A DNA stretch of 63,468 nucleotides, filler included, from Octopus bimaculoides (Eukaryota), in NCBI RefSeq assembly GCF_001194135.2. It is 6 parts of 5 records of this genome, joined end to end, with 100 filler letters (N's around TTAATTAATTAA, not from the genome) between each part and the next. Parts side by side here need not be neighbours in the genome. Positions count along the whole stretch, not along the records: positions 19,781 to 35,426 come from NC_068998.1; 5 more parts are not named here. One strand, 5' to 3'. A program made the translations under genes and the position numbers. Position 1 is the stretch's first letter. Each line of letters begins with the position of its first letter. The notes below the pieces were generated by a model. It was not told the origin of the DNA. It did not search any database and saw nothing but the letters and a program-made list of their open reading frames with translations. Positions 1-63,468 of this stretch are shown here, in pieces.

Positions 1-188
<188 letters not shown>

Positions 189-519
189 TCTCGTTTACTC
201 GTTTCAGTCATTATTGAACCGCGGCCATGCTGGGGCACGGTCTTAAACGGTTTAGTCGAATGTACCGACCCCATAAGCCTGGTACTTATTCTGTCCGTCT
301 TACGCCGAACCGCTACGTTGCGGAGGCGTAAACAAACCAGCATCGGTTTTCACGCGGTGATGGTGGGGAGATTCGCACACACACACACAATAAACTAAAT
401 TATGCATTATATAATATGTATATATTACATAAAGTGCGGCTCGAGTTTAAATGTCATTGAGAACTTCAGGTATGAGACGTTACGCGCAAGGAAAACGAAA
501 TTCAATATCATCTAAATAA

Positions 520-599
<80 letters not shown>

Positions 600-972
600 C
601 GCCGGCAATGTTCGAAACACTGCCTAGACATCATGTAGTCTTTCCCTTTCGTTGTACGTACATACATACATACATACATACATACATGCATACATGCATG
701 CGAGGGTGAATACTTTAGGCCGATCGATGTGTAATAAGAGAAACATCATTATCATTATCATCTTCACTAGCATCTTCATCATCATCGTCTTAATAATAAC
801 CACCATCATTATCATCAACATCACAACCATGGTTATCAGATGAAAACAAATGGTAGGTCACACGCCGAAAAACAGCATCAACACCCACCCCACCGTATAA
901 ATACATACATACACACACACATATATGTATGTGTGTGTGTGTATATTATATATATGTATATATATGTATATA

Positions 973-1042
<70 letters not shown>

Positions 1043-1819
1043 ACGTACGGCGGTAACATTTATCTTAAGTTTCAGTCGTCAGACGGCGGCCATGCTGGGG
1101 CACCGCCTTCAAGGCTTTTTTTTTTTAACTCGAAAAAATCGACCTCAGNNNNNNNNNNNNNNNNNNNNNNNNNNNNNNNNNNNNNNNNNNNNNNNNNNNN
1201 NNNNNNNNNNNNNNNNNNNNNNNNNNNNNNNNNNNNNNNNNNNNNNNNNNNNNNNNNNNNNNNNNNNNNNNNNNNNNNNNNNNNNNNNNNNNNNNNNNNN
1301 NNNNNNNGTAAGAAAAAAAACAAAAACAAAACAAAACAAAAAAATAACTCAACACCGGTTGTCAAGCAGCGATGAGGAAGAAAGATAAAGACACACAGAG
1401 AAATGTATACAAACACACACACACACACACATCTATCTATCTATCTATCTATATATATATATATATACACACATGCACACACACACACACAACGGTCTTT
1501 TTCCAGTTCCATCTACCGAATCCAGTCACAGGGCTCTGGTCGGCCCGGGGCTATAATAAAAGACACTTGCCTAAGGTGTCACGCAGTGGGACTGAACCCA
1601 AGTACACACGATCGGGGAAGCAAGTTTCTTTTCCCTTTCCTTTTTTTTTTTCTATAATAAAAACAATATCTATATACATCACATACCTGTGCGATTCTTC
1701 CATTGTGTGTGACTGTGTGTATATTAGATGTCATATAGATGTGAACTACGTTGAGAAATGTGTGTATTACGTCGTCGATGTATATTTATGCGTATATATA
1801 TATGCGTGTGCGTGCGTGT

Positions 1820-1850
<31 letters not shown>

Positions 1851-2047
1851 AGGTAGCCAACTCAATTAATAGCGGCTCACAATTTTGTGATGTAATGTTT
1901 GTATACGTCTGTGGAGATGGTGGTGGTTGTGGCGGTGGTGATGATAGTGAAGTTTACTGCGGGGGTGGTGGTTGTGGTGGTGGCGATGTTTCGCAGACTA
2001 ACTTGTGTAGTGTACGTGTCTGCGTATTACATCATATATAACTTGCA

Positions 2048-2080
<33 letters not shown>

Positions 2081-2576
2081 CAGACAGACAGAGAAAGTGT
2101 GTGTGTGTGTGGCTGAGCCTGAAGCGTGTCTTTGTGTTTGAGTTCGTTGTGTGTCTGTGCCTCCGTCCTACAAAATGTTTGCGTCTACGTTACGTAATAT
2201 GTATGTGTATGAACCGAGGTGAGTGTCATGTTTGTATGACGTCACAGTAGTGGCATTTGGAGTTTAAAATGTTTGATAAGGAGTAATGAAGGAGAAGAAG
2301 GCTGAGAAAGATGGGGAAAATAGACAAGAAGAGTGAGCTTAAAGAAGTGGGAGAAAGATAATGAGGAAGAGAGAGAGAGAGAGTGTGTGCGTATGTGGGA
2401 GACTCGAGTTTGTAAGAGAATGCGTATGAGAGTGTGTTAGAGAAGTGTGTGTATGTGAGTGAGAGAGTATGTGTTTGTGAGAAAGGAAAAAAATATAAGA
2501 AAAGGTACGACGTATGACGAAGGGTGGTCTGAACAGCTTTATAAATTTCTGGGCAAAGCAATGCATTAATTATTCT

Positions 2577-2906
2577 GTTCTCTTCTAGGCACAAGGCCCG
2601 AAATTTTTGGAGATGGGGGTCAGTCAATTACATCGACCCAGTGTGTAACTGGTACTTATTTAATCGACTCCGAAAGTATGAAAGGCAAAGTCGACCTCAG
2701 CGGAATTTGATCTCAGAACGTAGCGGCAGACGAAATCCCGCTAAGCATTTCGCCCGGCCTGCTAACGTTTCTTATTTCTTTATTGCCCACAAGGGGCTAA
2801 ACACAGAGGGGACAAACAAGGACAGACAAAGGGATTAAGTCAATTTCATCGACCCCAGTGCGTAACTGGTACTTAATTTATCGACCCCGAAAGGATGAAA
2901 GGCAAT
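2577..2906 (-). mobile_element. SINE family C (GAGTTCAAATTCCGCCGAGGTCGACTTTGCCTTTCATCC); two tandem copies as representative
   Basis: Other copies at about 13540-14110 (three), 14520-14800(-), 16540-16740, 24840-25140, 27370-27500(-), 30080-30180(-), 32820-32940(-), 33900-34100(-), 59460-59900(-). Confidence 0.8.
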
Positions 2907-4504
2907 TTCTGAGGCTTCTACCTCACTCCATCCCGTTTTTCGGACCCCAAAAAGGGTTTTGTAGCATATTAGGATGTCACAGGAATTCATTCAAAGAAAA
3001 ATAAAAATCCTATGATTGAAACAAGTAAAAGATAAAAGAAGATAAAAGGCAAAAGATTTTTAGAGTGAATTACCAGACGGGTCACTATATTCTCCCTTCT
3101 CCTATTTTGCATTCACATGAATCCCCTACTCATGCATCCTCTGCCATCCCATTTATACCCACATCTTCATACTTCAAGAGAATGCTCTGGCACATCATCA
3201 CCATCTCTGTAGCTCTCTCCCACTCGTTCTCTCTCATTCTCACCGTCTCCTCCCTCCCTCTCTCTCTCTCTCTCCCTCTGCCTAGGGTAACCATTCTCTA
3301 CAACAAGACACCTGTTTTTGTCCCTCTGTCATCCTCTAGCCTCTCATCACCTGGCACAAAGACGACCCCTTCAATACTGCTCCCCTCTCAAAGGATCTTC
3401 ATCTTGCAAGTTACTTGGTGACCTCACTGCTGCTGGTGCCACGGAAATGGCATCCAACTCCAGTCTGTAGAGTGGTTGGCGTTAAGAAGGGCATTCAACC
3501 ATTAAAAAAAAACCATGCCAAAATAGACAGGGGAGCCTGGTGCAGTCCTTTCACTTGCCAGCTTCTGGCAAATAGTTCTCCGTATGCCAGCAAGGAAGAC
3601 GACAATTAAATGATGACGATGATGATGATGTGTGCGCGCATGCACGTACATATATATGTATACACACACACACACATATATGCAGTTGTGCATATAAAAT
3701 TATTTACGCACATGTAAATATATATGTATACACAGACACATATACATGTGTGTGTGTGTATGTGTAAGGTATGTATTGAGAGACAAATATCTACCACATA
3801 CCTAAATATACACAAACATACATCTCATACAATAGGTTCATATATATATATATATATATGTTTAAGTTTTAACTGCAGTTATTAATAAACCGTCTATTTG
3901 CCACAAATCTCATATTACACGCACTTACACACACAAACACACACACAAAAGCAACAGTCCTGTACAAGAGGTACCAACAAACGGGTTTACCTACAGCCAT
4001 CCTCGATGGAAGAAATAGCAGCCCCAAATCCCTCAAACCGCACCATTTCACCTTAAATAAGATACAACACAATAGAAAGATCATATAATCCGACTTACCC
4101 TTAAGAAAACGGGGTGGTCAACGCTGGAGTGCTTTTGTTTTTGATCATAAGTCTTCTGGAAGAGAATTGACCTGTAGTTTATTCGCCTTGCGTGGAATAG
4201 ATGTCAAGGCATATCGGAAGTATATTTGGTTTCAGGCTTGTTCTGCTGGGAGGGGTGGTGTATTTTGAAAGAGGTCAGCTTTTGTTGAAGGTTAATATTT
4301 ACGCGAAGATAGCGTCCTCGCGAAGAGTGAAGACGACAGAACAGGTCAAAGAGATTCGGGAGTCGAAAAGAGATAATACAGGGGAGGTAACTCTTAAAAG
4401 CAACGTATTTGCGTGTGTGAAGACGACTCGCATTTGGACCAGGGGAAATTGCTTGTAAACGTGGACATATGTGTGTGTTTGTTACCTGTGTATGTGTGTG
4501 TGTG

Positions 4505-4542
<38 letters not shown>

Positions 4543-4574
4543 CCTATCTATCTATTTATCTATCGATAGATATT

Positions 4575-4605
<31 letters not shown>

Positions 4606-4857
4606 TTATCTATCTATCTATCTGTCTGTCTCGCTACCTGCCTGTCTATCTTGGTAGCTAGCTGATTATCTCTCTATCTCTCTGTTTGTCTGCCTGCCTG
4701 CCTGTCTGCCTTGCTAGCTAGCTGATTGTCTGTATATCTATCAAGCTAGTTAACTGTCTGTCTATCTATCTAGCTAGCTAGCCAGCTAACTGTTTGTTTG
4801 CCTGTCTGTCTGTCTAGCTATGTATGTATGTATGTATGTATCTGTCTGTCTGTCTGA

Positions 4858-4892
<35 letters not shown>

Positions 4893-5009
4893 TCCATCTG
4901 GGGTTTTGGAAAAATTTTTATTCATTAAATTTGGAGTTATGTTATTATTTAGAATTTATTCAAAGCCTTGTGAGTGGATTTGGTAGACGGAAGCTGAAAG
5001 AAGCCCATC

Positions 5010-5083
<74 letters not shown>

Positions 5084-5327
5084 TTATACACACATACATA
5101 TATATACCCATTCATATTTACCTATTGTAAATCTGTTACGTATTTATTCAAATTCACCATATTATATATTTTATTACAGAATTTGTAAAATCTATGTCAA
5201 AAGATAATGTTTAGTCACGTAAACAGTCTGAACGTTTGATCAGCCAAACAAACACGATTGGTTGTTGTAATGTCATGGCTGATGAAATCAAACATTTATA
5301 ATTATAGATTTTGATAACCCAGCTACA

Positions 5328-5483
5328 AGCATGGCTGTGTGGTAAGAAGCCGACTTCCTAACCACATAGTTCTGGGTTCAGTCTCACGGCATTGCACCTT
5401 AGGCAAGTGCCTTCTACTGTAGCATTGGGCCAACCAAAGCCCTGTGAGAGGATTGGTAAACAGAAACTAAAAGAAGCCCGTCA
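5328..5483 (+). mobile_element. SINE family A (tRNA-like head, CCTTGGGCAAGT core, GTAGACGGAAACTGAAAGAAGCCC tail); representative copy
   Basis: Other copies or fragments at about 1490-1620(-), 4960-5010, 7890-7980, 10800-10890(-), 11305-11460(-), 15480-15640(-), 18000-18120, 40855-40975, 54865-55020, 61660-61950. Confidence 0.8.
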
Positions 5484-6009
5484 TATATATATATATATAT
5501 ATATAGTGGCTGCTTTCTCGTACATGAACAAAGCCATTGTTACAAACAATCATGGAAATGAATTATTGATAATGCAACATGAGGCCTGCCAAAGATTTGC
5601 ATATTTTATTGCAAAATGCACAGCTGTGTTGGCTGGCAGAAGGAACAGGTGCCACAGGTATGAAGTCTTTTGATGTGTATTTTTAATTTTCCAACTGAAT
5701 GGCACACATATATCTATGTGTGTGTCTTTGTGTCTGTGTTTGTGTCCTTCCCCCCACCCCCACCCATAACACTGCTCGACAACTGGTGTTAGTGTGTTTA
5801 TGTCACCTGTAACTTAGCAGTTTTGCAAAAAAGAGGCTGATAGAATAAGTACTAGGTTTTAAAAATAAACAAGTCCTGGGGTCAATTTTTTTGACTAAAA
5901 CTCTCCATGGCAGTGCCCCAGCATGGCCACAATCAAATCACTGAAAGAAACAAAAGTAAAAGGCAAAGGACAGATTGAAGTTAGCCACTTGTTAGAGTGC
6001 TTGAAGTTT

Positions 6010-6870
6010 AGTGTTGACAAAAACCAAATGTACTTTTTGGCTAACCCAATATACATACATACATCTTGGACCAGATGAGAATGTCAGCTACGATGGACCC
6101 ATAAATAAGGAGAAGACCAAGATAAAATATAAAATCGATCAGTTCACAGAGAGAACAGTACATGGGTACATGGCAATAAAAAAACTCAAACCAGAGAAGG
6201 AATTGATTGCGTGAAAAGCTTGGCAAGGAGTACTAGCAAGTTTAAAGACTACTTGCATGCAATCCAAGAACACAAGATCCACAGCAAGTGCCAACAGCAT
6301 AAGAGGCAAACAACAAATGTAGAGTTTGCATGAACAAGACTGAAGACATGAACCACATTGTTGCTAATTGTGAGAGAATGCCATCTAGATATTGTCTACC
6401 TATGAGGCATGATGTGGTGGCCGGAATGGCCTGGAATAGGATAATTAGAGAGAAAACATCTACCAACAAAGTCGACCATATCACGACTGATGAGTCAAAG
6501 GAATATTGGTGCAACTTAAAAATTAAAACAGCCAAGTTAAAATAGGTCTGGCCATATATTGTCACGTGGGACCACAAAGAAAAGATATGTTCTGTTGTGG
6601 AAATCAGCTGGTCTCTGGAAAAACAAATGCGGTAAGAGAAATAGAAGAGAAAGAAGGCATTTGTGGACCAACGATAAGGAGTTTGCAAATCCAGTGCCCA
6701 AGATACACTTTCAGTTTCATTCCTATTATTATTGGAGCAACAGGATACGTAGCATCCCATCTGTGTGGGTGGACTTGGGATCTTGGAGGAGAGAGAATGT
6801 TAACCCATAACTCATTTGCTACAAATGATCACAATATTGAGGACTATAAAACTCTTGAGATTTAAAGGTT
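6010..6870 (+). mobile_element. Non-LTR retrotransposon 3' fragment with CCHC knuckle and restriction-like endonuclease (R4/Dong/NeSL-like)
   Basis: CRVCMNKTEDMNHIVANC...MRHDVVA, PYIVTWDHKEKICSVVEIS, FIPIIIGATGYV. Confidence 0.85.
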
Positions 6871-8006
6871 GATAGGCAAAACAGGATGATATCCTTCACA
6901 ACCTTGCTATCAAATACATGACCAGCGAAAATTTACTCTCAATTAAAAAAAAGGGAAGAACATACATATATATTATATAAGCAGAAGAAATAAAAACAAC
7001 ACAGAACCATAAAAAAATAAAGGAAAATATGGCAGGTGGAAAGGTAGGTTAATTACGTAAGATAACAGAAATAATAAACCTCACTTTTAAGGAAAATGTA
7101 GAGAGAATGAAAGGGGGAAAGTGATAGATAGAGAGATATGGTGGTAGAGTGACAGAGAAATCTAAAAATAAGAGCGATCGTGGTGGAAGGACAAACAGAA
7201 GAGGAAATAAAATAGATAAAGTGTACACGTTTATGTAAATTGGGACAGAAGGAGAAATCAGAGGGAGAGGGAGAGAGAGAGGTGTGAAAAGCCTTGACAA
7301 GCGCTTGTTTAGTTAACACACGTAAGACACGGGTGACTCCTTCATTACATTATCAAGTAATGTTTGTTAATTACCGACCAACATGGACTGGAACAGGCGA
7401 CAAAGGAAGGACCTATTTAACTTGAAGCCCTTATTACGGATTTCTGTGTGAAAACAAAAAGACAAGTTATTTAAAAGAAGTGGGGGGAAAGAAAGAAAAA
7501 CAGGCGAAATCGTGCTATGAAATCCTACCACATCCTAGTAAATTCGTTATGGTTTCAGTCAGCAGAAATTGTATAAATAAACTATACAAAAAGTTATTTA
7601 TATAATTGATAAAAATACTATAATTTCGTAGAAATTTGTGTTTTATGAAGTGGTACGAGGTGCTGTTTTCCTAAACTCAAAACTGATAATTTTAGTGAAA
7701 AGTTTACGTGAGCAAATGACATCAATAGTTGGACCAAGACACCTGGATTTGAAATAAGGAGTATTTAACTAAGAGGTAAGTAAAAAAACAGGAAAGAAAA
7801 AAGTGTTTGAAACGATAAAAAGTGGTTTATATAATCTTTGCTACCATTATTAATATACGATTTGCGATTTAACTCCGCTTTTACTGTCGTTGTGTGACAC
7901 TCTGGGCAAATGTCTTCTTCTGTAGCCCAGGGCCGATCAATGCCATGTGAGTGAATTTGGTGGACGGAAGCCCGTCGTGTGTGTGTGTGTGTGTATGGAT
8001 AGATAT

Positions 8007-8500
8007 GGTCGGTCTATGGGGACCCTCTCCCCTTTCGGCTACGGGGAATACGAATCTGCAAAAAAATTGGTAAAACTCGACATTTCTAAATTACCACCCC
8101 CAATCCCATTTCCTCCATTTTTCACTTTTTTCAGAATTTTTTTTTTTCAAAATTGCGGAAAAATACGGAGATTATGATTGAGAAAAATTTCCAATAATTT
8201 TTGAAAATTGATTTTTTAAGATTTTTTTTTTTTTTTTTTTGCTAAATATGCGGAAAAATACGGACATTAGGACATTATGATTCGGACAAAATTTTCAAAA
8301 CATTTCTGGACTTACGGTTAGGGTTTTAGGGTTGGGGTTTTAGGGCTAGGGTTAGGGTTTTAGGGTTAGTGTTGGGGAAAAAAAGTCAAAATTGAAGAAG
8401 TTGGGGTGGGGAAGAGGGGAAAAATTCACAATGCCGATTTTTGGCAATTTTCCGGAACCTCCGTATCCGAAAACGGGGATTGTTTGGAGGAAATACCAAT
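8007..8500. repeat. Element containing degenerate TTAGGG repeats (8317-8375) with imperfect subterminal inverted repeats
   Basis: CCCCTTTCGGCTACGG near 8029 versus CCGTATCCGAAAACGGGG at 8461. A second TTAGGG-rich tract lies at about 35815-35910. Confidence 0.5.
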
Positions 8501-9851
8501 AAGGTATGTATACTAAAACCGTGAAGCATGTTCCGTAATAACCGGCTAATCAGATATGAGATAATAACAAGTCAAAGTAAATAACTCTGAAAAGGGCTTT
8601 CGTGCGTTCCCAGAGAATATTACCTCAGCAGCGCTAGTGTTGGTATATTCGTGAATAAGTCACTAACCGAAATAAATATTGTTTAGGAAATACTATTTAC
8701 TTGTTTAAGGGTTGTACTGGATAAATTGCGAAAATAACTCTATCAGTTCAAATACTAAGAAATAAGCATACTCAATTTGATCGATACCAAATTATTTAGG
8801 AAAATGAATGGGTTATTTCTCTTAGATGTTTAAAATGTAATATATTACTTATATGTAGTCAATATAAGGATCCCTTCCAGGGGCCCTATTATCGATTTTT
8901 TTTCAACAATCTAAGTATGTCACTAGGTTTCCAGACACAAGTTCTACTCACATGTCAAGTTCCATAAAAATCGATAAAACGGTGTAGGAGTTAGCTAAAA
9001 AAAAAAAAAAACCCACAAGCACACCCACAGAAAGAATTTACCACATATGTAGTGGATATATATGATTATGTGATTTATATATGTGTATATATATATATAT
9101 AGGTGAGAAAGTTGGTATGTGAAAGCACGTAGTTGGATGTATAAAAGATAATAACACATACATACGCACGCACACACACACATATATAGCTATATATGTG
9201 TGTGTATGTAGGTGTGTGACTACCGGCTTAGATAAGGAAATCCGGGATATACAAAAAACAAAACCCTAAAGAAACCAAAATAAAAGAAACGAACTTGATG
9301 GACAAGTGTTGAACACCTTTGACTATAGGGTCCGCAACAATAGGGTTGGTCTGTATAAATTGTACTTTTCACAACACCGCAACCCCCACCACCACCGCTG
9401 CTGCTGGTCTCATGAATTGCTTTTTCCCCAACCACCATCATTATCAACACCACCACCACCTCAACAACCAGTACGTCCACTACCGCGAGTATTGTAACTT
9501 CTCAGTAGTTGTCGAGTAACCTGTTTCTCATGCAAATAGCAACTACGTTCAATATCAACAAAAACCACTTTGGACTTTTATATATCAGGTAAGATAGATA
9601 TTCGCTTTTCTCGATTGGTAGAGTTGTCGTTGTTGTTCGGGGTTCAGGTAGGTCCTGATAGAGTTAATCAGGTATATCTATGATTAAAGGTATCCTAGTA
9701 TTTGACGATCGCGTATTTCTTTATTTTTCTTTTGTATATTTAGGACTGTATAATTCCATATGTGTGTTTTCTTTCAAGACGGTCTGGTGTGATATGAGCG
9801 AAATTTGGTTTCTATTTTTAGCAGGGTAAGCGAACCATTCGGCTACTCAAC

Positions 9852-9910
<59 letters not shown>

Positions 9911-10014
9911 GTCTGTCTGTTTATCTATCTATTTACCTGTCTGTCTGTCTATTTATCTATTTACCTGTCTGTCTATCTATCTATTTACCTGTCTTTGTCT
10001 ATCTATTTATTTAC

Positions 10015-10074
<60 letters not shown>

Positions 10075-10647
10075 ATATCTATCTATCTATCTATCTATCT
10101 GTTTGTCTGTCTGTCTATCTATCTATTTGCCTGTCTGTTTATCTATCTATCTACACACACGCGCTCGCTAATCACGAACAGTGAAAATGGGTACTCAATA
10201 TCACATTTGTGGATAAATATTCTTTATTTGTGGATAACCCACAAACAAAAAAAATGTCTGTGTGTTTATTTCAACAGTCCTACACTCTATATTCTCAACT
10301 TTAAATTGCTCTCGCTTTTCTATAACTTTCTATTATGACAGCCTTTGTTACAACAAAAGATTTATATCAGTGTAGAAAACTAAAGCGGTTTGTTCAGGAT
10401 GACCTAACTCATTAACCGTACAATAATTCCTGAATAATTAAGAAATGTGTTGTTTTCCTTCTTTTTCTTTATTCACATTGTCATTAACGTTCTTTATCTA
10501 AGTTTTCATTATGTAAATGATGAAAATTGAATTTTGAAAAGACACCTGTTGCATCGCTTTCTTAAGCTATCTTCTTCATTTTTATCTATCGCATGACGAT
10601 AATTCTGGGCGCATATTTTTAGCGTGAATTGTATGTGTATTATATAT

Positions 10648-10747
10648 NNNNNNNNNNNNNNNNNNNNNNNNNNNNNNNNNNNNNNNNNNNNTTAATTAAT
10701 TAANNNNNNNNNNNNNNNNNNNNNNNNNNNNNNNNNNNNNNNNNNNN
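10648..10747. other. Assembly spacer N44-TTAATTAATTAA-N44 (artefact)
   Basis: The same 12-mer sits inside N runs at 10692, 19725, 35471, 56464 and 62292, and gives stops in all six frames. Confidence 0.95.
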
Positions 10748-10802
<55 letters not shown>

Positions 10803-13800
10803 ACATACAAGCTTCTTTCAGTTTTCGCTTACCAAATCCAGTTGAAAGGTGAACCGAGACTATACGAGATAACATTTGCCCAAAGTGCCACGGTATAGCC
10901 ACTATACAGGCTATCTCACTCTAACGCTTGGCAGACAAAACAACCGAAAGTTAGGTGACCGCAAGGCTATACATACTGCAACTGATATAAAAGACGCAGC
11001 GACATATTAAATGCATATTTAGTGCATTAAATCTTGTAATATTTAAAGGCACATGAGCAATAATGCATCAGTCCATGTACATATTACTAATGGCAGTCAT
11101 TTGAGTGCGGCCATGCTGGAGTACCACCTTCGAGAGTTTTTAGTCGAAGAAATCGAGCCCAGGACTTATCCTTTGTAAGCCTAGTACTTATTCTATCGTG
11201 TCGCTTTTGCCGAACTGCTAAGTAACAAGAATGGGAAGACACCAACATCGGTTGTGAAGCGATGGTGGAGCGATAAACACACACACACACACACGTATAC
11301 ATATGACGGACCTCTTTCAGTTTCCGACTACGAAATCCGTTCACAAAGCTTTGGTCGGTCCGAGGCTACAGCAAAAGACACTTGCCCAAGGTGCCACGCA
11401 GTGAGACTGAACCCGGAACCATGTGGTTGAGAAGCAAGTTTCTTACTACACAGTCACACATAGTTTTCAAGAATTGTTGTTAAACAACCTACGTCCTAAT
11501 GGAACCTGAAATGGAATCGCCCAATTTCATTATAACCGTGTGGGGTGTCACACTCTTTGTTTCATTTCTTCTTCTTTTCTAAATTTACAAATCTTTCGTA
11601 TTTTTCTTTTTAACCAATCAACTTTCTGAAAGAAAAGAATAATAATAAGAGTAATCATTATTTTATTCTTCCTACTTTTCCGAATTTTGATGCCATTACA
11701 TCCACCGCTAGTTTCATAGATGTTTTTCTAATCCGCCAACCACAATAAAAAAAAAAAAAAGCAAAAAACATTTTCCAACATGGGTAACGTCTGCTCTTTC
11801 GCCATTTGCCATTCGTCAGAAGAGAAACCAGTAATGAAACCATTATTCACTCTTCCTTATCTTCGGCCACACAATGGGCATCTGACCGTCACCCCAGAAG
11901 AGACACGACGAATTCTACGGAAATACGACGAAACCATGCGTAGGTCTTCACCTACGCCAAGTCGCGACGACGTGCGCAGTCTCGTTAACTTTCGTAACCA
12001 GTGATTGCAGACAGCTAACCTAACGGAGTAGAACGACTGATGCCAGTATTTCTTCCGTTTCTTCTGTCATTCCATTTTGAACGGATTGAAGCATGTCCCT
12101 CGCTTTCATAACTTCTGTCAAACCGTATGTTCTGTTCTGTGTTAATTTTCTGTACGAGTTTAACGTTGTAATAATACGTGAAACAATATTTTGTGTTGGC
12201 ATCTCTGGACATATTTATTTCTACCTATATCTTAATATTGGTAAACTGAGGAAGTTTCACAAAATTTAATTCAAGGCAACAAAACGAATGAATACAAAAT
12301 GATTACAGGGACAGTTTTAAATATGAATCCCCCTCGTCCATCCTCTCGCACGTGAGTTCTATTTTTGCCAAGAATGTTGTCTAAACTTGTATATAGTTCT
12401 CTGTAGGAATTGAAACTTCCACCACAATGTTTTCATCTTGTCTTTGTTTTTAGAACACAATTTTGTTGTAATAAAATCTATTTTTAATGTTTTACTTAAT
12501 CTCTTCGTTGTGTTAAACTTACCCCCCCCCCCACACACACACAGGTTGGTAAAATCCGCATAAATGAAAAATCAATTTTGCTGGTCAGGATTTTTTTAAA
12601 TTTTCCTTTTCTTTCGTGTTGGTTGTGTGTTTGAGATTCTCGCTTTCCAATCACATGGCTTCGGGTTCAATTATAAATTGTACATTGCTGTTTTTTTCTT
12701 GTTTTTCTGCCAGAGTAATGCATTTCCCGTTGTTAAATTTAATTCTTTGTTTAACAAAACGACACAGAACTTCAAACGTACTAAGCATTCGTACTGGATT
12801 TCCAGATAAACTCATTCATTTTCTTTTCTTTTTCTACTTGGTATTCCATCATATATGTGAAAAGAGGTAAAATTTCTTCAAATTTTAAAACTAACAAACG
12901 AAATTTATAGAAGAATAGCGCCACAGAAAACAAAATATCCATAAAATACGATAAAAACTGGGTTAATTCAAATAACCGTTGGAAAGAATTAAAATAAACT
13001 GAGTTAGTTGGAGGGGAGGACGAACGAATTTATCTGCCCTTCATTCGTAAGAATATTTGTTGCATTTATATTGCTTTTTAAATGTTATATACGTCATAAG
13101 ACGGCGGCATATTTATCTTTTCAAAAGCTGTATACCGGAATGGATGAATAAACTTTCTATAGCATTGATTAAAGACTAAAAGCTCCGTAATAGAAAAGCA
13201 GCTATGGAAAGAAAGGTTAACTTCGTATTATTGCAGAGTTTAAAGCAATGTAATGGACGTAGAACATTTGCAGCGGAATTCTAAAAGCAATGTAAAAACA
13301 AAAATAAATTCCATGGAGCGAACTCTGGTTTCCGTACTACAAATGTTTACAGGAAGGTTCTTGAGGTCGTTTTTAAAACATTTAAAATCGTCTTTCCTTT
13401 CTATTTAGCCATCATGACCAAGGCACCATCTTGTTTTTTTATTGCTAATTTTTTAATAATAGCTTGGTCATATAAAAAAAAAAAAATCAGTGATCGAGTA
13501 TTGAAGTCGATACGTTCGACCAAAATTATCCAGTATGGTGCCCCAGCATGGCTGAAGGCAGTGAGCTGACAATTGTTAGTGTGTCGGACAAAATGCTTAT
13601 CGGCTTTCATTCCGGCTCTTTACCCTCCGAGGTCAAATTCCGTCGAGTGGAATTTCTCTAGGGAGCTCATAAAATAAACACTAGTTAAACACCGGGGTCT
13701 TCTACTCTAGAAATTCAGGCCGTCTACTCATTGTAGATAGGATTATTATGGCGGCTTGCAAACAGACTCGTTACTGCGACGGAGAAAATGATTAGCGAAA

Positions 13801-14901
13801 TTTCAACGTTCTGAGTTCGAATTCTGCTGAGGTCAACAAAATAGATTATTACTCGAGTGGCTATGGTCGATGTAATCAAGTTACCCCCACCCCCACCCCC
13901 TACAATTTGCTGCCTTTTTGCCTAAACTAATCTATTCAGGCAGAGAGCTGACAGAACCGTTAGTGCGTCGAATAAAATGCTTAGTGGCATTTTTCTGCGG
14001 CATTTTATGTCCTGAGTTCAACCTTGCTTTTCATCCTTTCATGGGGGATAAAATAAAGTACCATTCGAACACTGGGGGTCAATATCCTTGACTTATCCCT
14101 TCGCTTTAAATTGATGCCATGATAATTTTTTTTTAATTTTTAAGAAAACCTTTTCTGTTTGCCAGTCTGGAAACTCTATCGGTTTCGCCCTCTCTCAACT
14201 TATATTCCTTTTCTTGATTCTGTTGTTAGACTCTGGCCATACTGGGGCACAGCTTTGAAGTATTTAGGCGAATATATTGACTGTTCATAAGAGTTGATCG
14301 ATAATGAGGTGCCGCTTCAATACACTATCGATTTCACCACTAAGAGAGTTGAATGACAAAAACAAAACAAAAAAAAAAGTATCGGATTAATTTCTAACCG
14401 TTGACAGAACATTGTAAATTTCAGTTTATTGTTCCAATTCTCTGGGTCTGGATTCAAATCCCAACAACAAGGTCGACTTTGAATTTCTTTCACCAATTAA
14501 CTTAGCATATTCTTTTCTACTCCAGCTACAAGGCCCGAAATTTTGAGTGAGGAGGGCAGTCGATTAGATCTACCACAGTACACAACTGGTATCTAATTTA
14601 TCAACCCCGAAAGGATGACAGGCAAAGTCGACCTCGGCGGAATTTGAACTCAGAACGTAAAGACAGGCGAAATACCGATTTCTTTATTAGGCATAAAGCC
14701 CTAAATATAGATGGGGACATCACAAGGACAGACAAGACCACAGCGGGGACAAAAAACATAAAACGAATGTAAATGAAATGAAAGTTATATAAAAATGAAA
14801 ATGACCTCACGGGCCCCACTCTCATTCAGTACCATTTGAACCGTTATATGTACCATTTACAATTGTTCTTTTTTTTCCTTTAATTTCATACTTTTTTTTC
14901 T

Positions 14902-15340
14902 TTAGTAGACCTTCATCATTGGTTCGATATCTCTTAAATCCACCACTGGTGGCAACTCTTTAAATTTCACCTCCACTCCTGGTGGGTCAACGTTATCTCC
15001 ACACATCTCTTTCAATTCTCTGTAGTTTTCCTCTTCGATCAATATTGCCTTCATATCTTCCGCGTAGACGTATGAAGGCACCTTCACTCTTACTATTGAG
15101 TGTAACTTGATTATCTTCTTCTCTGTTTCAACATTTTTTGGGTACGTCACGTAATCCATACTCTTGCTCCTCCTCGTGTCTTTCTTTTCTCTTGGACTTT
15201 TCGTTCTCTCTTTTCTTCCTCCATAAATAGTCTCTCCATCTCACCTTCATGTAGTTGGGTTTCCCACACTTCCTCCACTGGTAACTCCACTTTCTTTTTC
15301 CCCCTAGTGCATGTTTGCACCTCCAAACTGTGACAAACAT
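14902..15340 (-). pseudogene. Frameshifted coding remnant, possibly L1/Tx1-type ORF1
   Basis: ERLFMEEEKRERKVQEKRK / MDYVTYPK...VEVKFKELPPVVDLRDIEPMMKVY; the end resembles an RRM-like ORF1 segment. Family assignment is weak. Confidence 0.35.
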
Positions 15341-15846
15341 GCACCCCCAACAATTTATATATATATATATATACAGACGCGCCCTGAATAGCTAGGTGGA
15401 GGAAGCGTCCTCCTGGGGTTAAAATAACAGTATCATTCGTTCTTAAAAAACATCCACGTTCAAGTGGCGATAAACATTGCTTGTATAGGATGAGCTTCCT
15501 CACAGTTTCTGTCTATCAAATTCTCTCAAAGTGTCGGGGTCTTTACTAGAAGACACTTCGCCAAGGTGAGGCGCAGTGGGACTGAAACCGTAACCAGGTG
15601 GTTGCAATGCGACCTTCTTAACCACAGAGCCATGCCTCAATAGCGTTTCAAGTCATTTCTCCCGAATAATGTGAAACCACACACATATATATATATATGT
15701 ATATATAAGTACGAAGACACACATATACATACAAACACAGCTATATACACATGCATATTTATACATACCTACGTCTTATGTATGTGTTTGCGTGTATGTT
15801 TGTGAATGTGTATAAATATATGTTTCTAAACAAATCTACATATACG

Positions 15847-15956
<110 letters not shown>

Positions 15957-16922
15957 GCATACAAGGAAAGATATGGATATATAAACACACATACGCCGTT
16001 TCCTTTGATATATTTTTTTTATTGTTAGCTATTTTCGGTTTGTTATATTCCTCAACGCATCCGTTCGCACTCACACACCCAGAGGGGGAGAGAGAGAGAG
16101 AGTAACTCATCCTCATAATCGCATTTACTCTCTGTCGCCCACTCTTTGTCAGTTCTTCTCTCCACATTTTATGTAAGATGCGAATGTAGTTGAATACTAC
16201 CATGGTATATTAACATGTAAGTATGTATCTATCTCTTTTATATGTATGTGTGTGTGCGCGCAGTTAGTCCTGAATAGAAGAAAATGTCTCGAAGACACCC
16301 AACATGGAATAACGATTCTTCTGTGAATGTTACCAATTTTAGCATTCATAGTTATTTCAATATTCGAAATTAAAAGCCATCTTTATGAATTGGCATATAT
16401 ATATATATATATATATATTTATACACATACACACACACATATACATACATACATACATACACACATATATAGCGGTGACATAACACATAGATTTCCCTAT
16501 GCGCTGCTTCCATTTATGCGTTTGTGTGCGCCGGTCTGTACGGACCTGAAAAATTCGCCGGACAAAGTGCTTAGCGGCATTTCTTCCGACTTTACGTCCT
16601 GAGTTCAAATTCTGCCGAGGTTAACTCTGCCTTCTATCCTTTCGGGGTCGATAAATTAAATACCAGGTGAACACTGGGATTGATGTAAGCGCCTATTCCC
16701 CTCCCCCGAAATTGCTCGATTTGTGCTGAAATTTCAAATCAATATATATNNNNNNNNNNNNNNNNNNNNNNNNNNNNNNNNNNNNNNNNNNNNNNNNNNN
16801 NNNNTAAAAGGGTAAAGGATTATCAATTTATTAATTTATTAATAATTAATAATTTTTACCAAGCCCTTCGGTATGAAAACACCATTATCGGTGAAGAACT
16901 TATTTAAAAGTTCTTATACATT

Positions 16923-17030
16923 TATAAACATAATTAAGGGGTCAGCAACAGTTGCTTCACCACATAACGAAGCTACTGAACTTCGTTATGTGGTGAAGCA
17001 AATGTTGCTGACCCCTTAATTATGTTTATA
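16923..17030. repeat. 108-bp palindrome: 50-bp arms (49/50 complementary), 8-nt loop
   Basis: TATAAACATAATTAAGGGGTCAGCAACAGTTGCTTCACCACATAACGAAG-ctactgaa-reverse complement. Confidence 0.9.
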
Positions 17031-17059
17031 TATATGTGTGTGTGTGTGCAGATTTGTAT

Positions 17060-17262
17060 GTTTTGCTTCATGTATGTCTTCTCATGCATATAGTTATATG
17101 TCTAGACATGCTCAGATATATTTAGATTATAAACTTCTGGATTTTTGCTGTTCCAGTGATGGATTGGATCTGTAGTCTTTGAATAAGCTTTCTCGTTTCT
17201 GGTTTTGAAAAGTCTAATTTCTCAAGATCGGTATTTAGTTAGTGTGTTACATATTCCAGATG
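17060..17262 (-). mobile_element. R4/Dong-like LINE 3' end fragment
   Basis: Minus strand reads LEKLDFSKPETRKLIQRLQIQSITGTAKIQK. Confidence 0.6.
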
Positions 17263-17712
17263 TATGTATGTATGTATGTGCGTATGTATGTGTATGTATC
17301 TGTGTATGTGTATATGCATGCATGTATGTATGTGGGGAAATTATAATGATCTTTGGTCAATAGTTGATGAAAGATGTGCGTTCAAACGTCTTTTTTGCAT
17401 GTGTTCCTTTGTCCTTCTGTGCAATGTCTTATTCTTCTATCTATCTATCTATCTGTCTGTCTGTCTGTGTGTTTGTCTGTCAATAAATAACGGTAGCAAG
17501 ATGAAATGTCGAATCACTGGCAACGTTGTCTTTGTGAAATTTAAACAAACTGGTTCTCTTCTGAAAGTATAGAGGAATCTTTTACTTTAATGTTAAAGCG
17601 TATTTACATATGAACTTAGCATAACACACACACAGACACGCGCATACGAAGAGACTGTATATATAGATACGACACACAAACACACACTCCAGCACCATTT
17701 ATTAGGTAAACT

Positions 17713-17975
17713 GTGTTCAACTTGCATCGCGTTTTCTCACCAGGTACGAAAAACATCAAAGAGTTTAACAAAGCGGTAAAACCAATCAGTGCATTTGGTA
17801 GTTCCTATGTAATATCCTGGAACAGAAAGCACTCGAGAAAAGATATAAAGATATATGTGTACCGAGAAGTCGTAATCGTCAACCTTTTATACGGATTCTT
17901 GTCGTACGTTTATTACCGTCGTTTACGATTACTCGAATACTTCCGGCAGCACTATCACGCCCGTCCCGACATCCA
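17713..17975 (+). mobile_element. RTE-BovB-like LINE fragment
   Basis: SAFG...WNRKHSRKDIKIYVYREVVIVNLLYG...RRLRLLEYF. Confidence 0.75.
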
Positions 17976-18136
17976 TTGATCTGACATTTTTTTAATATAC
18001 ACGGTTCTGAGTTCAGTCCCACTGCGTGGCAACCTGAGTTAGTGTCTTCTACAATTGCTTTGGTTCGACCAAAATCTTGTGAGTGGATTTGGTAGAGGGA
18101 AACTGAAAGAAGCTCGTCGTAATTATATATATATAA

Positions 18137-18385
18137 GAAGAGCGTAGGCTCGAAACGTTAAAGACTTTCTCTATTCCCGAGCGTTATACTAATACATCCA
18201 TTTGTTGTTTACACGACCTGTCTTTGTCTGTTGATTTTTCGTGAATTCTCCCATTTTTATATATATACATATATTTACGGGAAACAAATGACAAAGAGAA
18301 GGCAAGAGTAGGAACAACAAGCAGGTGTATTAGTTTAACGCTCGGGAATAGAGAAAGTCTTTAACGTTTCGAGCCTACGCTCTTC
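18137..18385. repeat. Inverted pair of Penelope pseudo-LTR-like segments
   Basis: GAAGAGCGTAGGCTCGAAACGTTAAAGACTTTCTCTATTCCCGAGCGTTA at 18137 and its exact reverse complement ending at 18385. Related copies at about 37700 and about 61970-62055 (minus). Confidence 0.8.
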
Positions 18386-19267
18386 GAGAGAAAAGATTGA
18401 GAGGAAGAAAAATGGAGAAAGGAGAAAAGAAAATGCAGCCAAAGAAAATCGATAGGGATTTACGGTCCAACATGTGTATGTGTCTATTTTTGTCTTTCAC
18501 CAACACTTGACAACCAGTGTTGGTGTGTTTACGTCCCGTAATAGAAGCGTTTCAACCAAAAAAACTGATAAAATAAACAGCACGTTCAAAGAGAAAATAA
18601 GCACCGGTGTCGATTCATCCGATTAAAAATTCTTCAAGGCGGTGCTGCAGCATGGCCGCAGCCTAGCGTCTGGAGCAATTAAAAACAAAAGATAAAATAC
18701 TTGTATCTCTCTATCTGTCTCTCTACATGATGTTATGTACATTCATATTCATAAATATGGAAATATATATATATATATATATATATATGTGGTTCTATCT
18801 ATCCTTCTATCTATCGATCTATCGATCTTCTGTTATCTCAATCGATATCTTGCCTTGATGACTTCCTCTTTATTTCCTAATTCTCTCATCCTCTCGCTTT
18901 TCCTCACTCTCTTCTATTCTTCACAATTTAACTCTTTCTCTCTATTATTCCCTTATTCCTTCATTCTCTCATTTCTTCATTCTCTCTTCGTCAAATATGA
19001 CAACGAGCCCACGGGAAAAGCAGAATGTGAAAAGACGTATTTCTATAAAACAGTCTTCTAAAGAATGACGAACGTTAAGCTTATACGAAATGGTAAGAAT
19101 TCCCCGCTGGAATCTTCGTAGAAACATTTTACCCATCAACACATACAGGTATCTTTAAACGTGCGTGTGCGTGCCTGTTTGTGTGTGTGTGTGTGTTTTG
19201 TATGCACGTATGCAACCGGGAGACCGAAAGTGAAATGTATATATAAATATGTATGTATGTATGTATG

Positions 19268-19306
<39 letters not shown>

Positions 19307-19410
19307 TATTCACATAATACAAATATATGTATACGCATATATGCATACATATGTATGTATATATATATATGTATATTTATATAAATATATATGTATACAT
19401 ATATGTATAC

Positions 19411-19445
<35 letters not shown>

Positions 19446-19780
19446 TAGATAGATAAATAGATATATACATATACACAACACACACATATTTATATATTTA
19501 AAGATATACACATATATGTATATATATGTATACGTATATGCATACACACACACACACACACACATATATATGTGTGTGTGTGTGTATGCGTGGGTTTCTA
19601 ATATTACAAAATATTCACACGCAAATGCGTATATATGCATACATATACACATATATGAAGCATGTGTGTATATGTCTATGNNNNNNNNNNNNNNNNNNNN
19701 NNNNNNNNNNNNNNNNNNNNNNNNTTAATTAATTAANNNNNNNNNNNNNNNNNNNNNNNNNNNNNNNNNNNNNNNNNNNN

Positions 19781-20134
19781 AGCTGGTCTTCTCTTGGAAG
19801 AGCCCTGCTTCTCACATGGACAACTGTATGTTGGCTGCTCAAAAGTGGGCAGCAACAAAAAAACCTATTTGTATATGCTCCACAAGGGAAAACAAGGAAC
19901 ATAGTTTACAATGAGGTGTTATAATCACAACAGCAAGAAAGTATGTACATGATCACCTTCTTTTACGAAACTTCATTGACTTTCATATATTTATATTGAT
20001 ATACATATATATACGTGTGTTTGGGTGCGTGTGTGTATATACATCTCTCTATATAAAGATGATGCGTAGTCTAGACGGCGTTTTTAGATTTCATTATTCT
20101 CTTTAACCAGGGCAACGCCGGGTATTTCTGCTAG
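19781..20134 (+). mobile_element. Helitron remnant: Pif1-like helicase C-terminus plus 3' terminus
   Basis: AGLLLEEPCFSHGQLYVGCSKVG...(frameshift) NLFVYAPQGKTRNIVYNEVL*. Hairpin CCAGGGCAACGCCGGG followed by CTAG at 20131-20134 and then T. Confidence 0.88.
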
Positions 20135-20139
20135 TACAC

Positions 20140-21111
20140 AATATTTTTGTTCGATGTATCAATTCCGTTTTGGCCTTCTGATCTATCTATCTATCTATGT
20201 CTTTCTTCTTCTTCTTCTTCTTCCCTCTCTCTCCACACACACACATCGCTGAAGTCCTCCAGCAGTTTGCTTTTTACCGTCTCGGTCGACCGATTAAGAC
20301 ACAAGAAGGCCTCGATCCGTGTTGAATAGGCATCTACAATAATGAATATGTTGCCGATATTTCGAACATATGCCCAGTCCATATGCACACGAACCCAGGG
20401 CCCAGAAATAGGCCATGAATCATTTGCCTATACTAAGTTTGGCCTAACTCTCTGGCAACTATCGCAAGATTTGACAAACTTCTCCATCGAGTAAGCCAAC
20501 CCAAGCTACAAAACACAGAGTCGTGCCTTCTTAATTGTTTGTTGAATACCCATGTGTGTGTCGTGTATTTTAGATAATACTGCGGCTCTATAAGGCGCTG
20601 GAATAAACGGACGATTTTTATGATATATTAAGCCATTTTCGTATGTTAGAAAATCCTTATCTTTAACAAATGCACGTTCCAGATTCGAGACCGACCTCCA
20701 ATTTTGCTGTAAAATTCTTTCTTTTATTTTGTTATATAATGCGTTTGCACTTAGTTATTTTCGGATGTCTTCCATCATTACGGGATCGATGTCCTGCCAC
20801 GCGCTATCGCATTTGTCTAAATGCGAAGCAAAGAAAATTATATCACCACTGTTATTCTCATTATACCTCAATCGAGAGAGAGCGTCGACGTGCGGAATAC
20901 TTTTACCCAAAACATGCTTAACAACGAAACCGTACTGTGATAGGATCAAACTCCACCTGGCTATTTTTCGTGAGGCACGCTGAGGTACATCTAAATCCTT
21001 CTCGAACAGGGGTTTTAAAGGCTGGTGATCAGTTTCCAAATGAAACTGCTTTCCTAGAAGGAAATGTCGCAGTCTATCCACGCACCATACCACTGCATAA
21101 GCCTCTCTCTC

Positions 21112-21190
<79 letters not shown>

Positions 21191-22920
21191 GCTCGACCAG
21201 TTTCGTTGTGCCTGGCTAAAGGTGTGGTTTATGAATTCTACTGGGATAACACCCCAGCTACTGCAATCAAGGATACATCTACAGTGAGAGTGCTCATTTT
21301 CTCCATCGAGTACGGTTGCAAGATGGAGCCTCCGAAAGATGAGTGATAAGCATACGGAAAGCCTTATCTTGCTCTTTACCCCATTTAAATTCTGTTGATC
21401 TAGCTGTTAAGAACGGTTCGACTTTTTTCAGCACACGCCGGGACAAATCTTTTGTAGTAATTCGTCAGACCCAATATTCTGTCAATATCTTCCTTCGATT
21501 TTCGTACTTGTATGTCCTTTTAGTTTTGCTACCAATATCTCACTTGAGATATTTTCATTTCCAGAAAAGTCAATTTTTTTTTTTCTGGAGAATGACTTTT
21601 CTTTGTTAATAGAGAACTGCGCCTTTGTTAGCCTTACAACTATTGCACTTTCTCTGCTCGTCAATTTTGCTTCGCTACTAGCATAGATGAGGATATCATC
21701 TTGGTGTACCCTGACTCTTTAGATCCCTTTTAATAGAGCTTCCATGCAGCTCTGAAATATGCCACTCGAATTCTTAAGTTCCATTTGAAATCTGTTAACC
21801 AGGTAGAAACCATTGGTTGTATTAATAGCACAGATACGCTTTGCTTCTTCTGCTAAAGGTATTTGTCAATACGCATGCTTTAAATCGAGAATGGAGAAAA
21901 ATTTCGCACCTGACATACCAGGGAAAATGGTGTCGATTGATAGTATAGGAAAAGAATAAGTGTCAATATGTGCATTTAAATGAGCCTTGTAATCGACACA
22001 CATGCGAAGAGATCCATCTTTTTTTCTGAGCCATGCCACAGGTGAGGCACATCTGACTCCAGAGTAATCCGACGGTGTGATGATGCCCATCATTTCCAAC
22101 TTCTTTCATTCATCTTTAACTTTTTTTTTTCCAAATGTACTGGAATGCGTCTCGCCGAACTCATCACGCTATATCTCGCATCAGAGCACAAAACATTAAC
22201 CTCTGGGAACACATCCATGTTCAAATTGAAACATAACGAACTGTCTTTAATGATATCTTTTCCAACCAGCCCAAAAGAGTATGGGCTGTCTTCCACATAA
22301 ATTTTCGTGACTCGTCGGGATTATTGAGATTAAATGTCATTCAGATTGATCCAACAACCTTTAGACCTGAACCATCAAAAGTGGTTAATCTGTCGTGGCA
22401 TGATTCGATTGGGATACCTAACTGTGAAGCAAATGATAACGGGACTATCGAACAAGCTGCCCTAGTATCCACTTTCATGTCTATGCTTTTGTTATTTATG
22501 AAATACTTGCAAAAACCCGTGTAATCTGCACTCTCATTGTTGTTTACGTTTAGCAACAAACTGTCGACAGATCCAGTCTTGCTCGGAGATACATTTATGT
22601 TGTCCACATGGCGATCGTTTCTAGATCGGCAAAATCTTGCAAAACGCCCAATTTGTCACACTTATTACAATTTTGCCCATATGCTGGACATGCACGAGCT
22701 TTGTGTGTACACCCACAATTTCGACTATTCACTACAATGTCATGACTGCTACTGGGGGTATTCTTGTTGACATTAAAGTTTGTTATTGTTTGTCAACTGC
22801 CCGCAAACAGCTTTCCGATTCTATAGTGGATGCGAGAGCAGCTATTTCAGAGTATTTCATTTTAGAATGACACCGTAACTGATCCAAAATTTCTAACTTT
22901 ACCTCTGCCGACGATAATCT
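20140..22920 (-). mobile_element. Degenerate Ty3/Gypsy LTR retrotransposon internal region (gag-PR-RT-RNaseH-INT)
   Basis: Gag zinc-knuckle remnant near 22640-22680, protease MKVDTRAACSIV, RT PVAWLRKKDGSLRMCVDYK, FFSILDLKHAY and HQDDILIY, RNase H FHLETDHQPLKPLF, integrase MHMDWAY...IIVDAYS. Domain order is Gypsy-type; many stops and frameshifts. Confidence 0.92.
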
Positions 22921-22935
22921 TTCGATGAAAAGAAG

Positions 22936-23080
22936 ATGCAGCACAGAATTTTGTCAATGAACAGGTCGCGGTCTCAAAGCGACGAAAATATTTTGACAAA
23001 TTAAATTTAAATGTTGAAGTGAATCTGACGGTCTTTGTGTGTTATTTTAAATGGCTTATAAACACCTTCCACGTTGCAAT
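22936..23080 (+). mobile_element. Left-truncated copy of the 41001 element, flanked by 10-bp direct repeats
   Basis: TGAAAAGAAG at 22926-22935 and 23081-23090. Confidence 0.75.
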
Positions 23081-24119
23081 TGAAAAGAAGAAAATTTGAG
23101 GAAAAAGAGGAAGAAAGAAAAAAGCTGGTTATATGCGTAATTATTATCTCTGGTGGTAATAAAAAGCAATACAGCAGTAATAATAATAAAAAATGGTCTT
23201 CTTGGCTAACATTCTACTAAATTAGAAAATTTCTAGATCAACAATTTCTCACATTTATAGGAAACATCATGAAATCAAAACAAACAATTTCACTAATAAG
23301 GCTTGTGACTATGGCAAGAGACACTAACCTCAAATGTCATGCAGAGACTTCGGGAATTGCAAAACGACCTTTTTAACTATTCGATCATGCTGATACATAA
23401 GAAATCAAGACCTATCATGAGCTTTAACTGATTTAACACAATGGATAGCCGTTTGTGTGAGTAGAGATACTACAGCAAACCAACACAAAACACGAACTAC
23501 TGTAAACTGTATGAGATAACCGCTCAAGTTATTATAGCTCGGCCATTACTACAGAGACACTTTAGAAATAAAGTACTTGCTCACGACATCTCAACCGTGT
23601 ATTCTATATCCATTTGAGCAGCAGCGACCCTACGTCACAATATTACTTGAGCCATGAACTGGGAACATTTTGCTCTGTCTTCACATTTCTCTCCTGAATA
23701 AAATCCGAATTTAACCCATACAACATTTCGGAATTTCCGATTATTACGTTTTAGCCATTAATTAATTTATTTTATTCCATTTTATTTCACTTAATTTCAC
23801 TCTTAATTGAACATAAGAACATGGAGATGTGAGAGAGCAGAAAAATAACCTACAAACTCATCGACAATGCAAGGTTTATTTCCCTTTAATTGTCTACCAT
23901 TATCTTCATTTTGCCATTACAACTTATATAAGAATGATTTCTCTTCTTCCATATTAACCATGATATCAAATCGAAACTTGTAACATTACGTCAATGCGAT
24001 GTTTGTTCTGATCAAGCAGAAGGCCGTATCCCGTATAACGACGACGACCACCTATACATACATACATACATACATACATACATACATACATACATACATA
24101 CATACATGCATGCATGCAT

Positions 24120-24670
24120 GCCCTGGTGCAGTACCAGGCAGTGGCCCTCATGGCTTCTGATCTTAATTGATTGGAAGTGTTATCGTGTACATTGTTTTGT
24201 CTTGGTATAAAAGATGGGCTACTGCAAATATTCTGCTCAATACCATAGATTTGCTTGTCAGTTGTTTGACCTTAACCAGTTGACAATGTCCCTTAGTGGC
24301 TGACGATATGTGCATCTCTGATCATGAGCAGAAGTAGTGGGGGAGCATCATAGCCATGTGTTGAGAGGAATTCTTTGGGGTTTGGATAATTCACTTTTGG
24401 AAACATGGGTGTTTTGCTCAACATCCTTAAACAAATCTTATTCAGGGACCTTTTGAGCGGGATGGGCTACTCGACCTGAAGAAAATTCTAACTGGGCCCC
24501 ACCTGCGAGGTCATGTGCTGTTTATCTTGATATGAGATCACCATGTCACGCACATATGGTTGTGATGCATGCGCCTGGTGTACCCTTATCAGACGGGTAG
24601 TCATGATGGGTATAATGGGCTTCGTATATTTTACCCCAGTGTCACTTTGATGGCATGCACTGCTCTCTCA
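24120..24670. repeat. Dispersed repeat, possibly a LINE 3'UTR; inverted partial copy at about 46495-46770
   Basis: Shared blocks such as GTGTCACTTTGATGGCATGC and GCTGTTTATCTTGATATGAGATCAC. Confidence 0.7.
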
Positions 24671-25204
24671 TACATACATACATATACCTACCTACCTACA
24701 TAATGTTTTCAAATATGCTGACTTACACTGTGGAATTTTCATAGGTCCTGCTAGTTTTATATAAATTTGGTGCTAGTCCTATTTCACACATATAGCAATT
24801 TCACTTGGAGAACGTTTCGTTTTCCACTAAAACAAATCCATTATTTACACTTTCGCCCAACCCATGGCAGATAATGATACTCGGGGTCGATGAAATAATG
24901 CTGCAGTTTAGTACTGGGGTCGATGTAAACGACCAAGCCGCCTCCATTCAAATTAGCCTTGTGTCTAAATCAGAAATAATTAAGAGAGAGGGTGGCGAAC
25001 TGGCAGAATTGTTGGAGTATTTGTTCTGGTTCTCTACGTTCTGAGTTCAAATCCTGCTGGAGTCAAACTTCGCCTTTCATACCTCAGTGGGAGTCAATGA
25101 AATAGCGTTGCTGTCAAGTGGTGGGTTTAATGTAATCGAATGAATAGCTAACCTTGTACCTTAATCAGAAGCCAATAACGTCCAGTTCTTATTGTGATGT
25201 TGTG

Positions 25205-25600
25205 GTCCGTGTGCCTCAATGATCCCGAGGTCTATACCAGCGGAGAACAAGCTTCTTATAGGGACTCCTATGCTGGACAGGTCAAAGGATAAAGGCTAGT
25301 CTATTATGGACCACCTCTTCTAGGAGATAAAAATGGGCTTGAGTAGGGCCAACACCTCCTATTTACAATAAAGCAAAGTTATGGAAGCATCGATGACAAG
25401 GACTCAGGAGACCTTCCCTCAAGGTAACTCACAAAGGAGGTGGAAGAGGGAAAGCCCCCCCCCCCCCAAAAAAAAAATTGCTGGAGGCGGGATACTAAGG
25501 CAGAGCTGAAACAGTAGGGATCCACCGCGAAAGATGCAGAAAAGACAGCTCAGAGTCGATAACAGTGGAGGAAAGTCATCTTTGGCCTGTAAATGTTTGA
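25205..25600 (+). mobile_element. Bipartite non-autonomous RTE derivative, second copy
   Basis: Same 5' block (GATCCCGAGGTCTATACCAGCGG...GGGACTCCTATGCTGGACAGGTC) joined to RRWKRGK...WRRDTKAELK. Confidence 0.65.
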
Positions 25601-26479
25601 TAGTTGTAATAGACATTAGTCTCTCTCTATCACCTTTCAACAGCATTATATATTAAGGAACAGTAGAACAATTTAACAACATAATAAAAATAAGTTTTAT
25701 TTTTGATGATGCTAGGTTATTTAAACCCTGTCATTCAACTTAGCAGCCGCTGATTAAGTTGAAATCGGTATTGGAAGATTAAGAGCTTCCTTGATGCATG
25801 CCAGAGGAGCAAATAGCTATCATATCGATAGCATCGTAGTGAAGAGTGCTTCGATGAGGAGCAAGGTATTGTCACGTAGAAGGTCTCTCGCTCAACTGAT
25901 ATACAAAGTGAAACCAACTCTTTAAGTACGAGTTTTACTACGCATGCGCACTCGATTGGCTTCCGGTGGTGAAGTCTCTTGCTCATGCGCAGAATAGTAC
26001 TTCCTCAATGGCGGCTATAATATCGCGCCACTACAGGCCTATGCTCCAACTGGAATGAAGGGCTTAAATAAATAAGTAAGTAAGTAATTGATAGCGGTGG
26101 AGCAAAAGACTTCAGTAACATTCATTTGGATGGGGGCAGCGTTGGGGTGACTGGAACTTATTTTGAAAATTATTGGTCCTGGATGTCAGGATAGGAATCA
26201 GTGTTGTCTTCGTCCTGCAGTCAACACTGTCTGACTTGCCTTGCTGTGAACTTCACAGTACTAGCGTAACTAGAGGGGGCGGCACCACTTTTGGGTCTAC
26301 TGTAGGCAATATATATTTTTTGTCATTCAAATTAACTTTGCACATGGAATCCTCTATTTGTGGAGAATGACATCTAACCAGACGAGACAACAGACCGCCG
26401 AAAACAGGCTAAAATCCGGAATCCAAGGAGAAAGTCGACGGTTGGTCTTTGTCGGTTACAAGTCGTTAGGCTCCTACAA

Positions 26480-26720
26480 AAAATTTTCTAGCTTCCTCAC
26501 TCTCGTCAGGACAATTGAATTTATTTAAATTCTTCATGTCATTACAGTCACTGCTAAAGTAGTTTCACATCATGACAATGTTTTACATATTTCGGACATG
26601 TTTTTCCAATCTTTGAAAGCGTACCCCCTACTCACTCCTGCTAAAAACCCTGCCAACTACACTGGTATTCTTGTCGTTCTTTATCAAAGTCAATGATGAT
26701 CGAATAGATCCATGATGCAA
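26480..26720 (-). mobile_element. Possible hAT (TTF-type zinc finger) remnant
   Basis: Minus strand reads ERFASW and GYAFKDWKNMSEICK; heavily decayed. Confidence 0.3.
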
Positions 26721-26738
26721 AGCGTTCCAAATATATTT

Positions 26739-26787
<49 letters not shown>

Positions 26788-27148
26788 GGTAGGATATAGT
26801 TTAATCGGACTAATAATACTTGCTCACGACGTCTCGACCGTGTATTCTATATCCATTCTTGAAAATTTTATTTTGAAGACGGTAAAGTATGCATTGAGGT
26901 GTTATGATTTGTTAACATTTCACACAACTAACGAACAGCAGTATTTGATGATGTCGATGATGCTGATGATGATGATAAAGAAGAAGAAGAAGAAGAAGAA
27001 GAAGAAGAAGAAGGAGAAGGAGAAGGAGAAGAAGAAGAAGAAGAAGAAGAAGAAGAAGAAGAAGAAGAAGATGATGATGATGATGATGAAAGTTATTTAG
27101 TTGAATCTGGGAAAATTATAAAGCGAAAGACGACCGTTGATCTTTCTC

Positions 27149-27182
<34 letters not shown>

Positions 27183-27678
27183 TTTCTTTCTTTCACTTTT
27201 TTTGAGCTGAGGATGTAGAGACAAACACCGTTGCTGCAATTTTATCGTCATTTTAGTATTGGACAGTATTGATTTCTTACATAGGCATAAGGCTGCCATA
27301 TCTGGAGGTGGTAGTGGTGGTGGTGGTGGTGGTGGTGGAGGTGGTGGTGATGATGGATACATAGTCAATTACATTGATCCCAGTAGCCAACTGATACTTA
27401 CTTTATGAAATCCGAAAGGATGACAGGCAAAGTTGGCTTCGAGAGAACTTGAACTCGGAACATGAAGGCGTGTTATTAAATACGGCAAGGTATTTCCTTT
27501 GAGCACTAAAGATTCCACCAAGAAATAATTTGTAAGGGGTAAAAAAATGACAGAAGCTTGAAGCAATAAATAGAATAATTTATTCCTTAAAAAATATGTA
27601 TGTACGTTGTACGTATGTACATATGTATGCATGTATGTATGTATGTATGTATGTATGCATGTATGTATGTATGTTATA

Positions 27679-27718
<40 letters not shown>

Positions 27719-28378
27719 NNNNNNNNNNNNNNNNNNNNNNNNNNNNNNNNNNNNNNNNNNNNNNNNNNNNNNNNNNNNNNNNNNNNNNNNNNNNNNNNNN
27801 NNNNNNNNNNNNNNNNNNNNNNNNNNNNNNNNNNNNNNNNNNNNNNNNNNNNNNNNNNNNNNNNNNNNNNNNNNNNNNNNNNNNNNNNNNNNNNNNNNNN
27901 NNNNNNNNNNNNNNNNNNNNNNNNNNNNNNNNNNNNNNNNNNNNNNNNNNNNNNNNNNNNNNNNNNNNNNNNNNNNNNNNNNNNNNNNNNNNNNNNNNNN
28001 NNNNNNNNNNNNNNNNNNNNNNNNNNNNNNNNNNNNNNNNNNNNNNNNNNNNNNNNNNNNNNNNNNNNNNNNNNNNNNNNNNNNNNNNNNNNNNNNNNNN
28101 NNNNNNNNNNNNNNNNNNNNNNNNNNNNNNNNNNNNNNNNNNNNNNNNNNNNNNNNNNNNNNNNNNNNNNNNNNNNNNNNNNNNNNNNNNNNNNNNNNNN
28201 NNNNNNNNNNNNNNNNNNNNNNNNNNNNNNNNNNNNNNNNNNNNNNNNNNNNNNNNNNNNNNNNNNNNNNNTATATATATATCGTTATTATTGTTACTTT
28301 TTCCTTTATTTTCTTTAAATTGTTAAGAGTTCCTTGTAATGTTAGCGTATCTTTACAGGTTTAGAAATCAGAAGTCCT

Positions 28379-29464
28379 TCAAAGTTCTATATCTGTCGGT
28401 AACGCTTTTACAAAAAGGATTTCGTTAGGTGTGCTGAACTTATACTTCTGAGGGCAGGATGTGTTCTGAATGTTTTTGTCTGTTAACACTTTACCGTCCT
28501 TCATGTAACTCTTTTTGCTTTTTGTCTGGCACCAAGTTATCAATTTGTCAATCACGGGCGTTTCTTGCTGAAGAATTTCAGCAACGCCCCGAATTACAAT
28601 TAAACCATACGATAAATATTCTGAGATTCGCTCTTCTAAATCTGGTGTGTATTCTGACTTTCTCCTATCTTTTTTCATTGGGTGCTTAATGTCTCCCCAT
28701 ATCTTACAAGTTTTCAATGTTGTCAGTAAGCTACTGCTGTCTCCAATGCAGTCTTTAAATCCGGCAAACCAGTCTTCTATTCCTTTATAGTCGTTGATTT
28801 TCACTTCTGGTTTGCTTGTTTTTATAGCCTGGACGATTTTAGAACATTCTTTAGAACAGTTTGAAATCATTTCGGCTGTCTTTTCGCTGACGTCTTCAAA
28901 CAACCCCACTTCACTTTCCAGCGGCTTTTCGTCCCATTCACTCCATCTTCCGAACAAAAGACAGCATTCAAGATATACGAAGGGCGAGAGGAGTACAGAC
29001 ATAAAGTTAAGAGAATTTTGAAGCGCGCAGTCACCGCCAATTATTAACTGCAAAATTGACAGTGGCCCACGTTTCGGGGGAGATGTCCCGAACAGAGTGG
29101 AGGTTACAATCGATGCTACTGTCACCTTGACATCAATTTGAGAACCAAATTTGACTTGTTCGCATATCCAAGGACACATCTCTAAGTTAACGATGGTACA
29201 TTGTTCACCAAGCTCTTCGAGACATGTCCGACACTGATATTCAAAACCTGATCTGCCAGGTACACCTATGATAACTGTTCTCTTTTTAATGTATTTCTTC
29301 ATGGCTTTTAAATAATCCTGGAAATTGTTTGGAGAAGAAGACAGTATGATAACATCACTTTCAGTGACGAAATCTCCTGCTTTATCCGTTATTGTTCCAG
29401 GTCTTCCTTTTTCGGGATACATAGAACCGTCTTTTCTTGGAAAATTGACCACCATTGTTGCATC
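28379..29464 (-). CDS. Opine/octopine dehydrogenase-like protein, coding exon 2 (361 aa; joined protein 412 aa)
   Basis: Acceptor TTTCAG|GAT at 29465/29464, in phase with exon 1. Open frame with family motifs GFEYQCR, EMCPWICE, LFGRWSEWDEKP, CSKEC, HPMK, YGLIVIRGVA, DKLITWCQ and TSCPQKYKF. AATAAA on the minus strand at 28305-28310, about 70 nt after the stop. Confidence 0.93.
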   Translation of the reverse strand, partial: DATMVVNFPRKDGSMYPEKGRPGTITDKAGDFVTESDVIILSSSPNNFQDYLKAMKKYIKKRTVIIGVPGRSGFEYQCRTCLEELGEQCTIVNLEMCPWICEQVKFGSQIDVKVTVASIVTSTLFGTSPPKRGPLSILQLIIGGDCALQNSLNFMSVLLSPFVYLECCLLFGRWSEWDEKPLESEVGLFEDVSEKTAEMISNCSKECSKIVQAIKTSKPEVKINDYKGIEDWFAGFKDCIGDSSSLLTTLKTCKIWGDIKHPMKKDRRKSEYTPDLEERISEYLSYGLIVIRGVAEILQQETPVIDKLITWCQTKSKKSYMKDGKVLTDKNIQNTSCPQKYKFSTPNEILFVKALPTDIEL

Positions 29465-30599
29465 CTGAAATATTAAATAATAAAATTGTCTGTTAGAAAA
29501 TATACTTACAAAACAAACAAAAAAAGCTAATAGAAAAAAATCAGAAAAGAAAATTTGTTATTAGCGACAGAAGCAGTATTGGTTCAGAATAACATTCTGT
29601 ATATCTTACTCAACGTAGATATACTATAGAAAGCCACAAAACTACAGTATTCGTCTTGAGAATACTAAAGTGTTTTGTGGCTTTCTATAATATATGAACG
29701 TTTAAGTCAGGTATATAGAAATAAAAATCATTACTGTAATCCAACATTTTTCCTCAGAGTTACTGTCGTTGCTACCTTGTGTAAATTAATAACACAAGAT
29801 TTCCAAATTGGTGACACTAACCTTGTGGATTCTTCATCGGTATCGACGATGAGCATCCAATTATCGAATAATTGAATTCTTACATCTGAAATTAAGCAGT
29901 GAACCACTTCGTAATTTCACAGACATAGATATCCTTAATGCTTTAACACTAGAGTCAGGTCGAATCAGCGTCTCACGCTATGATTAGCCTAGATCTTTGA
30001 ATTGCATGTGCAAGCCAGAAAGAAAAGGGAAAAACTAACAAATTTCAGTGCTACATTGACATTGTTTAGCAACCACGAAATGATGAAAGGCAAAAATGAC
30101 TTCGGCGAGACTTGAACTTTGAAACGCATGGAACCAGAGTGAATACTGCTAGGTATCTTGCGTGACATGATGACGATTTTAGAAATTCATCCCCTTACGA
30201 ACTCTTACAACATTAGAGAAATATATGATTTCCCGAATTGACAAAGTTATCTCAGATTAAATTTTCGAAAATTGTAAATTTCATTTTATTTGCCTTGAGA
30301 AACAAAATTCTGCCCTTTCGAGTCTGACTCTTCATTTTAGATATTTAAAGAAGAGCAACAAAAATTCAATAGGTTATAGCAGTACGTACGTTTCGTACAA
30401 ACTTCATTTATTCATGTAGTGAGAACACTACATAAAATGTGCACTGAAAATGTACTCCTCACCTGCATAATGGAATCTCATTTTAGAAAGTCATTTTGTA
30501 GATGTGTGCAAAAACACGAGTAGGAGAAGAAGAAAATACCATCTTGACTGGGCTGCCATTCAACAGTCTAGTGAATCAAACAAGAATTTAATTTCTATA

Positions 30600-31300
30600 T
30601 AATCTAATTGGAGGGGTAAGATAGTAGTAATTTCAATTTAGAGGAAGGTAGATTAAGTAGTAATGGACAGCAGGTTAGGGGTAAATCAAGCAAGAAAAAA
30701 AGAAATACTTCAACTGTTAACATAGTTGATGAGATAAATCTTCCTAGCTCAACCAATATCAATTGCATATCCAGTAATACAACCAACAATATTGATATAA
30801 CCAATTTAGATACTTGTATCAATAATCAACATAGTTATATATATATAGCTAATAATCCCCTTGATTGCAATTGTAGAATTAAAGCCCACTGCCCGATATC
30901 TGGTCGTTGTTTAGCCCGTAATGTGGTCTATAAATGTATAGTAGCTACTCCAACTAATAATTACATTTATGTTGGTTACACAATCAACCTTAAACAGCGA
31001 TTATACAATCATTTTTCCTCGTTTAGACTTAAACATAAGGCCAATAGCACATCATTATCTAATAAAATTTGAGAATTGAAGGAAAATGGTATCGATTTTA
31101 ATCTTAAATGGGAAATCGTCAGGAGAGCACAACCCTATAGAAATAGTAGATACGACTGTGGACTGTGCTCTATGGAAATTTATGAAAATTTTAAACTTAA
31201 GGATAATCCTAATCTAATTAACAATAGATCCTAATCTAATTAACAATAGATCTGACCTTGTCGGAGGAACAAATGGTTGTCTTCCATAAGAAACATTGCT
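30600..31300 (+). mobile_element. Penelope-like element fragment (GIY-YIG endonuclease), in intron 1
   Basis: From 30866: CNCRIKAHCPISGRCLARNVVYKC...YIYVGYTINLKQRLYNH...NSTSLSNKI*ELKENG...WEIVRRAQPY...CGLC. In-frame TGA at 31070-31072. Confidence 0.88.
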
Positions 31301-31590
31301 CTGGTGAGTGATCTTTCAGTTGTGGATACAATATCATGTACAACGATCGACGGAGACCAAGAAGATCGTCACTTTATTGCCGTGTCTATTGGCTGAAAGT
31401 CGCACGCACGTACACACTTACACACACATACGTGCATAAAAGCACACACACACAAACATATTCAATCACTCGCACAAACAAGCGCACAAACACATACGTA
31501 CAAAGGGTACCGAAAAGACAAACATCGATTACACCTTTGGTCATAGATGGAGCAATATAGTGATCAGAGTCAAAGGCGCTCGTCTGTATA

Positions 31591-32499
31591 GGGCATTCCT
31601 ATAAGTAGGTTATCTCCCTTGGCTAGGCGGCGCTCCATGTAGATAATTAAACTTCCGGAGGCTACCCACGCCATTGTTATTGTTTTACGTCTTATCATGG
31701 ATATAAAGCAGCTTGATGATTCAGCTATCGAAGTACTTACTGTGCCTGAGTTAAAGAAATATTTAAGATTATATGGACAGTATGTTACTGGAAGAAAGGC
31801 GGACTTGACTGAAAGGTTGAAAGGAATAAAAATTCTGTCGATGAAGAATGTCAACAAAGTAAATTCATCGGACGATAAGTCTGAAGTATCGGACGATACT
31901 TCAGACAGGAATAAGCAGAAGNNNNNNNNNNNNNNNNNNNNNNNNNNNNNNNNNNNNNNNNNNNNNNNNNNNNNNNNNNNNNNNNNNNNNNNNNNNNNNN
32001 NNNNNNNNNNNNNNNNNNNNNNNNNNNNNNNNNNNNNNNNNNNNNNNNNNNNNNNNNNNNNNNNNNNNNNNNNNNNNNNNNNNNNNNNNNNNNNNNNNNN
32101 NNNNNNNNNNNNNNNNNNNNNNNNNNNNNNNNNNNNNNNNNNNNNNNNNNNNNNNNNNNNNNNNNNNNNNNNNNNNNNNNNNNNNNNNNNNNNNNNNNNN
32201 NNNNNNNNNNNNNNNNNNNNNNNNNNNNNATTTTACCACGACAGACACGTACACAGCACCGAATACCACGATGTGAGTGAAAGCTGCTCTCACTGTATTG
32301 TCCGGTGTCTGGTAATCCCTTCGATACCGACATCAAACCAAAAAAAGAATCCTGACCACAGAGTGTGGGTAATTATGTCAAATGTCACTGGCAATGTGCA
32401 TTCAGCTGATTGCAACTGTTAAAGCAAGTCACTGAGCATGCGTACATGTCATACGGGAGAGTTCCAATCAGGGGTGGATAACACCTTATAGGAAAGCCT
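31591..32499 (+). mobile_element. Internally deleted Kolobok-type DNA transposon carrying a SAP-domain plus truncated SWIM-like ORF, inside intron 1 of the dehydrogenase-like gene
   Basis: Imperfect TIRs (GGGCATTCCTATAAGTAGGTTATCTCCC vs reverse complement AGGCTTTCCTATAAGGTG-TTATCCACCC) with TATA on both flanks (31587-31590, 32500-32503). ORF from 31697 has SAP-like LTVPELKKYLRLYGQYVTGRKADLTERL; after the gap, VWVIMSNVTGNVHSADCNC ends at a stop. Superfamily assignment is by domain and terminus resemblance. Confidence 0.7.
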
Positions 32500-32554
32500 T
32501 ATACCAACAGCAATAGCAGCAGCAGTAGCAGAAACAACAGCAACAACAACATAC

Positions 32555-32707
32555 CTTTGCTTTCAGAGTAGTTTTCCAGTTCTCCGCTGCTTTGCTTTCT
32601 GTGGCAAAAACCGTGACTTCCATGTTAGGTCTTGACGAAGCCAATCCTGCTATTAGTTGGGAAGTAGGATTACTTCCACACACCGTAATCTTCACTGGGC
32701 TACCCAT
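32555..32707 (-). CDS. Opine/octopine dehydrogenase-like protein, coding exon 1 (51 aa; N-terminal Rossmann strand-helix)
   Basis: Translates MGSPVKITVCGSNPTSQLIAGLASSRPNMEVTVFATESKAAENWKTTLKAK, resembling the N-terminus of molluscan octopine dehydrogenase (VKVCVCGGGNGAHTLSGLAASR...). Phase-0 donor AAG|GTATGT at 32555/32554. A polypyrimidine tract plus AG at 32714-32713, just upstream of the ATG, implies an unseen 5'UTR exon. Confidence 0.88.
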
Positions 32708-32984
32708 TGTACCTTCAATGAAACAAGAAAAGAAAAAAAAAAACCAACATATTTTATTATTAGATCTTGTTCCTGCTATTTAGAAAAGTAACATTAACAA
32801 TCCTCTCTCTGCTAATTAAGACAGAAATATTGGTCTCAAATTTTGCCGGCAATATTAAGTCGGTTACATTGACCCCATTGTTCAACTGGTACTTATTTGA
32901 TCGACCGCAGAAGAAAGAAAGGCTAAGTCGACCTCGGTGGCTTGCCTAATACATACATACATACATACATACATACGTACATAT

Positions 32985-33015
<31 letters not shown>

Positions 33016-33023
33016 AATATATA

Positions 33024-33231
33024 CTAGCAGAAATACCCGGCGTTGCCCGGGTTAAAGAGAATAATGAAATCTAAAAACGCCGTCTAGACTACGCATCATC
33101 TTTATATATAGAGATGTATATACACACACGCACCCAAACACACGTATATATATGTATTTCAATATAAATATATGAAAGTCAATGAAGTTTCGTAAAAGAA
33201 GGTGACCATGTACATACTTTCTTGCTGTTGT
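33024..33231 (-). mobile_element. Second copy of the same Helitron 3' region, truncated by a gap
   Basis: Near-identical reverse complement of about 19926-20134, with hairpin CCCGG-GCAACG-CCGGG and CTAG|T. Confidence 0.88.
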
Positions 33232-34224
33232 NNNNNNNNNNNNNNNNNNNNNNNNNNNNNNNNNNNNNNNNNNNNNNNNNNNNNNNNNNNNNNNNNNNNN
33301 NNNNNNNNNNNNNNNNNNNNNNNNNNNNNNNNNNNNNNNNNNNNNNNNNNNNNNNNNNNNNNNNNNNNNNNNNNNNNNNNNNNNNNNNNNNNNNNNNNNN
33401 NNNNNNNNNNNNNNNNNNNNNNNNNNNNNNNNNNNNNNNNNNNNNNNNNNNNNNNNNNNNNNNNNNNNNNNNNNNNNNNNNNNNNNNNNNNNNNNNNNNN
33501 NNNNNNNNNNNNNNNNNNNNNNNNNNNNNNNNNNNNNNNNNNNNNNNNNNNNNNNNNNNNNNNNNNNNNNNNNNNNNNNNNNNNNNNNNNNNNNNNNNNN
33601 NNNNNNNNNNNNNNNNNNNNNNNNNNNNNNNNNNNNNNNNNNNNNNNNNNNNNNNNNNNNNNNNNNNNNNNNNNNNNNNNNNNNNNNNNNNNNNNNNNNN
33701 NNNNNNNNNNNNNNNNNNNNNNNNNNNNNNNNNNNNNNNNNNNNNNNNNNNNNNNNNNNNNNNNNNNNNNNNNNNNNNNNNNNNNNNNNNNNNNNNNNNN
33801 NNNNNNNNNNNNNNNNNNNNNNNNNNNNNNNNNNNNNNNNNNNNNNNNNNNNNNNNNNNNNNNNNNNNNNNNNNNNNNNNNNNNNNNNATTATATAAAAT
33901 TTTCGTTTCAAATTTTGGCACAAGGCCAGCAATTTCGGGGGAGGAGTAAGTCGATGACATCGACTCCAGTGCTTAACTGGTACTTTATTTTATCGACCGC
34001 GAAAGGATGAAAGTCAAAGTCGATCCCTGCGAAATTTGAACTCAGAACGTAAAGACGGACGAAATACTGCTAAGCATTCTGCTCGACGTGCAAAAGATTC
34101 TACCAACTTGCTGGTTTAAATTAAAACAGAAATATTAACAAAAGTATTACCATGGCAACATAAAATAACCACTCTACATCGCAAAAAAAAAAAAGATACG
34201 CGTCACAAAGTCTGGTCCTTTTTG

Positions 34225-34745
34225 CGATGTGGAGGCACGATTACCTCAGTGACCCTGAGAGCTATGCCAGCGGAGTGCAAGCTCCTTGTAGGGTCTCCCA
34301 TGCTGGGCAGGTCAAAAAACAGAGGCCAGATTAATACGAGTCACATCTTCACAGAGATAAAATAAAATGGTTTGAGCAGGGCCGATACTCCTACCTAAGA
34401 AAAAGCAAAGTCATGGAGGCATCGATGACAAATCAAAACTAAGAAGACTTGGGAGAGAAAAGCCATACATCGAAACGTATGACGCAGTGCAGTAAAATCT
34501 GGAAGGAAGAATAAATCTTGAAGCGCAAGTGGGGATGGGTAGGTCACACCTTAAAGAAACCAAGATCCTGCATTACATGTCAGGCCTACGTTACAACTGG
34601 AACCGACAAGGAAAGTGGAAGAGAGAACGCCCTTGAAATACTGAGGCCAGAGCTGAAAAAGCAGGAAGTCCAGCTGGAAAGAAGTAGAAAAGACAGCTCA
34701 GAGTCGTCGATAGACTATGTCCATAGGGTGCGAAGGACTTAAGTA
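34225..34745 (+). mobile_element. Bipartite non-autonomous RTE derivative (5'UTR joined to 3' coding end)
   Basis: RTE-type 5'UTR (GACCCTGAGAGCTATGCCAGCGG...AGGGTCTCCCATGCTGGGCAGGTC) joined to KRKWGWVGHTLKKP. Sister copy at about 25205-25600. Confidence 0.7.
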
Positions 34746-35390
34746 GTAAGTGAACTGATACACTTGAAAAAGGACGCTAGTCTAACCCAGATACCTTTCC
34801 CGGATGGTCTTCTAATTATTTACAACAACTGCTAAATGAACTAAGTATTTTCCATCCCTTCTCCCAACCCTCGCTTTTTCCAATTTACCAGCATTCTTAT
34901 TGGTAATTCTATAATTGTCCTATCTCCTGGGTTTTTTTCTCTCTCTTCCTCATTTTTCAAATTTATCAGCGTTTTTCTTGATTATCTTCTCGTTTTGACT
35001 GTTGTTCAACACATATACATGTTCGTCTGATTAATTATCCCTCATTCTCCACGCCAACTACATTCTCTACGCTAACCACATTCTCCACTACCGTCTTTAG
35101 ACATCTAATTAGTCACACTTTTTAATTTAAAGAACAAACATGCAAAAGCTTTCACAAAGTGTGCTGCTCAAAACGTTAGATAATCCATCTTCTTCGCAAA
35201 AAACCACTGATTCTTCACTTTTGAATTGTTTATATTCACAAATTACCGACTCAAGCCATCACCAGTTTTCTCAAATCCTATTGCTTACTTTAGTATTAAT
35301 CTATGCAGGCCAAATACATTACAAAATCTTCCCCTCTCTCTCTCTCTCCCTCTCCCCTCACTCCCCCCTCTAGTTATCTATCTATCTATA

Positions 35391-35426
<36 letters not shown>

Positions 35427-35972
35427 NNNNNNNNNNNNNNNNNNNNNNNNNNNNNNNNNNNNNNNNNNNNTTAATTAATTAANNNNNNNNNNNNNNNNNN
35501 NNNNNNNNNNNNNNNNNNNNNNNNNNGAGTAGGTTAATTTCTAGAACTGCATGCTGACCCTTGAATAAATATCTAACATCTGTTGAATTTCATTATCATT
35601 TCCATCGACAAAGAAGTTCTCTCCTTCTGTCGCATGCTGTTTTAGAAAAAAAAAACCCGTGTGTAAAAACAAACAAACACGTGTGTGATTTATTTATAAA
35701 CAGCTAAAAGAAAACACATTTCAGAGTAGTACGGACAATACTGGGAAGTCGTTCAGTTATTTCCCATGAATATTTTTTGTTTTCTTTTTTTAACTCCCTA
35801 AACTTGAAGATTACCAGGTTAGGGTAAGTGTTACGGTTACAGTTTTAGGGTCAGGATTAAGGTTTTAGGGTTAGGGTTTAGGGTTATGATTTAGGGTTAG
35901 TGTTAGGGTTAAGTAATCGTGCGGATGTTAATTCGCAAAATTACCAAAATGTGAAAACTACCGACCCTGCCA

Positions 35973-36520
35973 TCTATTATAACTTTTGTTGTTCTGTTTA
36001 ATATATACATAGGTTATGCCTCCAAAGAAGAGAGCTTGCTGGGGAAAGAAAGCAACCGGTTTAATAAGACAGTAACAGACTGCAGCAATTCACCACATTC
36101 CAGAAGCTACTTTGAACATAATGCAAAATGGTGCATCAACATCTTCTGCCCAATCTGTTAGAATTCTGGCAAAACTGTGTAGCAACAGATCGCCAGCAAT
36201 TGCTTCATCAGAAATTGCCGTCCTAACTCCTGCGAAAAAGGATTACCCTGCTATGTATAATCAGGGCAGTGCAAAAAGTTGTTTTGCACATATCATTTGT
36301 ATAGCCAATTAGACAGATGAAATTTACATACGATTAATAATGTTACGCAAAACAGCCTTCAAACTTGTCCTTTTAATTTCGTCTTTTGAATTACGAACAT
36401 ATTTACATCATAAGTGTTTTTTCGTTGTAAGTCTTTCTTTTTTAGTTGATTTTCACCTAGCAAGACTTATCGTACATGGCGTAATAAGTCACACCCGGAC
36501 AACGTCGGGTTATACTGCTA

Positions 36521-36521
<1 letters not shown>
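35973..36521 (+). mobile_element. Non-autonomous Helitron (about 550 bp)
   Basis: A|TCTATTATAA at the 5' end; CCCGGACAACGTCGGG hairpin then CTAG|T at the 3' end. The 5' boundary is inferred. Confidence 0.6.
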
Positions 36522-36606
<85 letters not shown>

Positions 36607-36629
36607 GTATATGTATTTATATCCTGCAC

Positions 36630-37830
36630 CTGCAGTAATGTTATGTACTGCATCTCTTACTTTCTCTGTCCTTCCCTATACATTGGTCAAATGGAACACT
36701 GCTTGACTGACCGGTTCACAGAACACCTCCAAGACATCAGACTTGGCAATGACACCCTGGTCTCATGCCACTCCCATACTACTGGTTATTCACTACAAGT
36801 TCTTTCTGTGTTCAGACTGTCTGTGCAGGGGCCACCCGGACTATCGCCTTTGCCATGAACAGGAATTAATCTTCTCCTTTTGTTCCTTTGCACCATATGG
36901 GCTCAACTCACTGCCTCTCTACATCTGACACCAACCCCACACAGATTCCCACACACCCACAAACACCTTCTCACTCCCCATACCACACACCCTTATCGAC
37001 ACATCCACACTCTATTACCCATACACCCACACACACTCTTCAATAGTTTCTCCACACACACCACTATATGAGCACACCTACTCACTGTTCAACTTAGTAC
37101 GCACACAAAACATCCTCATGCACATTCCTACACCTACACAAGCACATAATGCCTAAACACAGACAATATATACACACATACGCAACACATATAAACTCAC
37201 ACAACACGCATAGACAGACAACTTTTTGCCAAAAACAGTATATACACATGCACACTATATGGTCACAGACACACACACACAAGTGCACACACCACCTGAA
37301 CAAGCATACATCAACTTCTAAACACAAACGTTTGCATACACATGCACATGCGCACACACACACACATACACACACATATAACATGTCTATATGCATACTC
37401 ACATATAGACACGTCCATACATGCACACACACACACACATACATACCTGTACATGTAACACATATTACCCAACATATTTTTCAGCTTGCCCACATACACA
37501 TACTCACTCCCCTATTCACATATACACGCCCCATTCTCACATACACACACTTGCATGAGAGCGAATTTGTTTGGCCGAGTCACTGTTGTTATCTCCCTTT
37601 CATTCAGCCTCTTTCTTTTGGCTATTTCATTATGTTGAACCGTTAATCCCTACACATCTTTTCTTACTCTGTTTTTTTTTTCATTCTCTCTCCTTTTCTT
37701 CCTCTTAATTCTTTCTGTTGAAGAGCATAGGCAAAAAATGTAAAAGACTTTTCCATTCTTCCTGAGCATTAAACTAATACATCAGCTTGTTCCTACATCT
37801 GTCTTCGTCTTTTGTTTTCTATAAATTTGA
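36630..37830 (+). mobile_element. Penelope-like element 3' fragment (GIY-YIG) followed by pseudo-LTR-like tail
   Basis: [25 protein letters not shown]...EQELIFSFCSFAPYGLNS, then a CA-rich tract. The segment at about 37700-37800 is homologous to the repeat at 18137. Confidence 0.75.
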
Positions 37831-37870
37831 ACTATATATATATATGTATTTATAAGTAAATTTATATATG

Positions 37871-37911
<41 letters not shown>

Positions 37912-38199
37912 ATATATTATATATATACATACACATATGTGTATAATATATGAATGAAAATCTCCCAGACAAAGTCTCCATCATCATAATTTAGCAAATT
38001 AGAAATACTTTAATTTCCAACCACAATGGACCATACTATGTGCTAGAATGCACCTTACCACACTACACTCCACCCCACTACCCCATCGCTAACCATCAAA
38101 GCTGTCTTTTTTTGCTTTGTTTTCCCACTGAACTAAATACAGAAATAGATCTGGTCTTGGAATGGTCCGGGGATGCTTGGCGGTGAGACAACAACATAA

Positions 38200-39050
38200 T
38201 AGAGCCTGATCAGGATGATGATGATAGTAGTGGTGGTGGTGGTTGTAGTGATGGTAGTGGTGGTGCTGGTGCTGGTGGTGTTGGTGCTATAGGTGATATT
38301 GCTGACAGCAGTGGTGGTGGTGATGGTAGTGGTAGTAGCAGTTGTGGTAGTAGCAGTGATAATAGTAGTAGTGGTGGTAGTACTGATGGTAATGTCGGTG
38401 GTATCTGTGCTGACAGCGGTGATGGTGATGTCTGTTGTTGTGGTGGTAGTATCTGTTGTTGCAGTGGTGATAGTGGCATCTGTTCTGGTGGTGGTAGTGC
38501 TGGTGGCAGTAAGCACAGACAGTGCTGGTAGCAGCAGCAGTGGTCGTGGTAGTAGTGTTGGTGGCAATGGTAGTAGTGTTGTGATAGTATCAGTGGTGGT
38601 GATGTCTGTTGTTATGTTGGCGATAGTGGTGTCTGTTGTGGTGGTGGTCGTGGTGGTATTGGTTATTGCCTCAGTCAGAATTGATGATGGTAGTAGTTGT
38701 CATAGTGATGCTAACTGTGGCATAGGTGGTGGGACCTGTAGAAACCCCTTCCTATACTCACACAACTTCACAGTAAACAAAACATAAAGACTCCCAGATT
38801 GTTTCAACCATTGCCAATAGAGGGATACACACACACTTTATAAGTGTATAGTTTATGGTACAACCCGTATGGTAGTAGTAGTAGTAGTGGGTGGCAGTGG
38901 TGGTGGTGGGTGGTAGTGATAGTAGTAGTAGTGGTGGTGGTGGTGGTGGTGGTGGTGGTAGTAGTTGTAATAGTAGCAGTACTAGTTGTGGCGGTAGTGG
39001 TGGTGGTGCTAGTAGTAGTAGTAGTAGTAGGAGGAGGAGGAAGAGAAGGA
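38200..39050. repeat. GGT/AGT-rich degenerate trinucleotide low-complexity tract (similar tract at 55030-55880)
   Basis: Directly visible; explains the poly-V and poly-T ORFs in the track. Confidence 0.9.
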
Positions 39051-39117
39051 GAGGGGAAGGCATGTTGCCCTAGTTGTATATCCTGGGTATATAACTAGTT
39101 GGTATGTTCCTCTAAGG

Positions 39118-39956
39118 CATAGGTTCTCAAAGTGGGCTCTACCGCCCTGCCCCTCAGTAGGCATTGAGAAGGTCCAGGTGGGNNNNNNNNNNNNNNNNNN
39201 NNNNNNNNNNNNNNNNNNNNNNNNNNNNNNNNNNNNNNNNNNNNNNNNNNNNNNNNNNNNNNNNNNNNNNNNNNNNNNNNNNNNNNNNNNNNNNNNNNNN
39301 NNNNNNNNNNNNNNNNNNNNNNNNNNNNNNNNNNNNNNNNNNNNNNNNNNNNNNNNNNNNNNNNNNNNNNNNNNNNNNNNNNNNNNNNNNNNNNNAAGGC
39401 TCCGGCAGGACGTGGTGGTGAACCCTGCTGTACTCTTTCACCACAACTTTCTCTCACTCTTTCTTCTTGTTTCTGTTGTACCTGTATTTCAAAGGGCCAG
39501 CCTTGTCACACTCTGTGTCATGCTGAATCTCCTTGAGGACTACGTTAAGGGTACGCATGTCTGTGGAGTGCTCAGCCACTTGCACGTTAATAAATGAGCT
39601 GCGACATCACTGGTGCCAAGCTGTATCGGCCTTTGCCTTTCCCTTGGATAACACTGGTGGTGTGGAGAGGGGAGGCCGGTATGAATGGGTGACTGCTAGC
39701 TTTCCATGCACAACCTTGCTCAGACTTGTGCCTCGGAGGGTAACTTTCTAGGTGCAACTCCATGGTCATTATGACTGAAGGGGGTCACAACGCAACAAGT
39801 GCAGTATACAAATTATATAATATTAAATATCAAATTATTCATAGCATATATAAATTAGTAAAGTATAAAATATTTATTTATACATAAAAATAGGGGTGGT
39901 GGCACTGAGTGCATTATGTGGCCATGAGGGGGACCCAAAAAGTTTGAGAACCTCTG
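39118..39956. mobile_element. hAT (Charlie-like) non-autonomous element with a nested SINE
   Basis: TIRs CATAGGTTCTCAAAGT / AGTTTGAGAACCTCTG; 8-bp TSD CTCTAAGG / CTCTAAAG (7/8). SINE body at about 39396-39780 is homologous to 58370-58560. Confidence 0.82.
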
Positions 39957-40971
39957 CTCTAAAGTGAAGTGTCTGGACAAAGTTCTTAGTTTTTCATTTA
40001 TTATTCTATATTGATGTTTTCTCTTTATGCCATTTCTTTATCTGTATCACCAAGAGAAATGTAAGGACTGCTGACAAAACACAAGAATATGTTGGAAGAA
40101 GATAGGCACAGGTGTGACTGTGTGGTAAGAAGCTTGCTCCACGAAAAGAAAAAGGAAGGAGAGCAACATTGGTTGCTCACCTAAAAACAGGCAAGCGGCA
40201 CAGGAGGCGGGGGGACAGTGCCCCCTGCTCCCATAGCCTCGAAAAGAAAGAGGAAAAAGAGGAGCAGGGGAGAGTCAGCGGATGTCCCTGTGCCACCGAC
40301 TGAAACGCTGGCGGGATGTGTGCCGCCAGCAGAAAAGGCTCCGTTGGTGGGAAGTGTGCCACTGACGGATCAGCTTGAGGCTCCTTCCCGTGAGGAGGAG
40401 GAGTTTGTCCTCCTTTATTGCAAGGAAGGGCCTGTAAGAAAAGTGCTGGATGACCAGTGTGACCGAGAAATTATGTTCGCGGAGTGCACAATCAGTCCAT
40501 TGTGGCCTCCACAGGTAACTGCGGAGGTAGTACAACATTCAGTGTTGTCAAGGGCCATGGAGACTCTTGACAAAAAAGAGTTCGCATTCTTTTTTGTGGG
40601 CCCTGACTTGTCGCTGCAGAGTTGTTTGCAGGCGGCAAGTCAACTTGCTTGGGGGCCCAAATGATTGGGTTTTTTTTCATGTATTTTTAATGGTTTTTAT
40701 TGAACTGCTTGAACAGTGATTTCGAGGGGTTTTCTGTCAGTGGGCGCCGAATACCCCTCTCATTTATATCATCCTTCATGACATTAATGCTTTTGTCCAG
40801 CCCGCTGTGCTTCTGGCAATTCTGTGTACAGCCTATATGGCTAATTCGATGAAATAAAGAAGCTTGCTTCCCAACCACATGGGTTCAGGTTCAGTCCTTC
40901 TGCATGATACCTTGGGCCAGCCAAAGCCTTGTGAGTTGATTTGGTAGATAGAAACTGAAAGAAGCCTGTCA

Positions 40972-41000
<29 letters not shown>

Positions 41001-41002
<2 letters not shown>

Positions 41003-41161
41003 TGCAGCGTGGAAGGTGTTTATAAGCCATTTAAAGAGATGCAGCACAGAATTTTGTCAGTGAACAGGTCGCGGTCTCAAAGTGACGAAAATATTTCGAC
41101 AAATTAAATTTAAATATTGAAGTGAATCTAACGGATTTTGTGTGTTATTTTAAATGGCTTA
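41001..41161 (+). mobile_element. Short (about 185 bp) element with 35-bp terminal inverted repeats, right end lost in gap
   Basis: Left end ATTGCAGCGTGGAAGGTGTTTATAAGCCATTTAAA matches the reverse complement of the right end of the copy at 22936-23080 at 34/35. Confidence 0.75.
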
Positions 41162-42789
41162 NNNNNNNNNNNNNNNNNNNNNNNNNNNNNNNNNNNNNNN
41201 NNNNNNNNNNNNNNNNNNNNNNNNNNNNNNNNNNNNNNNNNNNNNNNNNNNNNNNNNNNNNNNNNNNNNNNNNNNNNNNNNNNNNNNNNNNNNNNNNNNN
41301 NNNNNNNNNNNNNNNNNNNNNNNNNNNNNNNNNNNNNNNNNNNNNNNNNNNNNNNNNNNNNNNNNNNNNNNNNNNNNNNNNNNNNNNNNNNNNNNNNNNN
41401 NNNNNNNNNNNNNNNNNNNNNNNNNNNNNNNNNNNNNNNNNNNNNNNNNNNNNNNNNNNNNNNNNNNNNNNNNNNNNNNNNNNNNNNNNNNNNNNNNNNN
41501 NNNNNNNNNNNNNNNNNNNNNNNNNNNNNNNNNNNNNNNNNNNNNNNNNNNNNNNNNNNNNNNNNNNNNNNNNNNNNNNNNNNNNNNNNNNNNNNNNNNN
41601 NNNNNNNNNNNNNNNNNNNNNNNNNNNNNNNNNNNNNNNNNNNNNNNNNNNNNNNNNNNNNNNNNNNNNNNNNNNNNNNNNNNNNNNNNNNNNNNNNNNN
41701 NNNNNNNNNNNNNNNNNNNNNNNNNNNNNNNNNNNNNNNNNNNNNNNNNNNNNNNNNNNNNNNNNNNNNNNNNNNNNNNNNNNNNNNNNNNNNNNNNNNN
41801 NNNNNNNNNNNNNNNNNNNNNNNNNNNNNNNNNNNNNNNNNNNNNNNNNNATATATATATATATATATATATATACATACTTTATTAAAAGCAGCAGAAA
41901 TATCACAAAAACTGTTATCCAGTTTCACGTTCCTGTTTGTCGGACAGTTTTGTTAGAATGGAACAGAAATGACGATATAGTCAAATATAAAACTAGTTTA
42001 AAGGATACACCTTTGAAAATGGCTTTGTTTCATTGGTCCTTTCAACTAAACAGTCTTAAGCATGCAATGAACAAAATAAATCCAGTATAAATTCCTCTTG
42101 TAAAATTGAAGAAAACCTTAAATTGAAGCACAGATTCTAAATACATCTGGTAAATAATTATATACAAAATATAAATCAATTAAAACATTAAAATTAAAAT
42201 TAAAAATTTTCATGATGTATTACATACATATTTTTTCAGCAGCATATACACATACTAAGCCATGTATAAAATACATATATACACTAAAATATACACAGAT
42301 GCATGTACATAGTTATATACAGATATAGACATATATAGGTAAGACATAAATACACATATACACATATATAGGTAAGACATAAAGTCACATATGCACATAT
42401 ATAGACATATATAGGTAAGACATAAATACACATATACATATGTGTACGTACTCATACATGTGGACAAAATCTCTTGGTGTATACATATACAGGTCATCTA
42501 TTACAAACGAAAGAAATGGGAAGTATACATTAAGTGTAGGGAGGAGGGAGAGGAAAGGAAAAGGAAAGCTAGTGAGAGAGGAGAGAAAAGGAGGGTACTG
42601 TGTAAAGATGCTATTGAGTATCAAGTAGGAAGAGAAAAGATACTTCGAGTAAGAAAAGAAAAGAGAGAAAGTTTACGAAATGTGTGTAACGAACGCACAC
42701 ATAAAATAAAATTAGAAATATATATATATATACATAAGTATATATTTGCATACAAATTTAGCTATAAAAACAAGGTCATCAGCATAGAG

Positions 42790-44160
42790 GAGCTCTCAAG
42801 GGTAACCTGTCTTGAGTTCCTCTGTTATTGCCTGGAGGACTATGATGAGCAAGAGGAGGCTGAGGGCTGATCCTTGGTGGACCCCTACATATACCTGGAA
42901 TTCTTTACTATACTCATTGCCAACCCTAACCTTACTAAAGGCATCTCTGTATAGGGCCTATACAGCCCTTATTAATCATTCGTCACTCCCTAGCTTCCAC
43001 ATCGCCCACCAGATAAGGGAACGGGAGATCCTGTCAAAGGCTTTCTCCAAATCCACAAAAGCCAAGTATAGGGGTTTATCTTTGGCTAGGTATTTCTCTT
43101 GGAGTTTCTGTACCAGGAATATAGTATCAGTGGTGCTTCTACATGGCACAAAACCAAACTGCATCTCATCTAAACAGACTCTCTCCCTAATTAGTTGGGC
43201 TATGACCCTCTCTGTGATACCTCTGCAGTTATTTCTATCTAAAGCATTATCTTTACCCTTGTATGACTCCATCACGAACTACCTGGTTTACAATATGGGT
43301 GACTAGGCCATAACCCACACCACCAAATGTTTTAAGCATCTCAGCAGTGATTCCTGATGGGCCAGGAGTTTTCCTGGCTTCATACCCTTAATTGCTTTGT
43401 CTACCAGGGTGCTGTCTATTCAGATAGCTGGTCCTTCTACTGGGTCAATATTTGGCAAGCTCTCCTCTTTCTATTCATTCTCCATGTTCAGCAGTCTTTC
43501 ATAATGGCTTCTCCAAACCTCTTTCTTTTCAGAATCATTAAAAGCAAGTGCACCATCATCCATGCGGACACATTTTTCTCCTGTGACATCACAATTTTCT
43601 CTCACACATTTTCTTACAATCTGAAATACTTCAGTTCGTTGGTTCTCACGTTGCTGGACATTGGCAAACTTCTTATCTGCTTCTCTGTTGGCTATGTATA
43701 CCTGTTGCCCAGCCTCCCTCCTGGCTATCTGGTACAGTTCCCTGCTACCGCCACTCTTCCAGGCTTTCCAGGCCTGTTTCTTTGCTCTAATGGCTTTGTT
43801 TACAGTATTATTCCACCACCACGTTACTCTAGGTCTGGAAGGGACTTTGCACCATCCGCAGACTTGGTCTGTGGCACTTAGTAAGCTGTCACGGAGGAAT
43901 TTCCAGCTACCTTCTACGTCCGAGGTCTGTAGCTCCTCCTTCCTCATATCAAATTTCTTGATGAGGATGTCCCTAAATTTCTGACCATGTGAAGGGTTCT
44001 TTAGCTTCCAAATCCTTCTTTTCTGGATTGGTCTGCTTCTTGGCATCATTCTGACTTCGAGTCTAAAGTCACTAATGACTAGTCTATGCTGGTGGGTACA
44101 TTCTTCACCCAGGAGGGTCTTTGTATTCAAGAGCAACCCTGCATCCCGCTCTCTGGTGAA
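42790..44160 (-). mobile_element. RTE-clade LINE fragment (endonuclease end to RT N-terminus)
   Basis: GEECTHQHRLVISDF, WWWNNTVNKAIRAKKQAWK, YKGKDNALDRNNCRGI, MQFGFVPCRSTTDTIF, FVDLEKAFDR. Confidence 0.92.
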
Positions 44161-44164
44161 GATG

Positions 44165-44215
<51 letters not shown>

Positions 44216-45531
44216 TGTGTATGTGATTATATATATATATATATATATATNNNNNNNNNNNNNNNNNNNNNNNNNNNNNNNNNNNNNNNNNNNNNNNNNN
44301 NNNNNNNNNNNNNNNNNNNNNNNNNNNNNNNNNNNNNNNNNNNNNNNNNNNNNNNNNNNNNNNNNNNNNNNNNNNNNNNNNNNNNNNNNNNNNNNNNNNN
44401 NNNNNNNNNNNNNNNNNNNNNNNNNNNNNNNNNNNNNNNNNNNNNNNNNNNNNNNNNNNNNNNNNNNNNNNNNNNNNNNNNNNNNNNNNNNNNNNNNNNN
44501 NNNNNNNNNNNNNNNNNNNNNNNNNNNNNNNNNNNNNNNNNNNNNNNNNNNNNNNNNNNNNNNNNNNNNNNNNNNNNNNNNNNNNNNNNNNNNNNNNNNN
44601 NNNNNNNNNNNNNNNNNNNNNNNNNNNNNNNNNNNNNNNNNNNNNNNNNNNNNNNNNNNNNNNNNNNNNNNNNNNNNNNNNNNNNNNNNNNNNNNNNNNN
44701 NNNNNNNNNNNNNNNNNNNNNNNNNNNNNNNNNNNNNNNNNNNNNNNNNNNNNNNNNNNNNNNNNNNNNNNNNNNNNNNNNNNNNNNNNNNNNNNNNNNN
44801 NNNNNNNNNNNNNNNNNNNNNNNNNNNNNNNNNNNNNNNNNNNNNNNNNNNNNNNNNNNNNNNNNNNNNNNNNNNNNNNNNNNNNNNNNNNNNNNNNNNN
44901 NNNNNNNNNNNNNNNNNNNNNNNNNNNNNNNNNNNNNNNNNNNNNNNNNNNNNNNNNNNNNNNNNNNNNNNNNNNNNNNNNNNNNNNNNNNNNNNNNNNN
45001 NNNNNNNNNNNNNNNNNNNNNNNNNNNNNNNNNNNNNNNNATATATATATATATATATGTATGTATGTATGTGGGTATATATATATAGCAATGAGAAAAT
45101 GGAGGATAATATGCGGTATCCATCGACTTGCAGAAAATGTATTCCGTTGATTAATCTGTTTATTTTATAACTAAATTGACAAAAAACACAATATACAGAT
45201 ACTTATGACATACCACGTCACATTAACAATTAAGGTTACAAATATAAAGGACATTTAGCAATTGGAGAAGGGACAGAAACTTACAGCTGTTTCGACCTAG
45301 CGTTGGCATGCCCAATTCTATCTCTATAGCTCCTGTACGCCAGAGTAATTAGTAAATGAAAATGATGTAATGGGGGTACATGCATGATTCGCTAGGCCTC
45401 TTCAGAGATTTACAAAATTCAATACAAATATAAAATAATAAAGTAAAAAAAATAAAAAAATTTAAAAAATGAAAATATAAAAATATAAGACACATAAAAA
45501 GCTTACAAACAGTGTACGTATGCATGCGTGC

Positions 45532-45870
45532 CTAATCCTTTTGACCAGTTGGTGTCTTCTCATGCACAGCATATTTCCAAAGGTCTCGGTCACTAGTCAT
45601 TGCCTTGGTGAGGCCTAATGTTCGGAGGTCGTGCCTCACCACCTCATCCCAGGTCTTCCTGGGTCTACCTCTTCCACAGGTTCCCTCAACCACTAGGGTG
45701 TGACACTTTTTCACACAGCTCTCCTCATCCATTCTCACCACATGTCCATACCAGCGCAGTCGTCTCTCTTGCGCACCACATCTGATGCTTCTTAGGTCCA
45801 CTTTTCTCTCAAGGTACTTACACTCTGTTGAGTATGCACACTGACATTACACATCCATTGGAGCATACTG
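45532..45870 (-). mobile_element. RTE-clade LINE 3' coding end
   Basis: QERRLRWYGHVVRMDEESCVKKC...GRGRPRKTWDEVV. Confidence 0.9.
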
Positions 45871-45899
45871 GCTTCATTCCTTCATTCTATGTCTATGTC

Positions 45900-46440
45900 T
45901 ACAATTTCTCATTTTATCAACTAATAAGTGATCTTTGTTGCCCTGCTTTGTTTCCTGCATCCTTTCTGTTCTTCTGGAAGTAGATTGTTACTTTCCAGAC
46001 GGTTGTATAACTCTTCTGCCAAGATACCGGTCATAAGATTCCACATTAGTGGTAAGCAGGTTATAGATCAAAAATTTGATGCCAAGTTCCCTTTCAAGGG
46101 ATCCTTGAGATATAGCAGCATTTGCCCACTTGTCATCCGGACAGGGACATAACCTTGCTGCAGGCAGTTTTTTAGTTGCACAGTGATCCTTTCATGCAAC
46201 TGTGTAAAGTTCTTCAGCTAATAACCTTGTACTCCATCCGGGCCTGGTCCTTTCCAATTTGCTATTTCTTTTTTTTTTAGCTTCTGTCTCACTGTATATA
46301 GATTAATTCTGACATCCTTTTGTCTTGGTACAGTTTCAAGTTGTCTTTTAACTGTTGTTAGGCACACCGGGTTTTCTTTATATCTTGCTGGCCTCTTTCA
46401 CAGTCTTCCCCAAGATTCTTTACTTGCTTCCACTTCCGGA
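45900..46440 (-). mobile_element. R4/Dong-like LINE reverse-transcriptase fragment
   Basis: Minus strand reads [44 protein letters not shown]. Confidence 0.8.
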
Positions 46441-47503
46441 ATCAGTTCCTGATTTTGGTCACTCACTTTTCCTCAAATATTATTATTATCATTATTGAAG
46501 GAGAGAGCAGCGCATGCCATCAAAGTGACACTGGGGTACAAATATATGAAGCCCAAATCACCCTATATGACTATATAAGGGTACACCAAGCACATGCATC
46601 ACAACCATGTGTGTGCGACATAGTGATCTCATATCAAGATAAACAGCACATGACCTTGTAGCTGGGACCCAGTCAGAATTTTCTTCAAGTTGAGTAACCC
46701 ATCCTACTCAAAATGTTCTTGAATAAGGTTTGTTTAAGGATGAGGAACAAAACACCCATGTTTCCCCATTGCTAAAAATATTTCTACAGCCACTGACCTT
46801 AGCCACAAACACTTACTACTAGATTTCCTCCCTGACCCCTATAGACTAGAAGAATACCACTGGCACCTTACTATTCTCTTTAAATTCCTTTCATTTTCAT
46901 TTTGTTTTTTTACTCTATCTTCCTTTACATCCTCCTCCTCTCTCCTTATTTACCCTTTATTTATTTATCTTCTTGGTTATTTTTATACACTATATTCTTA
47001 TACACTATATCCTTATGTACCTTATTTTATCCTTAATGCCAATCCTTAATTTCCTCCCTCACTCTCTCTAACTCTCTTTCTATTTATTTATTTTTCTTTC
47101 TTTCTACCATTTAAAAGCCACCTCTGCTACCATTCTGTTATTGAATGTTGATACGTTCATGTCTATTTCTGGATATGTACACTATTAGGACTTTAATCTA
47201 CATAGATTTACACAGGATTGCACCTAAGAACTTATGGACTTTCTTCAGAAAGTTGAATTGTGAACTTTTATGTTTCTTTTTTCTTCCCTTTCTTCATCCC
47301 CTTATTCCTTTTCTCCTGTCCTCTGTATCATCATTTCATTAATCTATATCCTTCTCATTTTTCCCTATTTGTCTCCAATGATGGAATATCCCATTCTCTG
47401 GGATATCCCAGAAACAGCTGTAAGACTGAATTTTTCCAATAATAATGTATATGACTTGAGATGTTTGTGTCTTGCCTTAATGTTTGTTATCCTCTTTAAC
47501 AAT

Positions 47504-47536
<33 letters not shown>

Positions 47537-49779
47537 ATTTGTGTGTCTGTGTTTGTTCCCCCACAATCGCTTAACAACTGATGTTGGTGCATTTATGTTC
47601 CCGTAACTTAGTGGCTCGGCAAAAGAGACCAATAGAATAAGTACTAGGCTTACAAAGAATAAGTCCTGGGGCCAATTTGTTTGACTAAAGGCATTGCTCT
47701 AGCATGGCTGCAGTCAAATGACTGAAACAAGTAAAAAAAAAAACATTTATTTTAATCAAATGAAAAGTTACTGAAGTTATTTAAGGGCTGAGAGTGTCAC
47801 CTAAGTTTGAATTAGTAGTTATGTATGAACATGTGTCTGCAGTCATTTTGTTTTGTCTTCGTTGCTATAGACATACAGACTTGGATTATTAACTGGATGT
47901 ATATGAATAAGCAGGAACTATTTCACCAACATTATCTCTGCTACTTCCTGGGTATTCAATGGCAAATATATGTAAGTGATGTTGAAATCCTCACAGTCTG
48001 TCTACCAGTGTAGAATCTTAAATACTTTAGCACTGATTATGCTGGAGTGGTCATGGGGTGAGGATAGAAGATGATTAGATCTCTCAGCAATTTTTCTTTG
48101 ATGAGTCAGTCCAGGGTAAAAGACAAGCACACAAACTAAAATTAAGGATATAAGTACTACATTAAAAATACGGTAGAAAAGGTAAAAATCTTGAAAAATG
48201 AGTAGGAAAACCTTTCTATAGATCTTTTAATGTGAAAGAAAGCAATGCATGATGGGAGGAGGGAATTTGAAGGAAAGCGTGTCAAGAGAGCTGTTCATAA
48301 AGGGTTTTTATGTGGATTTGCCTCCCTGCTGAGATGGTAAAAAAAAATTAATTACCAGTCAAGTGCTGGGAGTGATGTAACCGATTTGTCCCTTTCCCTC
48401 AATATGTAGGTTTTGTGTCACAATTTGAAAAAAGTTCTATTATTATTCTTTTTGTTTATCTACAAAATATAACAATTCAGTAATGCCATGCAGCCTAAAG
48501 CAAGTGGAGTTATGTCCCTTACATTAGAAAATTCTGCGGATGACTGGAAATTAATAAGGTGTTAGTGTATCATCAAACAACATTAGCGATTGTTCACAAC
48601 TCAGCCCCACTTTCAACTCTACCACAACCCTGCCACCTCCCACTACAACCCTACCATCTCTAACCACAACCCAGTCCCACCTTCAACTCTACCATAACCC
48701 TGCCATCCTCACGACACCTCTGTTCCCGTCTCAACAAAACATGCAATAATTTAATCCCTTTATTGTCATATTTCTGCTGAGACTGTTTCTTTGTTTTGAT
48801 TAATTTTTAGAACAAAACAAAAAAAAACCCGAAGAATTTAGTAAAATAATTTTATCATTATTAAAAGATAGTATTTGGAACATATTTTAGGGTAAGCACA
48901 TATGTTGTGCTGCTGTACACTGCCTTGGAATGCAGGAGTCGATGTTTCTTCAGGTGGTGAAGCAGCTCTGTCGGTGATTTGGTACTTCCATCATGACACC
49001 AGAGCACCCACTGATGTAGGCAACAAAGCTTCCACACAACAGCATGAGCTTTTGTTGAAGCAGATGTTCCACCTCTGGGCCAAATGTTTCTACCATCTTG
49101 CTGCACCATTCATCCTCTTACTTTCTCTCTCTTGAGCCAGTTGTAACGGCTTGCTTTCTCAGCACCTTCAAACAATTTTCTAGCAACATCTTTTCTCTCT
49201 TTCATGGCAAGGTGGAATTTTGGCAGAAGAAAGTTTTAATTTAGATCATTTCTTTTAGCCTTTTGGCCCACTGTATGGGCATCATGTCACTGTATGTGTT
49301 TTCTTCTCTGTAGTAATAGGGCAGTGTCAGGGAAAAACATTGTAGAGAATATGCGGTGTGCTAAAGGTTAAAACAGGAAGTTTGTATCATAGAAACAGGG
49401 GGCCGTCTGAGGGTTGGTATCAAAAAGGTTAAACAGATATTGATTAATTAAAATGACTGAGATGAAATTTTGACTTACCTTACTAATAAAATCAATAAGC
49501 TCCCGAGTATTTGAATAATTTGAACATAACTTATGAAAAGTTCCTGAATCTACAGTTTTGCTGTGTAGTTTTAAATTATTCAAACTTTGCAAGGAGGAAT
49601 CAAATCCAGGTTTCACTGTGTAGATGGTACTGAAATGTTTTAAGGAATGCTGGCCTGGAATTTATAAATAATGAAAATATAACTGAGCCTTAATTTTCAT
49701 TCATAGTGCATATATAAACATATGTATATGTATAATTTTTGATGATAATATAACTAAAGCCAACTTTTTGGATATTACC

Positions 49780-51120
49780 CTTATATAATGATTTATATTT
49801 CCTATACAATAAACCCTCAACTAACTAAAAATATATTTGCTCTTTCAGTAATCATTCAATGGCTATTACAAGGAATTTAGTTAGAAATATTTCACTTAGA
49901 CTTTCTAGATTATCTGCTAATGTTGACATCTTCAATGATAAAGCCAAATTTTATAACTCTGCGTTACTTAAAGCAAGCTATAAAGAAAAAATTACCTATA
50001 TTAACCCTATTGACATTAATTCTGCCTCTATTAATCAGGACATGAAAACACGTGATAATGGTAATGACAATATAAATTTTAGTTCGAATAACACTAAATA
50101 AAATAATGTAATTTTGCAGCATGTGGGAGATAACCATTCTTCATGTCCTGTTATACATAATAAAAATAAGTCTAGGACTTTCAAACATAATCACCCTAAT
50201 AACAAGGTGTGTCCGAGTAAAACTGTTTGGTTGATAATTCCATATGGTAAGCAGATCAAATCCAACCTTCCTTACCAGTTTCGTGATAAGAATTTCCCAA
50301 TCAATTCACAATACCATTCCGTTATCAATTCACACCAAATTAGAATAGGGTTTTCAGACATCAAAAAACTTCCACAAATCATCTCTTCGCATGACAATAA
50401 GTTGTTAAATACGAATCCACTTAATGAAAATAATAACATTGATATTATTAACGCTAACCATTCTTTGAACAATAATAACAACAATATTAATATTTTTGAT
50501 ATAGATTCAAATCGTATTCATTTCCTTAGCAGAAACTCTAAGACTAGAAACTCTGTTTATCATTGTAAAATTACTTCCAGTTTTGACGTCTTATTTTACA
50601 TCGGTAGTTCATCATTCCAGTTGTTGAAAAGAATATCTAAACATTACTCTACATTTAGACATATCAATAAACTCAGAAATACTGGGCTTAGTAAAGTAAT
50701 TTGGTCTCTAAAGGAACATAACAATTTGATTTGGAATGGAATATTCTATCTAGGTCCTTCCCATAAGATAAAGGTAAATCTTTTTTGTCTGCTCTTTTCT
50801 CAGAGAATTCTCTTGTAAACACGTTTAAAGAGCAAGTTTATCATTGCAAACATTGGCAAAAACATACCTTTAGTTCCTATAAGTAATTTCTACCAATCTA
50901 TAATATTTGAGAAGAAAATGCGAAGTGTTGAATATGGTTGTAATCATGCCATTTTGCTTCTGTATCTCTTTGGGACATCAATCCTTGTCTTTACCTATAA
51001 TTCAACTTATCCCTTTTACTTCACTATGCCCTTCTTCTTTATTTATTCTTCACTCTGATGAAACTCCATGTTTCAAATTGGCTTTATTACCAAATATGAT
51101 AAATATTTTTAGCATATCAA
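49780..51120 (+). mobile_element. Penelope-like element fragment (RT C-terminus plus GIY-YIG)
   Basis: ORFs 49859 (RLSRLSANVDIFNDKAKFYNSALLKASY) and 50114 (VWLIIPY...RNSVYHC...FYIGSSSFQLLKRISKHYSTFR...NTGLSKVIWSLKE). Confidence 0.85.
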
Positions 51121-51251
51121 AGGCAAAACCATACAATATTGGAAGCAGAAATAACTGTTAGATGGGATGCAGTCAATTTGTACTGAAGTAATAAATAATA
51201 ATTGATGTAAGTCAATTGTTGCTCATCAATTTTTTCTCCAGATGATGATGA

Positions 51252-51289
<38 letters not shown>

Positions 51290-51295
<6 letters not shown>

Positions 51296-51644
51296 GCTGC
51301 ATCTCATGTTTCCGAGCTTGCAATCCAGTTCATTTTCCTGGGTGCTTGAACCGCAGATAGCACCACAATCCATGGGTTGCATGAAACATACAGGGTCATT
51401 GTGGACAAGGGATAGAAGGAGCTGGTTTGGGAAGGAGAAGGCGCTGCTTTCTTTCCTGTCTCTTGAATTCATCTCTTGCAACTCGGGCTTTCTCGAAGTT
51501 CGCTGAACCCGTTGTGATGGTGTGTCTCCAGAGGGGTTTGTTTGCCGAGATATCCCCCAAGTGTGCGGGGTCGATGTTGTTGCTTTTCAAGGCTGATTTG
51601 AGTTGGTCCTTGGGATCTAGTTCAAAATGGGGGCACCAGTATTT
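51290..51644 (-). mobile_element. RTE-BovB-like LINE C-terminal fragment
   Basis: DQLKSALKSNNIDP...WRHTITTGSANFEKARVARDEFKRQERKQR...IPCPQ. Confidence 0.75.
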
Positions 51645-52231
51645 NNNNNNNNNNNNNNNNNNNNNNNNNNNNNNNNNNNNNNNNNNNNNNNNNNNNNNNN
51701 NNNNNNNNNNNNNNNNNNNNNNNNNNNNNNNNNNNNNNNNNNNNCGCGCACATGGTAATTTCTTGAAGGAAGGACAGTTAGACTGGCTGACTGAGGTCGA
51801 TTCGGTTATGCTTTCAGACCTGTGTCAGTGTGGAATGTTACTCGTTCATGCTTGCACAGTTTGCTAGCATAGTCAAATTTACTGCTGGAATACAGTATTG
51901 ATGAAGGAAATTGAGTATCACTCATAATCCAGGAATGCGTCAACTGTTAACCTTCGGAATGGTTAGTTTTTCATTGTTTTTCTTCTTGTTTTTGCCTTTG
52001 TGAGTTACAAGTGATGCTATCTGGGATTCTCAGCTTTTTTAGCTGCTATTTCTGAACTTCGGTATATTGGTGAAGCAAATATTTGCTGATCCCTTAATTA
52101 TGTATATATATATACATGTATAAATATATACATATATATATACATGTATAAATATATACATATATATATATACATGCATATAAATATACATGTAAATATA
52201 TATGCATGTGTGTGTATATATATATATATAC

Positions 52232-52266
<35 letters not shown>

Positions 52267-52860
52267 CATGTATATACATATACATACATTTATATATATA
52301 TATATATATATANNNNNNNNNNNNNNNNNNNNNNNNNNNNNNNNNNNNNNNNNNNNNNNNNNNNNNNNNNNNNNNNNNNNNNNNNNNNNNNNNNNNNNNN
52401 NNNNNNNNNNNNNNNNNNNNNNNNNNNNNNNNNNNNNNNNNNNNNNNNNNNNNNNNNNNNNNNNNNNNNNNNNNNNNNNNNNNNNNNNNNNNNNNNNNNN
52501 NNNNNNNNNNNNNNNNNNNNNNNNNNNNNNNNNNNNNNNNNNNNNNNNNNNNNNNNNNNNNNNNNNNNNNNNNNNNNNNNNNNNNNNNNNNNNNNNNNNN
52601 NNNNNNNNNNNNNNNNNNNNNNNNNNNNNNNNNNNNNNNNNNNNNNNNNNNNNNNNNNNNNNNNNNNNNNNNNNNNNNNNNNNNNNNNNNNNNNNNNNNN
52701 NNNNNNNNNNNNNNNNNNNNNNNNNNNNNNNNNNNNNNNNNNNNNNNNNNNNNNNNNNNNNNNNNNNNNNNNNNNNNNNNNNNNNNNNNNNNNNNNNNNN
52801 NNNNNNNNNNNNNNNNNNNNNNNNNNNNNNNNNNNNNNNNNNNNNNNNNNNNNNNNNNNN

Positions 52861-53710
52861 NGAAGCTAGTATGATCTGCTGGAAGGTTAATGTCAGTGTG
52901 CACACACAACAGAGTGTAAGTGCCCTGAGAGAAATGTTGGACATAAGAAGCATCAGATGTGGTGTGCTAGAGAGACAACTGCACTGGTATGGTCATGTGC
53001 TACATATGGATGAGGAGAGCTGTGTGAAGAAGTGTCACTGCCCAACAGTGGAAGGAATCCAAGAAAGAAGGAGCCCCAGGAAGACATGGGATGAGGTGGT
53101 GAAGCATGACCTTTGAACGTTGGGTCTCACAGAGGCAATGACGAAAGACCGAGACCTCTGGAGATATGCTGTGATTGAGAAGACCCTGCAAGGAAAGTGA
53201 GATCACAGTCATAACCTACACCAGTATTGCATAACCAGCCCATTTAAGGAGTACCTTTGAATTGTCGGGCGACATGCTTGAGGAGACCTATTGAGTTAAG
53301 TAAATCAATCAAAATCAAATCAAATCACAAGTGTGGGTCATTGCAAGTGCTGCCTGATTGGCTCCCCGTGCCAGTGGTACATAAAGAGTACCATCTGAAC
53401 ATAGTCAATGCCAGCCACCCCATCCAGACTGGTTCCTGCGTCAGTGGCACGTAAAAAGCACCATCCAAACGTGGCCAATGCAAGTGCCACCTGACTAGCT
53501 CCCATACCGGTGACACTACACTGGTATGGAACTACACTTTGGAGGCACTACACTTTTGGAGTGGTTAGCATTAGGAAGGACATTCAGCTGTAGAAACATT
53601 GCCAGATCAGATTGGAGCCTGGTGCGGCCTTCTAGCTTGACAGTCCCCAGTCAACCCATCCAACCCATGCCAGCATGGAAAACGGACGTTAAATGATGAT
53701 GATGATGATG
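52861..53710 (+). mobile_element. RTE-clade LINE 3' end with 3'UTR and (GAT)n tail
   Basis: ERQLHWYGHVLHMDEESCVKKC...PRKTWDEVVKHDL, then a 3'UTR similar to 3400-3630, ending AAATGATGATGATG. Confidence 0.88.
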
Positions 53711-54038
53711 CATATATATATACATGTACATCTATACATATATATCTATACATATACATGTATACATACATATGTATACATATACATACATATATATGTG
53801 CAGCTGTATATATGCATGCATATATATATATTCACATGAACCCTAAGTAAAGTCTGTTTAAAATTTGAATGAAATCAGTTGGGTAGTTTTCAAGTTTTAG
53901 TGATGCACACAAACAGACACACACACATTCTCAGTTATATATATATAGATGTATGTATGCATATATGTATGTATTTGTATGTATATATACATTCATGCTT
54001 GTATATATGTATGTTTGTATATATATATATATATATAT

Positions 54039-54716
54039 AGTGTAGTATATTGCCACTTAAGTGTGGCTGACCCCTAGGGGTGGATGTTACTGTTGCTTTT
54101 AGCCCCAGGAGGACATCTCCTCCAGCTGGCTTATCGACACACGACTGTGTCCTGTTTGCCAAGGGAAGTTATCCCTCTCACCACGATCTGCAGCACGAAC
54201 GTATCCGGGTTTCAGGGTTATTTCCCTTCGTCGGCGTTCGATAGCTGCTGACCTTGGTGAGAGAGACAAAAACCTGGCAATCTTATATCTTCTTTTCCAG
54301 TGAAATTCTTCACTGATATCGAAAAGGTGAAAACAAGCAATCGTGGTGAGAGGGATAACTTCCCTTGGCAAACAGGANNNNNNNNNNCAAGGGAAGTTAT
54401 CCCTCTCACCACGATCTGCAGCACGAACGTATCCGGGTTTCAGGGTTATTTCCCTTCGTCGGCGTTCGATAGCTGCTGACCTTGGTGAGAGAGACAAAAA
54501 CCTGGCAATCTTATATCTTCTTTTCCAGTGAAATTCTTCACTGATATCGAAAAGGTGAAAACAAGCAATCGTGGTGAGAGGGATAACTTCCCTTGGCAAA
54601 CAGGACACAGTCGTGTGTCGATAAGCCAGCTGGAGGAGATGTCCTCCTGGGGCTAAAAGCAACAGTAACATCCACCCCTAGGGGTCAGCCACACTTAAGT
54701 GGCAATATACTACACT
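54039..54716. mobile_element. Foldback element with 149-bp perfect TIRs; internal segment duplicated across a 10-N gap (true length probably about 450 bp)
   Basis: 54039-54187 is the reverse complement of 54568-54716. The 152-bp core appears twice, once on each side of the gap at 54378-54387. Confidence 0.8.
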
Positions 54717-55795
54717 TTATCGTGCAGTTACTGTTAATACTTCATTTAGAGAATTAACATATATATATATATATATCTTAGATACCCTGTATTATAATTT
54801 TATATATATATATATATACATATATGCATATATGCTTGTATATATGTATGCTTGCATATATATATAGTGTGGCTGTGTAGTCAGAGGCTCTTTTCCCAAC
54901 CACACAATTCTAGGTTCAGTCCCAGTATGTGGCGCCTTGGGCAAGTGTCATCTACTATAGCCTGTGGCTGACCAAAGCCTTGTGAGTGGGTTTGGTAGAT
55001 GGAATCTGAAAGAAGTCCATATATATATATATATGGCGATGGTGGTGGTGGTGATGGTGGTGGTGGTGATGGTGGTAGCAATGGATGGCAGTGGTGGTAA
55101 TGTTTGTGCATTGGTAGTAAATGTTATGGTAGTAAGGGGGTTTGTGTTGTAGTTGCGGTGCTTGTTTTGTAGTGATGGCAGTGTTTATGTGTTTGTAGTG
55201 GTGATGAAGTGGCAGTGATGGTGATGGTGGTTGTTTTGTAGTGGTGGCAATGTCTGGACGTTGGTAGTGGTGGTGAAGATGGTGTTTTTATTGTAGTTGT
55301 GGTGGCAGTATTTGTGTGCTGGTAGTAGCAGTGGAGATGGTTGTGGTTATAGTGGTGATCGTTATGACTACAACAGTGATGTTGTATTAGTTATGGTAGT
55401 ACCTGTTGTAGTAGTGGTGTTAGTTGTAAATGTGGTGGTGGCCTTAGTGGTAGCATGGGTAAAAGTTGGGGTAGTGGTAGTTGTGGGGATTGTGACATCT
55501 GTGCTGCTGGTAATAGTAATGATATTGGTAAAAATGATGGTGGTAGTGGTGTTGTTGCAGTAGTGGTAGTAGTAGAGGTGTTTGTAGTGTAGTTGTAGTG
55601 GTGGTGCTGTTTGTGATAATACTTGTGGTGGTGGTTACTGGTGTTTGTAATGGTGTTGGTAGTAGTAGTAGTAGTGGTGGTGATGGTGGTGGTGGTGGTA
55701 ATGGCAATGGTAATGGTGGTGTCGTTGTAGGGTTTCTGGTAGAAGTAGTGCTGATAGTGTTGTTGATGTTGCTGTTGTTGCTGGTGATGGTGATG

Positions 55796-55830
<35 letters not shown>

Positions 55831-56264
55831 AGTGGTGATGGTGATGGTATGCGTAACTGGTTTTGGTGGTGGTGGTCCTTAGTTTTGTTGTATTGTTTTT
55901 CTTTTTTCACTTTTCATAAATGGAAGCAGGAGTGGATAAGGTAAGGTAAAATATTTGTGGATAAATAGATTTATATATATATATATATATAATGTATACA
56001 TATGTGTGCATTGTGGGGGTGTATATGCATGCATGTGTATACACACGTACCTTTGTGTCTGTGTTTTTATCCCCCCGCCGTCATGTGACAACCAATGTTA
56101 GTGTGTATATCTTCCCTTAACTTAGGAGTTTGGCAAAAAAGTGATGACAGAGTAAGTGCTAGGCTTACAAGGAATAAGTCCTTGAGCCAATTTCTTCGAC
56201 TAATACTCTTTAAAGTGGTGCTCCAGCATGAAACAAGAAAAAGAAAGGAATACATATATATACT

Positions 56265-56419
56265 CTTTTACTCTTTTACTTGTTTCAGTCATTTGACTGC
56301 GGCCATGCTGGAGCACCGCCTTTTAGTCGAGAAAATCGACCCCAGGACTTATTCTTTGTAAGCCTAGTACTCATTCTATTGGTCTCTTTTTGCCAAACCA
56401 CTAAGCTACAGGGATGTAA
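56265..56419 (+). mobile_element. SINE-like family B (GCGGCCATGCTGGAGCACCGCC...AAGCCTAGTACTTATTCT); representative copy
   Basis: Other copies at about 191-380, 1065-1380, 5720-5960(-), 11080-11290, 18480-18700(-), 47540-47740(-), 56060-56250(-). Confidence 0.8.
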
Positions 56420-56519
56420 NNNNNNNNNNNNNNNNNNNNNNNNNNNNNNNNNNNNNNNNNNNNTTAATTAATTAANNNNNNNNNNNNNNNNNNNNNNNNN
56501 NNNNNNNNNNNNNNNNNNN

Positions 56520-56580
<61 letters not shown>

Positions 56581-56641
56581 GTGAGAGAGAGAGAGAGACA
56601 CAGAGAGAGAGAGAGAGAGACACAGAGAGAGAGAGAGAGAG

Positions 56642-56675
<34 letters not shown>

Positions 56676-56737
56676 GCAGACAGACAGATAAACAGATAGA
56701 CAGACAGACAAAGAGACAGACAGACAGACAGACAGAC

Positions 56738-56798
<61 letters not shown>

Positions 56799-57488
56799 TT
56801 TTTGTACATCGAAAACACTCTGGTCAGGCATTCATATTACCTAAGACGTTCCAACTGTGAGCATCCTATCTTAGTACGTTTAGAACTACATTGTGAAATG
56901 TTTCTTCCCCGTTTTCCTGATAGTAAGTTGTAATTTCAAGGAAAATAACCTGCTATTTCTGACAAATCATGTTTACATGTTCCCTGATTGTTAGGTGTGT
57001 GTGTGTGGTTTTTTTTATTTTTGGGAATGTGTGCGTGTCTGTGTTTGTGTTTCTGTGTGTGAGTGTCTGCTTGCGTGTACTAAACACACAGTAGTGAATG
57101 TACTATCTATCTCTCAATCTCTTTCTCCCTCTTTCCCTCCCTCTCTCTCCCCTTCTCTCTCTGCCTCTCTCCTTAGTTCATTCACACACATACATACACA
57201 AATATATATACTTCATTTGTGGTCTAATTTGGCAACCAATAGTTTCGTGTAAAGAGATTTTCACAATTGGTCAAGCATTCCACATGGAAGTATTGGTACT
57301 CGTCTCCATTTTGGATGAGTACAATCTAAAATTTAAGTTGCACAACAAACACCCAGTATTTAGTACTTCATGAATATTCCAGTTTGTATTATCTTCAGAT
57401 CATTTAGTATGAATCCAGAGTTGACTATGTCGCAGAGTACATTTATTAAAAAAAAAAAACGAGTGACTGTTTATAAAATATTTAATTA

Positions 57489-57707
57489 CAGTAATCCCTC
57501 GACTATCGCGGGTGTTACGTTCCAAAACCCCTCGCGATAGATGAAAATCCGCGAAGTAGAAACAGTACTGTACTTTATATTTTTATTATTTTTATAATTT
57601 CTATATATTTCTTTCATTATAAATGCAAAACAACACCACGGAGGAATAGCCGTGAGCTTAAATAATAAACCGCGATAGGTGAACCGCGATATGGCGAGGG
57701 ATTATTG
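57489..57707. mobile_element. Tigger/pogo-like MITE
   Basis: TA|CAGTAATCCCTCGACTATCGCGG ... CCGCGATATGGCGAGGGATTATTG|TA; about 23-bp TIRs with TA TSD. Confidence 0.85.
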
Positions 57708-58251
57708 TATACTATATACCACTTAATACCAAATATAAACTGCCTTCCCAACTTCATTCAAAACAGTTGGTTGCTTTTTCCATGCTGGTAATTCTGTCAC
57801 CCATTCAGTAATGTTATATATAAAGGTTACACGTCTCTGAAGATTCGACAATGCAATTTGTTTATGTAATTTACATTCTTTCACTAGTTACTCAGTTTTT
57901 GTCATGAAACGTATGTAAAATGATGTAACCAAATATTTTATAAACAAGCTATTACCTTTTATTTTGCTATATATCATGAGATACTACGCAGTTCCTTTTA
58001 CAGATTGCTGAAAGGAAAGTAGTAAAGCAAAAAAAAAAAAAAAATTTCGATTGCAAACAGGCGCAAGGTTAAATTTCATCCTGAGCAAGATATGTCTTTC
58101 CGGAAACATCAAGAAAAATTGCGACCTCAAGATGTGAATTGCAGTAAGTTATCAGACATGACGGATGAAACTGAGAGCCAGCAAATTGTAGAATGGGAGA
58201 GCCTCAAAAGTATTTAAAAACCTGTTAAATATCTAGAGTTTGCGTCTTTGA

Positions 58252-58640
58252 GGTGGAGGCACAATGGCCCAGTGGTTAGGGCAGCGGACTCGCGGTCATA
58301 GGATCGCGGTTTCGATTCCCAGACCGGGCGTTGTGAGAGTTTATTGAACGAAGACACCCAAAGCTCCACGAGGCTCCAGTAGCGGATGGTGGCAAACCCT
58401 GTTGTACTCTTCCGCCACAACTTTCTCTTACTTCCTGTTTCTGTTGTGCCTGTAATTCAAATGGTTAGCCTTGTCACACTGTGTCACGCTGAATATCCCT
58501 GAGAACTACGTTAAGGGTACACGTGTCTGTGGAGCGCTCAGCCTCTTGCACGTTAATTTCAAGAGGAGGCTGTTCCGTTGATCGGATCAACTGGAACCCT
58601 CGACGTCGTACGTGATGGAGTGTCAACAACAACATCTTTG
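58252..58640 (+). mobile_element. tRNA-derived SINE with clear head
   Basis: A box TGGCCCAGTGG and B box GGTTTCGATTCC; body shared with 39396-39595. Confidence 0.8.
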
Positions 58641-58719
58641 AGATATAAAAATATTTCTATCTACCAGCTATCCTCAGATCTTGGCCAAACCTTTGAAACT
58701 GATGTTCAACTTTCGGGTG

Positions 58720-59330
58720 TGCGATGGGTACTCCTAAATGGGTTTCGTAGTTTTGTGGCTAAAAAACAGCTGAATTTACTGAAAAAGAATAAGTATAAGA
58801 GACTAATTAATGCCAGAACATACAGTGTACAATTGAAGAATGTGTTGAGGAGTGATGAGCTCAAATTCAGGATTTTTTTAATACAAAAAGTAGGGAGTAT
58901 ATAAGATGCTAAATGGAAGAGCGAAAATGAATGTTTAACATCTAAAATTAAACAGGATAGAGGATCTGTAAATGTCTGTGGCTGTTTGCCAGCCAACAGA
59001 GTCGTGGATATGTTAAACATAGACGAAACAATTAATACTGAGACATATTATCAGATATTAATCCACCGTGTAATGCCATCTGGAAGGAGTCCTATTGTTG
59101 GGAGCAAATTTGTTTTTAGCGTGATAATCGTAAATACATCGCTTAAGCAGTAGAAAATGTGGTTAAAGAAGAAACAACGATATAACGATTAACGCGAGTC
59201 CCTCAAAGACTACAACGGATCATTACTGAACCGTTCAGATCAGAGAAAAGCCGAGGGGCATAAACAGTCCATAGAAAAGTTACAGGAAGTTCGTTAGGGA
59301 GTCTCGAATATTATTCCACCAGATTATGTT
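58720..59330 (+). mobile_element. Tc1/mariner transposase remnant
   Basis: GFRSFVAKKQLNLLKKNKYKRL...KNVLRSDELKFRIF (WSDESKF-like), GSVNVCGC, INTETYYQIL. The N-terminal part may lie at about 57960-58250, upstream of a SINE insertion. Confidence 0.8.
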
Positions 59331-60079
59331 GCTAAATTACAGTTTAGCATTTATTCCAAAGAATATCGAAGTTGTTTCATCAATTGAATCATACTTTATA
59401 TTATTTATAAAATTAATTTAGAATCATTATTTGTCAAATGTTCTAAAATTAGCAAGTCTATATAAGAATTTAATAGTGGTTTCAAATTTTGGCACAAGGC
59501 CATCAATTTTAGGGGTGGGAGTTAAGTGGATTACGTCGACCCCAGTCTTCAAAAGGTACTTATTGTATCGACCCCGTAAGGATGAAAAGCAAACTTGACA
59601 TCGGCGGAATTTGAACTTGGAACATAATGATCCGAAGAAATACCGCAAAGCAATTTTTCCGATGTGCTAACTATTCAACCGGACCGTGGCCTTATGTAAG
59701 TATTTAATAATCCTTTCTACTCTAGGTACAAGACTTGAAAATTCGGGAGAAGTGTAAGTCGATTCCATCGATCCCAGTATGCAACAGGATAAAAGGTAAA
59801 GTCAACCTCGGGAGAATTTGAACTCTGAACGTAAAGGCGAACGAAATACCGCGTCGCACATCGTCCTGCGTGATAACGATTCTGCCAGCTCGCTGCCATT
59901 GTATCAGTATTTCATAATAACAGGATTTTATTATCCTTTATATATTCTGAATAAATTTTAGATAACATTTATAGGCGCCTAAGACTTTTGCACAAACGTG
60001 TGTGTATGTGGTCTGTGTGTGTGCATGCAGGCATATATGTGCATGTATGTGTGTATATACAAATGCATGGATTATTCGT

Positions 60080-60110
<31 letters not shown>

Positions 60111-60357
60111 GGATACTCTGTTCTAGACTGTATATACTTTTTTTATATATCTCCATTGTTCTCTCGATCTGACTTTTCTCTAATACAGATTCTAATATTG
60201 TCACGCCTGTTAAAAGTAAATACATATTTCATATATATTATCAATGAAATAATACAGATGACGAAAAACCATAATAAAGGGGAGGAGATGTAACGGTACG
60301 TTAAGGAAATGCAACTAATAATTGACATAAGTTTCATACATAAATAGATAGATAGAC

Positions 60358-60404
<47 letters not shown>

Positions 60405-62067
60405 GTACATTCACACATTCATACACATAGACAATCACATACAGATATATACAAACGCANNNNNNNNNNNNNNNNNNNNNNNNNNNNNNNNNNNNNNNNN
60501 NNNNNNNNNNNNNNNNNNNNNNNNNNNNNNNNNNNNNNNNNNNNNNNNNNNNNNNNNNNNNNNNNNNNNNNNNNNNNNNNNNNNNNNNNNNNNNNNNNNN
60601 NNNNNNNNNNNNNNNNNNNNNNNNNNNNNNNNNNNNNNNNNNNNNNNNNNNNNNNNNNNNNNNNNNNNNNNNNNNNNNNNNNNNNNNNNNNNNNNNNNNN
60701 NNNNNNNNNNNNNNNNNNNNNNNNNNNNNNNNNNNNNNNNNNNNNNNNNNNNNNNNNNNNNNNNNNNNNNNNNNNNNNNNNNNNNNNNNNNNNNNNNNNN
60801 NNNNNNNNNNNNNNNNNNNNNNNNNNNNNNNNNNNNNNNNNNNNNNNNNNNNNNNNNNNNNNNNNNNNNNNNNNTATATATATATATATGTATGTATGTA
60901 TGTATATATATATATTGATCTAGATGTATGTATATACATATATGCATAATATATATTTGTATGTATATTGTCTGTGTGTGTGTTAGTGCATGTATCTGTG
61001 TAAAGAAAAAAGGTTAATTAGTAATTCCATTACAATTCTTCGTCTCTTTTTCTTTTTGTTTCTTTCGTTTTTGGCGCTTGCTTAAATCTCAAATCGCAAC
61101 TCCGGAAACTATAGCGACCTGATATTTTCTGTTACCTACTGATTGTATGTTTATTTTTGCAGTCAGTGCATTAATGCTTCACAATTAAAAAAGAATAAAA
61201 TAAAATATAATAAAATAAAAACTTAACGTATACTATACGAAAACTCTTCGAAAGGTTCTTTCTTTCTTTCTTTCTTTTATAAGCTAATACTACGACTAAA
61301 ACCAAATATAAATTATGAACATCGCATTATATATTACTATATCACACACTATTTCTTTTCGAACAATAGAGTTAGGTATAAAAATTAATAGTGATTTTCA
61401 TAAAGTGAACGAAAACTATAAAGAACAAGTGAAGAATAGATGTAACTGTAGACGAACTTAACAGACGACTCTATCAATTTTTGGTATGAATGAATCGTAA
61501 GTTCTTTTTCGTTTAAAGACACATTTCATTGTGTCAAATTCTTGGGGATATTTTTGTTGTCGTTTTTTTTTCTTCTGCTTTTTTTCCACTTTTAATTAAC
61601 TTCACTTTCCGATTCTTCTATATTGTTAGAATCTGTTAACAAAATTCTGAAAAAGGTAAGCACAGACATAGCTGTGTACTTAAGTTAGTCACTTTACTGC
61701 CACATGATTCCTGTTTCAGTTCCACAGTGTGATAACTTGGGTAAGCATGTCTTAACAAATTCTGAAAATGGTACACACAGGCATGTTGTGTGGTTAAGAA
61801 AGTCACTTTGCTTTCAACAACGCAGTTTCTGTTTCAATCCCGCTGTGCAGCACCTTGGGTTAGCGGTTAGTGTCTCCTACTATAGCTTTGGGTCAAGTAA
61901 TGCCGGGTGACAAAATGCGGTAGACAGAAACTGTGTGGGAGCCCACCGTATATATATATATATATATATATATGGGAGAATATACAAATAATAACAACAG
62001 ACGAGGACAGGTGGTGTAAATAACAAAAGTATATATTAGTATGACGCTCGGGAATATATATATATAT

Positions 62068-62127
<60 letters not shown>

Positions 62128-62180
62128 GGACAGACAGACAGATAGAAGATATGTATATGGATATTTATGTCTGTCATACC

Positions 62181-62220
62181 GGCCATGACGAAGGGAAATA
62201 GCCCTGAAACTCGAGTCGCC
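62181..62220 (+). ncRNA. Minimal type I hammerhead ribozyme-like motif with one core insertion
   Basis: GGC-C(a)TGACGA-AGGG-aaatag-CCCT-GAAAC-tcga-GTC-GCC: stems I, II and III, palindromic stem III, GUC cleavage triplet. Confidence 0.55.
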
Positions 62221-62347
62221 TTTATATATATATATTTATATTTATATNNNNNNNNNNNNNNNNNNNNNNNNNNNNNNNNNNNNNNNNNNNNTTAATTAAT
62301 TAANNNNNNNNNNNNNNNNNNNNNNNNNNNNNNNNNNNNNNNNNNNN

Positions 62348-62397
<50 letters not shown>

Positions 62398-62544
62398 TAT
62401 GTATTTGTGTGTGTGTATATATATATATACATGCATGTATACATACATGTATATAAATGTCAATGCATATACGTATCTATGTATATGTGTATATGCAATT
62501 GCACATATGTACAGATGCGCGCACACACACGCATATATATATAG

Positions 62545-62621
<77 letters not shown>

Positions 62622-62731
62622 TTTAAAAATAAGATAAAATCTTTATAAGAATTTATCATGTAATCAGCGTGAAAAACCTCACAAGGGAAAAAATTTTAAT
62701 TATTCCCTTTAAACATAGTTATTTATATTAA

Positions 62732-62927
62732 GGGCATTACTATACATAAATGCCTCGTCTGGCATGTTGAATTTTTAAGGAGCTCGCTTCGAGAGTTGCT
62801 TTCCCTCGCTTTCGGTACGTCTACCAAATCCACTCATTTATTATGAGTATTTTTGGTAGTATTTATTATGGTAATTTTGACTTTCAGAGTCCCTCATCGC
62901 GTGAGGCATTTATGTATAGTAATGCCC
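62732..62927. mobile_element. 196-bp MITE with 25-bp perfect TIRs, Kolobok-like
   Basis: GGGCATTACTATACATAAATGCCTC ... GAGGCATTTATGTATAGTAATGCCC. Flanks are TTAA (left) and GTAA (right). The first 13 bp match the 31591 element at 12/13. Confidence 0.8.
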
Positions 62928-63468
62928 GTAACATATATAAAATATATCTATCTATAGATAGATAGATAGATAGATAGATATGTGTGCGTATGTGAATATA
63001 TATCTATTTCATTATTTATTTTATTTTGAAATTTATTGCTAATAGAGAAAAAACCAGTTTGTTGACCTAGATCCAAGGCTCCTTCATTGGAAATTCAACA
63101 TCAATCACAGGGTATTATTGTTTGAATGTTTGTATGTATGTATGTACGTTTGTATGTATGTATGTATGTACGTATTATGTAAATAGAATTTTCTCATGTA
63201 GATGCTTCACTTAGACGGTAACTTGCTATATTACTCAACCTAACACCGCAAAACTTCTCACCAACTTTCTCCCTGTCTGATTCTTTTTGAATTAAACTAT
63301 ATTTGTCTACGCCTTTAAAAATTTTTCTCACTCTCTCTTTCTCTTCAGACAGGCAGAAGCAAGAACAATGCCGCTATTACTTGAATACCATACAAATGTC
63401 TTTAAAAAGACCTTTCTTTTAAATTTACCAAATTTTTCAATAATTTTTCAAAAATTCATTATTCATAT

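What the first reader, a model, noticed from the sequence alone, without database searches (positions are those of the whole stretch)
28379..32707. Intact opine/octopine dehydrogenase paralog that appears to have lost its catalytic machinery (candidate pseudoenzyme)
Seen in sequence: a spliced 412-aa ORF with canonical splice sites, no stops or frameshifts, and a poly(A) signal. Established knowledge: scallop (Pecten maximus) octopine dehydrogenase uses an N-terminal CGGGNG dinucleotide-binding loop, a His212-Asp329 catalytic pair and Arg324. By-eye alignment to the recalled sequence gives CGGGNGAH to CGSNPTSQ, FVHPAILFGRW to YLECCLLFGRW (His to Glu), FYQG to LFED, and NRYLTEDIP to ERISEYLS (Asp to Tyr, plus a one-residue deletion). 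Structural motifs along the whole protein are retained. Inference: the fold is being kept for a non-dehydrogenase role, such as ligand binding, regulation of the active enzyme, or a structural role like the enzyme-crystallins known from cephalopods.
Basis: partly seen in the sequence, partly recalled or inferred. Interest (0 to 1): 0.8.

Follow-up and report, generated by a model that had tools for sequence, protein, structure and literature searches.

The report
Conserved catalytically dead octopine dehydrogenase paralog
Octopuses keep, under clear purifying selection, an intact copy of the muscle enzyme octopine dehydrogenase that has lost its cofactor-binding loop and its catalytic His-Asp pair, so it most likely does a non-enzymatic job that is still unknown.

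Summary
On the minus strand a two-exon gene (32707-32555 and 29464-28379, GT/AG intron) encodes 412 aa. The product is identical to the Octopus bimaculoides UniProt entry A0A0L8HN49. The N gap (31922-32229) lies inside the intron and hides no coding sequence. HMMER and two MAFFT alignments to scallop OcDH agree on the changes: GxGxxA becomes G-S-N-P-T-S, His212 becomes Glu217, Asp329 becomes Tyr334, and Tyr325 is deleted. Arg324, Glu142 and Trp278 are kept. Sixteen of 35 family-invariant positions are changed, against one to three in four intact members. The fold is retained (AF2 pLDDT 90, TM 0.91 to 3IQD). Orthologs with the same substitutions occur in O. vulgaris, O. sinensis, a further Octopus-like species and Argonauta hians. 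dN/dS is 0.14-0.28 among the Octopus species and about 0.05 against Argonauta, so this is not a dead copy. The next relatives are at most 36% identical. No paper in the searchable library describes it. The gene is already annotated as "octopine dehydrogenase-like"; the new point is that it is a selected pseudoenzyme. Expression, ligand and function remain untested. Similar, independently degenerate OpDH-like paralogs appear in a bivalve and a chiton.

The parts
32555..32707 (-). Coding exon with the start codon (residues 1-51). It encodes the former beta-alpha-beta dinucleotide-binding unit.
   Evidence: Donor is AAG|GTATGT. The same exon is present in O. vulgaris (L001 41828-41980) and Argonauta (L002 10001-10153).
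32660..32677 (-). Codons for G11-S-N-P-T-S16, the degenerate GxGxxG/A loop. The second Gly is Asn here and Glu in Argonauta.
32713..32714 (-). AG splice acceptor 6 nt upstream of the ATG, preceded by a pyrimidine tract. It is used by O. vulgaris isoform CAI9736205.1, which has a 5' exon about 32 kb upstream.
   Evidence: The junction ..DVC|TM.. of P0001 fits T+GT ACA ATG.
29465..32554 (-). Intron (GT..AG, phase 0). It contains the assembly gap 31922-32229 and fragments of mobile elements.
28379..29464 (-). Second coding exon (residues 52-412 plus the TGA stop).
28967..28969 (-). GAA codon for Glu217, at the position of catalytic His212 of Pecten OcDH.
   Evidence: The codon is GAA in three Octopus sequences and GAG in Argonauta.
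28616..28618 (-). TAT codon for Tyr334, at the position of Asp329 of the His-Asp dyad. Argonauta has CAT (His).
28628..28630 (-). CGA codon for Arg330, the retained counterpart of the 'NADH sensor' Arg324. The following Tyr325 is deleted.
28305..28310 (-). AATAAA hexamer 69 nt downstream of the stop codon; a candidate poly(A) signal.
   Evidence: The flank is 95% identical to O. vulgaris. Its use as a poly(A) signal is not shown.

Best explanation
This is an octopod-lineage paralog of molluscan octopine/opine dehydrogenase. It has become a pseudoenzyme and is maintained by selection.

Shown:
- The gene is intact and has two coding exons.
- Its product keeps the two-domain OcDH fold.
- It has lost the second glycine of the Rossmann phosphate-binding loop, the catalytic His212 (now Glu) and its partner Asp329 (now Tyr, or His in Argonauta). 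Thirteen further positions that are nearly invariant in the family are also changed.
- These changes are shared by Octopus and Argonauta.
- The sequence evolves under purifying selection in both domains.
- A long stem branch is followed by a short, conserved crown.

Inferred:
- It can no longer bind NAD(H) in the canonical way, nor catalyse the reductive condensation of pyruvate with an amino acid.
- The active octopine dehydrogenase known from octopus tissues is encoded by another gene.

Most likely mode of action (inference, about one chance in three): the old inter-domain cleft is still the working surface and now only binds something. Two observations point that way. The most invariant stretch among octopods is residues 194-221, the helix-kink-helix that forms the arginine site in scallop OcDH. 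The two side chains that hold the guanidinium group in the scallop enzyme (Glu142 and Trp278, here Glu146 and Trp283) are kept. The protein would then act as a binder or sensor of arginine, an opine or another guanidino compound, or of a protein partner, rather than as a catalyst.
For: Family and fold:
- phmmer to PDB 3c7a gives E 9e-69 over the full length.
- Pfam PF02317 scores 45.5 bits against a cutoff of 30.
- The AF2 model has pLDDT 89.9 and pTM 0.89.
- Foldseek gives TM 0.91 to 3iqd.

Lost residues:
- Searches agree on the substitutions.
- Across about 80 intact representatives, G11 is conserved in 94%, H212 in 100%, R324 in 98% and D329 in 98%.
- The octopod protein keeps 19 of 35 family-invariant columns. 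Pecten OcDH and three other members that keep the cofactor loop and dyad (P0008, P0010, P0011) keep 32-34.

Roles of His212, the His-Asp dyad, Arg324, Glu142, Trp278 and the Rossmann fold in Pecten OcDH are taken from PMC2924402.

Conservation:
- Orthologs occur in O. vulgaris/O. sinensis (94% identity), an unnamed Octopus-like species (P0184) and Argonauta hians (82%), all with the same substitutions.
- NG86 dN/dS is 0.14-0.28 among the Octopus species, with Fisher p 7e-5 to 7e-16.
- dN/dS is about 0.05 against Argonauta, where dS is about 2 and saturated.
- Arg122 is coded AGA in Octopus and CGT in Argonauta; Glu217 is GAA and GAG.
- Domains I and II are equally conserved, 0.80 and 0.81 invariant positions. 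The longest invariant run is 194-221.

Divergence from relatives: identity drops from 83% (Argonauta) to at most 36% for the next relative. The octopod stem is the longest branch in the OcDH-type clade.

An active enzyme exists in octopus: ODH activity was measured in O. vulgaris (PMC5473251).
Against: - No expression, protein or activity data could be reached. The only transcript-level support is the existence of RefSeq and ENA gene models whose evidence I could not inspect.
- Glu217 paired with Tyr334 (His334 in Argonauta) could in principle form a different acid-base pair, so a new chemistry is not excluded.
- Non-canonical Rossmann loops that still bind nucleotides exist.
- Retention of Glu146 and Trp283 is weak evidence for ligand binding, because the whole protein is constrained.
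- The canonical octopus OcDH sequence could not be retrieved, so the duplication event was not dated or placed.
Confidence: 0.72

Rival explanations
1. It is still an enzyme. The active site has been re-wired (Glu217 with Tyr334/His334, Arg330 and Arg122) and now carries out a different reaction, possibly without NAD(H) or with the cofactor bound in a non-canonical way.
For: - Purifying selection is strongest around the former active-site segments.
- In Argonauta the pair is Glu/His, a swapped version of His/Asp.
- Arg330, Glu146, Cys152 and Trp283 are retained.
- Gln118 is replaced by Arg in all octopods.
Against: - The second Gly of GxGxxG/A is Asn or Glu, and a Pro follows it. From general knowledge of Rossmann folds this should clash with, or repel, the pyrophosphate.
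- The residue at the 329 position differs between Octopus (Tyr) and Argonauta (His), which is unusual for a catalytic residue.
- Sixteen of 35 invariant positions are changed.
Confidence: 0.15
2. It is a structural or bulk protein recruited from an enzyme, as cephalopod S- and Omega-crystallins were. It would be expressed at very high level in one tissue such as lens, skin or sucker.
For: There is precedent in cephalopods (general knowledge). The protein shows loss of catalysis with a retained fold. Its pI has shifted to 7.8-8.2 from about 5-6, and it has roughly twice as many cysteines as canonical members.
Against: No expression data are available. It is a single-copy gene with no tandem expansion within the flanks seen. 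The pattern of strongest conservation in the old cleft is not what a purely bulk role predicts.
Confidence: 0.08
3. It is a decaying or recently dead duplicate (unprocessed pseudogene), or an artefact of joining sequence across an assembly gap.
For: Catalytic residues are lost. The assembly gap and inserted mobile-element fragments lie in the intron.
Against: - Reading frames are intact in five octopod sequences, including Argonauta, where synonymous sites are saturated.
- dN/dS is far below 1.
- Splice sites and intron position are conserved.
- The window is colinear with the O. vulgaris chromosome sequence across the gap.
Confidence: 0.02

Closest known systems
Octopine dehydrogenase of Pecten maximus (PDB 3C7A/3C7C/3C7D/3IQD; EC 1.5.1.11)
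   Same: Full-length homology at about 33% identity and E 9e-69. Same two-domain fold, TM 0.91. Arg324, Glu142, Cys148 and Trp278 equivalents are retained.
   Different: The GxGxxA loop is degenerate. His212 is Glu, Asp329 is Tyr/His, Gln118 is Arg, Arg149 is Glu and Tyr325 is deleted. Two small insertions are present. The pI is basic and there are about twice as many Cys.
Other degenerate OpDH-like paralogs of molluscs found here: Tegillarca granosa KAJ8306082.1 (P0154/P0006), Liolophura sinensis XP_064605857.1 (P0164/P0015), and unnamed P0005 and P0007
   Same: They belong to the OcDH-type clade and also lack His212 and Arg324. P0005 is the nearest relative of the octopod clade in NJ trees, with bootstrap 67-74.
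   Different: Each has a different set of replacements (H to Y, G or R; R to S, Q, P or deleted). All keep Asp329, and two keep GxGxxA. They are only 28-36% identical to the octopod protein. A common origin of the 'dead' state is not supported (bootstrap 38 or lower).
Cephalopod enzyme-derived crystallins (S-crystallin from GST, Omega-crystallin from ALDH) and pseudoenzymes in general
   Same: An enzyme fold is retained after loss of catalytic residues and kept by selection. This is general knowledge and was not tested here.
   Different: No evidence of lens or other high-level expression, and no gene amplification. The parent family is different.
Bacterial opine dehydrogenases (CENDH 1BG6; staphylopine, pseudopaline and yersinopine dehydrogenases)
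   Same: Same superfamily fold, TM 0.59-0.71.
   Different: They are distant (8-13% identity) and catalytically competent.

Membership tests
Opine dehydrogenase family (Pfam PF02317 Octopine_DH; OcDH-type of molluscs) | Significant sequence match to the family model and to a solved member over the full length | tested here: met
   PF02317 scores 45.5 bits against a cutoff of 30. 3c7a gives E 9e-69, query 5-402 against chain 3-396.
Opine dehydrogenase family (Pfam PF02317 Octopine_DH; OcDH-type of molluscs) | Two-domain fold: a Rossmann-type domain I plus a helical domain II | tested here: met
   AF2 pLDDT 89.9. Foldseek TM 0.91 to 3iqd and 0.71 to 1bg6.
Catalytically active NAD(H)-dependent opine dehydrogenase (EC 1.5.1.x) | GxGxxG/A dinucleotide-binding loop | tested here: not met
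   G-S-N-P-T-S in Octopus and G-S-E-P-T-A in Argonauta. The second Gly is conserved in 94% of representatives.
Catalytically active NAD(H)-dependent opine dehydrogenase (EC 1.5.1.x) | His-Asp catalytic dyad (His212/Asp329 in Pecten numbering) | tested here: not met
   Glu217 and Tyr334 (His in Argonauta). His is 100% and Asp 98% conserved in intact representatives. The role of the dyad is taken from PMC2924402.
Catalytically active NAD(H)-dependent opine dehydrogenase (EC 1.5.1.x) | Arg324 'NADH sensor' | tested here: met
   Arg330 is conserved in all octopod sequences; the adjacent Tyr325 is deleted.
Catalytically active NAD(H)-dependent opine dehydrogenase (EC 1.5.1.x) | Measured opine-forming activity and NADH binding | not testable with these tools
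   Needs recombinant protein.
Pseudoenzyme (conserved inactive homolog of an enzyme) | Clear homolog of an active enzyme that lacks residues essential for catalysis | tested here: met
Pseudoenzyme (conserved inactive homolog of an enzyme) | Maintained by purifying selection across species, so not a pseudogene | tested here: met
   dN/dS is 0.14-0.28 (p 7e-5 or lower) within Octopus and about 0.05 against Argonauta. The ORF is intact in five sequences.
Pseudoenzyme (conserved inactive homolog of an enzyme) | Expressed as a protein and shown to be inactive | not testable with these tools
   Only gene models exist (A0A0L8HN49, XP_014770905.1, XP_029646135.1, CAI9736205/6). No transcript contig was found.
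Enzyme-derived crystallin | Very high expression in lens or another refractive tissue | not testable with these tools
   No expression data were reachable.

The most novel reading that the evidence does not exclude
Octopods have turned a spare octopine dehydrogenase into a non-catalytic sensor or binder of arginine, octopine or phosphagen-related metabolites, or into an enzyme with a re-wired Glu-Tyr/His site and NAD-independent chemistry. In either case the old inter-domain closure would read out ligand binding. The similar degenerate copies in a bivalve and a chiton would make 'dead opine dehydrogenases' a recurrent, unrecognised class of molluscan proteins.
Probability: 0.2. Interest if true: 0.7.

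Novelty: new member of a known kind. Interest (0 to 1): 0.5.

Why it matters
Opine dehydrogenases are the textbook terminal glycolytic enzymes of molluscs and are used as markers in cephalopod phylogenetics and physiology. A conserved family member that cannot be a dehydrogenase has three consequences.

- Database labels such as 'octopine dehydrogenase(-like)' will mislead metabolic reconstructions and transcriptome or proteome interpretation in octopus.
- It offers a clean natural case of an enzyme becoming a non-enzyme. The template structure is solved, the loss of the cofactor loop and dyad is defined, and the stem is long while the crown is conserved.
- It hints that such losses recur in molluscs.

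The gene itself is already annotated and its function is unknown, so the result is a good lead rather than a discovery of a new kind of system.

Tried and rejected
- Retrieving the canonical octopus or squid OcDH for a paralog/ortholog tree and rate comparison failed. The three word-indexed homolog searches returned only the octopod cluster, Argonauta, bivalve-like sequences and a few others. The profile search did not even return members of its own query alignment, so 'no squid ortholog found' is weak evidence.
- An intact OcDH about 60% identical to Pecten (P0175, locus L008) is of unknown taxon and shares no repeats with the octopod loci. It could not be used as 'the octopus enzyme'.
- Naming the source of P0004 and P0005 failed. 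The run accessions SRR11004897 and SRR29346471 are not in the paper library. P0004's relatives are heterodont bivalves.
- Transcript evidence was sought by exact look-up of the window protein, its 358-aa exon-2 ORF and the O. vulgaris 412-aa isoform. The Logan contigs for P0184 turned out to be genomic, with the intron present.
- Tandem OpDH copies in the flanks: none in the window piece, in 57 kb of O. vulgaris or in 22 kb of Argonauta.
- Literature searches for an OpDH pseudoenzyme, for the accession numbers or for 'octopine dehydrogenase-like' in cephalopods found nothing relevant.
- The first bootstrap tree with Biopython's calculator timed out and was replaced by a numpy implementation.
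- One search was an unneeded alignment.
Full report
**What is there**

The finding lies on the minus strand of a piece of Octopus bimaculoides genome.
- The ATG is at 32707 and the first coding exon ends at 32555 (AAG|GTATGT).
- After a 3090-nt intron the second exon starts at 29464 (TTTCAG|GAT) and runs to the TGA at 28381-28379.
- The spliced CDS is 1239 nt and gives 412 aa with no internal stop.
- The product is identical to UniProt A0A0L8HN49, 'Opine dehydrogenase domain-containing protein', O. bimaculoides. RefSeq holds a shorter model, XP_014770905.1, named 'octopine dehydrogenase'.
- An AATAAA lies 69 nt after the stop, at 28310-28305.
- A pyrimidine tract and an AG at 32714-32713, 6 nt before the ATG, form a splice acceptor. 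The O. vulgaris isoform CAI9736205.1 uses it with a 5' exon about 32 kb upstream. The ATG and the 412-aa ORF are unaffected; isoform CAI9736206.1 is 412 aa.

**The assembly gap**

The N run 31922-32229 lies inside the intron. Four results show that it hides no coding sequence and that its two sides belong together.
- The alignment to scallop OcDH runs without a break across the exon junction.
- tblastn with scallop OcDH finds only the two exons in the window, in 57 kb of the O. vulgaris chromosome and in 22 kb of Argonauta hians.
- Both orthologs have the same phase-0 intron after Lys51, 4547 nt in O. vulgaris and 444 nt in Argonauta.
- blastn shows the window and the O. vulgaris locus to be colinear in five blocks. 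The gap falls between window 32521/31590 and L001 42014/42436.

Only the true intron length is uncertain.

**The substitutions are real**

phmmer against the PDB gives Pecten maximus OcDH (3c7a) at E 9e-69, query 5-402 against chain 3-396. That alignment and two MAFFT alignments agree on the following.

| Pecten OcDH | Octopod protein |
|---|---|
| G9-G-G11-N-G-A14 | G11-S-N-P-T-S16 (G-S-E-P-T-A in Argonauta) |
| His212 | Glu217 |
| Asp329 | Tyr334 (His in Argonauta) |
| Tyr325 | deleted |
| Gln118 | Arg122 |
| Arg149 | Glu153 |
| FYQG | LFED |

Several residues are retained:
- Arg324 as Arg330
- Glu142 as Glu146
- Cys148 as Cys152
- Trp278 as Trp283

According to PMC2924402:
- NADH binds the Rossmann motif.
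- A His-Asp dyad is the proton relay.
- His212 coordinates the arginine carboxylate.
- Arg324 senses the NADH pyrophosphate.
- Glu142 and Trp278 hold the guanidinium group.

In a census of about 80 intact representatives from an exhaustive HMMER search, the second glycine is conserved in 94%, His212 in 100%, Arg324 in 98% and Asp329 in 98%. Of 35 columns conserved in at least 85% of the family, the octopod protein keeps 19. Pecten OcDH and three other members that keep the cofactor loop and dyad (P0008, P0010, P0011) keep 32-34.

**The fold is kept**

AlphaFold2 on a 20-sequence alignment gives pLDDT 89.9 and pTM 0.89, with the beta-alpha-beta unit and the helical domain in place. Foldseek finds scallop OcDH first (3iqd, TM 0.91), then Arthrobacter CENDH and the bacterial metallophore opine dehydrogenases. 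Pfam PF02317 is matched above its threshold.

**It is not a dead gene**

Orthologs with the same substitutions were found in four other places:
- O. vulgaris and O. sinensis, 94% identity
- an unnamed Octopus-like species, present as genomic Logan contigs L005-L007 (P0184)
- Argonauta hians, 82% identity

Nei-Gojobori dN/dS results:
- Among the Octopus species (window, O. vulgaris, P0184 species), exon 2 gives dN/dS 0.14-0.28, with dS 0.10-0.24 and Fisher p 7e-5 to 7e-16.
- Against Argonauta it is about 0.05, with synonymous sites saturated (dS about 2).
- Subtracting exon 2 from the full CDS gives about 0.12 for exon 1 between O. bimaculoides and O. vulgaris. The former nucleotide-binding unit is therefore also constrained.

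Arg122 is AGA in Octopus and CGT in Argonauta. Glu217 is GAA and GAG. The two domains are equally conserved, at 0.80 and 0.81 invariant positions. The longest run invariant in all octopods is residues 194-221, the helix-kink-helix around the former His212 site.

**Position in the family**

In the exhaustive search, identity falls from 83% (Argonauta) to 36% or lower for the next representative. NJ trees put the octopod clade inside the molluscan OcDH-type group on its longest branch. It is sister to P0005, an unnamed transcript that also lacks His212 (Tyr) and Arg324 (Ser), with bootstrap 67-74.

Other degenerate copies also lack His212 and Arg324, but each has a different set of replacements:
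- Tegillarca granosa P0006/P0154
- the chiton Liolophura sinensis P0015/P0164
- P0007

Their grouping with the octopod clade has bootstrap 38 or lower and may be long-branch attraction. No ortholog at 50-80% identity from squids, cuttlefish or Nautilus appeared. That index is demonstrably lossy, so restriction to Octopoda is provisional. Octopine dehydrogenase activity is measured in O. vulgaris (PMC5473251), so an active enzyme must be encoded elsewhere. I could not retrieve that sequence.

**Interpretation**

The best-supported reading is a pseudoenzyme: a duplicate of an OcDH-type gene that lost cofactor binding and the catalytic dyad. The long stem suggests a burst of change. Since before the Octopus-Argonauta split, the sequence has been held nearly constant.

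How it works now is inference. The old cleft is the most conserved part and the guanidinium-binding Glu and Trp are retained. I therefore favour a binding or sensing role for an arginine-, opine- or guanidino-type ligand, or a protein partner docking there. The pI has shifted from about 5-6 to about 8, and the cysteine count has roughly doubled (13-15, against 7-8 in Pecten and the three intact members listed above). Both point to a changed surface.

A re-wired enzyme (Glu217 with Tyr334/His334) cannot be excluded. It is disfavoured by the Asn/Glu and Pro in the phosphate loop and by the Tyr/His difference between genera. A crystallin-like bulk role cannot be tested without expression data. 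Pseudogene and assembly-artefact readings are refuted.

**Novelty**

The gene model is in public databases under an enzyme name. Six full-text searches, four of them aimed at this question, found no paper that describes it, or any opine dehydrogenase pseudoenzyme. Enzyme-to-non-enzyme transitions are a known kind, and cephalopods supply classic examples. I therefore file this as a new member of a known kind, of moderate interest, and a well-defined lead for biochemistry.

Noticed in passing
window 29731-29907 (minus strand), inside the intron: An open frame (..DVRIQLFDNWMLIVDTDEESTRLVSPIWKSCVINLHKVATT|GTAACT) matches the alternative N-terminus of the O. sinensis RefSeq model XP_029646135.1 (P0181). 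That model splices this frame to exon 2 and so replaces the whole beta-alpha-beta unit. The region is about 85% conserved in O. vulgaris but carries a stop in the P0184 species (L005). It has no Pfam match. It could be a real alternative exon or a prediction artefact.
   Followed up: partly
window 30923-31072 (+) and 31697-31921 (+), inside the intron: ORF fragments with a GIY-YIG nuclease domain (E 9.5e-8) and a SAP domain (E 6.9e-6). The SAP fragment runs into the N gap. They are probably remnants of mobile elements on the opposite strand and are absent from the corresponding O. vulgaris interval.
   Followed up: partly
window 20755-22732 (minus strand): Broken ORFs of an LTR-type retrotransposon: an RT-associated RNase H domain (E 6e-11), an RT-like stretch, an aspartyl protease and a CCHC-like knuckle, interrupted by stops.
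   Followed up: partly
L002 (Argonauta hians), codon for residue 334 equivalent: At the Asp329 position Argonauta has His (CAT) where Octopus has Tyr (TAT). With Glu at the His212 position this gives a Glu/His pair, a mirror image of the ancestral His/Asp dyad. Whether the two side chains interact is unknown.
   Followed up: no
P0006/P0154 (Tegillarca granosa KAJ8306082.1), P0015/P0164 (Liolophura sinensis XP_064605857.1), P0005, P0007/P0155, also P0009/P0156 (Patella), P0012, P0021, P0066: Several other OpDH-family proteins, named ones from molluscs and unnamed ones of unknown taxon, lack His212 (to G, Y, R or N) and often Arg324. Catalytically degenerate opine dehydrogenase paralogs may be common in molluscs and may have arisen more than once.
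   Followed up: partly
L001 1-9896 (O. vulgaris, minus strand): The upstream neighbour of the O. vulgaris ortholog is a gene with a Sua5/YciO/YrdC domain. It could serve as a synteny anchor when looking for orthologs in other cephalopods.
   Followed up: no
window 21100-21200, 24000-24100, 26980-27100, 27600-27718, 32950-33020, 35380-35426: Numerous microsatellites, (TC)n, (TACA/TGTA)n, A/G-rich runs and (TG)n, several of them abutting the N gaps. They probably explain why the assembly breaks there.
   Followed up: no
L008 10001-11224: An intact, intronless OcDH gene (P0175, about 60% identical to Pecten OcDH) sits in a 3.4-Mb contig of an ENA assembly of unknown animal origin. The octopod paralog has one intron in its coding sequence.
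   Followed up: no
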